Source of the DNA: Squalus acanthias
Lineage: Eukaryota
Direction of reading: 5' to 3'
DNA length: 64,000 nt
NCBI GenBank assembly: GCA_030390025.1
Contig: CM059436.1
Coordinates: forward strand, 57,226,001-57,290,000
This document shows, piece after piece, positions 1 through 64,000 of this stretch. Both the position numbers and the translations under genes were made by a program. Below the pieces are notes generated by a model. That model was given only the letters and a program-made list of their open reading frames with translations. It was not told where the DNA came from and made no database searches. Positions within the stretch are counted from its first letter, which is position 1. Each line of letters starts with the position of its first letter.

Positions 1-2103
1 CCTATTAAAACAATTACTCTCTCTCACCCTGGCCATTCCCCCTGGTACGGGCCTCATCTTCACTCCCTTAAGTCCAAGAGACGGAGACTTGAACAGATAT
101 GGCAGACAACTGGTTTAGCCATTCACCGCCAGATCTGGCTGGACCACATAAAGCATTATCGGGTCCTGCTCTCATTTGCCAAAATTGCTCACTACTCCAG
201 AATCATTCTGGAATGCAAAGATAAACCCTGACTTCTATTCTCCACTGCTAACCGTCTTCTTAAACCCCTCTCTGTCTCCTCCACCCTCACCTCCGACAAC
301 AAGTGAGGAGTGCATGAACTTCTTTGTCTCTAAGATTGAGACCATCCGTTCAGCTGCCTCTGCCACTTCCCTTCCTTCCCCTAGCCCACCGAGCCAAACT
401 TCCTCTAAGGTTCCCCCCCGCCCTAGCCCTGAACTCACATCTTTCTCCAGTTTCTCTCTGATCTCCCCTCATGACCTCATCTTGTCCATGAGACCCACTT
501 CCTGCTCCCTCGACCCTATTCCCACCAAACTGCTGACCACCCAACTTCCTTTTCTGGCTCCCATGTTAGCTGACATTGTTAACGGTTCTCTCTCCTCAAG
601 TACTGTCCCCCTCTCCCTCAAATCTGCCGTCATCACCCCTCTCCTCAAAAAACCAACCCTTTACCCCTCCGTCCTTGCAAACTATCACCCCATCTCCAAC
701 CTCCCTTTCCTCTCCAAAGTCCTTGAACGTATTGTCGCCTCTCAAATCCGTGCCCATCTTTCCCACAACTCCATGTTTGAATCCCTCCAATCAGGTTTCC
801 GCCCCTGCCACAGTACCAAAATGGCTCTCAAAGTCACAAATGACATCCTTTGTGACTGTGACAAAGGTAAACTATCCCTCCTCGACTTGTCTGCAGCCTT
901 TGACATGGTTGACCACTCCATCCTTCTCCAACACCTCTCCACCGTCGTCCAGCTGGGTAGGACTGCACGCGCCTGGTTCCATTCTTATCTATCTAATCGT
1001 AGCCAGAGAATCACCTGCAACAGCTTCTCTTCCTGCTCCCGCATCGTTACCTCTGGTGGCCCCCAAGGATCTATCCTTGGCCTCCTCCTTTTTCTCATCT
1101 ACATGCTGCCCCTTGGTGACATCATCCGAAAACACAGCATCAGTTTCCACATGTACGCTGACGACACCCAGCTCTACCTCACCACCACTTCTCTCGACCC
1201 TTCCACGGTCTCTAAATTGTCTGACTGCTTGTCTAATATGCAGTTCTGGATGAGCAGAAATTTTCACCAATTAAATATTGGGAAGACCGAAGCCATTGTT
1301 TCCAGTCCCCACCACAAACTTTGTTCCCTAGCCACTGACTCCATCCCTCTCTCTAACATCCGTCTGAGGCTGAACGACACTGTTCGCAACCTTGGTGTCA
1401 TATGACCCTGAAATGAGCTTCCGACCACATATCCACAGCATAACTAACAACGCCTATTTCTACCTCCGTAACATCGCCCGTCTCCGCCCTTGCCTCAGCT
1501 CATCTGCTGCTGAAACTCTCATCCATGCCTTTGTTACCTCTAGACTTGACTATTCCTGGCTGGCCTCCACATTCTAACCTACGTAAACTTGAGATCATCC
1601 AAAACTCGGCTGCCTGTGTCCTAACTCGCACCAAGTCCCAGTCACCATCACCCGTGCTCACTGATGTCCATTAGCTCCCAGTTAACCAACGCCTTGATTT
1701 CAAAATTCTCATCCTCGTTTTCAAATCCCTCCATAGCCTCGCCCCTCCCTATCTCTGTAATCTCCTCCAGCCCCACAAACCCCCGAGCTATCTGCGCTCC
1801 TCTAATTCTGCCCTCTTGAGCATCCCTGATTATAATCGCTCAACCTTTGGTGGCCGTGCCTTCTGTTGCCTCGGCCCTAAGCTCTGGAATTCCCTCCCTA
1901 AATCTCTCCGCCTCTCTACCGCGCTTTCCTCCTTTAAGACGCTCCTTAAAACCTACCTCTTTGACCAAGCTTTTGGTCATCTGCCCTAATTTCTCCTTAG
2001 GTGGCTCAGTGTAAAAGATTTTTTATCTTAAAATACTCCTGTGCAGCACCTTGGGACGTTTTACTACGTTAAAGGCGCTATATAAATACAAGTTGTTGTT
2101 GTT
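1..2103 (+). mobile_element. L2-clade LINE, 3' portion (5' end outside or truncated), decayed
   Basis: ORF 176-1405 has non-LTR RT motifs (YHPISNLPFLSKVLE, QSGFRPCHST, LLDLSAAFDMVDH, PQGSILG, YADDTQLY). It continues after a frameshift (1392-1577, LIHAFVTSRLDY) and ends in AAAGGCGCTATATAAATACAAG(TTG)n at about 2071-2103. Confidence 0.95.
176..1577 (+). pseudogene. Disrupted L2 ORF2 reverse transcriptase fragment
   Basis: YADD catalytic motif is present, but there are small deletions, a stop/frameshift near 1400 and further disruption after 1577. No endonuclease domain lies in the window. Confidence 0.9.
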
Positions 2104-4844
2104 AGAGCACAAATGAATCTCTCTTATTTACAAATTAAATATTTAAAGTTTAAAAGTTCCACATTATTCCACACCTCAACTTACATGTTGATATTTTAAA
2201 AATCATGTATACCTCTTTTATAATAAACTTTTGCTGCCAAATCTCAGTTTGTTCCTCACCTAGTTAGTGCTAGCATAGTCACTCCTGTGAAGTATAAGAC
2301 TAATTCTAGCCAACTTCTAATGGCATGCCCTGACGCTCATCATCTGAACTCCATGGTACTAGAACATATTTCAGTATACATCATTTTTGAAATATCAATT
2401 TTACTAAGCAAGATCGCACTATAAAACCCGATAAGGCTACTTTTTCTCCAAACCAGGCAACTACAGCAAGATGGAAGTGATGGGGTGTTCCGGCTTTAAG
2501 CCAGACCCTCACCAGTCATGAAGTTAGAAGCCAACATCTGAAGCTTTGGACCCTGTTCTTAGTTTGTTAATGTTGTAGAATGCAAGAAGAGGGCAAGATA
2601 TTAAAAACCAAACTAGTTAGTAAAATTCTTTCAGGAAAGGCATGTCCACAGAACCTTTACACTGGTTCATCCTTCATTAAAGGGGAAGAGCAGTCTTAAT
2701 TGGAGAGCAATGATAATAAGCATTGTGGAACCAATTCACTACTTCATGCAGAGGAAGGCTTTTGCAGTTCATACATTCCTTTTTTGGAATTGCTCTTTTA
2801 TTTCAGTACAACACTGCTAATGGACTAATAAAAAATCTTGACCTGAGAAGCTATTTTGTTTTCTTTTCAAAACTGGAATTTGTAACAGTAAAGATTGTGG
2901 CTAGTAATCATTCAAATATTTAATTTTACCAGCAGCACACAACTAAAACCAAATAATTTCTATTAGAACAAAACAAAGCTGGATTAGACAGAAATAAAAT
3001 TAGGCAAGCAGAAAACATATTATTTAAGTTTAAAGTTTTCCAGCCCGAGACATTAAATATGTCAAGGAAGTAGGACCAGAGACGACAAATGAAAATGAGT
3101 GAAAAGTGATTTTAAATATGAGGCACAACTTTTTACTCAAAGATTGATAGTGTTTGGAATAATCTACCAATTAACGAAATAGGTAGAAAACATTGAAATT
3201 ATTCAAAATACAGTTAATGCGAGAACAGTAGAGTTGATGAGCCAACTTTTCTTACGTTCTCGTCCTTGACTTTTCTTAGGTTTTTATAAAGGATAATCAA
3301 TTACTGACCAGAAGATACAAAGCAAAGACTCAATCGAGCTGTTCTGATGCAAATCTGAAGCTCAGTCCACCAAGTGTCACTCATTACGAGTGCCAATCAC
3401 TCATTTAGATTTAAAATTGTGCCCTATTTTGATGTATGTCAGTCTTAAAAATAAACACACAGGTCCATACATTTAAATGGGTTTGCAAGCCATGTCACTC
3501 TTACTGTTCATAAATGCCACTCCTAACATTCCCCTGGTGTTGACAGCTCTGGAACAGGTTTATGAGCGTCGGCAGAATTGAGAGACTGAATTATTACCTT
3601 GTATCTCACTGTCAGATATTTGTCATTCTCTCTCAAGTTTACTTGAGCCAACATAATATAGGTGAAAGGGTGATAAAGAGGATGGTGATGGAGGAGCTGA
3701 CATACATGACTGTGCAAGGATATCTTCAGCTCCCACATCACATTATAGTCACATCGGACAGAACACTGGTTGGATGACGATCAGTTTGCATGAATGCCAT
3801 GCGGTGAATTTCCTCTCTTGGCCATGCCATCATGGAGAGTCACTGAACAGAGGCCAGACACTTCCACACTCAGGAGTGAGAAGAGAGAAAAAAAGCATAG
3901 CCAGTCTTAGTAACATGTGATCTGGGAAAAGGCCTGGAATTGGGTCACCAGCTGGGAACATTGCGCAATGTGGAAGAAAGGTATAAATAAGAAAAAGATC
4001 ACTGATCAAAGGTTATTACAAAATACATTCAAAACTAGCAATAGATTACCAGTAAGTCTATCTTTCATTGTACAGCCTGTGTTGCAATTCTGTGATAGAT
4101 CACATAGTTGATCTTATTACTATTAGCCACACAAAATAAATTAACTTTGTCGCATAAACCCAGGAAGCCATCAAGTGATGAGAGCAGCTCCCTACATTCT
4201 GCAGGGATTCTTACAGCAATGTGCACAGTAACAAGAATCACATGCTTCTACAGAGTTTGACAACCCACAAACCAATAAGAAAGCCAGTTTCCCCTCAGCA
4301 AACATAGCCCCTCCTGAATACATCAAGCTAACTGATTAGTCAGTTTCCCCAAGACTTCACAAGCTCCTTATTCCAGGCTCGACTGTGCAGCCTGACTCTG
4401 ACAGTAAGACAGCACTCGTCTTTCTCCAGTACCTAATCATCTCTTTTTGATGACATTTAAAATATTCATCTGGACCAATAATTGCAGCAGTAATTGGTAG
4501 CCTCGTCAACCCAGAAGATTATTGATCAACACTCTGCTAGTTTAGCCTAATAAATATATTAAAATAAACAGTTTATTTATTTATTTTTTAAATTGAGTTT
4601 TGGCAGCCTAATTGTAGCTGCTTACTAACAAAAGCATTTTGACAAAAATGTGGGCCAAGTTAGAAAACAATCACCCTGAAAATACCAAACCAGTGAAACG
4701 CACTGATATGATGTGGGTTGGATATTACTGAGAGATAGCATGAATACCTCAATAATTCCTACCCATTTTGGAGATAAATCAAACACAAAAAATGAGAACT
4801 GCAGCCTTGCCTCCGAGACTATTTTTTAAAACCATTTTTCCTCT

Positions 4845-5172
4845 CGTTTTTTTCCCCTTCCCCTAGTACATCACCCTAGTAGCCATTATTCATCCATGGG
4901 CCTTGACAGTGAGTGCGGGCAGGATCCAGCCAAGCCCAATCCTGCCCTCACCCAAGCCCAATCCTGCCCTCAGACACTTCCAGTAGCGATCAATGTATCG
5001 TGAGCAGAAGCATGAACCTTGCCTGATTTGCCTTTCTCTAACCCATGGGTGCTGCAGCGCATCCTCATGCCATGTGAGATCAGCCAACTCGGCAATTACT
5101 GGGGATAGATGCTGGGGCCTTCCTGGACCATATGGCTCGGAGATGGAGACAATGCCTTGCCATTCCAGCTAA
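4845..5172 (-). mobile_element. tRNA-headed SINE, multi-copy family 'C' (degraded)
   Basis: The reverse complement matches the copies at 22755, 24405 and 43530 (ctcagccag, gttc.tgctc.tgatc.ctat, aggattgggcttggctg, cactcactgtc.aggc). Confidence 0.6.
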
Positions 5173-7247
5173 GCTGCATTTTTTACAAATATAGAATCAG
5201 AGCCATTTTGTCACAAATGGTTTGCTGGCCGTGCAATGAAAGTTGGGGTAAGCTCGAGAAGAGCTTCTAAGATAACAAAACCCAGGTTTCAGCCCATGGG
5301 TTTCAAAGTTAGAAAAATTCCAATAAAGCAATATTTTGCTCCCATTTGCAGTTCATTTCTCTGACAGTTTAGGTGCACCCTTCGCGCTATACTCATGCAT
5401 TGGAGTCCTGCAGGAAGTAGGTCATCCGAGTCAGAGGAGTGGCACTAACTGCAGCTATGGAGAGGTCTGCAGGCTGGACCGTCTCACCCGGAGAAAGGGT
5501 AGCCAGGATATGGGGAGAATTCTACCTCATGATAGTTCAACTCTGAAAATAAAGAGAAATCTAAAACCAATTCATTCTACACCAAACAGTAACGAGTTGG
5601 ATTCAAAACGACACATTTCTCCATGTCTGTAGAATCAAATACATCGGTCAGAAGGTAGTTTCTAGAATATTTGATTCAAGTTTGAGTCAGCAGTTATGGC
5701 AAAAATAGTGAGAATGAATGCAACTCCAAACTGAACTGGATCTCTAGTGTAAAGGAGTATTAGTTAGTGCAATCTGGATTAATCCTGGTTAATCCGATGC
5801 TGCACCTCTGCTATTGTCATCCCATCATCCTGCTGCATCTTAAATCAAGATTATGATCTTTTAAGCAGGGGCACACTAGACTGTAGATTAACAGGCTCCC
5901 ATTTCTTCTAAGTAATGAGAACGTCTAGTGATTAAGCCTGGTCTAACATGGCTAAACTGCTGGGTAGGAGCATCTGTTTTACCCACAGGACTACATTTTT
6001 ATTGTTGGATTAAACGGCGTCACATGAACCAGCTCGTGAGATCCAATTAGTTGCTAAGAAAAGGGTTCAATATCATTCGTTTCACATTTTGCTCCCTTAA
6101 AGTCGATCTGGTCTCCAAGAGGCTGCTAAAGTCGGAGTTTGTTAGATGTAATGATTAGCTGCAGCTCGACACTTGGAGCGTTGGAGGCGAATGGCAGTAC
6201 AGCTCTGCTCTAATTTGCAGATCCTCAGTTAATTAGAAAGCCCTCAGATTCACACAGATGTGGGTCACTATTGACAGTTCTATCTTTGATGCTTCCTGTG
6301 TGACAGTTGTTGAGCTGACCTTCCCTGAGCTGGCAGGATTACCCAGAATTTTACAGTGTGGGGAATTCAATCACTTCTGCCTTCTCCAACAGGAAGCTAC
6401 TGGCAAGGTTACCACACTGTGCAGTGCTCAACTTCCTCACGTTAAACAAACGCTGACAACATCTGTATTGCCCTCAAACAAAAACTGGTCACGGAAAAGT
6501 TCGAAGAAATTTTGAAAAAAACTTTCTTTTGCATGTGTGGTGAAATAATTTCCTTTGAGAACTTAATATCTGTGTGTCCAATCTTGTGGTTTGTTTATAA
6601 TTGCTGTGAGGCTTTCAATACAGCAGGACCGCCATTATAAAATGCCCTGTTGGTATACGGTAATATCATGTCACCATCACAGCCTATAAGCAGGACCATG
6701 GTTTATAGTGAATGAATGTCAAATTTCAGTATTTTTACTGATGTTTTAGGGATTGCATCTTGGGATTCCATCTGTTTATAATTACAGCTGGTGGTTTAAG
6801 GTGACTGAATAAGTTCAATTCTGTTTTTCTTATGTGGGATTCCAGAATCTTTATTGGTGTTTTGGAAATCACATTCTGTGATTCGGTCCCTTTTTTCCCC
6901 CATGAAAACCAATGGACTTGTTCATAATATGCAAAAACTCTCAGAATCAAGAAAGAATATAAATCAGATAATGACATTTTCTTGTGTCCAAGTGGGTAAA
7001 AATATCAGGATGTGTCACATGATCCAATGCACGTTCAGCTCACACATCCTTAATCCTTATCCGAAGTCACGCCACATGATTTTCACATTGGGGAAAAAAA
7101 AAATCACAGATCAAAGAAACACACCATTTTGCCAGCAAGAATGTATTTATTTTTAAAAGAAAGATTCACCATCTGGTGTACAGTACAAACTGTAACACCA
7201 ACGGAAACCGGCAAATGAATTTAAATCAATAATATAATTAAAGAGGG

Positions 7248-7470
7248 CTCTGGTGACAAGTATAAACTAACTGAGCTTTGGAGGGGGGTCCCTCTGGTGA
7301 CAAATATAATCTGCCACAGCTTCTGGGCATGAGGAGCTCTGGTGACAGGCATATAGTGCTGGGGTCTCCAAGGGATTCAGGTGACACAATAAGCCGACTA
7401 ACCCATGAGGGGGCGGGTGACAAACACAAAGTGTTCAAGATTTGAGGGTGTTGGTGACACATAAACTAAT
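7248..7470 (+). repeat. Degenerate tandem repeat, six units of 36-45 bp with an invariant GGTGACA core
   Basis: GGTGACA at 7252, 7296, 7341, 7380, 7416 and 7453. The first three read CTCTGGTGACA. Each is usually preceded by a G-rich GAGGG-like block. Confidence 0.75.
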
Positions 7471-7654
7471 AGATCTTCAAGGAGGTGGGAAAAGAGGGTC
7501 AATTAACAGGCCTATAAAGGCTTCACCTGGGCAGCTTCTTATGGTATCTGAATCTCTGGATTGGACTACTCCTTTTAATTTACTTCAAGGCAATCATCTT
7601 TCTCTGGAACTGTCCTTCCCTACTGAAAGAACTGGAGACTGGTAATAGTTAACA

Positions 7655-7835
7655 TTTGAAGGGCTGGGTCGAGCAGCGTCTTTTCACCTCCGGGATCTAG
7701 GTTCAATTCCCGTGCAAACTGAAGGGATGAAAGTCTCCTCACTCTGCTGGCTACAAGGGTCTGTCTAAGCAGAGTTCCTTGATGGCATGGGTCCACAATA
7801 CAACAATGCTTAATTCAGCACAAAATTATCAATAA
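7655..7835 (+). mobile_element. LF-SINE-like element fragment
   Basis: CTTTTCACCTCCGGGATCTAGGTTCAATTCC...TGAAAGTC...AGTTCCT...GGTCCACA resembles the LF-SINE head as I recall it. A similar copy is at 18360. Confidence 0.5.
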
Positions 7836-9164
7836 TCTGGCTGCACCCAGAGTGCTTGATGCTGATATCCCACATTTGATGAACAGGCAAAAAGCAGTGT
7901 GTATATACAAAATGGTGGACTTAAAGGCTCCCAAACAAAGACCCCATTAACTTCTAGGCAGTCAAGAGATACAATTCTATATCACTCAGATCCTGTTGCC
8001 CCATTTTAAGAAATCAAGCATTACGGTTTATATGGGATTGTGTTTTCTAAACTCTCTTCTGTGTGCGTGATGAAAAACAGAAAACAGAGTGACAGGAGCA
8101 AATGCATGAAGCCAAAGCTGCCCCCCTCCCCAGAGTTGTTTTTCATTGTTAAAGCATCTCATTCACCAGATTTTGTGAAAAAGTATAACATTTTATTTAA
8201 AGTGGTAGTGAGCGTCACAATCAGAGTCTCTAGCCTAGATTTTAGGATCTGCATTATTTGAATGTTGGTGGTAATCCATTTATTTTGAATGGGATACCAC
8301 CAGCATTAAAATAATGCCAATCGGAAATCTAAGCTTCAGGGTCTTGCAACCTATACTAAAAATACTTCTGGGCTGTAGCAGGCAGTGCCGGTTGGGATAA
8401 TTGCAAGTGTTCGCAGTAACAAGTTTCAGTTCACAAATTAACATCAATTATCTAGGGTTAGATTTCCAATTAAAGGGAATGTTGTAGTTAAGTCCCTACA
8501 TCTACTTTTATTTTCATATTTTAAATAGCTTTAACTCTAAATTATTTTTGGCTTGCAAAGCGCAATTACTTTAAGTCCAAGATGCTGGAAAATGCACCTA
8601 ATCAAATGTCAAAAATGAACATTTTCTAGAGTGGGCATGTCGTCAAACTCCACTAGATATTAAATCTCAAGCCTTCAGCACTTACATCCTCCCTCAGTAA
8701 TTTCTAAATTGATCGCTGTTGTAAACTGTGCTTTTTTCCCTGCAATAAAAGTGATCGAATGTTGGGTCCATTTGCAGGTTAAGTAATGACAAGCCTATGT
8801 CACAATGCACTTTCAGTCTAACTCCTTGTCTTCACAGATCATAAAGTCTATATCCAGGGCAGTTGTTTGAGTTTTAAGCTTTTTGGGGGCCCTAGTCAAT
8901 CATTTTGAAACTGTTAGTGAGCTTTTACTAGTTTCCTACGTGGTGTGTATATCTCATTTATTTCAACACGAGGGAAGGTTCGGTAAAGTTTCTTACACAA
9001 CATATACTCATATTCAAAATAGACAGCATGGGAAAGAGACTTGCCAAAAGCACACAATTCTGAAACATAAAAACAGGAATTTACAATAATGTCTCATTTC
9101 TTTGCCAACCATTTTAGACTACTTTTGTCTTAATGCAGTTGGCTGAAGACTTGAATTGATAGCA

Positions 9165-9274
9165 ATCCTACATTACAACAGTGACTACACTTCAAAAGTA
9201 CTTCATTGGCTGTAAAGCGCTTTGGGACGTCCAGAGGACGTGAAAGGCGCTATATAAATGCAAATCTTTCTTTC
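9165..9274 (+). mobile_element. Deu-SINE (SacSINE1/AmnSINE1-type) 3' fragment
   Basis: CCTACATTACAACAGTGACTACACTTCAAAAGTACTTCATTGGCTGTAAAGCGCTTTGGGACGTCC...AAGGCGCTATATAAATGCAAATCTTTCTTTC is nearly identical to the tail of the full copy at 29255-29717. Confidence 0.9.
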
Positions 9275-10505
9275 AGTGACATAGCAATTTAACAGTACTG
9301 GCTACTTGCCGTGTCCCAGAGTTGTTAGGAGTTTCATTGATTCTTGGCTGAGCCACCAGAGAAAGTATAAACATACAAAAGTACATCCTAATGTGGGGCC
9401 TAATGCCTGTTTTAGGACTCCTCGGAGAAACATAGCAGCAGCCTGCTCAGGTTTTCCCCAACGTGGGTGCAGCCTACAAACCAGCCGACATCAAACAATC
9501 ACATTTTCATTTTTTCCCCAAAATTCACGTGGAGTGCGAAGAGGCAGGAGTGCTCCTCCCAGCTTCACAGTAATGGCAGGAGTGATCAGATGCCCTTCCG
9601 CTGTGCCGCCCCCCAGTATTTACCTGAAATGGGAAAGCTGCCTTGAAAGACAGAGCCTCTCCCTCAGTACTGCACTGAAGGCTCAGCCTGGATTATGTAT
9701 GCAGATGGAGCACAATGTTCGGACTCGTGGCGGCTCGCCTAAATTATTGAAATGAGGCCAGAGGCCGATTTTTGGCTGTCCTCGGGCCTCCCGGTTGGGG
9801 CGCGCTAACTGTGCTGCGCCAATTCTGGGCCTGAAATCGAGCCTGGACAGATTTCTACCCGTCAGTGTTGAGATAAACTCAATTTAATGAGCTTTTGCAT
9901 ACACAGGTGGACACATTTCATAGGCCAGTAAAACAGAACTCCTTTAATCGGTTTTTCTGCTAGCTCTAGTTTATACTTGCTGGTATTAATGGAGATTGTG
10001 TTGAAGTACTTCAAAAAGATCTGAATGGAAGCACCAGGGCTCTCTGTGAAGAATCCATTTCTCTCTCTTTTGTTTCCAATACATTGGCCATGACATCCTA
10101 GTAGAAGAGATTTTTGTTTGAGATCTATCATGTCACTGCCCAGTTGTGTTACTAACTACTCTTTTTGGGAAAGGTTTTCAAACGATGTTTACACTTGCTG
10201 TAAATGAGAAGGTGATGTCTCTTCTCCAATACGTATTGAAATTAATTGTTGTTGTTTGGTAACTTAAGGTGAATATGCAGAGTACCTCACAGCAATCCAA
10301 GTGTTAAAATCAATAACTACTTTTACATTGTGACAGTTTGGCTCAATTAATGCACTCTCACCGCTGAGTCAGAACATTGTGCCCCACTCCAAAATCTGCA
10401 CACACAATCCGGGCTGACCCTTCAGTGCAATACTGAGGGGGAGGCTCTGTCTTTCAAATGACACATTAAATGAAGGCCCCATCTTCTTATTCAGGTAGAC
10501 ATAAA

Positions 10506-11136
10506 GGCCCCGATATTTACGGGGAGTTGGGGAGGGAGTGGTGGCGCATGTTTGCGGAGAGGGAACTCAAAAAATGCCGGGTACACGGAGGTCCTAATGA
10601 ATTTAACGGCAGGACCATTTTATCATTTTCCCGCCCAGCAGCTGGACAGATTGAGAGGCTGGCCGGCTGCCGGGCGGGACAGCCAGCAGTAGAAGGCCAC
10701 AGCTGGGGACCGCTAGGGTCAGTCCCCGGCAATCAGAAAAGATGGGGGCATGGTGGGGGTGGGGGGCACGGAGCGCGGCAGCGAGGGAAAGATCGGGGGG
10801 GCGGGGGAGTTCGGAAAAATCGCAGCAAAAGATTTGTTGCGATGCCAGGGGAAGCACTCCTGCTCCTCCTGGCCCACAAGCAGTGCTGGAAAAGCACTTA
10901 CCTGCTGGATCTGGCAGTTCCCGCCTCTCTTTAGCTGCCGGGTTTCCCGAGCCCTGCATTAAATTCAAATGGCTGCCAAAATCTGAGGAACGGAGCCTCA
11001 TTTATTCACTCGGACACCCCAAACCCGCCACGGTTAAACCGGAAGCAGGCGTGTTAGCGGCGGATTGGGGTTGGGTTTCAAATATCTACTGATTTAACCC
11101 CTCCCCCGCCCATCGTGGGGGATTAAAATTGCCTCC
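10506..11136. mobile_element. GC-rich non-autonomous DNA transposon (MITE-like, possibly PIF/Harbinger type)
   Basis: An abrupt CpG-rich block interrupts the SINE at ACATAAA|AAAAGATCCC (3-bp AAA duplication). Ends are GGCCCCGATATTT and AAAATTGCCTCC, an imperfect inverted pair. Confidence 0.6.
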
Positions 11137-11217
11137 AAAAGATCCCAAGACACTATTGAAGAGCAAAAGTGAGAAGTCGCACAACACCAGGTTATAGTCC
11201 AACAGCTTTATTTGAAA

Positions 11218-11254
11218 TCACAAGCTTTCGGAGCGCTGCTCCTTCGTCAGGTGA
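11218..11254 (-). ncRNA. Identical minimal hammerhead motif on the opposite strand (left hairpin arm)
   Basis: Exact reverse complement of 11440-11476. Confidence 0.75.
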
Positions 11255-11439
11255 AGTGAAGAAATACATATGGGCACAGCATATATAGACAGAGAACACT
11301 GCCAGACACCATCCACACCTTTGATTGCCGTGATTGTCTCTCTGCCGAGGTGTGATAAAGGGCAGTTAGAAAGATTAACTGTAGTCGTCTGGTAGTATTC
11401 TCTGACTATATATGCTGTGCCCATATGTATTTCTTCACT

Positions 11440-11476
11440 TCACCTGACGAAGGAGCAGCGCTCCGAAAGCTTGTGA
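11440..11476 (+). ncRNA. Minimal (dimer-type) hammerhead ribozyme motif
   Basis: UCAC-CUGACGA-A-GGAGC(AGC)GCUCC-GAAA-GC-UU-GUGA: catalytic boxes CUGANGA and GAAA, 5-bp stem II, stem I UCAC/GUGA, loopless palindromic stem III AGCU, predicted cleavage triplet CUU. Confidence 0.75.
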
Positions 11477-12534
11477 TTTCAAATAAAGCTGTTGGACTAT
11501 AACCTGGTGTTGTGCGACTTCTCACTTTTGTCCACCCCAGTCCAATACCGGCATCTCCACATCATGGCTACTATTGAAGAGCAGATAGGTCTGTCACTGC
11601 CCTGAGCATATTTATCCCTCAACCAACACCACCAAAGGCAGAGTAGCTGGTCATTTAGTCAATTTGCTGTGGAATATTGCCGCCTGCAGGTTGGCTGCTG
11701 TGGTGGCCTTTATAATAGTGACCCTCACATTTCAAAATGTAATTTGCTTGTTGTGAAATCAAGGCGTTATGCCGAGAGTCTCTTGCAGAGCCATTGGATC
11801 CGCGAAGGAGGTAGTTTCAATGGGACAGCTACAGACCTAACAAAACGTGGACGTTCCCGGTCACTGGAGCATGATTGGTTGGTTGATTTACACTGGGAGA
11901 GGCGTCAATTGTGTGAGACCCAGTCATTGAAAGTCACAACACCACAGTAACATAAAAGCATGTAAAGTGCACTCTACTCAGGAAGCAAGGCAATACAAAT
12001 AAGACGACAAATGAACTGGATCATGAGGAACCAGAACAGGAGAAATATGCGGGCAGTTAAAAAGAGCTTTGGGGCAGCGAGATCTCTGGATATTCCAATT
12101 CATCACACGCTCTATGGCTTTCATTTACAGTCTAAATTATGGTGGCAAGAGTTATCCCTGCCATCTCATGAAGGGAAGGAAGCAGTGCTGTATTTAACAG
12201 GATTACAAGGAGTGGGGTATAGAAAAAGTGATATCAGCTGAAATTTGAAGTTATTTGGAGTAAAACTCCAAAATTAAGTGATGTTATATAACAAATAACC
12301 AAACTTTTTTTTTAAATGTTGCTTTAAATCCAGTTATCATAATTTCTCAAAATAACCTTAACATCACCTTCCTTTGTTGATGAAAAACACCAATTATACA
12401 GCAGCCCTCAGCTTAACATCCCTCACCGCCTGGCATAACACTGTCCACCAACACCTCCTGTTGATTCACACACCCACTCCTCAATGTAGTCACCCATCCT
12501 GACGAGCTTTCAATTCCTTGTTGACACATGACTT

Positions 12535-12890
12535 TGCAACTGAAGTCTTGAGCACAAAATCTATGCTGATATCAGTACTGAGGGAATGCTGCAGACGAGA
12601 CGTTAAACTGAGGCCCCATCGGCCTGCTCAGAAGGAAGTAAAAGACCCCATGGTACTATTCGAAGGAGGGTAGGAGAACTGTCCCAGTATCCTGGCCAAC
12701 ATTTACCTTCAACCAACATCCCGAAAACCAATTAAACATTGCTGTTTGCAAGACCTTGCTCTGTGCAAATTGTCTGCAACATGTGCCGACATAACAGTGA
12801 CTACACTTTGAAAGTAAATCATTGGCTGGAAGCACTTTGGGACGTGCCGAGGATGTGAAAGGCACTATATAAATGCAAGTTTCTTTTCTC
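12535..12890 (+). mobile_element. Deu-SINE, 5'-truncated
   Basis: CAGTACTGAGGGAATGCTGCA...GAGACGTTAAACTGAGGCCCC...GTCCTGGCCAACATTTA-like segment...AAAGGCACTATATAAATGCAAGTTTCTTT. Confidence 0.85.
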
Positions 12891-13221
12891 AGCCATTGCG
12901 TGGACCTACCTCTAAATTGCAGGAAATCTCGATAACTTTCTGCAAAGTAGTGCCTTACCCACCCTCAAATCGGACGGGCAACCATATAAAAGGAGGAGGA
13001 AAGCATCAGGGCAATTCCAAGATCTGTGGGGGGTGGGAAACAGGAGCTCATAACTCCAGACAAAAAATATTTGGGGCGAGGCACAACTCCATTATCACCT
13101 TTACGTTTCAAATAAAATGCTGACTGCACCCACAACTCACCCGGGGAAGCTCCTTCGGCACCATAAAGCTGCTAGTCCAAACACGATTTGGTTTAAAATC
13201 TTACAGGAATATTATAAATAA

Positions 13222-13645
13222 CACGGTGGCATAGTGGTTAGCACTGGTGTCTCACAGAGCCAGGGACCCGGGTTCGAATCTGACCTCGGGTGACTGTCTG
13301 TGTGGAGTTTGCACATTCTCCCCGTGTCTGCGTGGGTTTCCTCCGGGTGCTCCGGTTTCCTCCCACAGTCCAAATATGTGCGGGTTAGGTTGATTTGGCT
13401 ATGATAAATTGACCCTTAGTGTTAGGGGGATTAAATATGTGGGGTTATGGGGATAGGATGGGATATGTTAGGGGGAATTAAATACGTGGGGTTACGGGGG
13501 TAGGGTGGGATATGTGTACTGTGGGGATTAAAGCAGGGACAGGGTACTGGATTTGGATGATCAGCCATGATCGTATTGAATGGTGGAGCAGGCTCGACGG
13601 GCCGAATGGCCTACTCCTGCTCCTAGATTCTATGTTTCTATGTTT
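13222..13645 (+). mobile_element. V-SINE (shark HE1-type) with CR1-derived tail
   Basis: Pol III A box TGGCATAGTGG (13227) and B box GGTTCGAATC (13271). V domain GTGTGGAGTTTGCACATTCTCCCCGTGTCTGCGTGGGTTTCCTCCGGGTGCTCCGGTTTCCTCCCACA. Internal tandem duplication at about 13420-13520. Tail GGGCCGAATGGCCTACTCCTGCTCCT...(TTCTATGT)n. Flanking direct repeat TAACACG. Confidence 0.92.
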
Positions 13646-13946
13646 TAACACGAACGGGCTGGTTGGTACAACAGTAACAAATTGAGGAGCTCAGACCTCA
13701 ACAGCAAATGCAATGCTAGGGCTGGAATCTAAACATATAGTGATCCAAAACAACTACTAAAAATTACAATTGAGGTAGTGAGGAATAAGCTTAAAATTCA
13801 ACGGTTGTGACTCTTTTTCCTCTACGAAACACAGTATTTCGCCGAGATCTCAGTGAAAATTTAAATGAACAGTGCAAGCTTTAACAGCCTTTTATCTGAT
13901 GAGCCCATGTTTTCCTTCTATAAATTATAAACATTCCTTTGATCAC

Positions 13947-14095
13947 AAATAAAAGCAGAAAATGCTGGAAATATATAACAGGGCTTTCAGCAAATGTAAA
14001 GAAGAAACATTTTAAAATTTCAGGTATAAACCCTGAACTCTACTGGCAAATGGGTCACCACCCAAAACATCTCCAGTATTTGCAGTTTATTTGTA
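13947..14095. mobile_element. Degraded copy of second PLE-like terminal-repeat family
   Basis: AATAAAAGCAGAAAATGCTGGAAATA...TTTCAGGT...CCAGTATTTGCAGTTTATTT: inverted ends, with similarity to the 33220-33330 element. Confidence 0.5.
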
Positions 14096-15699
14096 TTGCT
14101 GATCACGATGAACGTATACTGTTGAGCCAATATTTTGACTGGTCCCTCTCTGTAGGGGAAGTTTTGCGAGACTTCACACCAGGACAAGAGCCTCACAAAA
14201 TGTATCCTAATATTTAAAAGGGAGATGTTATCATCTTCACAGAAAGCCAGCAAAAGTTTTGACCTTAATAGAAAATACACTCAAAACGGATAACCGGGTG
14301 ATTAGGGCTGTTTAAAATAATACTTTCATTCTCTGTTTGGCACAAGAGTCCTAGCGAACAATGGTAAATAGGCAGTAGTTACCAATTGCTTTTGCAAGAG
14401 TAAGTGGGGCTTGTAGTCCTTCCCAGTCACTTGTTAGAGGACACATGAGCTGTCTGCCTCCAAGTAGTTTTAAAATGCATCAAAATACTTTCAAACTAAG
14501 CAGTGAAGTCTCAATGGTTTCCCATCATCTGCATGCAACAGGAAAGCTGCAGATTCCAAACAAATGTTGCTATTATGACTTTGTTCCTTATCTTTTAACC
14601 ACATTCACCATTTCAAAGCCAAAGGGGGGGGGGGGTGGGTGGGTGCAGCCAAGAGAGATCTTTTGAATATTTTATTTTTGGTAAACTACATTATGTAATA
14701 CTGCATTTCTATAATTTACAGCTTGACATATGCACCTGTCAAGGAAGTTTAAAGTTGTGAATTATTTAGATTTTCAATGATTTGTTTAGATTAATGCTAT
14801 TTCTCAGGGAAAAAAAGTACATTTCTGAGAGGAGAAAGGTCACCGTTTCCATTCATACAGAAATTCATGGAAAATCTCAGGTTTTAAGGAGAAAAATACG
14901 ATATACTCAGGTCAAACAGCAGCAGGAAAGTTTACCGAGTTATCTAAATAATTCTGGTCAGCACTCAACTTCTTCACGCCCAATCACAGCTGAGAATGAG
15001 CAAGTCCTACCGAGAGTAGAACATAGTCAGAGCAAGACCAGAACCATAGACACATACAGCACGGACTGAACCAAAGAAACATATAGCTTGGATAGAACCT
15101 AGGTTGCATCCTGAAAATATACACGGTGGACAAACCTGGAAAGCACGAAGGAAATGTACAACATGGACAGATCCTGACAGCATTGGCAAAATGCACATTG
15201 TAGAAAAAAGTGGACTCTTTGTATCCTCATAAATTAATGGGCCAGCAAAGAGGAAGGAGAGAGTCGTAAGTTGCATTTAGATTGCACGGAGACCTGTGCC
15301 AGTGATGCTGGCATCTGACGATTGGGTCAAACACAGTCATTTCGAACCTGCAAATAAAGCTGCCGAGATTAGCAGGTGGGCAGATCCAGGATAAACCACC
15401 GGCCTTAGCCAAGCCTACCAAGTTTGCTTTTGGATTGCTGCAGGTTGCACAAGACCTGCTCACTGGACGCTGGTGCCATTAACATGGGTCTTGCATAATA
15501 TAAATGCAGCGTCAGTCACCATGGGAAACCAAAAAGTTCAGAATTTGAGAGGAGGAGCTGCAGGGTGTGTTTTATAGAATTGTGAACAGGTTTAGCATCT
15601 GTGATAAATAGCATAGAGGAGATCTTTCACCAATATTCTTTGGAAATAATTTCTCATTTACTTGAAACATTCATGAGGATATTTGTTTTTAAAATCAAG

Positions 15700-16135
15700 A
15701 GGCAAGAAAATATTAGGCCCATCAAGCCCATTCCTTCTAAAGGTCACATACAATCTACCACACCTTGGACTCTCCCCACTCATTTAATCTCCCGAGGGAA
15801 AGTTCTGCATCAATGGAATCGGATACCAAAAACTCTAACCAATCCCTCCCCACATCCCCAGCAATCAACCTTATCCAGCTGATAACACCTCCATCCCCAC
15901 GGGAGCCATGGAGTATTTAATCATCTCCAACTATAATTATCCCTAGAATCTTTAGTGCTATTCTCAACCAGTTATTTATCCAGCTCCTCTTATGAATGAA
16001 TTCACTGACTTTGCTTGGAGTCTATTCTAAAGATCCACTGCTCTGTGGAGAACAAATTCTGCTAAATCTGGTCTCGATTGAACCTTACTCATTTTGAACC
16101 TGTGTCCTCTCATTCTGTGTTCACAGTCCAGGTTA
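15700..16135 (-). mobile_element. Old CR1 LINE 3' fragment
   Basis: AGGCCCATCAAGCCC tail region, and TTTATCCAGCTC...ATTCTAAAGATCCACTGCTCTG...TTTGAACCTGTGTCCTCT, the reverse complement of a CR1 ORF2 C-terminus. Confidence 0.55.
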
Positions 16136-17568
16136 ACTTGGTATAAAAGGGAAAGGTACTTCCACTGTAGTCGCTTAATGAAACAATAACATTTTGGACT
16201 GTTAGATCTTGCAAATCTTTATAATACATTTGTCTCTTCACCATTCATCCCTCCACACACTCCAAGCGGGCGAAGAACTCAAAGAGGATACAGTTCATTC
16301 ATCCACATGAATATGATCAGCAGCTTTCATTCATTGCTATAATCCATCTGTGTTTCCTTATTCTGTAAATTTGCCATTCACAAAAAAAATCAGATGCAAT
16401 TTAATTAAAATGGATCGCCAGACTCTGATCAAAAATTGCCGAATCCCAAGTAACTTTTCAATAATCAAATATGCTTCAAAAGATGCTATTTGAGTTACAT
16501 TTTTTCCATCTTTTCTTTCACCCTCCTAATCACTGAAACTTTAGTCCCTTAACTTGCTTGGATTCATTCAGCCTAACTGTCCAGCTAATGCCCAGTGAGT
16601 CATTATTCCTTGCTGTAATATCACAGCTGCCCCTGTGTACCAGCAAAACAGCTTTCTCATTGTCCGATGCTCGACGCTTTGTTTGTGGTCAGTCGCTCAG
16701 CACACAACAAAAGCTTGTTTGACCAACAGTGGTTCCAAAACAAAACCATGTTGGAGGAAGTGTTGTTAAGGGCCTGAATTGATGTTCAGACAACTTCACA
16801 CAGCTTCACATCCAAACAGCATTCTCCTCATAAACATATACATTAACAAGCGCACAAAAGCATTCGTTATCCCTGTTAAATGAAAATGAGCAACTGAAAA
16901 GGCTACAATTAACAGTGACAACAATGCTCAAGGAGGTTCCCTTGGCTTTGCAATGCTTTAAGTCTAACAACTTCCAGATTTTCCAGCACCTCCCTTTAGT
17001 TAAAGGGGTTGTGTCCACAGATACAAGCCAACAAGTCAGAAAACACTACTGTTCTGAACATAATTTGGCCAACAGGATCACATGGCCTTGTATCTTCCCG
17101 TCATTTCACCCTGGCCTAATTTTCTTCCCTTTTCTCCTGACGACAGTGATGTTCTGGGGTACAGTTCCACAGGCACTGCAGCCCCTCCAATAATTCACCA
17201 GTACATGAGCACAGACAGTGATGTTAGCAGACTCACAACAGCCAAACCCAACCTTGTCCTCACTCAGAGTCCGCACGCTTTGCAGTAGAGGTCCATAGCT
17301 GATTCAGTTCCCCCACCCCCATGGCTGAGACAAGTGACTTTTCCAGTCTCTACGGCTCACACAGTGGAATTACTCAATGTGCCGTCTGGTACAGTACAGT
17401 ACCTTAGACAAGGACGCTGTTCAGTAAAATAATCATTTATGGTTTTGCTGTCCATCAGCTGATGGAATCTTTCCAATCAGCAACAGACGGTACTAAGAAC
17501 TGCTAAATTGCTGTAATGGCTCCTAATTAGACCTTGATTTGGAGCACAGTAAAAATCCCATTTACAGA

Positions 17569-17840
17569 TTATAGAATCATACAGCACAGAAGGAGGTCAT
17601 TCAGCCCATCGTGCCTGTGCCGGCTCTTTGAAAGAGCTATCCAATTAGTCCCACTCCCCTGCTTTTTCCCCCCATAGTCTTGAAAATATTTCCTTTTCAA
17701 TTACATATCCAATTCCCTTTTAAAAGTTACTATTGAAGCTGCTTCTACTACCCTTTTGAGGCAGTGCATTCCAGATCATAACTCGTCGCATAAAAAAAAT
17801 TCCCCCTCATCTCCCCTCTGGCTCTTTTGCCAATTAAGTT
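17569..17840 (-). mobile_element. CR1 LINE 3' end
   Basis: Reverse complement closely matches 62671-62950 (ATCTGGAATGCACTGCC, AAAAGGGAATTGGATA, ATGATTCTAT tail). Confidence 0.88.
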
Positions 17841-18357
17841 AAATTATATATAGACAACATTCCTGAGGTTAACATGCTCCTATTGAGGCCCACTTTATTT
17901 GTCAATACAGCTATCACCATTCCCATTACACAAGGGAGGCTTCGTTCACATGAATTCCACTGCATAAGAGTGGAAGTTGTATAGATTCCAGGCTCTGTTT
18001 ACCTTGTGCTGTGACAAAGGTGTTCATCTGTCTACTTGACTCCAAAGTTAGAGCACTGCCTATAAAGCTTCACTCCGTCTGTTGACGAACTTCACAAGGC
18101 TGCATGAGCCGGGAGCAGAAGCAACCTCCAGAGCAGCTTTATACTACACACTCAAAGCTGGAGATAGCCAGCTTCACTTAACCCCTAGTTTAAAGCCCTC
18201 AGAATTCTGGTTAGCTGTAGTCTACTGGAAAAAAGAATATAATTGTGTCAGGATTATTATTGAAAACATATGTTCCTATGGTTGTAAGTGAATGCAAATT
18301 CCAGATGTAAAAATAATTTTTACCATTACATAATAAAATAAAATCCAACTAATCAAC

Positions 18358-18680
18358 TGGAGACTTGTCTGCGCAGTGAGTTACAGCAAGCTTTTCACCT
18401 TTGGGACCTAGACTTGAATCTTGCCCAGTCTGATAGGGTTAAAATCTTTTCTCTGATCGCTATTGGACTCCTATGTAAATAAGTTTACACAATCTTGACC
18501 GAGTTCTAAAAAGGGCCCAAGCCCAGAGGATAAAATTGCCCCTAATTTGGTACTCCCACTCTGAAAGACCACAAGGATGGTTGGCATGAAAGATAAAAAA
18601 TTATAATAAGGAGTGCTCTTCTGAGTTTTGGGTTAAGGCAACTTGTTGAGATTTCTTTACTCTGCAAGTGGCCCATGCTA
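18358..18680 (+). mobile_element. LF-SINE-like element, degraded
   Basis: GCTTTTCACCTTTGGGACCTAGACTTGAATCTTGCCCAG...CCTATGTAAATAAGTT...CTAATTTGGTACT...GGGTTAAGGCA...GCCCATGCT, collinear with recalled LF-SINE landmarks. Confidence 0.5.
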
Positions 18681-18682
18681 AG

Positions 18683-18825
18683 GGGGTATGGTAGTGGAAT
18701 GATTATGGTATTGGACTAGCAACCCAGAAGTCATGAGTTCAAATTCCACCATAGCATCAAAAAAACACATGAAAGCTGCTGGCTTGTTGAAAAAAAAACA
18801 ACTTGTTCATTAATGACCTTCACGA
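18683..18825 (+). mobile_element. tRNA-headed (CORE-type) SINE fragment
   Basis: GGTAGTGGAATGATTATGGTATTGGACTAGCAACCCAGAAGTCATGAGTTCAAATTCCACCATAGCA has an A/B-box layout. Confidence 0.55.
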
Positions 18826-20498
18826 CCAAGCAATTGGCTGGCAAGCATGTACTGGGAAGGCTGTGAGCAGCAGAGAAACTGTATGTAGAGGCTGTCCAGG
18901 TGCAGGAAGAGTCAGGCCCACCACTGAGGGGGTCACAGACTCACCTGAGAGCGAGAGTGAATAGCTAGGCAGGGGCCAAAAGCAGAGCCATTCAGGATGG
19001 AGACCAATTTAAAAATGAGATTTATTCATTTTAGTGAACGGTGTATTAATTTCTAAATCTTTTTCTTGTCTTGTCGTATACATTGTGCCCGTCCTGCAGG
19101 TATACTTTAATCTGTCATCCCGTTTGTCCCACCTCTTTCACTGACGTCACAATGGAAGAATCAGATGCCCCCACTCCCATCGAGATTTTGCATCACAGGC
19201 ACACAGGGGCAGAGGTCCATCAGAGCAAGGCTCCACTCCAGAGTCCCCCCACCAAGACTGCATGATGCTTGTGCAACAAGTTTGTTTTGAGGCTTCTGCC
19301 TTCTACTCCTATTTTTGTTAGTTACCAATCATATTAAACCTTTCTCCCCAATCACATTACAGCAAAAAAAAGTCTGATACACAACCGCTGTGACAGTTCT
19401 CCATCCACCCCACTAAAGATACATGTCTAACAATAAATAAACTAGAAATCACCTAGTCAGAAAAATACTTCCAATTGCTCAGCAGCTCCAGTCACTCCAC
19501 ATACATGGCCCTGCCGAGACTCCTGAACGGCTCCAAATTCTCCATTCTGTATCTTATGGTCCTGCCTGATTAGCTGAGGCTCAAATGGTCCAAGCCAAAC
19601 AATCCCACAAGCCACCACTGTCCAACCTCCATCACAACACGTGTGCAATTGTACTACGACATAACCAAGCAACCAGACTACAACCCCCAAAAGACATTGC
19701 ATGGCCCCAGACCCTAGATTTCCCCATCCCTCCCTTCACCTCCTGGCCTTAATCACTACTTGGCTGCCTGCTGCTCTCAAGTTCACTCTCTTGATTTATA
19801 GGCCCAAGTTAATCACTCACATTCTCCATATAAGCCCAGCTCCTGCCACTCTTATTCCCAATATAAGCCCCCTCCTGCTGTTCTCCCTCCAGATGTTCTT
19901 CTGTTTTGCGCTCCAGGCTCCACTCTAGCCCCAGAGTTCACTGGTTGCTTCTTTCACTCTCTCCTGGCCCCTCACACACATTACTTCACTGCTCACTCCA
20001 TTTGTATAAAATTTAATAAAAAGAAAATCAGATTTAATTACAACTTATTTTGCTACGGGGTAGGTGCATAACTTAAAAACCACACAGAAATTGTTAAATA
20101 CATTCGCACAAATAATCATTTTAAAGCAAGGGTATAAATCACAAAAGGATCATTACAAAAGTAAACTAAGGATTTCAAGCCAAATATTTGGGAGAAATAT
20201 TAAAATAAATTGATATGGAAAACCAAATAAACACAAGTGATTAGCGGCTAGCCCAATAAATTATTTAATATTTTGATTACTATCTTAAAATTATGTTTAA
20301 TATTTTTCTGTGAGCAATGCCACATGAGATCAACTAAGAGTAATGAACTCCAGGTGTAAGTATTGTTATAATTTACCCATTTAGCTTGTGACCAGGACAC
20401 ACAGAGCTCTGACAGCAGTCATTTTGGTGCAATAAAATTGGTAACATTTTATGATTAAACCAATCACATTATACCAAAAAAAAAAAAATTGTATTTAC

Positions 20499-20872
20499 CT
20501 TTCGGATTGTTTCAGTCGCAAAGACAACCAGTCAGACATGACATTAGAGACTGGCCACGAACCGTAGCAAGACTGAACTAACCAGAAAGATCAACGGTCT
20601 GCATCAAACCAATCAGAAAGATCCTGCACAAGCACTTCGGATAGGTCAGACAGACAGAAACATTCTCTACACCAAATGGCAACTAGCCTCAGATTTTACT
20701 TAGCGATGGCTTTTCCACTGGAACTGGGGCAAGACATTTCTACCTTAGAAGGGTGGAAAATAGCAGCTGCAGGCCTCGGGCATCTGTACCGGTGGAGCGG
20801 AGCGGAGCAGAGCAGAGCCAGCTGCTTGCGGGGCAGTGCATGGAGAGGAGCCTTTCTAAGCTGAAATTTATA
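20499..20872 (-). promoter_or_regulatory. Candidate TATA promoter plus first exon of a minus-strand host gene
   Basis: TATAAAT at 20872-20866 (minus), a pyrimidine-CA start region at about 20841, a GC-rich leader, ATG at 20539 opening MSDWLSLRLKQSE, and donor GAAAG|GTAAAT after 20499. Confidence 0.4.
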
Positions 20873-22073
20873 TTGCATAGGCAAAAGGAGTGAATTGATC
20901 ACCCTGCAATCAATTCCAACCCCCAGGGGTGGGGGGGAAATTTAATTTTTTTTTTTTTTAAAAGCACTTTAGAAATGCTGGTAGCCAGTAACATGTTGAC
21001 AACACTAGTGTCCACCATTGCTATGGCAGGAAAATGTGACCTATGGCGTTATATTTGGGCGAACATCTTCAAGGTCTGCCATCACTTCCAGTGGAAAACC
21101 CTGGAAGGGGCCATGATCAAGGAACAGCTGATGGAGCAACTCCCTAGCCAATGTCCTGCTCAACGACACCTGAAATCAGGCAGCAACAGCGAGAAAAATC
21201 CAGGCCCTGTAGTCCCGCAGTCCCAATGAGAGTTAAAGAGGGAAATCTGCAGCAGCACCCAGCAGAAATACTTCACACATACTGGGAATTCTGTAACATT
21301 TCCCTCCGCCTACAGGAAGGGAGTGTGGTCGGAAATGCAAGGCCTACCTGAGGGTTTTTTTGTTAATAACTAACTGTTTAGGAAATAACATTTTGAATTG
21401 TAAAGGGGCAAATCACATGCACAGTCAGGTAGAGAAAGAGAAAGCCCATTCACAGAGATCAATACAACATAGATGGAGAAAGTAAGAGAGGATCTCTTCA
21501 GCTACTGTAAATGCTCTGTAGTGAATTATACCCAGCAATAGCCCTCTCAAGTCACACAAGAGCTTGGCTATAAAATTAAAGGACATAAATGTCCTACATG
21601 GAGCTGTTTGTATTTCTGCTGTTTATGAGTGCCTGAGCATTTTTAATCAATTACCTGTTATGATACATTAATCATCCACTTACTTTTACTGTACTTGGAA
21701 CAATTTAGTGATTAATATGCATTAGCCACGGTGGTTGATATAACTGGGATTTAATTAACCCAACAGATTGCGAACACCGATCAACTATTTGAGAATGTAT
21801 TAAACATATAGAACGGAATTGGTTGCAATTACTGCTTCAGTTCAGAGCAGCGTTGTTAAATCAACGGCTGAAAGACAAAGAAAATATGTGCAACAGGGAG
21901 AGGGCCCAGAATCAGTAGTCAGAAAAGAGCATTCTAATTGAGTGAGAACTGAGCTCAAACCTGGAATAGACCCAGGTGCTCTCAGCCATTTCACCACTTT
22001 TAATATTTTACCAAATAACATTCACTTTAATAGTCTGATGGATAAATCAAATTCACCAGTCCTTATTACATAA

Positions 22074-22305
22074 AACATAGAATCTTACAGCCAGAAGGAG
22101 GCCATTCGGCCCAATCACGCCTTTGCCGATTCTTTTAAAGAGCTGTCTAGTCCGTCTCCCCTGCTCTTTCCCCATAGCCTTGCAAATTTCTCTTTCTTTT
22201 TCAGGTATATATCCAATTCCCTTTTGAAAGTTACTTTTGAATCTGGTTCCCCCATCCTTTCAGGCAGTGCATTCCAGATCAGAACAACTATTCTCCTCAT
22301 CATTT
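22074..22305 (-). mobile_element. CR1 LINE 3' end
   Basis: ORF 22115-22303 IWNALPERMGEPDSKVTFKRELDIYLK matches the CR1 ORF2 C-terminus. Tail GATTCTATGTT. Confidence 0.9.
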
Positions 22306-22754
22306 AAGTTCTTAGCTGAGGTAGGATTTTTTTTTTTAAGAAAGTGTTAGGCGCGACAAAAGGCCATTAATTAAAAGAGTCAGATTTACACAAATACAAA
22401 CAGATATGAAAAAGACCTGGTCTAAGTGTCTTGGGTTATGGGTCAGGTACCATATCCTAGTCTCAGAAGGACCTAGAGCAAACACAATACCTAAACTTTA
22501 AACTCACTTTAAAACTGTAGAACTGGAAGCACTGTAGCCATCAAAACCCTACAAACCCCTGCAACCCTCACTTTGAATGCGGACTTTAGTTTTTTACATA
22601 TATGTCACTGCATCGTGATTCTGTCCCCTGCTCAGAGTCAGCATTGTGGGGTTAAAACTATATTTGAAATCCACTTGCCTCTGCAGCTCATGATTTTGAA
22701 CATTACTTACATTTCTTATTTTAAACTGGAAAATAGCAGCTCCCCTCCAATGCA

Positions 22755-23135
22755 TTAGTGTACAAATACACTGCTGATGTACCACTGAGCCACACAGAGC
22801 AGGTTTGTCTCCCAGACTCTGATGAATTTGCTAATCTCAGCCAGGGCAGCAGCTGGGTTATTACACTGGTCTCAGTATCCCTGCACTAGGGATGGGAAAA
22901 AAAAAAATCACATTGGATTCCTGCCCCTGATCACTATTCAGTGCCCACTGCCGAGAGCATGTGTACGTGTTGGGTGAGGACAGCATTGGGCTTGACTGTG
23001 ATGCCCTAATAGCCTGCTGACACACACGGTCTAAGGTCACACATAAACATATCCACTTGGTTGGAATGGCAAAGTGCTGCAAGCACCCTTGAAGCCATTC
23101 ACCAGCATGAATCATCGCCTTCAGGAGAAAAGAGA
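22755..23135 (+). mobile_element. SINE family 'C' copy
   Basis: CTCAGCCAGGGCAGCAG...CTAGGGATGGGAAAA...GGGTGAGGACAGCATTGGGCTTGACTGTGATGCCC...GCCTTCAGGAGA, shared with 24405, 43530 and 47280. Confidence 0.7.
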
Positions 23136-33835: not shown

Positions 33836-36724
33836 AACAGAATAATTATTGGACCAAATAATAAAGTAGCCTTGACAGAAGACATATCCAAATCAGAACC
33901 AACTGTCCACAGGCCTGGCTCAATCTTCCGGTGATGTATTCACAATATTGTGTAGAACCCAGTAACTACTGTGACAAATGGTGCACCTGGTATCCATTTG
34001 CACTTGAACGATAGAGACACTGTACAGATATTACCAAATACCAGACAAACTGCACAGGATGTGGGCACTTGCCCCAGCAGATTGTTGGAGGGGATACATG
34101 GCTGTATTTTGCGAGCTTGTCAAAACCTGGTGACATATCGTGCTGATGATTTACAGGTCACGTAGCAGGTTACTGGTGTCCATTTGATCAGGTTACTGGG
34201 GCTGGCAATGCTTTCAAATACAAGGTCATTCACGAAAAGCCTAGTTCTTGCCAGACATTGCATCCTGCTGTCATGGAGAAGACCCAACACCCCTGCCCCC
34301 CATGCCTGACTCAGTGTAATTTGGGAGATAGATCAGTTTTGAAGTGAGCTGCCTTTGTCAAGCTCTTTTTAAGGCTGGGTCAGATACGGTTTGCTCATCT
34401 GGTGAATTCAGCCCCTCCCCCGCACCCCCAAAGACAGCTTCCCCCAAACCGAAGGGGAAGATTTCATAAATAAAAACAAAGCAGAAATAAAATATTTCAC
34501 ATATTACAGCATCCTTAGAACCGCAATTTGTCAAATGCTTCTTTTGTAACATATAATGATAGAAAAACAGAAAGTGCTGGTGATATATAGCAGATCCCTC
34601 AGCATTTGTAAAGAGAAAAGGTTGGCTACCATTTTGGGCACAAACCCTATAGACGAAGGGACTGTGTCCAAATGTTAACCAGTCTTTTCTCTTTACTCCA
34701 ACTCTACTTACCAAACTGTGGTACTTTTTGCTATTCAACTGTAAATAATAATATAAAATCAAAGTATATGAAAATAAGCACATAAGGTATAACTGAATTT
34801 CATCTGCACAGCCTGGTTTAATTTTGCCCTGCCCTTTAATCCCACTTCACCTGAAGACTGCTCTTGGTCTTGACTCCCAATGTAATACCATGGGAGATCG
34901 ACTAGTATTATTCTTGTAAACATATCTTTTAGATCCCTTATTTTAAAGGACATACCCGGAAGGAAGTTAAAATTGGTAAAATAATCCGTGAATTCAGAGA
35001 ACATTCATCAACTGCTTAAGCTTTCCTCTTGAATTTATTATGTCATCTGAACCCCTTATCGAGTTAGTGTGTTCCAACTCCCTTACAGGTATGCATTATT
35101 GTGTGTGTGGGATTGGCACTGCCAAGTGGATCTGATGTGAAGTGTTTGCTTTTAATCATACTGCAGAATCAAAACAACATTTTTTTTTAAATCACTGTGT
35201 CAATGTCATCGCAATTATCATTGCACAGTTTATTTAACCGGCTTTTCATTTGAGTTCTGAAGCAGCCAATGAAAACATTAAGAACGAGGACTATTAATCA
35301 GGAGACCAAAGGACCATTCATTAAAGCATGGATTAACCAAATATTGTTTTCAGGTCAATGATATGCAGCCTAGTCTTGTACATCTGCAGAGTAGGCATTG
35401 CTCTCATATCTCAATGCCCAGGCAGTGCAGAAATAGAGTTTGCGCACCTTTTCCAAACCTAAATACCAGGCCCACAGCTGTCAAATGCAAGGTGTGGTTC
35501 ACAACCGTCTTCCCCCTCCCTCCTTTATGGCAATTCAACCGCTGAGAAATCAAAAGAAAATTGACTAACAACATAAATATTTAATAATAAAGGGGAGGGG
35601 TGGGGAATGTTCATTTTCTTTTGGATATAGATTTTTGATTAGGAAACATGGTTTTTTTGGTAAGATTGAAGTATTTTTGGCTATCGAAAGGAATAAAGAT
35701 TTCATAACGTGCACTTTCTGGAGCTGGGTCTTAAATATAGAGCATGACAGATATTGGACCAGAACACAATGGATGCTTCCATTTCACTTTGTTAGTGATT
35801 TTCCAATACATGACTCTTTCCCCTTCCATGTTTTTGCTGCAGAAAGCCCTAAGTAATAGCTTGTGGTATTATTTATCGAATGTATAGCAAGACTAGAAAC
35901 AGACGTATGAAACCCAGAGAAAGGATTGTACAGGAATATAAAACGGCAGATGGATGGCTTGCAAGCCTTTACTGCTGGACATAGGAAATGCTCAAACAAA
36001 TGGGTAGCTTTGTAGTTTTATTTCAACTTCCTTTTTGTGGTTTGTTTTGTTCGCTCCTCCACAGAAAAATCCTTAGCAGGGCACAGAAAAGAAGACGGTT
36101 ACATCGGTACTGCCACACCTATGGTTTTAAATGAGGCACCCGGTCCCTGTGCTGGTACAATTGCTGATTCTGAACAGTGCCCTGCAGTGACCGTAGAGCA
36201 GGGATTATTAGCATATGGACCCTTGAGCAAACTCTGGTGAAGAGAAAACACCAATCACCACACCACAAAAGTTACACAACTTTCAGAAAGGCCAGATCTG
36301 GAGCTTTGTGGCTCGGCAGCATTTCTAACCTCAGCAACACCACCACAACTGCACTCTGCAATTCCTCAATCAGTCCCAACAAACCACCAGCATCCTACAG
36401 TTGTGGCTGCTTTGACTTGAGATGGACTTTTCTAAAAATTACAGTGTGGTGCCAGATGTCATAAACAGTAGCTCTGCTACAGCACTTAATGTTATTTTCA
36501 AACACGGCTCTTTTGTTTAATCTTCTTAGAAAATAAATTTCATTTCAAAAATAAACTTAATTTTGCTTTTTTACTTCAGAAGTGAAACAAAGCTATCCAG
36601 GGGACTGAACCCAGAGGTGCACAAGATGCCCTCTCTCCCAAATCAGCATATGGATAAAATAGCTGTGGTCATATGCAAATCTAAGTAGATAACAAAATGG
36701 GCTTTGCACAACAGAAGAGAAACC

Positions 36725-36915
36725 CCAGGTATAGGAACAGGAGTAGGCTATTCAGACCCCTTGAGCCTATTCCACCATTCAATTAGATCATGGTCAATCT
36801 ATACCTCAACCCCATTTACCCGCTTTGGTTCCATACCCCTTATTAACCTTGCCCAACAAAAATCTATCAATCTCAGCTTTGAAATAACAGCTTTTTGGGG
36901 GAAGAGAGTTCCAGA
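36725..36915 (-). mobile_element. CR1 LINE 3' end fragment
   Basis: ATAGGAACAGGAGTAGGCTATTCAGACCCTTGAGCCTATTCCACCATTCAATTAGATCATGG is the reverse complement of the CR1/V-SINE tail. Confidence 0.8.
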
Positions 36916-39900
36916 TGTAGGTCCTTCCCTATCCAGCTCCCCCTCACAGACATGCTAGAGATGGCGGGCTAGGGGTAAATAATGACTCAATGCCATTCCT
37001 ATTCAAATGAGATAAACTCCTCATTCTTTTCCCTCCTACCCTCCCCCCACCCCATGCAATTACCTCCAACAACAATGGTTCCTTTAACAACAAACAGCTG
37101 GAGTGCCAGTAATCTGTAATGTCTTCTAAATATTGACAGCCTTCTTACCATGTGCCTGGAAAGTACTTTGTGAACAAAATGTAATGATTCAATGACACAT
37201 GTAAATCTCATAAAGCTCAATAAAATTCTTAAACAAAATAAAGTGAACAGTTCAGACCAGCTTTGCACTCGATCTAATCCCTAAAGCCATCCCGAAATAG
37301 TTTACATTGAGGTGACTAAATATACCCATTTTGGGTGCGGTCAGTTAACCTTCCCACAGGTATGAAGATCACTACTGTATTTAATATATTACATTTTTAT
37401 AATATATATGTCACAGAAGACAAATTAAACTAATTAAACATCAGTTTTTGATGTTAATAAGTGGTGGAGGAATGACTGTGCCAGTGGTGGAATGGTGGTG
37501 GGGAATGGTTAGGTTTTAGTTAAGAAAGGGTGATTTGTATGGCACAATGGAATGTTTAAGATGTTGTAAGTGTTTTTAATATTGAATAAATCCAATTTTT
37601 AAAAATTACATTTTTAAAAACACCCGATTTATTTTTCAATGGCTTTCAAGAGAAAGAAGTGAAATAATAAGGAAATGAAAAGAAAACAGGGGCAGAAAAA
37701 GAGAGAAGCTTCCAGTAAGTGTTATTGTGCTTCGAGTATATTCCATTCACAAGTCTATATTTTCCAATGGAAAGTGACAAGCAATTAGTTTTAATGAGAG
37801 AGGTGTGGAAGACAGTAGCTTGAATTAAATATTCCCATTCGTCACATACAGCATAGGTCAGCAGTTCCACCAGCAACACGAGAGGCCAGCCACAGCCGAG
37901 GATTTGTTGGGACTTGCAGGTACTGTTGAGGCAGCCCAAATGCAGCTGTCTGACCCAGAATCACTCAGCAGCTACAGTAACAGGGTGGGCCGAGATCAGG
38001 CTGGACAAACATTTCAACCAAATTAATTCATGCGCGCTCCCTGCCCTTCTGATACTTGCAGTCCCCACCTTTTTTTTTCAATCTTTCAATCAGTGCTGCA
38101 TACAGGTGCTTGTTATTCTGCACTGCAGTGATGAGTGTTGGTAATGCAAACACGCAGGTGATACAGGCAGTGGGTGTAGATGGACTCAGCACAGCCAATG
38201 GGCAACATATACACATCAACAGCTTTATTCTCCACAACATTCCACCCTCATAGTAAGGCTTCTGTTTTGTATTTTTATTTCTAAACTCTACATGTTGCCT
38301 CAATTTTTCTCCTTTAAGTAGAACTTTCATTACAAATTTAGTTGCTGCATTTCAATGCAAACTTTAATTGAGGGCACACAAAGGTAACACAGGAGCTAGT
38401 AAAAGCTGAAATACAGGTTAATGTTATTCAGGAAGCAGCTTCAGACCTAAATATAGACTTGTTCAGGTACAGTGCTTTAAACCTTCAGAAATCATTACTA
38501 AATATCCTCTTCTAGGCCTTTAAATAATGCAGGGCGAATATTAACATACAAACGCTTTAACATATTCACGTGAATCTCCTTTGCTCTCTTATTTAAAGGA
38601 GGATTTAATTATTCAAAAATAAATAGGTTAATGTCTCCACTAAAATAGCAAAAATAGGAATTTTGTACGAAGCATGAAGCACAGCGTGGGTTCAAGGCCT
38701 TAACCTTATGCTTCTCCATCAAGGAGAAGCTGAAGTTTGATGCTGCATGGAGTGGCTTTGCATGTTAGACACCTGCCTTGTGCTTCGCGGAACTCCTAAC
38801 AGGGACACAGTATTTCATTGATGACTTAAAATCATTATTAGAAAAAAACCTCCACAAACCACTTAGTTGACAGTTAGAACTTGAAATTTATAAATAGATA
38901 CACGGAGGTAAATATCTCCATTAACTATTCCATACATGAAAATAAAGGAAGCGATTCGAACATGAACGAAAGACACATGGGGAAATTATAAATTAATAGA
39001 AGATTAAAAGTCACTTAAGTCAGAGTTCTTAGAATAATCCTCTCCTTTGCGTAATGAACTATATTCTCAAGAAAAATATTCATGTCCTGGGATCGAACAC
39101 TCAGAGTTGCCATGGAATCCAGATACATTCTGCCCAAGAATGTATATTCCACCCAAGTCCTAGTCTGTTGAGAGCATCGTCTAACATCATAACAACAGCA
39201 CTCCTGATTGGTCAGGAATGCAGATGCAAGGCATTCTTTGAATGAATGGACGATTCTGATCTCGGATACCTGCAATTCAAAATAAGGAATGGAATGGAGA
39301 AGATGACGACCAATTCCTACTTAAACATTTGTAAATTCAAAAGAACAAAACATTTATAGTAATAACCATTGGTAGGCAAAATGTTTACCACATGTCTTTA
39401 AAAGAAAGACACTAAAATCCACAATAGGTAACTTGGTGGTTCAACTGGTAGAGCATTAGACACAAGCCAAAAAGAGCTGAATTGCAGCCTGAGCGACATT
39501 GGCTTCATGTAGTGAGTTAGGTCAGTTCTTGCCTGGGCTGTTAAATTGAGCAGTTTGCTTCCTCTGGGGATGGTGTTGGGGGAGGGGGGAAATGGGAGAA
39601 CAGAGGAAATAGGATTAAAGTAGCATGGGTAGTCCTATATCACAGAACCACACCTGGCACAGGGCAAGAGAAAGCAACGAAACCATTACACCACTCAAGG
39701 TCACACTGTCAAAAAGGAATGAAAGTGTGGCCTGAGGTAAACATATCAGTGTTGTAGCCGTATTATTGGGAATAAAACAGGACTTTTTTTTTTACTGTGA
39801 TCTTAACCAATCTGATAAGGTTCTGACTGTATATGGAGAGTTGCTTTCACAAGTTCTGAGTGCCGTAGATATTTATGAGTTAGAACCCTTCACAGGAGTG

Positions 39901-40301
39901 AACGGTCAGGATGCAGTGAACGGAGCAATGATCTATTTATTCCACTGTTTTTCTTTGAACTTTCTGAAGCACATCATGCAACACAAGCCATTATTCCGCA
40001 CTTTCTTTCCCCCAAATCCTCACTGCAGTTAATGTTGCTCTGCTGTGGAATCGCCATTGACAGAATAAAGTCCCCATACCTTATTCAATAATTTGATAAA
40101 GGGCACTTTTCCTAATCAACAGAAAAGGCTGTGTTGCTGCCATTCTTAAATGAATCTTGTCAGAAAAGAGGCTTAAAGAACTGTTTCGTTGTCTTCCCTG
40201 GCACAATTCCTGCTAGTCCAACCATGAAGCCACTGAGAATGCAAGGGACTGGATAGTTTTATTATTAATGTGGTTATTTATGTGAATAGCTTTAACTGTA
40301 C

Positions 40302-40321
40302 TGAGAGAGAGAGATAGCACA

Positions 40322-40408
<87 letters not shown>

Positions 40409-40411
40409 GAG
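40302..40411. repeat. (GA)n microsatellite with GACA interruptions
   Basis: Directly visible. Confidence 0.95.
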
Positions 40412-42302
40412 GGGCTTGGAACTTTTTTAAAAATGCGCAATGATCTCACCTTGCTGAGAATTAGTCTTTGGCTAAGTTGGGTTTTCCCTACTGCGGCCTA
40501 GCAGGACTTGGAATGGTTTGTTTGTCTCAGGTGGACAAATGCTTTGTACAGAAGTAAGGGAGACATAATAAAGACAGATAAGCCTGAGATATGAGTGGCC
40601 ACATACAAGACAGGATGGAAGGGGGGGGGGGGGGGGGGGGGGAAACTGACTGATTCGCCCTAATGAGCACAGTTCTGCTAAACTGGTTGCCCTGTTTCTG
40701 CAACAACCACCATTTAAAGCAGTTCTGCTTCCACATTTCAAACACCTGCATAAACCCCAATAGACAAGTCTCTATGGCGAGATTGCTCACACACGCACAA
40801 ATTTGTTGTCAAGGAGCACAGAAAGATGTCACTGGCAAGTATGTTTTGCCCCTCAGAAACAAAAAGAAAATCCAAACCAAGCAGAAACAGTGTTTTAACA
40901 CCATAATGCTCGAACCTCAGGTTTATATATAGAGTTCATAAATACCTTCCCTGCATTTCAGCATCTCCAGCGGGGTTACAAACACCCACTCCTCCCCAGG
41001 GAATTATTCTCGTCACCCATGCTTTAAATCTATTCTCAAAAGAAAAGAACACTACCTATCCTCCCCTCCTCCCCCCTCAAAAAAAGTCTGCGCCTAAGAG
41101 GGCATTTGGAATGTGAGTATTGGCAGGAGCTCTCTTTTAATATTGCACTCACTCTTAAAAGCTACAGTCCCATTGTGGAGGGGCTTTCAAGTCCAAGCTG
41201 CTCCACTTCCCATTAAAATAGGAAGTGGAACCACACAGGTTTCAGCATGTTGGTGGGGTGGTGATGTCATCTGCACATCTAAATCACCATACGGGGTGTC
41301 AGGACAATGGCAGTCACTGCCTCCAGTTAACTAAGCAAACATTATTTACGAATCCTAAAATAGAGCACAAACAGGTCCATACTGGCATGTGAAGCAGGCA
41401 GACTTTTGTTTTAAAACAGCAAATTAACTTAAAAAGCAGGGGAGGGGGATAATTTGTACTCACTTTTCCAACTTGTGCACAGGCTTTCTAAAGCACCCTC
41501 CCGTCTGAAAGGATTTGACATTCTAAGTATAGCAAGAAACGTCAATAAGAGACACAAAAATCCGTCAGAAAGAACAAAAGCACTATAATAACAGAAAACA
41601 AACTGAAACAAACTCTAGCACATATGAATATGCTCCGTGTAGGTTTAAATGATCCAATTAATGAGTATAAGCATGTTTTGACCTGCTCTCCACGCAGTGA
41701 TGTCCCATAACACATTTTATTTAAAGAGAAAACAAAGATTTTCACAATGACTTGTTTGGAATTCTGGCAGAACAGTTATAGTATAAATGTACTGAAATCA
41801 GTCAGTCTTATGTAATAAACAGCATCCTCCAAAGTTCTATCAAAACTGTGGCTGGAAATGTTCACATTAGTCAGCTTGAATCAACAAAACTGTAGTCAAG
41901 GAGAACGAAAGGAGGTCACTAATTTGCTGCAATTGTTATTATGGTGGCATGCTCCATAACTAATTCTTCATATTCACAAACTATTCTTTGCTCTATTAGA
42001 AATACTGTATTGGTAGCGTCCCAAAGTGACCCAAATAACCCCACATCCATAATGGTTAGAATAAGTGATGTGTTATCACTCAGATCTGATTAGAAACTGC
42101 CATCTTCACTGCCTGTGGGACTTTTTACGCAAAATTGGAGTAGTAAGGCAACAAACTATGCAACGCACAGCGAGTTTTTTAAAAATTGCTGGATTTGTCA
42201 CATTGCATTAAAAACACTTGGCCTAATGAGGAATAGATTTTTCACTACAGCTAACACAAACTACAAATCCATTAGATATCGTCAGTGGAGAGGAGACACA
42301 TT

Positions 42303-43024
42303 GGCCCGGATTTTCCGGGGCCTATGACCGTGTACGTGGTGTGTACGCAGCCATAGGTGTCCTTCAAGTTCCGGGATTCTGCATGTACGAAAACCCGGAA
42401 CTTGCGATCTGTCAAGTTTCAGCTTGCGGAACTGCGGGCTATTTGCCCAACTACTGCCCAGCGAATGCCCATGAAACTCTTACGCCTGGTAAAAGCAGGC
42501 ATAGGGCCTTCATTTACCAGTGTAAGAATTTAAATAAATACTAAAATATTTTTTTTTTAATTAATTATTTAAACATTAAAAACTTTAAAATTAGTTATAG
42601 GTTATTTTTAGCCCCTTTAAAACGTTTAAATTTATTTTTCAAAAAATTAAATTTTTGTTTTAAATGTTTAATTTAATTGTATTTGAATTAATTTTGAACG
42701 TCATGATTTATTTTTATTTTTAACTGGTGTGTAATTGTGTTTTTTTAGGTGATTTCTATTCTGCTCATGGGGATTCCGTACGTAAATGGAATCCCCATAA
42801 GCATGAATGGGAATCCCCTTAATCATTGGTTGGCCTGACCCACGTGGTCCCAGGGGCGCTTGTGAACTGCAGGCGCCCCTGGCATACGTGGGCCTTTACG
42901 CAGGCGTACGCGTAGCGGCTCAGGAGCGCGAAGCTACGAACCTCCCGGATCAGGTAGGTTCGTACTTTTCTTGCGGTTCGGAGGCATTCGCCCACGGGAA
43001 GCCTCTGACCACAAATGCAGGCCC
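42303..43024. mobile_element. Harbinger-like MITE family B, copy 1
   Basis: Imperfect TIRs GGCCCGGATTTT / AAATGCAGGCCC, 3-bp ATT on both sides, GC-rich ends with an AT-rich core. Collinear with 49631-50372. Confidence 0.8.
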
Positions 43025-43529
43025 ATTAATTTGATACACTGACCCATGCACATATTTTTATTTTTAGACCTCTGGGGATCGTGAGCCTTTTTATTTTTCA
43101 ACCACCCCTTCTGAAAACTGAAAAGGCAATTCAACCCACATCCCTCAGGAAGGAGGCGGAATTTTGAACCCTAGCCACTCAAGTCAAAACCTGTGCTTCT
43201 GCTCCCATTCTCCCTCACCATTATTACCCCTCCCTTTCCCTTTCTGCACTATGATGACCACTTCTGCAGTATTTCCAGGAATTGCAGGCAAGAGGATGCT
43301 CACTTGCATTGACAACACTATAGGGACAAATCTTCCTTTAATTGCGCTTGTGAGTAGAGGATTACCATGGCGCAGCCTAAAGAGGAAAATCAGACAGGCT
43401 CCGTTACAGGCGTGCAATCCTCCCCACCCAATTTTCCCCTCGGTGCCCTGCAGCCAGGCAATCCTTTAGCCCCCAAGCACAAGAGGAGAAAAAGCTGCCC
43501 CAACGCTCTTACCGAGAAAAATTCAAAAT

Positions 43530-43932
43530 ACTTTCCAGTCATGGGTCAGTGGGTAAAATACATTATCCAATAGGGTACCGTGCCACTCAACAAAGGAAAG
43601 TCCTAGTATGTGTTGAGTTAGCTCATCTCCATCAGAGAGGCAGTATCAGTCACTGTAATGGCCATATCACCTGTGAGCTAGGGAGGGGAGAAACATAATG
43701 GGGTAGAGTTCCCACTCCTGGTTGCTATCCAGTGACCTCTGCTTGAAAACATATGTTTACATGGGCAACAGAATTGGATTCGGCTGTGGTACCCCATAAA
43801 GATCATATAGCCTGCCAACACTCACCATCTAGGCTTCTACATGAGGAACGGGCACTTGAGCGAGGCACCTAAGGGCTTCATGACTCACTCCCAGTATGAG
43901 TGTCTGCCGTCAGGGGAGAAAACTGGGAAGAA
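43530..43932 (+). mobile_element. SINE family 'C' copy
   Basis: ATGGGTCAGTGGGTAAA head; GCTAGGGAGGGGAGAA; GCTATCCAGTGACCTCTGC; TAGCCTGCCAACACTCACCATCTAGGC. Confidence 0.65.
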
Positions 43933-46144
43933 GAAAAAATGTTTTGAATCAAGCCTAACTAACCGCAAGTTCTCACCTTTCCCTTCAGAGTGGTCACGTT
44001 TTTGTATTGAAAGAAAACGGCAGGCAAAGTTAAAATAATGTTTAGATCTGAACTTTACTCAGCTCTTGAGTGAAGCAGGTGCCTCTGGCAATATTGTTCT
44101 TGGTAACACAGGCAGACGTTTCAGGAGGTTTGGATTAAAACTCTCCCATGGTGCTGAGCACACTGGTGACATTGTAGCGCTAGCCAGACAAGCAGGTTTT
44201 CTGGTTTATCTGCTGCCAGAAAACATTTTACAGTAGCTCCTCAGTACAGCTGTCTGCTCTATACCATGACATACAACAGAACACACACCATTTATGGCTT
44301 CTTCACTAATACAGAAACCAGATAAAATACCCATAACTATAGTAGGGTTTGGGTAAAATTCCCATCACAGCCTTATATGGTCACTATATGTTATGTACAC
44401 AAACTTTATACAAGATAATACAAAAGCAACATGCAGATTTGAATGAGAAGAGGCCATTCAGTCCATTCAGCTGCCCTTGGAGGAATGCCTTGGCACCAAG
44501 CCCACACCCCTGACCCCCTGTTGAATTAGTAGTTAGTGTTCAGTGTGCTAGGACATACTTCATAAATGATCATGTATGAAGTTGCCCCTCAAGTTTAAGG
44601 CTTCTGGTTTCTTGAGATTATATATGTTCACTGGTTCTCTTTTCCTGGTTATGCACAAAGTATCTTTTCACATCCACACGTCAACTCCTTTCTTAATTTA
44701 AAACATTTATATTTCTCTTTCCTCCCAAAAGAAATCATTTAGCGAATAAGAACTGGTAGACTTCAATTGTTGTTCCTCACAACTCTGCGACTAAAGACGT
44801 TGGAGCCTTTTTACAGGTCCTTTGAATCTTCCCATTGCTATCATGTCACCGATAGAATAATGGGCAACTTCACTAACCTCAACCCTCAACACCGTTGACA
44901 TGCCCCCTCACTACTACAACAATTAAACAATGGAACCGGTTTCTCAATTTTCCCTTGCTGGAGTTTGAAGACACAGGAGAGCCAAGTAGTTGATACTGGT
45001 AGGTTATATTTCTGTTCCTAGATTAAAATAAGTTAAGATAAAAACAGACCACAATAAACTTGTGTCCAGATAAAAGCAAGAGCCAGCAAGTGAAAAAGAA
45101 ACAAAACGTTAACACATTGGAGATTTGATTTTAGAACAACTTTCTCTATTAGTATGCTGAGCATCCTATCTGCTACATGGGATGGACAAGAGATTCCCAC
45201 TACACAGTGCAAGGTGCTGGACAACCATTCGAGTACACCCTTCAATCAATTACACATCAGAAAGACGGAAGACAACAACAATATTCGGAGCATTTCCTTC
45301 CTGTAGCACAATACAAAAGAAAACAAGGAAAGAAATTTCACCCAACAGTGTTTCATTCCCTTGCTACACAGGTGGCCAAACCACATTCATAAAAAGTGAC
45401 TTCTTCACATTTGTCACTGGAAACTGAATTGAAAATGCTTTCCAGCCAACCATCGACATTGATAAAAAAGCACTTGGTACAAGAGTATGAAAATACTGTT
45501 AACATACAAAGAAATGGAGGAGTCACACAGCACTACAAGCCAGAGGAATACTGAGCAACAGGAAAAGACACACAAGGTTCCATTACAGTGGTAAGATACC
45601 TTCTATACAGTGGCAAGACTGAAAGGCCCAGCACTGCAGTCAGTAACTACCTTGAAGAAAACATTTAACACAAACACAATGTGCTCTTGTTGCTGAGAGA
45701 AACATCTGCAAGACAGAGTAAAATGGCATGCCCCCACAAGTTAAAGAAAAATAAGATGTAATTATTTCAAGAAAAATTAAAGTCCCCTATAGAGCAAACT
45801 AAGGTTATGAAAAATGAAACATAACCAATGGCACATCACTGCACCATCACACAATTTGATAGTTACTACATAATTTTACTTTATTAACCAATTGGTGAGT
45901 CGAGCTTCCACTACTGACCACACTGAGCTTTTCAATCTAGGGCTAGGTGCACCTGGCTCAGGTTAGGCAGAGATGTCTTTCAATCCTTGTGAAATGGGCC
46001 TTTTCCCTTCAATGCCCACAACAATACCACCAGATACAGAATCATGAAAATGCTTTGCGGACATCCAATAGTCAGCTTTGTAAACCTCTGCTCCTATTCA
46101 AATACAAGTATCTTCCCCCCACAACAGGTTTTCCTATCGGGGGC

Positions 46145-46175
<31 letters not shown>

Positions 46176-47282
46176 AAGGGGGACATCCTCTTCATCTACT
46201 CCGAACGTACAATAACCAAACCAACCTCACGACGATTATTAAAAAAAGTTAATTCATGCCAATTTAACAGCAATATGTCCATATTACAATGCAATGCAAT
46301 AAAAGCATCTCCCTGTTTTACACTGGGTATAAAATTATACCTGAAGTCTTCACACTTCGATACATTTCCAGGGAAATCCTTTCATTTCATGGCACTGTAA
46401 TAAGGACATAGTTTTATTTCCACTATTGATTCTCATCATGATTTTGTCTCATCACTGCTGCCAGATTATTTTAGTTAAAATGATTCCAAAAAAAATGTCC
46501 AAATTACAAAACAAAAACAAATCAACCCCCTAGTCCTCCCCTCTTGCTCAACAGGAGGCATCATCAACAGGTGTTGAGATGGGTACACATGAGCTACTTA
46601 TTCTTCAGTTCATTAAACTTCTGATTCAAGATGTGATCATGGCTACATTGCAGCAATACTAAGAGAGCCAGTGGTATAGTGTTTCAGGTTTACAGCTAAA
46701 CTTGCCAGTGTAATCAGTGCCCCATCATGATCTGGAATTCCTGGATGATTGAAAACGTACCTGTCTTTCCAAGAGTAATTCCAGGTGAAGGTTTACAGAA
46801 CACAGGTTCCAGGTTCACCCTGTGATGCTTCGAGTGCTGCAGAAACTTGGAATTTGCTCTGTGTTGACTTTGGGGTCTGCGATTCCCGTCCCATTTACTC
46901 CAAGGAAAATCATGAGATGGGGAGTAATTGAGGCTCATCAGTTGCACGTCCTCACTCATTCACACTTTATAATAATGAACCATCAGCACTGGGCCGCAGT
47001 ACACGGATGAGTAGACCGTTTTATACAAAGACTGCATTGCTATTGATATTGGCACTGGCCATATGATTCTCAAATCTATGTAATGCAAGAGAAAAAAGGA
47101 AATGACAGCATACATTCCGGCATCTAAAACATCTGCTTATATTTTCTACCACCACCACCACCCCGCCCCCCAACCCCACCCCCAAGAACATGTGTGTAAA
47201 TTCAACACAATGGGCATTCTATAATAACTTGAGCGTTCAAGAGTCATTGAGGCGACTCTTAAAAAAAGAAACAAATGTATGA

Positions 47283-47590
47283 TGCGTTGGCGCCTCAATG
47301 GGTAGATGGACCACCCAGTGTAACACTAAGACATAACATCAGGAAGGTTTCAGCCCTGATCCTTGGTCTGTGGCGGGTTAACTGAAGACGTTCAAGGCAA
47401 CAGTGTAAATTTCTGCAATTGGCCTCAATGTTTCGGAGTTGCAATGCTCCTGTAGTGGAACAGTCTGCTGACACGCCACGCACTGCCTCGGCTCACACAT
47501 TGACAGCTACCACTTGGGTGAGAGACTGAAGGACTGACAGCTCCTGTGCACTAGTCAGCACCTTCAGGTGAGGGGAAAGGGGAAGAAAAT
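47283..47590 (+). mobile_element. SINE family 'C' copy (internally deleted)
   Basis: TGGCGCCTCAATGGGTAGA head; CAATTGGCCTCAATG; GGCTCACACATTGA; AGTCAGCACCTTCAGG. Confidence 0.55.
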
Positions 47591-48974
47591 TAGACAACTC
47601 TAACCGGGACCTAGTCACAGTGATGAGGCTGGGGTCAGGAACTCGGCAAACTCTAGTAAGATGTCACGCCCCACCAATCTGTAGTGTGATATGTCGGAGT
47701 TCCTACGCACTGCGTCACTGCAGTATGCAGAGTAAATCTACACTACTTAATAATGACCATAGCTGATTTAGAACAGTCTGGATTTAAAAGGAGATTCTAA
47801 AATCAATTGGTTAAATAGTTTAATCAATTACAAATTAAATAAGGGATCTGTCATCATGCCAGCAGGTATTGGCACGGTACAATGCTGTGCACACACTGGA
47901 CGCAGTCATTCAGATCCTGTTCTACAGGAAACAGCTGATGTTAAGCTAACAAAACAAACACTGAAGTGGATTTCAGGTCTTTAGCTGGGCAATTAACATA
48001 CACGCTGGCCAAAAAGTGCCATCCACACAACCTGGGGTACATTCCCTGGGCACGGTTTGGAATCTACAATTAACCAAGAGGCGGTAACACTTTTATAATG
48101 ATTTAATATATCTTAATATTTTATTTAGTGTTTGTTTCATCCGTTGAATGTTCCATCACCACAGTCTGGAATGACCAATTTCATTGAAATTCCACCCACC
48201 CACCTTCTACATCATTCTCTACTTGTTCCTCAAAGATACACCTTGATGCACATTAGCTGCAGCACTAATCTCGCTGAACGAATCCTCGCTCAGTGCCAGC
48301 ATGGTCAGCAATTTCGGTAATAGTTCAAGGCCTGATATCCAGAAGCACTCAGTGAGAGAAGATAGTGAAGATTCCAATTTTAAATCCGGAGGGTCACAGA
48401 ATTCCTGTGGTGCAGGAGAGGCCTTACCCAGATCATACTTCTATAAGTGGTTGAAAGATGCTGAACTTCTTCACGGCTAGTTTATCCTGTCAGGTTCTCT
48501 CTTCTTTACCCCGCACCCCCACCGAGGTTGCCCTCTCTGCCCCAGAACCGTGCTGAACCTAACAACTCAGCAAACGCTCAGACCTCCAGTCAAGTTCACT
48601 CACCAATGGGCAGGCAATCCAAGTTATCTGCCAAGGCTAGAATTCAAACTGCAGTCGTATGACTCAAGTCCAACTGCTAGAGTGACCAGGCCCCTTCCCT
48701 CCCTGTGATCACCATGTTTAAGAATAAACAAAAAAAGCGATTACGTCTACCAACTCGACAAATTTGGTACACCTGTAGTATGTCCCACAGAAAGCAAGAT
48801 TTGCAACCGCAGAAAGTACGAGAGAGACATTCCCAATGAAAACTGTCCTCATCCTCAATGCCAGGAGATAGTTACCACAGGATCACCAAGTCACTGATCT
48901 GATCACTGACAAATCAGTTTTTTTTTAAAAAAAAGGAAAAATATCAGAGTGAACACTCAGAAAAGACACACATC

Positions 48975-49311
48975 TGTGTTACTTCCTCCAGCCCTACAAC
49001 CCTCCGAGATCTCTGCGCTCCTCCAATTCTGGCCTCTTGCGCATTCCCGATTTTAATAGCTCCACCATCGGTGGCCGTGCCTTCAGCTGCCGAGGACATA
49101 TGCTCTGGAATTCCATCCCTAAACCTCTCTGCCTCTCTACCTCTCTTTCCTCCTTTAAGACGCATCTTAAAACTTAACTCTTTGACCAAGTATCTGTCCT
49201 AATTTCTCCTTATGTGGCTCGGTGTCAAATTTTGTTTGATAACGCTCCTGTGAAGCATCTTGGGAGGTTTTACTAAGTTAAAGGTGCTATATAAATGCAA
49301 GCTGTTGTTGT
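48975..49311 (+). mobile_element. L2 LINE 3' end
   Basis: Collinear with 1750-2103. Tail GGTGCTATATAAATGCAAGCTGTTGTTG. Confidence 0.9.
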
Positions 49312-49630
49312 GGTTATCCCATCCACACTGCACAATTGCCCAAATGCCAGCCTGATAGATCAGACCAGACGCCTTGTTCACTGCCCAGGTGTGAACCTCT
49401 CCTCCCCTTCCAGAGCCCTACCTCAGGCGTTAGGGATCAACGTAAAGTATCTACACCGAAGATCACCATTTTGACTCCCCTTCCCACCGTTGCCCATCTT
49501 GCACTTTTCTTTCAACCCAATTCACATATTTTCAACCTCCCTCCCCCAATATAATTAATTAACATCTTAAATAAAGCTTTCAGTTCAACAGAGATGAAAC
49601 AGAAATCTAATAAAACATGATAAACATATT

Positions 49631-50372
49631 GGGCCATAACTTACAGCCCGTACGAGGTGTGTACGCGCCCGTAGGGGCCGCGCAAGTTCCGGGTTTAGGC
49701 ATGCGAAGCGTGTGTGCTAAAACCCGGAACTTGCGATCTGTCAAGAATCTTCTTGACAGATCATCCACATCCCCAGGAAAAGGGCATCCACGAGCGGAAA
49801 GTTGGGCTATTTGCCCAGCGAATGCCCATGAATTTCTTACGCCTGGTAAAAGCAGGCATAACCTGCTTTCACCAGCGTAAGATTTTTAAAGAACAGAAAA
49901 GTAATTTTTTTCCAATAATTTATACATTTAAAAACCTGTGAAATAAGGTACGTTTATTTTTAGCCCCTTTAAAATATGTAAATTTATTTTTCAAAAAATT
50001 AAATTTTTGTTTTAAATATTTAATTAAATGCCATTTTGATTCATTTTAAATATGTGATTTTTTTTTTATTTGAAGTGTACGTGTATTTTTGGGGGTATTC
50101 CCATTCATACTTACGGGGTTTCCATACATACGGAATCCCGATAAGTATGAATGGGGATTCCCCTTCTTTCATTGGTTGGGCCGGCCCACGTGCTCCCAGG
50201 GTGCTTGCGAACCGCGTGCGCCCCTGGGATACGTGGGCCTCTACGCAGGCCTACGCATAGAGGCCCAGGAATGCAAGTGTCCGAACCTCCGGGACCATCA
50301 AGTAAGTTCGTAGATTTTTTGCTGGTCAGAGGCGTCCGCCCACGGGAAGCCTCCGACTGCAAATTCAGGGCC
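49631..50372. mobile_element. Harbinger-like MITE family B, copy 2
   Basis: TIRs GGGCCATAACTTACAG / CTGCAAATTCAGGGCC and ATT TSD. Shares blocks with 42303 (AAAACCCGGAACTTGCGATCTGTCAAG; GCCCAGCGAATGCCCATGAA; CCCACGGGAAGCCTC). Confidence 0.82.
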
Positions 50373-51465
50373 ATTAACATTATAAAAACAGTTAACACTA
50401 TAAATAAGAAATGAAAATGGCATATACTTTAATAAAATCCCTCTCCTTTCTGCACTTTGGTACGCATTTTCAAACCCCCACCAGCATACATTCTTCATGG
50501 ACAGCCTCTTACAGCTTTGGTTACTTGTCCTTTGGCTGTTTTCCCACACTCTCTGATGTATGATTACTTGACAAAAGAATGAAACAAAAACCTGAAACAC
50601 AATAAATTAATTACAGATTTCTGTCCATCCAGCAACTTAACCCAGGGGAGTGCAGCAGGGCTTCTGCTGGTTTAAATTTAAAAGAAAACCTAATATTTCA
50701 TTGAATAACCAGAAACAGAAAGAAAAACTACTGTACTTATTGGCTGTAACGTTAGCAATTAGTTTCCTGTTGCTTTGAAAAATAAAATCTCCAGTTATCA
50801 AACAGTACACCAGGAAGGAGCCTAAAAATAAAAATCCAAAACTTTAATCCCCTTTAACTCAGTACTTTAGGTTAAAAAAAAATCTAAATAAATTGTACAA
50901 ATAGCAAGTTTTACAATTAGGTAACAAATATTGTTCCACTACTCTATCTTACTCTCCCTTAAAGGGAAGGATCAAGTTTTGTTCTGCCGATTTTGTTGCA
51001 CCTTGAATAATTCCCCTCTTTGCATTTTTATACCAATTGAGCTTCCCCCTGCCACTGCGCAGAGTCCAACTGTCTCTCTGGAAATGTTCTCAGCACAAAC
51101 CAATTTCCTCACTCATGGTCTTGTACCCCTCTCCATGTAGGAGGCATTCTACAGATGTGCACACTCAGCCTTGCAAATACTGGAAGCGTATTGAAGTACC
51201 ACAACAAATATCCTTACAATGAGGTTAGAAACTTGCTACTAAACGGCTCCTATCTGTCCATCAGCACCTCTGTAATAGTGATTGACAGCAGCTGTAACAC
51301 CAGACAGAAATAAATTAAAACTTCAACTTACTGGAGGCTGACTAGATTAGTCCAGGATTGATTGTGAGACCCGCGAGAGATTTAAAGAAGCACTGTCTTC
51401 ATGAAGGCAAGCCATTTTATTTTTGTTTGTGGAGAAGAACTGTGTGACATCATCACCACAATAAA

Positions 51466-51570
51466 TGAAAAAAAACTTACATTTATATAGCGCCTTTCAC
51501 GACCCCAGGACGGCCCAAAGTGCTTTACAGCCAACGAAATACTTTTGAAGTGTAGTCACTGTTGTAATGT
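51466..51570 (-). mobile_element. Deu-SINE 3' fragment
   Basis: ATTTATATAGCGCCTTTCACGACC...CTTTTGAAGTGTAGTCACTGTTGTAATGT is the reverse complement of the Deu-SINE tail. Confidence 0.88.
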
Positions 51571-53029
51571 CACGCACAAATGACATATTGGAACAAGTTG
51601 TGACAGGGTGTTCACCAACAAAGCCAGAAATTGTTTGCTAAGCACTTTTTCTTAAAGGTAGTGGGCCTTTAAATAGTTTAAAGGGGAAAATGTAGTAAAA
51701 GTGTCTACAGAGAAGAGAATGAGAACGTGGTATGCAAGACCTCTGAACAAAGAGGCAGGGGCCACTGGTGACAGGAGGTTAGAATAGTGAGCGTACAAGT
51801 GAATGCATGATAGATGTGAGGGGGAGGGGATAACACAACGTGAGCTGCAGAAAAGTAAAAAGGGCGTGTCCAGCAATGAGACCGAGGGAGACACACGTAG
51901 AGAGACTCAGATCAACCAAGTTCAGATACAAATACTTCATGTGCTCATACTGCTTTTCCATGTGCACTATTTTTATGCAGGCATTAAATCAATTTAAATA
52001 AACAGGTTAACATCTATGCAAAAATAGCACATGCAGGAACATGGTGTTTGTATGTAAACTTCATTGATGGGAATTTCTGCTCCAGAGAGAAACAGGCAGA
52101 CAGAGAATCGGAGATCAAGGCTCCTTCAGGCCTCCCATCTATACGGAAGGATTTTAATAAATAGACAACGGTTGCTTGCTTTTCCTCAAAAAACTATAAT
52201 TTTTTTGTTGTCCCTAAATTTCTTCAAATTCATTAGTTTTTTTTGCTATTGCTTCAATGAACATAATCTAAACTGTCATGTACTGAATATAGTAGTCCTG
52301 TGCTATGACATCCATTAAAGAACGTATTTCTTTCCAATTACTTGCTTGTAATTTCCTTGCACTGTTTTTAGGTTACTTGCCAGGGAGAAGTGAGAGAATC
52401 TTCAGCTAATGAATAAAGATTGAAATAAATGAACTGGGAATGGTTGGTCGGAAATCCTACCCAAGTTTTAGTCTTCACTTACTTCCATAAATGTGTTTAT
52501 AATCTATAAAATGGAACAGGTGTGGAAAGAAGTCCAAGTATCATTGGCAAACCTTCTGCAGACAGCAAGGCTTGCATTCAGAATTCTCAACAGGATTTAT
52601 TTACTCTGTCAATTGCAAAGACTGGACAGAGCTTGGAGAAGCAGAATAGAGTTTTTTGGAATAGAAGGTATGGCTAGGAGGAACTCCATAAATCGGCTGT
52701 CCAGCCTTTCCGTGCAACAATGGATACTGCCAGTCCACAGATGTGCACTTGACACACGCCTTGCACTCAGCACCTCTCAGCAATCCAATCGTTTCCTTTG
52801 CTTAGTCACGGTGTGCTGACTGGCTGAACAACAGATCATAATGACTGGACTGCAGATTCAACCATCCCATCCGCAGTCCCGTACAATAAATCTACACCCA
52901 CTGGCCAACCCAAATTACAGATCTGTACTACCCATCTGACCAGAAAATGCATCTAAAAGAACAAATCAGCTCAACAGAAATCGCACCCAGAAAGAGTTCA
53001 GTAATAATGTCACCTGCCTGAACCAGAAC

Positions 53030-54060
53030 ATTTACAAGTCCTAATTGGACAGAGGGCCATATTCATCAGGGGCCAGTCCATTTGATACATTTCTATTCCA
53101 TTCTCATCTTAGTCAGCCCATCTAGTTCATCCTTCCATAGAGATCAATGATCTTCCCCATCACAGCATCCAAGTAACTCGTCATTGATGCCAGAGTTTTT
53201 ACATCCACTATCCTCTTCAGAAGACCATTCCAAGTATCATTCACCTCTTTGTCTGAAGAAGTGCTTCCTGACATCAGTCCTGAACTTACTTTTACCAGTT
53301 CGTACCTATGTCTCCTTGTCCCCCAGTTGTGGTTTAACTTGAAATATTTCTCAGGATTAACCTTTACTATTCCACTTAGTATTTCACATGTCTCTATAGA
53401 GTCCCCGCTCATTCATCTTCCCACCACCCCCTCCCCGCCCAATGCTGAAAAGTCCCAATTTTTTCTAACCTTTCATCATAACTCCTTTGACACAAGAGGT
53501 CAGTCTCATGGCCCTTCTCTGCACCACTTGAAGCACATGGATGTTTTGCTTGTACCTCAGTGACCAGAACAGAACATAGTATTATCAAGGTGCAGCCTGA
53601 CCAGACCACTAAAAAGCTTCATTCAGCACAGTGGCCTCAGACTTTTACCCTACTGATTTGGCAGTAATCGAAGCACTCTGGTTGCTTTATTAATTGCTGC
53701 ACACAGTCAATGGTCAACTATCACTCTCAGATCTCTTTCAGCCTCTCCCCAACTAGTTCAACACCATTCATTAAGCATGTCCCAATGTTTTATTCCAATG
53801 TGTAAGATCTCGCATTGATCTGTATTGAATTGGATCTGCCATTTAGTTCTGCTCACTTACAAATATTGTCTCGGTCCTTCTGTAACTTCTTGGTTGTTTA
53901 TCAGACCCTACTAACCCCCTTCCCCCACCCCATCAGCTGCAAATCTGACCAAGTTATAATGCATTTCTGAATCTATGTCATTTACTTAGACCAGAAACAA
54001 GAGGAACCCAGCTCACATCCCTGGGGCACTCCATTCAATAGATCTCCCCAGCCTTCTTGC
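53030..54060 (-). mobile_element. Old CR1 LINE fragment (RT C-half to 3' end)
   Basis: Minus ORF 53122-53412 (GDSIETCEILSGIVKVNPEKYF...GTRRHRYEL...WNGL). GGAGTGCCCCAGGGA near 54030, TTGCAGCTGA near 53940. Confidence 0.8.
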
Positions 54061-54194
54061 ACCTAGTTCTTAATCCGTCTTCTAGGATACCCAGTGCATT
54101 AAGCTCTGCCTAGCGCTGGACTGCAGTTTGTTACAAATTCTGGGGCTAGTTAAAGGTTAGAACCTCCGCTTGACCACTGCCTGCACAGAGTCAT

Positions 54195-54368
54195 GGGGTA
54201 ATTTTATGAGTCCGCACTGCCAATGGGGCAATTCAAAAATGATAGGGGGACACTACCCATGATTTTCTCACCATTAAACTGAATGGTCAGAAAATCGTGG
54301 GCTGTGCAGGCCCAGATTTCCAATTTGTGGTGCATCTGCGGGCAGCGTAGACTTTTAAAATTTACCCC
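54195..54368. mobile_element. Short palindromic MITE (174 bp)
   Basis: TIRs GGGGTAATTTTATGAGTC / GACTTTTAAAATTTACCCC, 3-bp TSD CAT, and central hairpin CCCATGATTTTCTCACCATT-AAACTG-AATGGTCAGAAAATCGTGGG. Confidence 0.75.
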
Positions 54369-54529
54369 CATTGGGTTTTAGTGGAATCAAAAAAAGTCAA
54401 AAAGCAACATTTTCACGGGATAAATTATCAAAATTGTAGTTTACAGGCCCCCAGATTTGGGTGCAGAAGCCTCCTTTCCAAATCTAATAAAAGGGGGCAT
54501 TTCATGAACTTCAGTTCTTTTGTATAGAC

Positions 54530-54606
54530 ACAGATCAGCATTGATCTAATTAAATGGCAGAACAGGCTCGAGGGTCTGAATGGCCTACTCCTGCTCCTAT
54601 GTTCCT
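54530..54606 (+). mobile_element. CR1 LINE extreme 3' tail
   Basis: GATCAGCATTGATCTAATTAAATGGCAGAACAGGCTCGAGGGTCTGAATGGCCTACTCCTGCTCCTATGTTCC. Confidence 0.8.
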
Positions 54607-56121
54607 TGTACAATGAACAGCAATTTAAAGCTGTCTGATAGCCCTGTTTTAAAAAAGGAAAAAATGTCACTGGAAAGTACAGCAACTAAATGAATTCTAT
54701 ATTAGGGATAACGCTGTACAAAAGAGTTGAACTTCATGAATTAAAAAAAAAATTGGCAAAGAGGCCACGAAAGTATAATGTTATCACTTATTTCAAACAA
54801 GAAGCTGAAAGGTGTGCATCCCAGAGGGCCCCAGCTGGCTGCAATTCAACGTCCCGCCCACATTTCTATGTTTAAAATAAGTCCCGTGGTGCAGCCCTGC
54901 GGCCCTGCAGCATGCAACAGTTGTATCTGCACAGGCCCACTGTGCAGGCAACTATTACTACTGACTGTCCCTTTCACTAGGTTTCCAAAAAAAATATCTT
55001 TTAGCATTTTCTTTTAAAAAAAGTGATTTGCCAGCCAACTCCTGGAGCAGAATTGCAGCAATGCTGAAGAATCTGGCAGCCTGGACACAAATTCTCTCGG
55101 AACAGGGGTCAGAGTTGGACAATTGCAAAAATTCTAATTCCTCGTTCTTTCCCCATCAAGAAAAAGATTATCAATTAACAAATTTCTAAAAGAGTCACCT
55201 ACACATTAAAAGTTTTAATTTTCTTTTTTTTTAAAGTAACGCATCAGTCATAGCACCCTATACTTGTTGGTGCTAGATTACATTTCCACGGCAGCTGTTC
55301 CTTTTGTCTACCTTCAGTGAAGCCAAACCAGCCTAAAATTTCATTTAATCTGCTGTAAACCAAGTGTCAGGCACTTAAATGGCAGCTAAAAGCGCCACTC
55401 TCAGATAGCTGACTGACACTTGCTAATAATAGCTATACAGGTCGAGAGCAGGAGCAGACATTTTGTGAAACCGAAGAGGAACCTGTATATGGGAACGGCT
55501 CAGACCGGTCAGTCTCAACTTCTTAACCAGCAAAAACAGAATCCCCAAATCACCCCTCAGCACTACTAAAGCCAGCAGTGACCTTCCCAGCTCTTTATGT
55601 TAGTGCTGATGGTGTGGGGGATGGGGTGGAATAGAGCCACAATCTACAATTCTGCAATGTAAACTTTTTTTTCCTATTGTTACAATAGAAAAGCAAATTA
55701 AAATGGGATGGGAGGGTCAAAATGTTCCCTCAAAGTAAATTTTTTTTTTTAATGGAATCTGCATAAATTACAGAAATCATTTACTTTACAGCACTGTGCC
55801 AATCTGAATCAACATTTTACAGCATACAAATGAAAATCATCATTTAATAGTGCAATATACGCACTTTGACAAATCCCCCATGAATCTCATCCACATCCTT
55901 TAACAGATACCGACAAGGATAAAGTGGCAAACAAAGCTGTGTGGAGATATTCACAGAGAAGAGCTCTGCAGGAGACTGCAGCTTGAAATGAGGCAGAGGC
56001 CCCCATCAACAGTGACTGAACACCCTGAAAGTTGATAATACTGCTTTATTTGCCAAATGTTGAATCTTTCATTTCATTAGCACCTTTCCTCACAAAGTGA
56101 TATTCAGTACTGCCCATAACG

Positions 56122-56193
56122 ATGAGGTCAATCTAATGATGCTCACTCCTGGCTCCGTGACTCAGTAACCGAACAATTAGGAGTGACGTCACT
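56122..56193. promoter_or_regulatory. Candidate CRE/AP-1 enhancer cluster
   Basis: TGAGGTCA (56123-56130), TGACTCA (56158-56164) and the palindrome AGTGACGTCACT (56182-56193) lie within about 70 bp of apparently non-repeat DNA. Confidence 0.35.
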
Positions 56194-56394
56194 TTGACTG
56201 GCAGAGCTGGCTGTGCCACCAATCTTCCACTCAGAAATTAAAGCTGCAAAAATTTGCTTCTGACTCTACCAAATACGTGGTAAGAGATGTCTTGGGTTTT
56301 TTGGGAGCGGAAAGAGAAAGCTCACAGATATTAGAATGTAAAGTGGCACAAAGAAACCTGTCCATTAAAAAGAGGTCACAGTTACTGTCCACTA

Positions 56395-56832
56395 GAAGAA
56401 CTTGATTTAGAAATCATCTCAGCACATTCCCATGGTGTCCCAAACAACTTCACAACCAATGAATGACCTTTGTAGTGCAGTCACTGTTGTTATGTAGGTA
56501 AACGTGCTAGCCAATTTGCACAAAGCAAAGTCCTACAAGCAGCAATGAGATAAATAACTAGCTAATTTTTGGTGTTGATGGTTGAGGGACGAATGCTGGC
56601 CGTAACACAAGAGCTCCATGCTCTTCTTCGAATAGTACCATGGAATCTTTTACAGCCAGCTGAACAGACAGACAGGGCCACGGTTTACTGCCTGATCTAA
56701 AAGACCGAACCTCCGACAATACAGCACTCCCTCACTACTGCACTGAAATATATGTTCAAGCCCTGGAGTGGGGCTTGAACCACAACCTTCTCACTCAGAG
56801 ACTAGAGTGCCAAGAACCAAGCCAGGTTGACA
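56395..56832 (-). mobile_element. Deu-SINE, near full length, diverged
   Basis: Reverse complement of the Deu domain (CCTCCGACAATACAGCACTCCCTCACTACTGCACTG; CTCTTCTTCGAATAGTACCATGG) and head (GGAGTGGGGCTTGAACCACAACCTTCT). Confidence 0.85.
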
Positions 56833-56901
56833 TAGCTTACAGTGAAGATGGAGGGAAGGAGGAAAGAGAAAAATCCCAGTGTTACCTCCCACATAAAAGG
56901 T

Positions 56902-57050
56902 AAAAATGAGAAGTCGCACATCACCAGGTTATAGTCCAACAGATTTATTTAAAATTATAATTTTAAATAAATCTGTTGGACTATAACCTGGTGTTGTGCG
57001 ACTTCTCATTTTTGTCCACCCCAGTCCAACGCCGGCATCTCCACATCCTG
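56902..57050 (+). mobile_element. Short PLE terminal-repeat insertion forming a loopless palindrome
   Basis: 12-bp TSD ACATAAAAGGTA at 56891-56902 and 57051-57062. 112-bp palindrome at 56902-57013 with one mismatch, followed by the same tail as the 11164 element (GTCCACCCCAGTCCAA..CCGGCATCTCCACATC). Confidence 0.85.
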
Positions 57051-57461
57051 ACATAAAAGGTATACACAGAACTCCATTTATTCAACAAGGGTTAGTTTAC
57101 AGAACTCAATGAGCTAAAAAGCAAACCATCGTTTGCCATCTGTGCTGCAGATTGTACATTTTCTACAAGGATCGAGAATGGATATTGCACACAAGGTTTA
57201 CAAATTGTGACAAAATGGATTTCTGGCTCCCTTACTGACAGCAACTAGTATTACAAAAACCACTGTCGTGGAGGGTATGCATTCCATTTCTCAAATTCCC
57301 CTTCTCCGAGAACAAGCAGCCTCACCGCACACTGGTGGGGAAGGGGGGAGGGCTGGGGGTCTCCATTAGTAATAGTCAGTGTTGTGATCAGTTTGCAGAG
57401 CACTCTGCATGGGAGGGACACTACAGTTCCCAGACATCAAGCACCTGAGAAACTGTAAGCA

Positions 57462-57718
57462 ATCCCTGATTATAAATCACTCAACCATTGGTGGCCGTGC
57501 CTTCTGTTGCCTGGGCCCTAAGCTCTGGAATTCCCTGCCTAAACCTCTCCACCTCTCTTTCCTCCTTTAAGACGCTCCTTAAAACCTACCTCTATGACCA
57601 AGCTTTTGGTCATCTGCCCTAATTTCTCCTTATGTGGCTCGGTGTCAAATTGTGAAGCGCCCTGGGACGTTTTACTACGACAATGGCGCTATATAAATAC
57701 AAGTTGTTGTTGTTGTTG
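57462..57718 (+). mobile_element. L2 LINE 3' end
   Basis: Collinear with 1822-2103. Tail GGCGCTATATAAATACAAG(TTG)n. Confidence 0.92.
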
Positions 57719-57897
57719 TATCACAGCCTTGAAAAAAAATGCAAAACAGAGTGGAATCTGGTTCTGTGCAATAGGTCAAGACCAACAAAAGGCTTGTGTC
57801 TAACCACACTCACAGTTACCGGCAATGGCTGCATATGTCTATTAAGTGCAAGAGTGGCACTTGGTAACAATTTGCTTCTCTCCAAATTACTTTGTAC

Positions 57898-58140
57898 TGG
57901 GGTGGCCTGATAGCACAACCCTGCAGCAAAGGACTTTCAAATAGGAGACCAGAGTTCAAATCCGAGTCTGGACTGACATTCACATTCTGGCAACCCCTAG
58001 AGGGGCCAGTCTCAGTCTCAGCCTTCAGGGGAAAACAGATTAAACTAGTCTCAGCTGGGTTCGGGGGGTGGGGAGGGAGGGAGAGCGATAGGAGTCCCTT
58101 CCTCGCTGCTCCATAGCACCTCCTGGTGGATGAACCAAAG
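57898..58140 (+). mobile_element. tRNA-headed SINE-like fragment
   Basis: GGGGTGGCCTGATAGCACAA...GACCAGAGTTCAAATCC has A/B-box-like spacing. Confidence 0.35.
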
Positions 58141-59229
58141 TGCAGCATTGCCTGAATTCACGGGTCTTAACCATAGATGGACGATCCTTCCCTCTCCATT
58201 ATGGATAGGATAGATTTGTGTAAGGAGGTGAGTGAGGGCAGAAAGAGAAAACACAAATTACTTTTTAAAATTTACTAATGAAATACAAATACTATTTTAT
58301 TCCATGTTTTCCCTTAGTTTCAGTCAGATTTGAACTGCAGGTCATTGTGTTCTATTTCACTGTATACAGGGAAATAACATACCCTGTATACAGTTTTTTT
58401 TTAATTATCTATTTTTATTGTACAGTGGGGGATCTTACCTGACAGTTTAGTCCTAAAGTGCAACAATATCCTCAAAGAAAAAATGGTGTAAATGAAGGAT
58501 AGCAATCTCCCTCTAGATGTATTACATCATAAGGCAAGTTGGACCATAATCACGAGTTGGATCACATCAAAAGACAAGGTTTGCTGCATGCTGGACATTA
58601 ACAGGAGGCAAAGAGACATTTAAATGAGGCTGTTTACACCAACTTGATGGCAACCCACTTAGTGAGGCAAATTTTAAACTGGCATTTGGAGGGAAGTAGT
58701 TTCACTCCACAAACGCTAAATGATGTTAATGACGCCTATTTAAATGGTGCAATTGGATTTGGAAGAGTTGCTATTTCTGAACAAAGCTCACTTTACAGCT
58801 CCAGTCGGAGCAGAAGCAGCTTGTGATTTCAACATTCACTCAAAAGCGGCTTTCTGTAGGGCTACAGAGCAGGGCAGCACCTCCGGTTTCATTCTCAGCC
58901 CTTCTCATATGGACACTAAGAAAATTCAAAAGTCACATTCAACTAACCAGAGCTCTCCCTAGACATAGATTGAATGTTAGTGATCCCATCCAAGGCAAAA
59001 ATAAAAAATACAATTGTAAGAAAGGCATGCTTAACACAATTCTCTGCATCTTTAGAGAAATGTGATCAGACATATATAAGGTGGACAGCAATACTGAGAA
59101 CAAGACAAAAACAGAGTGAAAGAGAAAGTATAAACTCATTAAAATATTGGCAGATCTCCCATGGCATACTCATAGTAAGTAGGACGATATGCTGTTTTGT
59201 AAGGAGAGGAGTGTTGTGTGCTACACGAT

Positions 59230-59917
59230 GGTCCGGGATTTCCTAGAAATGGAAAACGGCATAACAGTGGAGCGGAATTCCGCCCCCCACCCCCCAGGAG
59301 GAAATTCGTACGCAACTGATTTACGCCAGTTTTATGCCAAAACATCACTACACACAAATTTCCTCAATCATTTGCACATCTCCAAGTTACGGCCACCAAA
59401 ATCCCACTTAGACTATTAACATAGCTCCATTCCCATGCAAAAAAATCAGAGAACGCTGCATTGACATCTGTTCTGAATGGACACAATTATACACCCATAA
59501 TTTTGGGTGCAGCCGGACCCAAAGTCATTATTTCTGGTGTTTTATAGCGATTTGGTTTATATTTCTCCTTAGGGAGACCTGCACTTTATTTTCTATAAAT
59601 GCTTTTCTATGCCATCAGAATCTGTTATATTAAAAAAGAGAAAAGTCTCCACAACTGCATTTTCTTAAACGATAGCTTCAAACTTAATTTTCATAGCATA
59701 AGATAGAGGGTCTTAAAAGAAGGAAGATGGCGTATGATCTATGCTTTTCTCGGGCCCCGATTGTTTACTCCGATTACCGCTTATTTTACACCGATTTTTA
59801 CGTTCTGCCATTTGTTAATGAGATTCTCAGGAAATTTCCATCAACAAGATTAGCGTGAAGCCAGCAGAAATTTAGGCATAAGAATCAGTGTAAGTTGAAT
59901 TGAGGAAATTCTGGCCC
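59230..59917. mobile_element. MITE-like element (Harbinger-type ends)
   Basis: Imperfect 15-bp TIRs GGTCCGGGATTTCCT / AGGAAATTCTGGCCC with a CpG-enriched interior. TSD imperfect (GAT/ATT). Confidence 0.55.
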
Positions 59918-62007
59918 ATTGTATTATTTTGCTGGGAAGGTGGACTGTGTCCTTTTAAGGCCATAAAGTCTAACAGTTGTTCAATAAACAGAACCTCAAG
60001 GCAATCACAGTTCAATTATTGTTTGCCGAGGGAACTGTGCAAATTGGAAAATGGATATGAAAAGGGTCTGGGAATAAAATAGTACTTGATCACATGTACG
60101 CAGGCAGTGACTGCCATTGGCACAACCGAATGCTCAAAAAAAATCCTTCCAGGACATATTAAAAAAACAAATGATTAAAAATGAAAGTCATGGTAATCAA
60201 GCCGCCAAACAGAAAATAAGTGCAATCACGCTTGTGTAGTCGTACAGCCATTGGCTATACACGTGGAACCAAAAATCATGACTGTTGCAGTATACAGAGT
60301 GGAAAGCAATTAAGAAACTGCAAAATGTTGTTTCAAAATAAACTAAAAATGGGCCCCACAGTAAATATGCAAAGCAATCGCACCTGCGCAGACTGTGCAG
60401 TCAGACGACAGCGCTTGCACCATAAATAACACCTCGGAGAAAAACGGTGGGTTAAAAATCCCGGATAAGGGTTTGCAACAGGCATACAGCCACAAACATC
60501 AGGTTTTATTCTCAACCACAAAAAGGCCTCCAATCAAAAATGTTTATGAAGACATAGGGTACGTTTAAAGATGTGCTTGTGAAATGTGTAACTTTTTAAA
60601 TTAATTTCTTATTCTTTTCGACAATGTATATGTCAGTTACTGAGAAAACAAAGATGGCAGTCAAAGTATTTTGAGTGATTTGATTGGTTCCCTTCTTTTG
60701 TTTATTGGTAGATGTGGCTTACTGTTCATTCTTGATTTGTTGTTTCCATACACAAGAACATAAGAAATAGGAGCAGAAGTAGGAATACATCCTTAATAGG
60801 CCTTCATTAATAGTTTGTCTGCCAATTTTCTGTGTGTTTTATTTGTATGTTTCCCTACCTCTTCAATTGTGGTTTATTGCTCAATTGGTTTAAGCCAATT
60901 AAGTGCAAATGGAACACAGAAATTTGTATATGCATGTGCGATATCCAAAGTATAATGCCAAAATGGGACATCGGAAGTGTGATGGACAAAATGATGCTAG
61001 ATGTAACATTTTAATATAAAAATTTATAGCCCGGTATAGATAGATACAGGAGTAAATAAATGCCAAAGAGCTCAAAGAGTCTTAGCATTCCTTCAACCAC
61101 TAAAGTGGCCATCACAATAAAGTATACTGATTGTGCAGAATTCCTCTTCAGATGCACAGAATGTACATGCCAATAGAATTTTAGCACTTAAACACGTAGT
61201 ATGTGTCCAATTGCCTTTCAGAATCAAGACTCCAAACTTTAAAATCAGCTCATATGTTTTTGTTTTGCTGGAAAACCAATTGCCCTAAACAGTGTTTAGT
61301 AAACCCGGAGGAAAGCACTTCTATTTATTCCACGGATAAAAAACACAGAATTCACTCATAACTGGAAATTAAAATTTGACGAATTCAGTTGGTTTCAAAT
61401 TAGATTACTTCTCCGGAGTTTGCTCAGGATTGATTCTGTTCAACAATCTATGGCTTATTCTTTATCTACACAGAACACTGTCTGGTCAAGTCTAATATTA
61501 AAATGAGTCAATAATAATACTTGCACTTGTACATTGCCTTTTAACAATAAAATGTCTCTCAGCACTTCAAGCAATGAATTACATTTTAGAATGCAGTGCC
61601 TAATATTAAGAAAGTAAAGATACAGCAAGCATAGTACAGGGAGAGGGATGAGCAGAGAAGGAATAAATAAGTCAGTCGACTCCTACTGACTAGTTCAGGG
61701 AGCAGAGGTGGGTCGATGTTGAGGTGGGTTGTTCACCCCTCAGCTGGCTTTCTGCACAAAGGAATAGAATCGTGGTGGAGCAGAACCCGACAGCCTGGGA
61801 GGTGGAGGGGACAATACACAAGAGCCAACTTGAGAATTCAAAAGAACCTAGAATCATAAATTGAGCTGTATTGTAAACAGTAAAATAAAATGTCATGTTC
61901 TTAACACTAGTAAGATTGCCACCTGTCCAATCTCAGACCACACAGTCTGGGACAGCAAAGGTCTGGTTTCTGTAATAAAAGTTTTTTGTTTTTTTTTAAT
62001 TTTGTAC

Positions 62008-62247
62008 CTCGTGGTGTACAGGTCATTGAGGTTTTTAAAGATATGTTGAGTTTTCACCAGCTGCAATGTGAGCCTCAAAACTCGCCATGATCCGATCCCT
62101 TGCTCCACTCCTTTCTTGGCCACTCCCACTTCCCCCGGTTTGGGTTTTGGACTTGGGAAATGGTAGCAAGCCGAAAACTTGTTTTTGCTGAATAAACTGG
62201 AACTCTTTTCCCCTTCCCCAATGCAGACCCCAACATCATCAGGACAC
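62008..62247 (-). other. Candidate 240-nt internal exon of the minus-strand host gene
   Basis: Acceptor TTCATTTTTTAG|G at 62248/62247, donor GAG|GTACAA after 62008, length divisible by 3, and one frame open throughout. No protein family recognised. Confidence 0.3.
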
Positions 62248-62670
62248 CTAAAAAATGAACTCTGCATCATCAGTATAATTCATGCTAGGACAGCCATTTC
62301 AAGGATAGTGGGGACCGGAGTTTAAACCTCCCCATCACTTTTGTAATCTCCTTGCTTGTATCAACTCCATCTAGTCATGGTGAAACTCTACTTAGGAGAC
62401 CAGACAGGCAGAATAACTCGGAGAATCAGGAAAATCGGTGCAATGATTCAAACATTGATACAGGAGAAGATACAGTCGGTACGATGCATACAGTTCTACT
62501 TACAAGAACCAAAGGCACCTAAGCAGCATTGGTTCAGGCAGACCGGACCAGAGTTAGAATTCTGGAACTCAGTAAAAGTTATTTGGAAATCCGGGCCAAA
62601 TTTGGTCTTTTTAAATGAATGTTATTATTAATAAAATGCCATACTGTTTCACAGTAGTTCCTGCAGTGAT

Positions 62671-62950
62671 TTTTAAGGTGATTGGCAGAAGAACCAAAGG
62701 CGACATGAGGAAAAACATTTTTACTCAGCGAGTGGTTAGGATCTGGAATGCACTGCCTGAAAGGGTGGTGGAGGCAGATTCAAGCACAGCTTTCAAAAGG
62801 GAGTTGGATAAGTACCTGAAGGAAAAAAATTTGCAAGGCTACGGGGAAAGGGCGGGGGAGTGGGACTAACTTAAGTGCTCTTGCAGAGAGCCGGCACGGG
62901 CTCGACAGGCCGAATGGCCTTCTTCCGTGCTATAACCATTCTATGATTCT
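62671..62950 (+). mobile_element. CR1 LINE 3' end (well preserved)
   Basis: FKVIGRRTKGDMRKNIFTQRVVRIWNALPERVVEADSSTAFKRELDKYLK followed by GGCCGAATGGCCTTCTTCCGTGCTATAACCATTCTATGATTCT. Confidence 0.93.
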
Positions 62951-64000
62951 AATGAATTGTTACACAATTCTGACAGTGACATGACTTTTTAACCACTGTT
63001 GGTAGATCAACAAGTGCAGACAACATTTGTGGCTTGGGTTCTTTCTTTTTCTCTCTTTCAGGCAGGTAGTCAACAGGACTCAATGTAGGTTCTATCCTTT
63101 TATGTGCAACAGTAGGTACTTTAGGTTTCACTGAAGCTCCTGGATATAATTTTGAGTTGGCACCAAACTTGTGGTCAGAGGTGTGAGGTAACCTCCATTC
63201 TGTCTTTCATCAGGAGGTCCTTCGCTGTTCATGATAGAAGCCCCCAACTCTGAGCTGGTCATATACACTGAAACATCCTCCCCGGCTTATAATGAGTTTT
63301 ACTGGTTTGGAGATTGGCAGCTGCAGGAACTACTGTGAAACAGGAGGCCATCTTCATTTATCATCCCCACCAATCTCACGGCCCAGCTTGCAAACAAAAT
63401 ATGCCATAGTAAACATAATCCATACATCACTTTCTGACACTGGTGACCCCATTAGAGAGCTACGGCTGGCCTAGCGGGAGCATCCTACTGTACATTAACA
63501 ATAAAATGCCTGGAACATTTTGACAATCTTTTCAAATACATTTTAGAGAACAGAGAATGCCGTGCTTCAAGTAGTTTCATTCAGAGCCTGCAGACCCTAT
63601 AGGTGCGTTGTCTTCATTTGAAAGCTTTTCAGACTGGCTGCGCAGCAGGAATGTGCCTGTTTACTGTGAAACAAAAACCGAGCCAACCGAAAGCCTGCAG
63701 CACGGGCGGCAATCTAATGAGAGCACATGAGTGCTGTCCAGGTGTTCTCCTCAGCAAAGTCCCTTTCCCTTTCAATGGTTGGAAATCAGGAGTTCACCTT
63801 TTTTTTTTAAACTCTCAGTGATTTTAGGAGAGTTATTAGCAAGCATTCTAATATCTTCACAGTGAAGGGATGTTAAGTAAATAAACACCTCAGTGAGCAC
63901 AGGTATAGTACTGTCAGGAGCACTTGAATAAAGCAATGCACAGGTCTCTTCAAAGGAGGTGGAAAAGGAGACTCAACACCGTTTATAAAATGACAATATG

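Follow-up and report, generated by a model that had tools for sequence, protein, structure and literature searches.

The fold-back element at positions 11152–11583 of the 64-kb stretch of shark DNA analysed here (the window) is very probably one severely 5′-truncated insertion of an EN+ Penelope-like element (PLE) of the Penelope/Poseidon or Neptune type. Its membership in the PLEs would rest on the architecture together with the ribozyme. A derivation from PLEs had been proposed in an earlier note on this DNA and is supported by the layout, the tail, the TSD and the pLTR hammerhead. The back-to-back position of its two ribozymes follows from the known PLE insertion layout. Most likely, the element is at most another example of a published PLE insertion type.

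Architecture of the element and of a second copy

The element (copy 1) lies between direct repeats at 11152–11165 and 11570–11583 on the + strand, the left and right TSDs, which are identical at 14 of 14 positions and permit no extension. The last two bases of the left TSD are in microhomology with the start of the inverted arm and can also be read as the beginning of that arm. The arms of the inverted repeat (11164–11307 and 11387–11530) are 144 nt long each and are separated by a spacer of 79 nt. The arms show three mismatches, at right-arm positions 11393, 11397 and 11405, which face left-arm positions 11301, 11297 and 11289, so that the outer 125 bp are perfect. The left arm is an inverted, 5′-truncated copy of the 3′ end of the element, i.e. 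of the pLTR without the tail (11166–11307, − strand), and the right arm is the part of the direct pLTR copy that the left arm mirrors (11387–11530, + strand). The spacer (11308–11386, + strand) would belong to the direct copy, as a section of it that lies further 5′, and it has no second occurrence within the 64-kb window. A tail of 39 nt (11531–11569, + strand), A/C-rich (67%) and present on one side only, stands between the right arm and the right TSD. Copy 1 has neither a poly(A) nor a microsatellite end, and there is no tandem array. Every measurement of the TSD, the arms, the spacer and the tail in the earlier note was reproduced. Its view of the element as young also stands, given the low divergence (14/14 TSD bases and 125/125 bases of the outer arms identical).

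The element was also described as lacking an ORF, and this is correct. All three frames from the ribozyme run into a stop. Beyond the ribozyme, an ATG is first met at 11564–11566, in a context of A in position −3 and G in position +4, and the tail ends just past it. The A of this ATG is replaced by C in the second copy of the family described below. In the Anolis Poseidon element (PAc; Frangieh et al. 2024, PMC11167929), on the other hand, the ORF is reported to start within the ribozyme, whereas the first ATG of copy 1 comes at the tail end. The frames 11477–11602 and 11359–11499 were translated and compared among longer proteins only; none of the six candidates for the former and none of the four for the latter was a relative.

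When the window was searched with the element by BLASTN, a relative was detected at 56891–57062, which is absent from the earlier note. This copy 2 consists of a left TSD of 12 bp (56891–56902, + strand), whose final base is shared with the arm, an inverted arm of 56 nt without ribozyme (56902–56957, − strand), a direct arm that follows without a spacer (56958–57013) and runs on into the tail (together 56958–57050, + strand), and a right TSD (57051–57062, + strand). The outer breakpoint of its inverted arm equals that of copy 1 within 2 nt; allowing for the 1–2 nt of TSD microhomology, the inverted arms of both copies begin at one and the same element position. The tail is 36 nt long and ends 3 nt before that of copy 1. 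Both arms of copy 2 end just 3′ of the ribozyme position. Therefore, copy 2 carries no ribozyme. Common to the two copies are the outer breakpoint (equivalent to 11528–11530) and the tail end (equivalent to 11566–11569), whereas the arms (144 vs 56 nt), the spacer (79 vs 0 nt) and the TSD (14 vs 12 bp) differ. The G + C content of the TSD is 36% in copy 1 and 25% in copy 2, against roughly 40–44% across most of the window, which fits an AT-rich target preference only weakly.

The fixed outer ends and the variable inner ends suggest that the inversion was formed at each 5′-truncated insertion. The traits of EN+ PLEs that were found are a pLTR containing a minimal type I hammerhead, an inverted 5′-truncated copy in 2/2 copies, a one-sided tail (39 and 36 nt) of the 30–40-bp class and, as far as two copies can tell, a fixed 3′ end with variable 5′ truncation and variable TSD length. 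The earlier note had suggested a distinct non-autonomous retro-hairpin family, and this part of it was not sustained, since copy 2 differs in arm length and spacer and lacks the ribozyme. We regard it as very unlikely that PLE proteins retrotranspose transcripts of a non-autonomous fold-back family in the form of entire hairpins, in which the antisense arm controls the ribozyme. Such a family would agree with a compact, TSD-flanked and ORF-less unit bearing intact ribozymes; pLTRs are reported to suffice for mobilisation in trans (PMC3846280), and non-autonomous PLE derivatives have been described (PMC8557442; bioRxiv 10.64898/2026.07.22.740005). However, the only other copy in the window differs in its junction and lacks the motif, the ribozyme is predicted to be fully sequestered as soon as it is made on both strands, and anole PLE insertion in vitro was independent of ribozyme cleavage according to PMC11167929. 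Copy 2 could also have arisen from a longer hairpin that lost its centre by deletion.

Long inverted arms between TSDs would also be seen in a MITE or foldback DNA transposon whose terminal inverted repeats are long and which carries a hammerhead-like sequence by chance. This explanation is hardly credible, because a tail of 36–39 nt parts the right arm from the TSD in both copies, the TSD lengths differ (14 and 12), the arms are truncated on the inside and a match to the hammerhead descriptor by chance is rare.

The arms were also compared base by base. Over 54 aligned arm bases, the number of differences between arms was zero within copy 1, one within copy 2, and three and four between the copies. 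At 4 of the 56 shared arm positions, each copy has its own allele in both of its arms, as is expected if one template gave both arms. Each arm pair appears to derive from one template, or may have been homogenised later. A search for further copies in the window with nhmmer returned the four known arms and seven weak matches only. A stretch at 58791–58832 has weak similarity to the 3′ side of the ribozyme (best nhmmer E 0.076; 15-nt exact match); it has no intact core and is possibly a chance match. A candidate 9-bp RNA stem, 11504–11512/11543–11551, encloses the starting point of the inverted arm. Its pairing is kept at the two positions where copy 2 differs, through one-sided changes only and with n = 2 copies; there is no two-sided change, and the stem is not better than shuffles.

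Hammerhead motifs and predicted RNA folding

The published min-HHR descriptor (PMC4209133 Fig. S7) was run on the 64-kb window in our own implementation. Exactly two matches were obtained, 11440–11476 on the + strand and 11254–11218 on the − strand. The two motifs are identical minimal type I hammerheads, with a stem I of 4 bp, a stem II of 5 bp and a 3-nt loop. On the + strand, stem I is formed by 11440–11443/11473–11476 and stem II by 11452–11456/11460–11464; the core is at 11444–11450 and 11465–11468, the bulged A is at 11451 and the palindromic N15.2/N16.2 pair is G/C. The cut is predicted after U17 (11472) and is mirrored after 11222 on the − strand. The distance between the opposite-strand hammerheads is 194 nt. 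The motif fits the metazoan PLE min-HHR consensus, and the fit extends to the bulged base before G10.1 and the palindromic 15.2/16.2 pair. In 1000 dinucleotide-shuffled (block-shuffled) windows, the descriptor was matched 5 times in all and never with stems that long. A relaxed core scan of the window found solely the two known motifs. The descriptor matches and the intact core boxes and stems I and II uphold the claim of one minimal hammerhead per arm with a predicted cut after 11472.

The bare hammerhead core pattern was not enriched in the window (3 matches vs 6.46 expected). The stability of the 37-nt motif was within the range of shuffled sequences (z −1.14), and 27 of 200 shuffles fold equally well. 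A check with the hammerhead models of Rfam, proposed in the earlier note, was negative: none of these covariance models matched the element at gathering score or even at E ≤ 10. At gathering score, no Rfam model matched anywhere in the 64 kb. Plant miRNA-precursor models of Rfam that aligned to the long hairpin were far below their gathering scores and were rejected, as was one RybB match, which is due to chance. Such minimal hammerheads are missed by the Rfam models and are therefore under-annotated.

The earlier note had also proposed that the long hairpin locks the ribozyme after full transcription, and that a transcript of one arm could cleave. Since the arms stand head to head, read-through from either flank yields the antisense arm first. 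The pairing of stems I and II, as an equilibrium prediction, was 0.0 in the full element, and it was already 0.0 when the transcript reaches the 3′ end of the ribozyme, on both strands. Predicted energies are −77.8 kcal/mol for the duplex of the motif with its antisense and −10.0 kcal/mol for stems I and II of the motif itself. With the antisense made first and no stem predicted at the 3′ end, there would be no free period before locking. A lock/unlock switch is thus unlikely, the ribozyme being predicted to be locked on emergence. A flank transcript covering one arm is antisense and contains no ribozyme.

On the other hand, RNA that starts inside the element, and no other, is predicted to fold stems I and II, with probabilities of 0.69–0.99 (11289–11476). 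This prediction would suit a host or regulatory role, either as a self-cleaving RNA begun in the internal spacer or as a source of double-stranded RNA, and Drosophila Penelope pLTRs are reported to contain an internal promoter (PMC2377424). Such a role is nevertheless highly improbable. For the complete direct copy, the predicted probability of stem I falls to 0.0. The 300 window frames scanned contained no host gene, and the insertion seems to be recent, given how little the TSDs and the arms have diverged. In PMC4209133, moreover, single min-HHRs gave no detectable cleavage and dimers cleaved poorly. The self-duplex of the 4-nt palindrome is predicted at merely −2.5 kcal/mol. If copy 1 is a truncated PLE insertion, cleavage by the hammerhead in the parent element would be weak and would take place in a dimer or with the help of protein. 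At the locus of copy 1, the ribozyme is probably inert and read-through transcripts would simply form a long hairpin.

Search for a parent element and other sequences in the window

A PLE RT/GIY-YIG ORF was sought with Pfam cutoffs among the 300 longest of the 786 stop-to-stop frames of the window, and none was found in this set, which comprises all frames longer than the 486 shortest ones (40–59 aa). A missing parent ORF is expected in a pLTR-only copy. The sole frame of the 300 that reached a Pfam cutoff is a reverse transcriptase at 152–1402 on the + strand (417 codons, RVT_1 domain), which we take to be L2. Its best relative is from Callorhinchus milii with 52% identity, in keeping with a probably chondrichthyan host. 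Six of the 120 relatives listed are from this species, and most of the other named ones are from bony fish. The relatives carry names of the jockey/X-element type. This frame was rejected as the PLE partner: PF00078 is carried by all of the 120 listed relatives and PF14529 by two of them, no Penelope appears in the visible names among the relatives listed, and the frame is LINE-like. Fragments related to the 3′ part of this reverse transcriptase recur in the window, including inverted pairs at 29720–30786.

LINE fragments are common in the window, and this would allow copy 1 to be a LINE/SINE-type 5′ inversion produced through twin priming by the abundant LINE. Twin priming of LINEs inverts an upstream segment, whereas the inverted part of the element duplicates the 3′ end. 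In addition, the element shares no sequence with the LINE fragments of the window, and it terminates in neither poly(A) nor a microsatellite. This origin is extremely improbable, and the truncated PLE insertion remains the preferred reading.

Several other observations were made. In the search for the parent ORF, a full HMMER scan gave one match, P0001 (WP_459505218.1), a hypothetical protein of Erwinia amylovora, which was rejected as spurious. This protein of 492 aa is built of 68-aa tandem repeats; part of the repeat resembles, by eye, a translated sequencing-adapter end, so that the protein is probably an assembly artefact. The 22-nt arm motif had no match in GTDB genomes, as expected for a eukaryotic repeat. 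Another repeat family is present at 42455–43029 and 49812–50377. Its two members share 78% identity across some 580 bp; they contain a palindrome of 70–80 nt (42744–42822 and 50092–50163), and a tandem unit of 21 bp, rich in A/T, also belongs to the family. At 34608–34696 and 49735–49762 there are isolated, imperfect palindromes, about 90 and 28 nt long, respectively, neither of which has a hammerhead core. A minisatellite of about eight degenerate 40-bp units occupies 33528–33830.

Relation to known elements and formation of the inverted repeat

The opposite-strand ribozymes are not a novelty. Pairs of min-HHRs on opposite strands of truncated PLEs had already been reported in PMC4209133. In that paper (Cervera and de la Pena 2014), dual opposite-strand min-HHRs 100–700 bp apart are described as probably related to truncated PLEs, and the legend of Fig. 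S4A mentions a 5′-truncated PLE whose opposite strand bears a second min-HHR. Copy 1 resembles its examples, the Schistosoma Cercyon family and the Cotesia bracovirus PLE, in having two opposite-strand minimal type I hammerheads of the same consensus. Stem I of the lamprey Poseidon hammerhead in the same paper is identical, by eye, to that of copy 1. In contrast to that set, copy 1 has no ORF remnant, and no shark is included in the table or the alignment of the paper.

The layout also has close precedents. EN+ PLEs with an inverted 5′-truncated copy adjoining the 5′ end and a 30–40-bp tail at one end are described in PMC8557442. In Pen2a_Av (PMC3846280), the inverted pLTR is reported to be 37 bp shorter than the direct one, with a 31-bp tail and a 9-bp TSD. 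Copy 1 shares with Pen2a_Av, with the elements in Fig. 2 of PMC8557442 and with Penelope of D. virilis (PMC2377424) the order of TSD, tail-less inverted pLTR, and direct pLTR plus tail, and palindromes at inverted junctions are a further common feature. The ORF is retained in these examples, wholly or in part, whereas copy 1 is pLTR only, and the TSDs of 12–14 bp seen here compare with 8–10 bp in the rotifer. In PAc (PMC11167929), the hammerhead is likewise followed by an A/C-rich end about 120 nt on, and the tail lies between two start sites. Animal non-LTR retrozymes (PMC7229834; bioRxiv 10.64898/2026.07.22.740005) are also ORF-less, hammerhead-bearing and pLTR-related, and have been reported in one chondrichthyan too. 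They are direct tandem repeats with same-strand ribozymes, whereas copy 1 is an inverted pair and forms no tandem array. Direct tandem units with same-strand type I hammerheads were not found, and identity with a non-LTR retrozyme was rejected. A literature search on a shark PLE hammerhead family, in which most subscription journals were outside the scope, returned nothing relevant. The shark PLE family behind copy 1 may well be already catalogued, and Penelope is listed among the repeats of the whale shark genome in PMC8455134.

The insertion mechanism can be considered in the light of these systems. According to PMC11167929, the protein of anole Poseidon acts on AT-rich DNA, where both strands are nicked and then extended. 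Reverse transcription starts at two internal RNA sites flanking the tail, the choice of start site being without strand bias. The same work reports that the hammerhead cleaves only with the protein and is dispensable for insertion in vitro. By analogy, the PLE protein would make a staggered cut that leaves two 3′ ends. One 3′ end would prime cDNA at the tail end and the other at the 5′ edge of the tail, and both cDNAs would terminate early and then join head to head. The distances from core C3 to the two outer ends of the element are +84 to +86 and +122 to +125. The reverse transcription start reported for anole Poseidon is at about +116 to +123 from core C3, as counted by eye. An alternative route to the inversion, self-priming on the antisense template, is described in PMC3846280. 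The present data seem compatible with both dual priming and self-priming, and in either case the second ribozyme would be a by-product of the mirror copy.

The inner end of the left arm (11289–11307) deserves separate mention, since all three arm mismatches of copy 1 are within the inner 19 of 144 nt (P ~0.002, noticed post hoc). One of them forms a G-U pair on the + strand, another forms a U-G pair on the − strand, and the third is A-A. This segment may be a mutated mirror copy or a repeat belonging to the element itself. The inner mismatches could be mutations that arose later and escaped arm-to-arm conversion, or they could reflect a switch to a related template. As a further possibility, which we put forward tentatively and consider doubtful, PLE inversions arise when both target strands prime, one per reverse transcription start, and the antisense cDNA ends anneal at self-complementary stretches. 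In such a joining model, 11289–11307 may be the element's own imperfect inverted repeat to 11387–11405, and this would explain why the mismatches are confined to the inner 19 nt. Copy 2 would have joined at a short palindrome. Palindromes at inverted junctions are noted in PMC3846280. A literature search on dual priming with annealing, again with most subscription journals outside its scope, found no such model.

As it stands, the element matters little, since truncated PLE insertions of this kind are numerous in the genomes of non-mammalian vertebrates. Nevertheless, pLTR-only copies with clean TSDs present the outer breakpoints and the inner junction within a few hundred bases. They are good material for the study of how PLEs make their inverted repeats and tails. 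A young and abundant shark family would make the joining model testable from genome data alone.
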